A stretch of 16,064 bases of DNA from Granulicella sp. (GTDB taxonomy: Bacteria; Acidobacteriota; Terriglobia; Terriglobales; Acidobacteriaceae). The translations under genes and the position numbers were made by a program. This document shows positions 1 through 16,064 of the stretch, piece by piece. The DNA lies in assembly GCA_027339965.1 (NCBI GenBank), contig DAHWNL010000005.1:1-16064 (forward strand), in the 5' to 3' direction. The notes beneath the pieces are model-generated. The model was given only the letters and a program-made list of their open reading frames with translations. It was not told where the DNA came from and made no database searches. Position 1 is the first letter of the stretch, and each line of letters opens with the position of its first letter.

Positions 1-562
1 GGGTGACCACGCTCCAAGGCGACTCCGGCGCGGCTTCGGCAACGCGCACGCCCGCCGGTGCCCGGCCGTAGAGGCGCGTCATCGAAGTCCTCAGGCCGGT
101 CTCATCGAGAAAGACAAGATGCTCCGGATCGACCTCGGCGACGGCTGCGAGAAACTCTTGACGGCCGATCAGGTTCTCGGGCGTGTCGCGCTCCGCCGCG
201 TGGAGCGACTTTTTTTTTAGCCGCAGGCCCATGCGCTTGAGCCATCGACAAAGCCAGGAGTTATGAATCTTCACCCCTGCCTGCTCATCGAGCTTGATCT
301 GTAACTCGGCCAGCGTCAAGTCCGATTGCGCTGTAAGCCATTGGCGGAGCAGGGCCTGTTCGGCAGCTCTGATCTTGGGCTTGCGACCTGGTTTGTAGGT
401 GGGCCCTGCCATGCTCCCGGTGCGCGTAGAAGCCGCCGAGACCTTTTTCGCCCACCCCAGACTGACGCGAAATTCCGCCGCCAATTCCTCCAGCGTGCCG
501 TATCCCTGCTCATAAGCTGAAAGAAAATTGCGGCGCTACTCCCCCTCGTAGGCTTTAGCCAT
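1..562 (-). pseudogene. IS630-family transposase, 5' part (runs off window); in-frame TAG at codon 9
   Basis: Manual translation from ATG 562: MAKAYEGE*RRNFLSAYEQGYGTLEELAAEFRVSLGWAKK...PGRKPK...SDLTLAELQ...LCRWLKRMGLRLKKKSLHAAERDTPE...HLVFLDETGLRTSMTRLYGRAPAG. The HTH region, KKKSLHAAER and LVFLDETG..MTRLYGR motifs are typical of IS630 transposases. The TAG lies at 538-536. Confidence 0.9.
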
Positions 563-622
563 ACGCTTTGCCTCGCGGAAGAGTCGCCATCTGTAGTCTA
601 CAGCATTATGCAGGATGCTCTA
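1..622 (-). mobile_element. IS630-family insertion sequence (left end and TA target at ~620-622; right end outside window)
   Basis: On the minus strand the element reads TA|GAGCATCCTGCATAATGCTGTAGACTACAG, starting ~60 bp upstream of the transposase ATG. The TA lies within CTAG at 620-623, matching IS630 TA targeting. IS701-like coding sequence begins exactly at this point. Confidence 0.75.
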
Positions 623-888
623 GCCCACGCCGTGTTGGCGGTGCTGCGCGGCCGAGGAGAAGAGACTCTCCCTGGCGGCGTGCGCCTTCAGCGTGCCCGA
701 CGTGCGCCACCTGCTCACGCGTCTGCTGTGGCACGGGAAACACAGTATGCAACACGCCCTGGCCTGGTCCAACTGGCGCCGAGCTCGCAAACTCCTCGCC
801 ATCTTCTACCACTACCGGAAACGCCAATCGCCACTACCTAATTGCTTCCGGCAGCTCCTCTACGGTCGCTATCTACAACTTTAGTACT
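620..888 (+). pseudogene. IS701-family transposase C-terminal remnant with probable right terminal repeat
   Basis: LAHAVLAVLRGRGEETLPG (frame of ORF 608), then after a frame change SVPDVRHLLTRLLW...HALAWSNWRRARKLLAIFYHYRKR...YLQL* (693-884). This resembles the IS701 C-terminal pattern 'MLAHAFL...LSVPEIRRLL...WSxWRRxHQxxAxxxHY'. It ends in CTACAACTTTAGTACT (873-888), similar to IS701-type ends as I recall them. Confidence 0.7.
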
Positions 889-970
889 CAGACCCTCTCC
901 CAAACCCCTGTGACCTTGGCTGATGATGTCCGCGGCATGGAAAAACTGCTCGCAAACAGACATCGCGCCG

Positions 971-993
971 AAGTATCCCCATAAGTATCGCCA
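971..993 (+). repeat. 11-bp tandem direct repeat, putative integrase arm-type sites
   Basis: AAGTATCCCCA (971-981) and AAGTATCGCCA (983-993), one mismatch, ~45 bp from the tRNA 3' end. The repeat is seen directly; the function is inferred. Confidence 0.5.
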
Positions 994-1021
994 AATTGAA
1001 CCGAGCGAAGATGTCTTATCG

Positions 1022-1034
1022 TAAATTCTTGATT
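1022..1034 (-). promoter_or_regulatory. IHF-binding consensus next to tRNA 3' end (att-like)
   Basis: The minus strand reads AATCAAGAATTTA, an exact match to WATCAANNNNTTR, 3 bp downstream of the tRNA CCA. Confidence 0.55.
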
Positions 1035-1037
1035 CTA

Positions 1038-1113
<76 letters not shown>

Positions 1114-1303
1114 TTCCTGACCGCACAGCCGCGTCCTGCCAAGGTCCCACGCAACCTTATAAGGCTGCCTGGGTTGCTTGCAGACACAGGAGCCTGCTGC
1201 GTGACGCCTCACCCATTGTATGGCGTGCGCCATGGGCAACCAAACGCTCAACGTCCTGCGGCCCTCAGCGCCGTTGCGACACGCCCTCCGGCTCTGCACA
1301 CCG

Positions 1304-4201
1304 TTAGTCGTCATCATCGTTGTTCGGATTGTCCGCGGCGTCATACGGCTGGGCCCCGCGTGGGTCGGGAGCCACCAGCGCGGGCTGGGTGTAGGTCTTG
1401 CCGTCGACGCTCAGCCGCATACTGTACTCTCCAGGTGAAAGCGCCACCGGGCTCCTGCGCCCGGCTGGCTGCTTCGCCGCGACCGTTCCCACTCCGCTGC
1501 ACGCATCCTTTGGATTGGCTTGCGCGGCAGACTCGCCAAACTCCTCTTGCCTGCGCTGCAGATGCAACGCGAAACGATGCATGCCGGCAGCCGCGGAGGG
1601 TGGTGCCGGCGGCTCTCTCCAGATCGCCTGCACGTCAATCTTCTCCGTGTCGACCGGCCTGACGGGTGCATCGCTGGCGGAGCAGACCCGCACCGCCCCC
1701 TGGCTATCCACCAGCTCCAGGCGCAGCGGCGTCGTGGCCGCGCTCTTCAGCCAGTAGTAGGCCACCACACCCTGGGGAGGGTTCTTCTCCTGCGGCTCCT
1801 CGGGTGGCAGCGGCGTTCCATCCTCCGCGCCCGGCACCAGTGACAGTGTGGTTCCAGGCTGGAAGAGATACACCGGCGAAGAGGCGATCTCCCCTCCCCG
1901 GGCCGCCAACTGGCGCAGCGGCGTCATCTGGTCCAACACCCAGAAGCCGCGCCCATGCGTGGCCACAGCCAGATCGTCGCCATGCACCACCAGATCCCGC
2001 ACCGAAGTCGCGGGCATATTCAACTGCAACGGCTGCCACTGGTCGCCATCGTCAAAGGAGACGTACACCCGCAGCTCCGTGGCCGCATACAGCAGGCCCT
2101 TCTGCTTCGGATCTTCCTTCACCGAGTTCACAAACGCTCCCTTGGGAATCCCGCGCGAGATTTCGGTCCAGCTCTTACCGCCGTCGTGGGTGCGATAGAT
2201 ATACGCGTGGAAGTCACCCAGCCGGTGCCGGTCCACGGATGCATAGGCGGTCTCACGGTCAAAGTGCCCGGCCTCGATCTGCGAGATCTTGCTCCAGGTG
2301 GTCAGCGCCTTCGGCGTCAGGTTGCTCCAGTGGGCTCCGTCGTCGCTGGTCCTCCAGATCAGGCCGTCGTCGGTTCCCACCCACAGCATCTTCGCGTCCA
2401 GCGGCGAGGGGCTGATGGTATAGACCACGCCAAACCGGTTGGTCATCGGCTCGTCGATATCCAGCGCCGTCACCGGATCCAGCGTTTTGGGTATACCAGG
2501 GTTCACCCGCGAGAGATCCGGACTGATCTTCACCCACGTGCGTCCCTCGTTGCGGGTGCGGAAGACAAACTGATTGGAGTAATACAGCGCGTCATCCACA
2601 GGAGAAAATACCTCGGGCAGGGTCCAGGTTTTGCGGTAGGGGTCATCGGCATCAGCTTTGGGGATGGAGCCCAGCGGCTGCTGCACGTTGAGCATCTGGT
2701 TGCATCGCCCCGCGCCTGCGCCGTAGAGCATCACCGGGTTCTTTGGGTCGGGGACCACGGTATCGCTCTCTCCCGCCTGGCAGAGAGGCTCCCAGCTACG
2801 GTAGTCGAGCACGCCAAAGCGCGACCAGGTCTCTACACCCACGGCCCCGGAGTCCTGCTGCGCAGCATCCAGCCAGTAGGGAAAACGGCTGTCGGCAGCT
2901 ACATGGTAGAGCTCCGCAGTCGGCTGGTTGTACCACGAGCTCCAGGTCCGGGCCCCGTCCACGCTCACCACCGTACCCTGATCGCTGGAGAGCACCATGC
3001 GATTGCGGTCGCTGGGATTGATCCACAACTGGTGATAGTCGTCGCCGCCCGGCGCTGCCTTCACCGGGACAAAGGTCCTGCCCGCATCCGTCGTGCGGTA
3101 GGTGGCTGTGTTGATCACATAGGCTTCGTCCGGATTGGTGGGATCCACAGTTACCGCCTCAAAGTACCACCCCCGCCCCCACAGCCGCCGCTCGGCGTTC
3201 ACCAGCCGCCAGGTCTTGCCCGCATCGTTGGAGAGATACACGCCACCGGTCGCCTTCGGCGCATTCGGCCCCTTGGGCGTCGTGTGCACCAAGTACGACG
3301 GAGCATGCGACGTGCCAATATCGTCTATCACCGCCCACAGCCGGTTGGGGTTGCTGGGAGCAACGGCGATCCCGATCTTGCCCACATAAGGATCCTCCGG
3401 GAGTCCGCCGTGGAGCTGGATCCAGTGGTCGCCGCCATCGGTCGACTTGTACAACCCGCTGCCCGGCATGTAGGAGGGCGCATAGACCGCCCAGGGCGGA
3501 CGGCGCGTGGCCCACAGCGAGGCATAGAGAACCTGCGGATGTTTTGGATCCATCGCGAGGTCGATCGCGCCCACGCTGTCCGGGCTGCCGGCGTTGTACA
3601 GGATCTTTTTCCAGTGTTGGCCTCCATCGGTGGAGCGATAGACGCCGCGCTCCAGGTTGGCGTCATAGGCGTGCCCCAGCACCGCGACGTACACCCGGTC
3701 GGGATCGGTTGGATCCACCACAATCCGTCCGATGTGCTTGCTGTCGGTGAGTCCGATGTGCGTCCAGGTCTTGCCGGCGTCCACGGACTTGTACATCCCG
3801 TCTCCGTAGGAGTGCTGATTGCGGATATCCGGCTCGCCAGTTCCTACGTACACCACCTTGGGATCGGAGGCAGCCACGGCGATGGCCCCGATGGATCCGA
3901 TGGGAATGCCCTCGTCGGAGATGGGCGTCCAGGTCCGGCCATCGTTCTCTGTCTTCCATACGCCTCCGCCGACGGAGCCCATGTAGAAGGTATCCGGCTC
4001 ACTCTCCACGCCGGCCACGGCAAACGAGCGCCCACCGCGCATGGGCCCCACATCGCGCCACTGCAGGCCGGAGAGCAGCGAGGCCGGATACTGTCCGTTC
4101 TGGGCCAACGCAGCCTGGCCGCCCGCCAGGCAGACGCTGAAAAGGCCAGGCAGGAGGCAGGCGATGCTGAGGAAGAATCGGCAAGAGCGGGAGCAAGTCA
4201 T
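1304..4201 (-). CDS. Secreted VPS10/sortilin-like BNR (Asp-box) repeat beta-propeller protein ('glycosyl hydrolase BNR repeat'), 965 aa
   Basis: Long ORF with GAGG RBS 7 nt upstream, an N-terminal signal peptide, WRDVGPMRGGR start motif, 11 Asp-box-like S/T-x-D-x-G-x-T/H-W repeats, GGDDYH, QQDSG and ATHGRGFW motifs. Confidence 0.92.
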   Translation of the reverse strand: MTCSRSCRFFLSIACLLPGLFSVCLAGGQAALAQNGQYPASLLSGLQWRDVGPMRGGRSFAVAGVESEPDTFYMGSVGGGVWKTENDGRTWTPISDEGIPIGSIGAIAVAASDPKVVYVGTGEPDIRNQHSYGDGMYKSVDAGKTWTHIGLTDSKHIGRIVVDPTDPDRVYVAVLGHAYDANLERGVYRSTDGGQHWKKILYNAGSPDSVGAIDLAMDPKHPQVLYASLWATRRPPWAVYAPSYMPGSGLYKSTDGGDHWIQLHGGLPEDPYVGKIGIAVAPSNPNRLWAVIDDIGTSHAPSYLVHTTPKGPNAPKATGGVYLSNDAGKTWRLVNAERRLWGRGWYFEAVTVDPTNPDEAYVINTATYRTTDAGRTFVPVKAAPGGDDYHQLWINPSDRNRMVLSSDQGTVVSVDGARTWSSWYNQPTAELYHVAADSRFPYWLDAAQQDSGAVGVETWSRFGVLDYRSWEPLCQAGESDTVVPDPKNPVMLYGAGAGRCNQMLNVQQPLGSIPKADADDPYRKTWTLPEVFSPVDDALYYSNQFVFRTRNEGRTWVKISPDLSRVNPGIPKTLDPVTALDIDEPMTNRFGVVYTISPSPLDAKMLWVGTDDGLIWRTSDDGAHWSNLTPKALTTWSKISQIEAGHFDRETAYASVDRHRLGDFHAYIYRTHDGGKSWTEISRGIPKGAFVNSVKEDPKQKGLLYAATELRVYVSFDDGDQWQPLQLNMPATSVRDLVVHGDDLAVATHGRGFWVLDQMTPLRQLAARGGEIASSPVYLFQPGTTLSLVPGAEDGTPLPPEEPQEKNPPQGVVAYYWLKSAATTPLRLELVDSQGAVRVCSASDAPVRPVDTEKIDVQAIWREPPAPPSAAAGMHRFALHLQRRQEEFGESAAQANPKDACSGVGTVAAKQPAGRRSPVALSPGEYSMRLSVDGKTYTQPALVAPDPRGAQPYDAADNPNNDDDD

Positions 4202-4367
4202 GGCAGGACCTCTCTGAGTGGTACGGTTCGGAAGAACTTGGAAGACAGTGGGTATATGTTGAGCCGTGCGCTGGGGCCGCTGAGCTACAGGAGCTTGCCC
4301 CAGCCAACCCAGCCGCCATGCTTTTCTTCTACACTACGTCCAACACGGATGTCGCAGCGCGGAGATC

Positions 4368-4398
4368 CTCCAAGTCCCATCTCACTCCAAGTCCCATC
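4368..4398 (+). repeat. Perfect 14-bp direct repeat just upstream of RBS
   Basis: CTCCAAGTCCCATC at 4368-4381 and 4385-4398. Confidence 0.8.
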
Positions 4399-4410
4399 GC
4401 AGGAGCCGTC

Positions 4411-7400
4411 GTGATTCCCTCCAGCCGCAGTTCACACCTTGCCGTCATCTTCGCACTTTTGAGCGCCGGGCTGTTTCCTGGGCTGGGCGCGGGGTTCGGC
4501 GCCAGCCGCATCGCCGCCCAGACTTCGGCAGAGCCTTCCGGAGGGAAGATCTCCGCTGCCTCCGCGCTGCCCTCTGATGCTCTTTTCTCCGCCATGCGCT
4601 GGCGAGAGGTCGGCCCCATGCGCGCGGGACGCACCCGTGCTCTGGCTGGGGTGGCCGGCCAGCCGTACACCTTCTACATCGGAGCCGTCGGCGGTGGAGT
4701 CTTCAAGACTACGGATGCCGGAGAGACCTGGCACAGCATCTGGAACGGCGAACCCACCGGATCCATCGGCGCCATCGCCGTAGCTCCGTCTGACCCCAGG
4801 ATCATTTATGTGGGCAGCGGCGAGAGCCTGGCTCGCCCCGATCTCTCCACCGGCGATGGCGTCTACAAATCGATCGACGCGGGCAAGACCTGGACTCACC
4901 TGGGACTGCGCGACACCCAGCAGATCGGCCAGGTGGCCGTCGATCCCAGTAACCCGAAGATCGTCTTTGTGGCCGCCGAAGGCCATCCTTATGCACCCAA
5001 TCATCAGCGCGGCCTCTACAAATCGACGGACGGCGGCCTCACCTTCCGGCGCGTGCTGTACATCAATGACCAGACCGGAGCCTCGGACGTCGCCATCGAC
5101 CCGCAGCATCCCAACATCGTCTTTGCCGGTATGTGGCAGCGCCAGGAGGGTCCGTGGGAGAACGGCTCCTGGCAGGGCCCTGACGGCGGTCTTTTCCGCT
5201 CGATCGACGGCGGCAAGACATGGAGGAAGCTCACGGGTGGCGGCCTTCCCGACGACATCGAGCAGGTGAACCTGACCATCTCACCCAGCGATGACCGGCG
5301 CATCTATGCGGAGATTGCGTACGGCCGCAAGGTGGGCCTCTACCGCTCCGACGATGGCGGCAGCACCTGGGTGCACGCTCCCGTGAATGACACTCGCCCC
5401 GAGGAGCGCATTGGCGGCGGCGATCTTCCCGTGCCACGGGTGGATCCCAAAGATCCGGACACGATCTACGTAGCCAGCATCGTCACCTGGAAGTCCACCG
5501 ACGCCGGGCGCACCTGGACCGGCTTTCGCGGTTCGCCGGGGGGCGATGACTACCAGGGCATCTACATCAATCCGAGCAACCCCGGCATCATCGCACTCAC
5601 CAGCGACCAGGGCGCCATCATCACACTGAACGGCGGCAAGACTTGGAGCCAGTGGTACAACCAGCCCACCGCGCAGATGTACCACGTGACCACCGACGAC
5701 GCCTTCCCCTATCGCGTCTGCGGCGGACAGCAGGACAGCGGCTCGGCCTGCGTCTTGAGCCGCAGCGACGACGGCCGCATCACCTTTCATGACTGGCATC
5801 CGGTGGGCATTGAAGAGTACGGCTACGCCGCGCCCGATCCTCTGGACCCCGATATCGTGTATGGCGGCAAGGTCACGCGCTATGACCGCCGCACCGGCCA
5901 GATCGAAGATGTGCAGCCCAGCTTCCTGCGCGCCTACCGCGCGCTGCGCACCGAGCCGCTGCAATTCTCGCCCCTTGATCCGCACAGCCTCTACTTCGCT
6001 ACCAACTTCCTGTGGCTCACCCGCGACGGGGGCAAGACATGGAAGCGGATATCGCCCGACCTGAGCCGCAAGACCTTTCCTCTGCCCGCCGTTCTGGACG
6101 ACTACAAGGACCGCGCTTCCGCCAGGCCCATACGCCGCGGGGTGATCTATGCCCTGGGCCTCAGCCCTCTGGATGCGCAACGGATCTGGGCCGGCACCGA
6201 CGACGGCCTGATCTGGACAACCACGGACGGCGGCGCGCACTGGACCAACGTCACGCCTCCCGCACTCCAGCCCTTCTGGAAGGTCTTCAACATGGACGCC
6301 GGGCACTTCAGCAGCCAGACGGCCTACGCCGCCGTGAATACCATGCGTCTGGATGACATGCGGCCGCATCTGTTCCGCACCCACGATGGCGGCAAGAGCT
6401 GGACCGAGATCGACAACGGCATCCCCGCCGGCGCCGCCACCAGCGCCATCCGCGAGGACCCCAAACAAAAGGGGCTGCTGTATGCAGGCAGCGAAACTCA
6501 GGTTTATGTCTCCTTTGACGACGGAGACCACTGGCAGAGCCTGCGCCTGAACATGCCGGCCAGTTCGGTCCGCGACCTCACCGTGAAGGACGACGATTTG
6601 ATCGCCGCCACCCATGGCCGCGGCTTCCTGATCCTGGACGATGTAACCCCGCTGCGCCAGATTGCGGCCAAAATCTCGGCCCAGAGCGCACCCCAACTCC
6701 AGGCCGAAGCCAGCCTGGCCGCGCAGAACGCCATCCTGTTCGCGCCCCAGACCGCGCTTCGCATACGCAATGACATGAACCCGCCCACGCCCTGGCCGCC
6801 GGAGATGGCGACGGGAACGAACCCGCCCGATGGAGCCGTGATCGACTACTATCTGGGCCCCGATCTGGGAACCCATCCGGGAAGCAAGATCTCCGGTCCG
6901 GTGACCCTGCAGATTCTCAACGCTCAAGGCGAGCTGGTCGCCCAGTTCAAGAGCACCGATCCGGTTCCCCCGCTGGACCCGCGCTACCCTGACCCCACCC
7001 TGTGGGCGCGGCCGCCGCGGGTGCTCTCCGCAGCCGCCGGCTATCATCGCTTCCTTTGGGATATGCGTTATCCAAACGTTCCCGGCATGGCCACGGGGCC
7101 GGATGAGAACGCGGCGATTCCGCATGATACCCCGACCGTACCCTCAGGCCCTTATGTAATGCCTGGCGTTTACAAGGTGCGTCTGCTCGCCGGCGGCCAG
7201 AGCCTGAGCCAGCCTCTGACCATCGTAATGGATCCGAGGGTCAAGACTGCGAACGCCCAACTGAAACAGCAGTTCAACGTCTCCTATGCCCTGTACCAGG
7301 AGATGTTGCAGGCCACGCAGGCCCTGCATCAGATCACCGTGCTGCGCGATCAACTCGACGCGCCCGGCTCCCCGGTTGCTCGCCAAACTGCTGAGGCGCT

Positions 7401-7746
7401 GGAAGCCAGTCTGAACAAGATCGCCGGTCCCGCCGGAGATGAAGACGGGCCGCGCTTCGGCCCTCCCGGAGCGCCCAACCTGAGCACGATCCGTACCCAG
7501 ATGGCGCGGCTTGAGTACTCCATCCAGAGCGCCGACCAGGCACCGACCGCGGCTCAGACCGTCGCTGCCGAACAGCTTGCCAAGCCTCTGCCCGGCCTGC
7601 TGGATGCGTGGAAGCAGGTGAAGGCTACCCAGTTGAAGGCCATCAACGAACAGTTGCGGAGAGAAAACCAGCCGCAGCTTTCCCTGAACACAAGCCAGAT
7701 CGACCATGGCGTGGAGGACCAGATCGAGTACGGCGACGATGATTAG
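4411..7746 (+). CDS. Secreted VPS10/sortilin-like BNR repeat beta-propeller protein, paralogue of 1304-4201, with extra C-terminal helical domain
   Basis: The ORF is open from 4318, but GTG 4411 has AGGAG at 4401-4405 and gives a normal signal peptide. It has WREVGPMRAGR, 11 Asp-box-like repeats, GGDDYQ, QQDSG and ATHGRGF, then an amphipathic helical tail. Confidence 0.92.
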   Translation: MIPSSRSSHLAVIFALLSAGLFPGLGAGFGASRIAAQTSAEPSGGKISAASALPSDALFSAMRWREVGPMRAGRTRALAGVAGQPYTFYIGAVGGGVFKTTDAGETWHSIWNGEPTGSIGAIAVAPSDPRIIYVGSGESLARPDLSTGDGVYKSIDAGKTWTHLGLRDTQQIGQVAVDPSNPKIVFVAAEGHPYAPNHQRGLYKSTDGGLTFRRVLYINDQTGASDVAIDPQHPNIVFAGMWQRQEGPWENGSWQGPDGGLFRSIDGGKTWRKLTGGGLPDDIEQVNLTISPSDDRRIYAEIAYGRKVGLYRSDDGGSTWVHAPVNDTRPEERIGGGDLPVPRVDPKDPDTIYVASIVTWKSTDAGRTWTGFRGSPGGDDYQGIYINPSNPGIIALTSDQGAIITLNGGKTWSQWYNQPTAQMYHVTTDDAFPYRVCGGQQDSGSACVLSRSDDGRITFHDWHPVGIEEYGYAAPDPLDPDIVYGGKVTRYDRRTGQIEDVQPSFLRAYRALRTEPLQFSPLDPHSLYFATNFLWLTRDGGKTWKRISPDLSRKTFPLPAVLDDYKDRASARPIRRGVIYALGLSPLDAQRIWAGTDDGLIWTTTDGGAHWTNVTPPALQPFWKVFNMDAGHFSSQTAYAAVNTMRLDDMRPHLFRTHDGGKSWTEIDNGIPAGAATSAIREDPKQKGLLYAGSETQVYVSFDDGDHWQSLRLNMPASSVRDLTVKDDDLIAATHGRGFLILDDVTPLRQIAAKISAQSAPQLQAEASLAAQNAILFAPQTALRIRNDMNPPTPWPPEMATGTNPPDGAVIDYYLGPDLGTHPGSKISGPVTLQILNAQGELVAQFKSTDPVPPLDPRYPDPTLWARPPRVLSAAAGYHRFLWDMRYPNVPGMATGPDENAAIPHDTPTVPSGPYVMPGVYKVRLLAGGQSLSQPLTIVMDPRVKTANAQLKQQFNVSYALYQEMLQATQALHQITVLRDQLDAPGSPVARQTAEALEASLNKIAGPAGDEDGPRFGPPGAPNLSTIRTQMARLEYSIQSADQAPTAAQTVAAEQLAKPLPGLLDAWKQVKATQLKAINEQLRRENQPQLSLNTSQIDHGVEDQIEYGDDD

Positions 7747-7904
7747 CAGGTTGCCGGAGGAACGATACAACGATGCGAAGCGACACGCCGAACCAGCATC
7801 TCGAAGCTGGAACCAGGCTCGGCCGTTGCTACGGGAGCTGCGGAGGAGGGCACGTGCAAGCCCGTTTCTGGTCATGAGTGTCCAGGCCATTCGCTGCGCG
7901 TTGC

Positions 7905-7940
7905 CCAGGATTTGATCCAGGATTTGATCCAGGATTTGAT
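7905..7940 (+). repeat. 12-bp tandem repeat x3 (CCAGGATTTGAT)
   Basis: Three exact copies at 7905, 7917 and 7929, ending in the palindrome TTTGATCAAA (7935-7944). TACAAT lies at 7955-7960. Confidence 0.9.
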
Positions 7941-8017
7941 CAAAGATACTGCCCTACAATAGCAAGGAAATACTGACACGCCTGCTTCCGCGCCCGTTTT
8001 CTCCCTCGGCCTTCGGC

Positions 8018-11000
8018 TTGCGCCGGACCCGCGCAGGACCTGCGCCGGGCGGACGTGGCCATCCTGTCGAGAACTGGATTGCTGTGATCTCTCTTTGCCC
8101 TGGTCTATCGCTCGCCTGCCTGGCGCTCTGCCTTCCTCTTTTGGGTGCTGGAGCAGCCGCGCAGACCCCCGACACCGCCACGCTCACCGGCATCGTTCAG
8201 GACACGACGCGCGCCGCTGTGCGCGGAGCCAGTGTCAGCATCACCAATCAACTCACCGGTCTGCGCCGCCTCACCCATACCTCCGCGCAGGGCAGGTTCT
8301 CCCTCAGCGGTCTGCCCGTGGCCGGTGAGTACAACCTGGAGGCTGGTCACTCCGGCTTTGCCATCGCGCGCCTGCAGCACATCCGGCTCACCGGCGGAAG
8401 CACCGCCAGCCTGACCCTCACGCTCAGCGTCTCGCCGGCAAATACATCGGTCACCATCAAAGGCGACGCCAACCAGGTTCGCATCGACGAACCCCAGCTT
8501 GGCGACCGTCTGGGCGAATCCGAGATGGATCAGACTCCGCTGTTGAACCGGCGCATCACCTACCTCCCGCTGCTCAACGCCGCCAACCGTCCGGCGATCA
8601 ACCAGGGCGACCTGTTTATGAATCAGGACCTGTTCAACACCAACGGCGCCGGCCGCCGCCAGACCTGGTTCGAGGTCGATGGCGGCAACGCCATCGATAG
8701 CTGGGGTCGGCAGACGATCTTCACCAACATCCCCCTCGACGCGGTTGCCGAGATGACGGTTCTCACCAACAGCTTCTCCGCCCAGTACGGCGACGGAGCC
8801 GGCAGCGTGGTCAACATCGTCACCCGCTCCGGCGGCGACCGGCTCCACGGCAGCGTGCTGGAGCTCTACCGTCCTTCGGGCCCAGAGGCCAAGCTGGCCG
8901 GATTCAACGCCGCCAACGCCACCAGCGGCACGGAGATCACCAACGACACGCTGGACCAGACCGCAGTCTCGCTCTCTGGCCGGCTCCTCCGGCGGAGTCC
9001 CACGTACTTCTTTGCGGCGGGTGAGTTCAGCCAGCAGAACCGGGCCAGCCCGGTCACCTCGCCGCTGGCGCCCGGCAACTTCATTGGCCATTACCAGGAT
9101 GTGATGGGCTTTCTGCGTCTGGACCACCAGTTCTCTCCCCGCCACAACGCCTTCTTCCGCACCAGCGACGACGCCTTTTATGACACCAACCCAGCCGGCA
9201 CCGTAGGCGGCGACTCGCTGCCCAGCGTGGCGCGCACCTTCCACCGCCGCACCTACACCGAGGAGATCGGCGACACCGCCGTGCTCTCGCCCGGCATGGT
9301 CAACAACCTGCGCCTCCAGTTCGAGCTGGGCTCGCCCATCACCCAGTTTGTTCCGGCCATTGACAGCACACAGTTCGTGGTACCCATCGCCGGCCAGCAG
9401 ACCTTCACCTCCGGCACCAGCCAGTCTGCTCTGCTGCTCAACCACCAGTTTTCCTTCAATGACACCGTGGCCGCCGCGCTGGGCAACCAGCAGATCACCT
9501 TTGGCGCCAGCCTGATCTACGCGCGCTCCGGCGGCGACAGCAAGGAGTTCGGCGGTCCCATCTACCTGGGCTCGTTCACCTACAACACCTGCTCGCTGCC
9601 CGGCGCCACCGCCGCTCAGACGGAGACCTACTGTGAGAGCCCGGCCTACCTCGGCAACATTGCCAACGTGGCCAGCTACGAGCAGAGCTACGGTAACGCC
9701 AACTACCTGGTGAATGATGTGCAGTACGCCTTCTTCGTCCAGGACGACGACCGCATCTCACCCCGGCTGGTGCTCAACTACGGCCTGCGCTACTTCGGCC
9801 AGACCTTCACCAACACCCATAACGGCTTTGCGCCGCGCGTGGGCTTCGATGCTGACCTGTTCGGCAACGGCCGCACCGTGGTGCGGGGCGGCTTCGGCAT
9901 CTACTACTCCCAGGTGGTGGACAACGAAGAGGCCAACTACGCGCTCACCGGCCCCACTGGCGTCTTCAACTACAATGCCGCGCCCGGCCAGGTCGGCTTC
10001 CCCTCCAGCATCTCCGCGGCCCCGCTGCCGGCGTTTCCCTCAGGCGCGGTTGCGCCTCTGCGCAGCCTCTACATCCGCCCCGGCGAGAGCTCGTATCTCA
10101 ACCAGTTCTTCCCCACCTCGACGCTGATTGGCTACCCCAGCGCCCTGCTGAACCCTTACACCGAGCAGTACACGCTCAGCCTGGGCCAGCAGCTTAGCGC
10201 GCGCACCCTGCTGAGCATCGACTATCTGGGCGCATACACCGTGCATATCTACCGTCCGTTGGACGTTGACCCGCCCACCACCTTCAACCGCACCAACAAC
10301 GCTCAGATCCGCTCTGCTACGGCGGCCAACTGCACGCGGCCCTACTGGGTCTGGTGGTATCAGCAGAAGAGAATGACCTGCAACCCCAACCAGGTCTCCA
10401 ACCCCGAGCCGCCCTACAGCGTGATTCAGAGCGACGTGAACGACGGCTACCTCCACTACAACGCGCTGGATGTGAATCTGCGCGAGGACTTCGGCCAGAA
10501 GGGGATCATGCTGGTCAGCTATACCTGGTCTCACACCCTGGATAACGTCGACCCCGACGCTACCGTCCAGAATCCGAACAATCCCCTCTTCGTCAATCAA
10601 GCCGAGTATGGAAACGCCCTCTACGACCAGCGCAACCGCTTGGTCGCCAGCGGCTACTACACCGCTCCGTTCCAGCTCCAGTTCGGCGGCATCCTCACCC
10701 TGGCTGGGGGCTTGCCCTATAACCTGGTTACCGGCGTGTACAACAGCGGGGACATCGGCGCCACCACCGACCGCCCCATCATCAACGGCGTCCTGGTGGG
10801 CCGCGACACCGGCCGGGGAACGCCTTTGTACTACCTGGACCCCTTTCTGGCGCGTGACTTCCGCGTTTTGGACCGCCTGGACCTGAACCTGCGCGCCGAG
10901 GCCTTCAACGTCCTCAACCACGCCAACTTCGCCAGCTTCAACGGCACCTACGGCACGGGCAACACCGCTCCCCCCACGCTCGGCTCTCCCGTCTACGGGA

Positions 11001-11056
11001 TCGCCTCCCAGTTCCCCGCACGCGAGTTTCAGTTCTCGGCAAGAGTCAGCTTTTGA
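8018..11056 (+). CDS. TonB-dependent receptor, Oar-like, with N-terminal carboxypeptidase-regulatory-like domain
   Basis: Signal peptide, TLTGIVQD..AAVRGASVSITN..TG N-domain, plug motifs (VDGGN, DAVAEMTVLTNSFSAQYG..AGSVVNIVTRSG), FVQDD.RISPRLVLNYGLRY, FAPRVGF, VVRGGFGIYY, RAEAFNVLNHANF and terminal Phe (REFQFSARVSF). The start is uncertain (TTG 8018 or GTG 8084). Confidence 0.93.
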   Translation: MRRTRAGPAPGGRGHPVENWIAVISLCPGLSLACLALCLPLLGAGAAAQTPDTATLTGIVQDTTRAAVRGASVSITNQLTGLRRLTHTSAQGRFSLSGLPVAGEYNLEAGHSGFAIARLQHIRLTGGSTASLTLTLSVSPANTSVTIKGDANQVRIDEPQLGDRLGESEMDQTPLLNRRITYLPLLNAANRPAINQGDLFMNQDLFNTNGAGRRQTWFEVDGGNAIDSWGRQTIFTNIPLDAVAEMTVLTNSFSAQYGDGAGSVVNIVTRSGGDRLHGSVLELYRPSGPEAKLAGFNAANATSGTEITNDTLDQTAVSLSGRLLRRSPTYFFAAGEFSQQNRASPVTSPLAPGNFIGHYQDVMGFLRLDHQFSPRHNAFFRTSDDAFYDTNPAGTVGGDSLPSVARTFHRRTYTEEIGDTAVLSPGMVNNLRLQFELGSPITQFVPAIDSTQFVVPIAGQQTFTSGTSQSALLLNHQFSFNDTVAAALGNQQITFGASLIYARSGGDSKEFGGPIYLGSFTYNTCSLPGATAAQTETYCESPAYLGNIANVASYEQSYGNANYLVNDVQYAFFVQDDDRISPRLVLNYGLRYFGQTFTNTHNGFAPRVGFDADLFGNGRTVVRGGFGIYYSQVVDNEEANYALTGPTGVFNYNAAPGQVGFPSSISAAPLPAFPSGAVAPLRSLYIRPGESSYLNQFFPTSTLIGYPSALLNPYTEQYTLSLGQQLSARTLLSIDYLGAYTVHIYRPLDVDPPTTFNRTNNAQIRSATAANCTRPYWVWWYQQKRMTCNPNQVSNPEPPYSVIQSDVNDGYLHYNALDVNLREDFGQKGIMLVSYTWSHTLDNVDPDATVQNPNNPLFVNQAEYGNALYDQRNRLVASGYYTAPFQLQFGGILTLAGGLPYNLVTGVYNSGDIGATTDRPIINGVLVGRDTGRGTPLYYLDPFLARDFRVLDRLDLNLRAEAFNVLNHANFASFNGTYGTGNTAPPTLGSPVYGIASQFPAREFQFSARVSF

Positions 11057-11066
11057 CCCTGCATGT

Positions 11067-11117
11067 GCGCCAAGGGCCCGCTGAAACCTGGCGTCGGTTC
11101 CGGCGGGCCCTTGGCGC
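11067..11117. terminator. Strong hairpin between convergent genes (probable bidirectional terminator or REP-like)
   Basis: GCGCCAAGGGCCCGC (11067-11081) pairs perfectly with GCGGGCCCTTGGCGC (11103-11117) and can extend inward with G-U pairs. There is no U-tract on either strand. Confidence 0.65.
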
Positions 11118-11155
11118 GTGAAACCGAGAATCGGGCCCGAGAATTTGCTGACGGG

Positions 11156-11758
11156 TTACATTTGCGCGGCGTCGATGTCGATCTCGATCTTGACCTCATC
11201 GCTCAGAACCGCGTCGCCGCTCTTCAGCATGCCGTTGAAGTCCAGGCCGAAGTCCTTGCGGTTCAGCGTCGTGGTGGCTGTAAATCCGCGGTGCAGGGTC
11301 TTGCCGTCCATCCCGATCTCCGGCTTCCCCGGATCATCCATGTCCAGCACCACCTGCCGGGTGACGCCATGCATCGTCAGGTTGCCCACAACGTCATAAT
11401 GGTCGCCGTCCTTGCGCACGCTGGTGCTCTGGAATGTCATGTCTGGATACTTGGTCACATCAAAGAACCGCGGGCTCTTCAGATCCTTGTCCCGAAAGCC
11501 CACTCCCGTGTCCACCGTATCGATCGGGATTGTCGCATCAACGCCGGACTTGGCCAGGTCAGTGGGATCAAAGGTAATCACGCCCGACAGTCCATGGAAG
11601 GACCCATGCACCGTGGTGATTCCCATATGCCGAATCGCAAAGTCCGCCTCCGAGTGCATCGGATCGATCTTCCACTGGGTCGCCTGCGCGCACAGAATCT
11701 GCCCACCCAACACAAGAACGGCCGCAGCCGCCCATCCTGCCTTCGTGATTCTCTTCAT
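11156..11758 (-). CDS. yceI: YceI-family periplasmic lipid/polyisoprenoid-binding protein, 200 aa
   Basis: ATG 11758 with GGAGG upstream and a signal peptide, then WKIDPMHSEADFAIRHMG, DTG..RDKDLKS..FFDV.KYP, GNLTMHGVTR and LNRKDFG motifs. Confidence 0.93.
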   Translation of the reverse strand: MKRITKAGWAAAAVLVLGGQILCAQATQWKIDPMHSEADFAIRHMGITTVHGSFHGLSGVITFDPTDLAKSGVDATIPIDTVDTGVGFRDKDLKSPRFFDVTKYPDMTFQSTSVRKDGDHYDVVGNLTMHGVTRQVVLDMDDPGKPEIGMDGKTLHRGFTATTTLNRKDFGLDFNGMLKSGDAVLSDEVKIEIDIDAAQM

Positions 11759-11785
11759 TCCCTGCCCTCCAAAATGAGATTCCGC

Positions 11786-11900
11786 TAAAGCAGTTTCAGT
11801 GTAGGTGCACCCAATGCCTCGACTTCTATGGGCGTTTTCCCCAATGAAAACGCCACTGTAAGCCCTCTTCAGGACACCCATCAACGCTGAAAATGCTATA
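11786..11900. mobile_element. 115-bp MITE-like element, copy 1
   Basis: Ends TAAAGCAGTTTCAGTG ... CGCTGAAAATGCTATA form imperfect terminal inverted repeats bounded by TA. It has an internal hairpin GGCGTTTTC-N6-GAAAACGCC. A second copy lies at 15738-15852. Confidence 0.8.
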
Positions 11901-12599
11901 AGAAACGACACAACTTCCCCGCCTTCTTGCCGGTCAAGAGCAGCCTCTACGGCTGAAAGGGCCAGCCAGACGAAGAAACCACCGGCGCCACTGCGGCGTG
12001 AGCGAAACCAGAAGCGGAGGATCGGAGCACTATGAAGGAAGCCTACACGACGACCCCCCTGGGCGTCGAAGCTCACCGCTTCAGCCCTTCTCCGCCCGGC
12101 CTGGAAACATCCCGAATCCGGCAAAATCACTCTAAGAACTCCGTAGGGATCTGTTGAGGGAGCACGGGGCCAGCCGGCAAGAGGATCCAGGGGTTGGAAT
12201 CGCCCGCGCAGGGAAGTCATCGATGGGACAACTCCGCGGGCAGAGCTCCGTCTTCCCGAGGCTCCAACGCGCCTGCCTGGATGCCCTTGGGCACTGTAAC
12301 CTGTTGAAGACCAAGAGACGTCTTTTTGATATAGAGACGCCTTGGAGGGAAACGAAAGGCTTATTTTGGGAAGCGCAATGTCGATCCGAGTGCCGATGCT
12401 ATGCCAACGCGCGCCTCTTCCGCAAGACGGCTTGCATGATCCTGGCGGCACCACTCTCAGTGGAGCAGCTTTCAGCCAGTTCCGACGCTCGACCCACAGC
12501 CTGGGCGAGCCCTGGCCATGTACAGGGACGTGTAGTCTTCTATCTAGTTCCAAGCGCTGCTCTCTTCCATCGTTCTTTTTTCCAGAGGCTGGGCCCACG

Positions 12600-15500
12600 T
12601 TGAAACGTCATCCGATCGGTCTTCGTCTTCATTTGCTGCCGCGCGTGGTCGCCGCCAGTTGCCTCCTAGCGGTTGCTTCCTTCTGCCTTCCGCTGCCGGC
12701 CTTCGCCCAAGCGAAGGCCTCTGCTGCGGATCAGGCTGTCACCGCGCAACCGGAGGCGCGCATCACCCAGCCGATCGACGACACCGTCCGCGTCCCCATC
12801 GCTCACTCCCATCCGCCGCTCGCCCGCGCTGCGGATGACGCTGGGCCCCTGGCCGGCAACACGCCGCTGCAGGGCATGGCTCTGGTCTTCAGCCGCAGCC
12901 CCGCCCAGCAAGCTGCGCTGGATGCTCTGGTCCAGGCCCAGCAGAATCCCGCCTCCCCGCACTACCACCATTGGATCACCCCGGCCCAGTACGCCGCCCA
13001 GTTCGGCGCTGCGCAGACGGACATCGACGCCGCCGAGGGCTGGCTGCAGCAGCACGGCTTCAGCGTGGATTCTGTGACACCGAACCACGCGCGCATCTTC
13101 TTCTCTGGAACCGCTGCCCAGTTCGCCTCCGCCTTCGGCGTCCCTCTGCACAACTACCGCTTCACCCCCGTCGGCGCGCAGACCCCGGTGACCCACTTCG
13201 CCCCCTCCGGGGACCTGACCATCCCCGCCGCGCTTAGCGGAGCCATCCTCAGCGTAGAGAACATCAGCGACTTCCGTCCTCACTCTCACTTCCGGTTGCG
13301 CCCCGACCATGCAGTGGCCCAGGACGTGCAGGCCCACTTCACCTCGTCTATCTCGGGCGAAAACTACCTCACGCCGGACGACATCGACACCATCTATGAC
13401 GTCACCCCCATCACCAGCCAGGGCTTCAACGGCTCGGGTGAGACTATCGTCATCGCCGGCCAGTCCGCTTTTGTGAACTCCGACCTGACCAACTTCCAGA
13501 ACGCCCTCGGCATCCCCAACAAGCTCCCCACCGTGACCCTGGTCCCGAATACCGGAAGCTCCACCATCGGGGACACCAGCACCGACAGCGACGAGGTCGA
13601 GTCGGACATCGATCTGGAGTACTCCGAGGCCATGGCCCAGGGCGCCAACATCGACTTCATCTATACCGGCAACGCAACGAACTCCGGCGGAGCCTTTCAG
13701 GCGCTCCAATATGCAATCGACAACGGAATCGGCGATATCATCAGTTCCAGCTACGGTGCCTGCGAACCGGGCCTCGGGCAATCCACCTACAATACCTACA
13801 ATGCCTCCCTGGAGGAGGCCTCCAGCCAGGGCCAGACCGTCATCTCAGCCGCCGGCGACGAGGGCTCGACGGACTGCTACGGCTCGTATGCGTCTTCGGA
13901 TACCGCGGCAAACGAGCAACTGGCCGTAGACTTCCCCGGCTCCAGCGAGTACGTCACCAGCGTGGGCGGCACTGAGTTCCCGGTGACCGACATCGCACCC
14001 GGCAGCCCCTACTTCGACGCGCGGAGCAGCACGGACATCATCAGTTCCGCTAAATCTTACATCCCGGAGGAGGTCTGGAACGACGACGCCGGCGATGTCA
14101 GCCTCGGAGCGACCAGCCCCAATCCGATCTCGGCCGGCGGCGGCGGAGTCAGCATCTACACCCCCATCCCGACCTGGCAAGAACCGAGCCAAGTCCCTGT
14201 TCCCGGTCTACCCAGCAACAGCAGCGGCCGGATGGTCCCCGACATCTCCCTCTACGCCTCGCCCTCAGAGCCTGAAGTTTCAACCGATAAATTCTACGGC
14301 GGCTATCTGATCTGCTCCAGCGACCAGAACTTCACCAACATCACAGGAAGCTGCTCTAACGGCTTCCGGAACGCGAGCGGCGATCTCACCGTCGCCGGCG
14401 GAACCAGCTTTGCCGCTCCCACGTTCGCCGGTATGCTGGCCATTCTGGACCAGGAGAAGGGCTACAGCGCAACGGGAGGAAATTCGACGGGCGGACAGGG
14501 CGAGATCAACACTGAGCTGTACACCCTGGCAGCCAGCGCCAGTGTCTACGCCTCAGCCTTCCATGACATCACCCAGGTCGGCTCCGACCTGGGCAACAAC
14601 TGCGCTGCCGGAACAACCTGGTGCGGCACTGGCCCGGACACCACGGAGTACTACGCCGGAACCGGCTACGATGAGGCCTCCGGCCTGGGCTCCATCGACT
14701 TTGCCAACCTGGTCAACGCCTGGCCAAAGAACACCTCCAGCAGCCAGCTCCTCGATACCACCACCACCTTGACCGCGGCGACTCTCTCCCCCGTCTCGGG
14801 CGCCATTGACGCCATCACCATCACCGTTTGCCCGGCGAGCGGATGTCCCCCCGCTGCAACTCTCACCGGCACGGTCTCAGTCAGCGTCAACGGCGGCGCG
14901 GCGACGACGGTCACCCTCGCCAACGGCGTGGGCACCTACAACTTCTCCGCAACTGCCACGGGAACCTACGTCGTCCAGGCGACTTACTCCGGCGACAGCA
15001 CCTACGCCACCTCCAACGCTTCCGTAACGCTCACCCTGGGCTCCTCCACCTCCAGCGGCGTCTTTGGCGTCGCCGCCAGCAACGTCAGTCTGGCTCCCGG
15101 AAACTCCGCGACAGGCTCGATCGTCGTTACGCCCACCAACGGCTTCGCTGGCACGGTCACGCTCTCAGTCAATGATGGATCGCTTACGGACGGCTGCGTT
15201 GTCATCAACCCAACCTCTGTCTCCATCACCAGCGCAGCCACGGCTACCTCCAGTTACACCGTCTACACCAGCACCACGGCCTGCGCGAGCGCCGGAGCGG
15301 CCCGGCCCGGCTCCCGGATCGTCTTTGTCCACCCAACCGCCGCTCAGCCTGGCAACAACTCTCCGGCTTCTCCTTGGCGGCGGCTACCGCTCCCCGGCTC
15401 GCTGGCAGGCCTGCTCTTGATCGCCGGCCTGGATCGCCGCTCCCGCAGGCTGCGCCGCCTGTGGCTGCGCGGGGGCCTGGCGCTGGGGCTGCTCCTGGCG

Positions 15501-15662
15501 CTCTTGTGCGGCGGCCTGGAATTGGCAGGCTGCAGCGGCGGATCCTCCAACAGCACCACCACCTCCAGCAACGCCACCCCCGCCGGAACCTACACCCTCA
15601 CCATCACCGGAGCCTCCGGCTCGGTCACCAGCTCCGCCAACTTCACCGTGACGGTCAACTGA
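12600..15662 (+). CDS. S53 family (sedolisin/kumamolisin-like) serine protease precursor with pro-domain, Ig-like domains and C-terminal membrane hairpin/lipobox, ~1020 aa
   Basis: TTG 12600 with GAGG upstream gives a signal peptide (..LPAFA|QA). Pro-domain motif QQNPASPHYHHWITPAQYAAQFG; catalytic E-x-x-x-D (ESDID), AAGDEG and GGTSFAAP; Ca-site GYDEASGLGS; Big_3-like ATYSGDSTYATS. The ORF is open from 12342. Confidence 0.92.
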   Translation: MKRHPIGLRLHLLPRVVAASCLLAVASFCLPLPAFAQAKASAADQAVTAQPEARITQPIDDTVRVPIAHSHPPLARAADDAGPLAGNTPLQGMALVFSRSPAQQAALDALVQAQQNPASPHYHHWITPAQYAAQFGAAQTDIDAAEGWLQQHGFSVDSVTPNHARIFFSGTAAQFASAFGVPLHNYRFTPVGAQTPVTHFAPSGDLTIPAALSGAILSVENISDFRPHSHFRLRPDHAVAQDVQAHFTSSISGENYLTPDDIDTIYDVTPITSQGFNGSGETIVIAGQSAFVNSDLTNFQNALGIPNKLPTVTLVPNTGSSTIGDTSTDSDEVESDIDLEYSEAMAQGANIDFIYTGNATNSGGAFQALQYAIDNGIGDIISSSYGACEPGLGQSTYNTYNASLEEASSQGQTVISAAGDEGSTDCYGSYASSDTAANEQLAVDFPGSSEYVTSVGGTEFPVTDIAPGSPYFDARSSTDIISSAKSYIPEEVWNDDAGDVSLGATSPNPISAGGGGVSIYTPIPTWQEPSQVPVPGLPSNSSGRMVPDISLYASPSEPEVSTDKFYGGYLICSSDQNFTNITGSCSNGFRNASGDLTVAGGTSFAAPTFAGMLAILDQEKGYSATGGNSTGGQGEINTELYTLAASASVYASAFHDITQVGSDLGNNCAAGTTWCGTGPDTTEYYAGTGYDEASGLGSIDFANLVNAWPKNTSSSQLLDTTTTLTAATLSPVSGAIDAITITVCPASGCPPAATLTGTVSVSVNGGAATTVTLANGVGTYNFSATATGTYVVQATYSGDSTYATSNASVTLTLGSSTSSGVFGVAASNVSLAPGNSATGSIVVTPTNGFAGTVTLSVNDGSLTDGCVVINPTSVSITSAATATSSYTVYTSTTACASAGAARPGSRIVFVHPTAAQPGNNSPASPWRRLPLPGSLAGLLLIAGLDRRSRRLRRLWLRGGLALGLLLALLCGGLELAGCSGGSSNSTTTSSNATPAGTYTLTITGASGSVTSSANFTVTVN

Positions 15663-15737
15663 AGATCGAAGGCTGATGCCCGCTCCCCATCCTGGTCCGC
15701 ACCTGCGATTCACGGAGGCGTTTATCTGCTTTTCCGC

Positions 15738-15852
15738 TGAAGCAGTTTCAGTGCAGGTGTAACCAATGCCTCGACTTCTATGGGCGTTTTCCCCAGTGAA
15801 AACGCCACTGTAAGCCCCGTCCGGTGCACCGAGCAACACTGAAAATGCTATA
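15738..15852. mobile_element. 115-bp MITE-like element, copy 2 (same orientation as copy 1)
   Basis: TGAAGCAGTTTCAGTG ... CACTGAAAATGCTATA. By manual alignment there are 14 mismatches over 121 ungapped bp between 11780-11900 and 15732-15852. Confidence 0.8.
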
Positions 15853-15853
15853 G

Positions 15854-16064
15854 GGCGACTCTGATTAAGTTCTTACGTTTCCACCGTCCGATGGTTCTAG
15901 TTTGCAATCATCGAGGTGAGCGTGGATGGAACAGCAGCAGAGGTTGGCGATGGCGGCAGGATGTGAGAAGTGCGCGAAGGTGACGCGTGGTGCAGAGTTT
16001 CTTTCGCAGATGGAGATCGTGGTTCCGTGGGGTGAGTTGTGGGCCGAGATCGAGCCGTTTTATC
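15854..16064 (+). mobile_element. IS5-family (IS5 subgroup) insertion sequence, left end
   Basis: GGCGACTCTGATTAAGTT after ..TAG resembles IS5-subgroup left ends (GG-N-CTGATTAA). The transposase start follows ~70 bp later. Confidence 0.7.
15926..16064 (+). CDS. IS5-family transposase, N-terminal part (runs off window; integrity unknown)
   Basis: GAGGTG RBS, then MEQQQRLAMAAGCEKCAKVTRGAEFLSQMEIVVPWGELWAEIEPFY, matching the IS5 N-terminus pattern K-x-T-R-R-x-x-F-L-x-x-M-x-x-x-V-P-W-x-x-L-x-x-x-I-E-P-x-Y. Confidence 0.85.
   Translation, partial: MEQQQRLAMAAGCEKCAKVTRGAEFLSQMEIVVPWGELWAEIEPFY

Follow-up and report, generated by a model that had tools for sequence, protein, structure and literature searches.

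The S53 Peptidase and Its C-terminal Tail

The window, a stretch of 16,064 nucleotides from Granulicella sp. (contig DAHWNL010000005.1), contains at 12342-15662 on the + strand an ORF of 1106 codons whose product is an exported S53 (sedolisin/kumamolisin-type) peptidase, kumamolisin 1t1e_A being matched with an E value of 8.9e-27; all of the features described here lie within this ORF and on the same strand. The true start is uncertain, and a TTG at 12600 directly precedes the signal peptide, whose hydrophobic core, read off the translation as an N-terminal Sec-type signal, comprises residues 101-122 (12642-12707) and ends in AFA, followed by QAKA. The Pro-kumamolisin activation domain (PF09286, E 7e-24) occupies residues 166-311 (12837-13274) and the S53 catalytic domain region residues 359-642 (13416-14267), with kumamolisin chains matched at residues 18-260; the match to the pro-domain, together with those to kumamolisin and tripeptidyl-peptidase 1 chains, indicates membership of peptidase family S53. 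A Big_3_5 Ig-like domain (PF16640, E 4.8e-10) is present at residues 810-898 (14769-15035).

A preliminary description of this DNA had listed the elements of a complex C-terminal tail, and all of these were recovered in a single ORF, in frame and at the same positions. The first is the N-terminal part of a split Ig-like domain, residues 908-977 (15063-15272), which corresponds roughly to strands A to E. It is connected by a poorly conserved Pro-rich linker (15273-15383), predicted to be disordered (pLDDT <50), to hydrophobic segment 1, LPLPGSLAGLLLIAGL (15384-15431), designated helix 1, which is short, with two Pro and three Gly among its 16 residues. Helix 1 would act as a stop-transfer anchor with its N terminus outside and its C terminus inside, so that the Arg-rich loop that follows (15432-15470, with 7 Arg in 13 residues of the translation) would be cytoplasmic; this loop doubles as the n-region of an internal lipoprotein signal. 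As seen in the translation and in a comparison of 36 tails, the h-region of that signal is hydrophobic segment 2, or helix 2 (15471-15530), whose last residues are the L-A-G of the lipobox LAGC (15522-15533 in the translation). The lipobox Cys, residue 1064 of 1106 (15531-15533), is the putative site of diacylglyceryl transfer and would become the new N terminus after cleavage by SPase II. If the chain were cut at this point, 43 residues would remain, in agreement with the length of the lipopeptide envisaged in the preliminary description. Beyond the Cys, a Ser/Thr/Gly tether (15534-15575; pLDDT about 50) leads to a β-hairpin, TPAGTYTLTITGASGSVTSSANFTVTVN (15576-15659), which its profile match identifies as the final strand pair of the divided Ig-like domain and which is followed by the stop codon (15660-15662).

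Family Membership and Distribution of the Tail

The last 108 residues of the protein (999-1106) match NCBIfam NF058595.1 over model positions 10-113 of 113, with a score of 65.1 bits (curated cut-off 37 bits) and an E value of 6.5e-18, and in a six-frame search of the genome the same tail scores 75.7 bits. The match includes helix 1 and runs to the final codon, that is, to the extreme C terminus of a large exported protein, and the layout of the family (helix, basic loop, helix, lipobox Cys, and short β tail) is reproduced in full. The same six-frame search gave no match above the cut-off in any of 14 control genomes, and this result and the E value together place the tail far beyond chance. 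As judged from its sequence, therefore, the tail is a member of a catalogued family and not a new signal; nor is it undescribed, since NCBIfam already names the family "lipo-invert putative C-terminal anchoring domain," a name that also describes its function as a membrane anchor as putative. It should be noted that the NF058595 model begins after the upstream Ig-like half, so that the split-domain context lies outside it. A literature search on the "lipo-invert" tail, on internal or C-terminal lipoboxes, and on sorting signals of Acidobacteri, covering listings and the opening parts of abstracts, returned nothing relevant, and no experimental or proteomic data on the tail were found in the same material.

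Seven NF058595 tails score above the cut-off in the genome to which the window belongs, each of them ending a large ORF of 894-2111 codons, measured from stop to stop. The passengers are unrelated and comprise two S53 peptidases as well as NHL, β-propeller, and Big_3_5 proteins. The tail is present in all 33 sampled genomes of the same family, and in a search that used a single protein as the query it was found to be kept in frame in four orthologues of the peptidase with 70-88% identity. The source names of 10 representative proteins with the split tail are "hypothetical protein," "CSLREA domain-containing protein," and similar. An orphan tail lies on contig C12 of the same genome, but its likeness to a paralogue (54% identity) is confined to the 39 residues that run from the Cys to the terminus; since it falls between genes and has no usable signal peptide, it was rejected as a functional copy and taken to be a remnant.

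These data also bear on the possibility that the tail is an artefact in which two genes, or a decayed gene, are read as one ORF, a protein ending after helix 1 being joined to the gene of a small lipoprotein. From the Arg-rich loop onward the sequence does resemble a complete lipoprotein precursor, and the orphan on contig C12 provides one example of a tail remnant elsewhere in the genome. However, both parts share a reading frame with no intervening stop in all 36 compared sequences, which come from many genomes, and in the four orthologues; also, no conserved internal start residue is seen in the loop. Free-standing small hairpin lipoproteins were not found in a shared-word search of limited reach with one query, which gave one match among 16 candidates of 41-132 residues; this sole match (P0152) was rejected because it represents a C-terminal fragment in which both helices are retained. 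An artefact of this kind is therefore regarded as highly improbable.

An Ig-like Domain Divided by a Membrane Cassette

A profile of the contiguous domain (97 positions, built on 286 domains from 114 proteins) matches all 36 tail-bearing C termini as two colinear pieces, and it is the same loop that is broken in each. The ends of the first piece fall at profile positions 1-15 and 51-88, and those of the second at positions 52-72 and 95-97; in the window copy, the corresponding matches are to positions 6-70 and then 57-97, with the hairpin forming the C-terminal part of the second. The whole profile is matched by the window domain only in this divided form. About 71 of the 97 profile positions are accounted for by the upstream half, which lacks the last two long strands and so is not complete without the tail, and the estimate in the preliminary description that the domain stops after about five strands is roughly right. 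Its view that a membrane cassette is inserted in a single Ig-like fold is borne out by the profile, the segment from the first helix through the basic loop and second helix to the lipobox being located in the same loop in 36 of 36 sequences. The spacing between upstream half and tail is bimodal: among the best 150 of 25,604 matches, 497 of 632 pairs are separated by 0-9 residues and 22 by 60-109 residues. No Pfam model covers the intact domain above its cut-off, and intact copies give sub-threshold matches to I-set and DUF5980 only.

AlphaFold models of a 199-residue C-terminal segment were generated from alignments of 7 and 36 sequences. In both models, pLDDT ranges over 88-96 in the upstream half and 90-97 in the hairpin, and the tail provides the final pair of long strands (segment residues 175-185 and 188-198); it is thus predicted to supply the two missing strands and to complete the β-sandwich, as had been proposed. 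The best structural match of the reassembled domain is the Ig-like linker domain of Micromonospora viridifaciens sialidase (PDB 1eut, 2ber, and 1wcq; residues 406-502), with a Z score of 12.7 and an rmsd of 1.6-1.7 over 96 residues at 25% identity. The number of superposed residues exceeds the length of the upstream half itself, which indicates that both halves form one Ig-like sandwich in the models; the sialidase domain, in contrast, is a contiguous chain with no inserted membrane cassette. Pilus chaperones and pilus subunits are also among the fold matches.

Modeling of this kind would put the hairpin into the fold for a cut and an uncut chain alike. When segment residues 1-80 and 157-199 were folded as two chains, the score was 0.49, compared with 0.01 for the best of three controls; at least 94% of the contacts agree between runs, and the pLDDT of the partner is at least 65. 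In a benchmark whose counts are rough, since a custom alignment was used here, 116 of the 157 solved complexes attained the mark, as did 2 of the 215 mismatched pairs, but at scores of 0.60 or less only 18 of these 157 complexes did so, along with both of the mismatched pairs. The two-chain prediction therefore weakly favors an association of the hairpin with the upstream half, although the halves of one domain can pass such a comparison merely through their likeness to solved folds.

The Lipobox and the Lipoprotein Machinery

In the 36 sequences (mean column identity 29%), no column except that of the lipobox Cys is invariant; as these tails are the best matches to a Cys-containing model, their selection favors Cys invariance somewhat. 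The Cys is also present in 18 of 18 further split tails. Two conditions that would have refuted the original interpretation, a variable Cys and an upstream half complete without the tail, therefore do not apply. The residue that precedes it is Gly (24 tails), Ala (7), or Ser (5), and position +2 is never Asp. The stretch that separates the last Lys or Arg from the Cys measures 12-23 residues, Lys plus Arg average 4.8 and Asp plus Glu 0.36 in the 45 positions upstream of the Cys, and the mature lipoprotein would span 36-51 residues. By these sequence features, namely an invariant Cys with a small residue before it and a basic and a hydrophobic stretch upstream, the tail has the characteristics of a signal for Lgt and Lsp. 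It shares with the classical signal of the Lgt/Lsp/Lnt pathway the basic n-region, the hydrophobic stretch of 12-23 residues, the Gly, Ala, or Ser at -1, and the Cys itself, but the classical signal is N-terminal, whereas that of the tail is found about 40 residues from the C terminus, behind a putative stop-transfer helix.

The genome encodes the enzymes that such a signal would require, with one Lsp, two Lgt, one Lnt, and one LolA. An Lgt paralogue dedicated to the tail was considered and rejected: Lgt copies number 1-3 in the 11 genomes sampled from the same family and 1-5 in the phylum's other families, with no link to the tail, an outcome that is independent of the two unpublished genomes (G024 and G049) in the sample.

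Proposed Mechanism and Alternatives

The last ∼200 residues of the peptidase probably constitute a "lipo-invert" C-terminal anchoring module, in which a cassette located in the loop that precedes the closing strand pair of an Ig-like domain of 97 residues is processed by Lgt and Lsp to yield a lipid anchor held by the hairpin. The N-terminal signal peptide would route the peptidase through Sec until transfer is halted by helix 1, with the Arg-rich loop remaining in the cytoplasm. Helix 2 would then re-export the final 43 residues, exposing the lipobox on the outer side of the inner membrane, where the invariant Cys would be lipidated by Lgt and the chain cleaved by Lsp just before it. The lipidated peptide would donate the last β-hairpin of the Ig-like domain, and the passenger may thus acquire a C-terminal lipid anchor through a lasting noncovalent complex.

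It should be recognized that, after an Lsp cut, helix 1, the loop, and helix 2 would remain attached to the passenger, an arrangement that counts against the lipid-anchor reading since the lipid anchor seems redundant unless a further cut occurs. The brevity of helix 1 and its Pro and Gly content, the failure of the lipobox pattern in the window copy and six other tails, and the lack of free-standing small hairpin lipoproteins in the search of limited reach, where such genes would have favored action in trans, also weigh against it. An intramembrane cleavage of helix 1, as suggested in the preliminary description, is likewise hypothetical. A more elaborate version, in which the Lsp cut is followed by the release of the passenger from helix 1 by a second protease and by travel through the Lol pathway to the outer membrane, with the passenger held only by the two β strands of a triacylated peptide of ∼40 residues, amounts to a hand-over device and is considered doubtful.

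Alternatively, the tail could be a plain two-helix anchor in the inner membrane, with the passenger on the periplasmic face and the Ig-like domain closing in an uncut chain, or with a cut chain in which helix 1 still acts as the anchor; the Cys would then be lipidated with no consequence for anchoring or would have another role. Helix 1 and the Arg cluster would suffice alone as an anchor, the AlphaFold models are single-chain models, and a search for a releasing protease or a conserved cleavage motif yielded neither: of the 36 tails only 20 contain the linker motif [RKHQ]P, and nothing in the linker or in helix 1 is invariant across the set, as judged from a crude parse in which the Cys is misplaced in two rows. 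This explanation appears rather unlikely, however, as it does not account for a Cys that is the sole invariant residue and is preceded by Gly, Ala, or Ser in 36 of 36 tails, or for the retention of helix 2 and of the re-exported hairpin in every copy, where one C-terminal helix would do.

Helix 1 and the basic cluster could also be viewed as a sorting signal. LPXTG/sortase, PEP-CTERM/exosortase, GlyGly-CTERM/rhombosortase, and PGF-CTERM/archaeosortase are systems with tripartite C-terminal sorting signals, which have in common with the tail a C-terminal site and a hydrophobic helix followed by an Arg/Lys cluster, but the tail continues with another helix, the lipobox, and a folded hairpin; it matches no sorting-signal model, and no dedicated sorting enzyme was identified. 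If the tail were a signal of the sortase, exosortase, or rhombosortase-like type, it would be cut by a dedicated enzyme, and the lipoprotein tail would be a separate product with a role of its own. The motif/helix/Arg-cluster layout is present, the start of helix 1 is semi-conserved (Trp in 19 of 36 tails; P.?G or PL in 17 of 36), and the genome encodes two exosortase homologues and three rhomboids. However, the helix 1 motifs are not invariant, and NF058595 is the sole NCBIfam match to the whole protein at E values up to 1, with no match to PEP-CTERM (TIGR02595) or any other sorting model. The five PEP-CTERM matches in the genome are elsewhere than the seven tails, so that the tail was rejected as a substrate of the two exosortases. 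Neither would a sorting signal account for the division of the Ig-like domain, and this alternative is considered improbable.

Comparison with Known Systems and Significance

The SEA and GAIN domains of animal mucins and adhesion receptors are β-rich domains that cut themselves in a loop, after which the last strand or strands, attached to the membrane anchor, stay bound noncovalently and retain the large extracellular part. Their working principle is the same as that proposed for the lipo-invert module; they differ in being self-cutting and in having a protein helix as the anchor, whereas the tail would use signal peptidase II and a lipid, and there is no sequence relation. Another parallel is donor-strand complementation in chaperone-usher pili, where an incomplete Ig-like fold is completed by the strands of another chain. 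The likeness lies in the completion of such a fold by strands, but the two strands of the tail come from the same precursor, and their purpose would be anchoring and not polymerization.

If the steps proposed for the lipo-invert module are real, they would represent a diderm route to C-terminal lipid anchoring that uses only the ordinary machinery for N-terminal lipoproteins together with a domain that is cut but still assembled. Such a module would be a compact and portable anchoring tag and would explain how numerous large hydrolases and proteins resembling adhesins are kept at the cell envelope in the Acidobacteriaceae. The hand-over version, if true, would be a bacterial counterpart of SEA/GAIN-type noncovalent tethering, and each genome of one soil family would employ it in at least 7 to 11 or more proteins.

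The significance for the window itself is modest, the protease being one more member of a family catalogued by NCBI. Its tail is no different in kind from the others in NF058595, its own peculiarity being a Glu at position -4 of the lipobox, a residue noted as a caveat when the lipobox was first described; the position is occupied by Gly in four of the four tail-bearing close orthologues. A PROSITE-style lipobox pattern is passed by 29 of the 36 tails; the window copy is among the seven that fail, and does so because of this Glu.

The S53 Peptidase and Its C-terminal Tail

The tail-bearing ORF occupies window positions 12342-15662 of the forward strand and has 1106 codons counted from the first possible start. 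Similarity to solved kumamolisins (1t1e_A, E 8.9e-27) and to tripeptidyl-peptidase 1, together with a pro-kumamolisin activation domain (PF09286, E 7e-24), identifies the product as an S53 sedolisin-type peptidase, which also has a Big_3_5 Ig-like domain. A signal-peptide-like segment, recognized by eye, spans residues 101-122, downstream of a possible TTG start at 12600. The anatomy of the C-terminal tail is established: every element listed in the preliminary description was found in frame on the forward strand where that description had placed it, in the order half Ig-like domain (15063-15272), linker, helix 1 (15384-15431), basic loop (13 residues, 7 of them Arg), helix 2, lipobox LAGC (15522-15533), Ser/Thr tether, and hairpin (15576-15659). 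A cut preceding the lipobox Cys is predicted to yield a peptide of 43 residues. It is very unlikely that the tail is a read-through artefact, because 36 of 36 copies, 7 from this genome and 29 from others, are in frame.

The Split Ig-like Domain

The preliminary description had a membrane cassette lying inside the Ig fold, and this reading is borne out. In all seven paralogues of the genome, an insert of 70-98 residues (linker, helix, basic loop, helix) separates a half-domain of ∼70 residues from a downstream hairpin of ∼28 residues. A profile of these seven sequences found 25,604 proteins at E ≤ 0.001 among 1.84 billion representatives; in the best 150 of these proteins, contiguous copies are the majority, the half-domain and hairpin being separated by 0-9 residues in 497 of 632 pairs and by 60-109 residues in 22. 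In the same 150, a gap of 40 residues or more separates 25 pairs, 18 of which are helix/basic/helix/lipobox cassettes, in tails that end 0-13 residues from the C terminus; the other 7 were rejected as cassettes, being missed hits or other inserts. A 97-position profile of the contiguous domain, built from 286 of the 420 such domains in 114 proteins (at most three per protein), matches the tail-bearing C termini as two colinear pieces in 36 of 36 cases, and in every one the break falls in a single loop, at profile positions ∼66-72. It should be noted that the contiguous domains were selected with profiles derived from split copies, which is circular, but the contiguity and the fixed break point are nevertheless facts of the sequences, and at that level the Ig-like domain of the tail really is split. 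One contiguous copy was found in this genome, as against seven split ones; it comprises residues 1304-1394 of a GH38 α-mannosidase ORF (contig C51:20858-25597, forward strand, locus L018).

AlphaFold2 models of the last 199 residues, from one run with 7 sequences and one with 36, have the same pLDDT pattern: 88-96 at segment residues 1-70 and 90-97 over the hairpin, whose strands are residues 175-185 and 188-198, with values below 50 in the linker and 57-80 in the helices. In an all-against-representatives structural search, the top match of the first model was the Ig-like linker domain of a Micromonospora sialidase (1eut_A residues 406-502; Z 12.7, rmsd 1.7, 96 aligned residues, 25% identity), and the second model agrees (2ber, 1wcq, and 1eut; Z 12.3-12.7, rmsd 1.6-1.8, 96 aligned). 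Because the upstream half has fewer than 80 ordered residues, aligning 96 residues to one 97-residue domain requires the hairpin. In the models, which predict the uncut chain only, the hairpin and the upstream half thus form one Ig-like domain, as expected if the tail completes the sandwich. When the two parts (segment residues 1-80 and 157-199) were folded as separate chains, the score was 0.49, and the highest-scoring of three controls reached 0.01; the runs share at least 94% of contacts, with a partner pLDDT of at least 65. Of 157 solved complexes, 116 pass the mark used, as do 2 of 215 mismatched pairs; at scores of 0.60 or lower, just 18 of the 157 complexes and both mismatches pass it. 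These counts are approximate here, because an alignment of our own was the input. This result lends the proposed strand complementation weak support and adds little, because halves of one domain may pass by resembling solved folds.

The Lipobox and Lipoprotein Enzymes

When the 36 tails are aligned (mean column identity 29%), the lipobox Cys, residue 1064, is the sole invariant column; it recurs in all 18 split tails found among the representatives, in keeping with the conservation anticipated for it. Across the 36 tails, position −1 is Gly (24), Ala (7), or Ser (5), position +2 is Gly, Ser, Ala, Ile, or Asn and never Asp, the last Lys or Arg precedes the Cys by 12-23 residues (median 18.5), and the would-be mature peptides have 36-51 residues. 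A PROSITE-style lipobox pattern fits 29 of the 36; the window copy misses it because of a Glu at −4 (15519-15521), so that the caution raised earlier about this residue was justified. The tail is complete in four orthologues (L048-L051, 70-88% identity), all of which carry Gly at −4; the Glu is a lineage-specific change that might make the site a poorer substrate for Lgt or Lsp. One copy each of Lsp, Lnt, and LolA, two of Lgt, and three rhomboids are encoded in the genome. The two Lgt homologues lie on reverse strands (C25:19441-20256, 120.5 bits; C24:19188-19886, 65 bits); no tie between extra Lgt copies and the tail family was seen, since multiple copies are frequent throughout the phylum.

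Proposed Mechanism

The most likely course of events, and a plausible one, is that the N-terminal signal would drive Sec export of the peptidase, helix 1 would halt transfer and leave the Arg-rich loop inside the cell, and helix 2 would re-export the tail. Lgt would then lipidate the Cys and Lsp would cleave, and the acylated peptide of ∼43 residues would continue to serve as the closing hairpin of the last Ig-like domain, leaving the peptidase with a lipid anchor at the C-terminal end. The scheme has a weak point: once Lsp has cut, the passenger (the exported protein bearing the tail) would stay joined to helix 1, so that a lipid anchor is sensible only with a further cut or extraction; a plain two-helix anchor is a rival explanation. 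A sortase-like signal located at helix 1 is another. No conserved cleavage motif was found in the linker or helix 1 of the 36 tails, and no PEP-CTERM signal matches at the tail. The aligned linkers have a basic residue followed by Pro in 20 of 36 tails, and helix 1 can start with a Trp-Leu-x-Leu-Pro-Gly-like sequence, Trp being present in 19 of 36; these semi-conserved features could mark a second processing site.

Distribution of the Tail Family

Peptidase residues 999-1106 match NCBIfam NF058595.1, “invert_tail” (E 6.5e-18; 65.1 bits, where the cut-off is 37), titled [quoted passage not shown] As NCBI already curates the tail, the novelty claimed for it is unsupported. A literature search of titles and abstract openings for the lipo-invert or NF058595 tail found no paper on the subject. 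In the genome (3.8 Mb in 88 contigs), 11 matches reach E ≤ 0.01, and the 7 of them above the cut-off all end large ORFs (894-2111 codons, stop to stop) with unrelated passengers: two S53 peptidases and NHL, β-propeller, SBBP, and Big_3_5 proteins. Matches above the cut-off occur in 0 of 14 control genomes and in 41 of 401 sampled genomes of the phylum, a tally that takes in one unpublished genome (G152, a single match) on which the conclusions do not depend. All 33 other sampled genomes of the same family have a match, often at least 11 per genome; each of two sister families has one in its single sampled genome, and a third has none in three. Named relatives of the peptidase gene are from Granulicella sp., Edaphobacter sp., and Acidobacteriaceae MAGs.

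Two unusual copies were observed. An orphan remnant (C12:60454-60594, forward strand, locus L008), flanked by two opposite-strand genes, retains only the 39 C-terminal residues that begin with the lipobox Cys, is 54% identical to the contig C14 tail, and lacks helix 1 and the upstream half-domain. In the tail of the 1640-residue protein P0078 (residues ∼1520-1640), ∼90 extra residues that resemble another small β domain separate the lipobox Cys from the final hairpin; the lipoprotein formed from this tail would be larger.

Other Features of the Window

Immediately 5′ of the peptidase gene are forward-strand genes for a CarboxypepD_reg and outer-membrane β-barrel protein, TonB-dependent-receptor-like (8018-11056), and a 241-residue ORF without a Pfam match (11063-11788), which suggests a polymer-uptake neighborhood. 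Two large Sortilin/Vps10-BNR repeat proteins are encoded at 1304-4201 (reverse) and 4318-7746 (forward). An 819-codon forward ORF (1955-4414) opposite the former matches no family; it is likely a shadow frame in GC-rich DNA. The window is an entire contig, and both ends apparently lie in mobile-element genes: a transposase-type HTH_33/HTH_32 N terminus at the left (2-484, reverse) and, at the right, an ORF without a Pfam match that opens at 15926-16063 (forward) and may be the start of a transposase.
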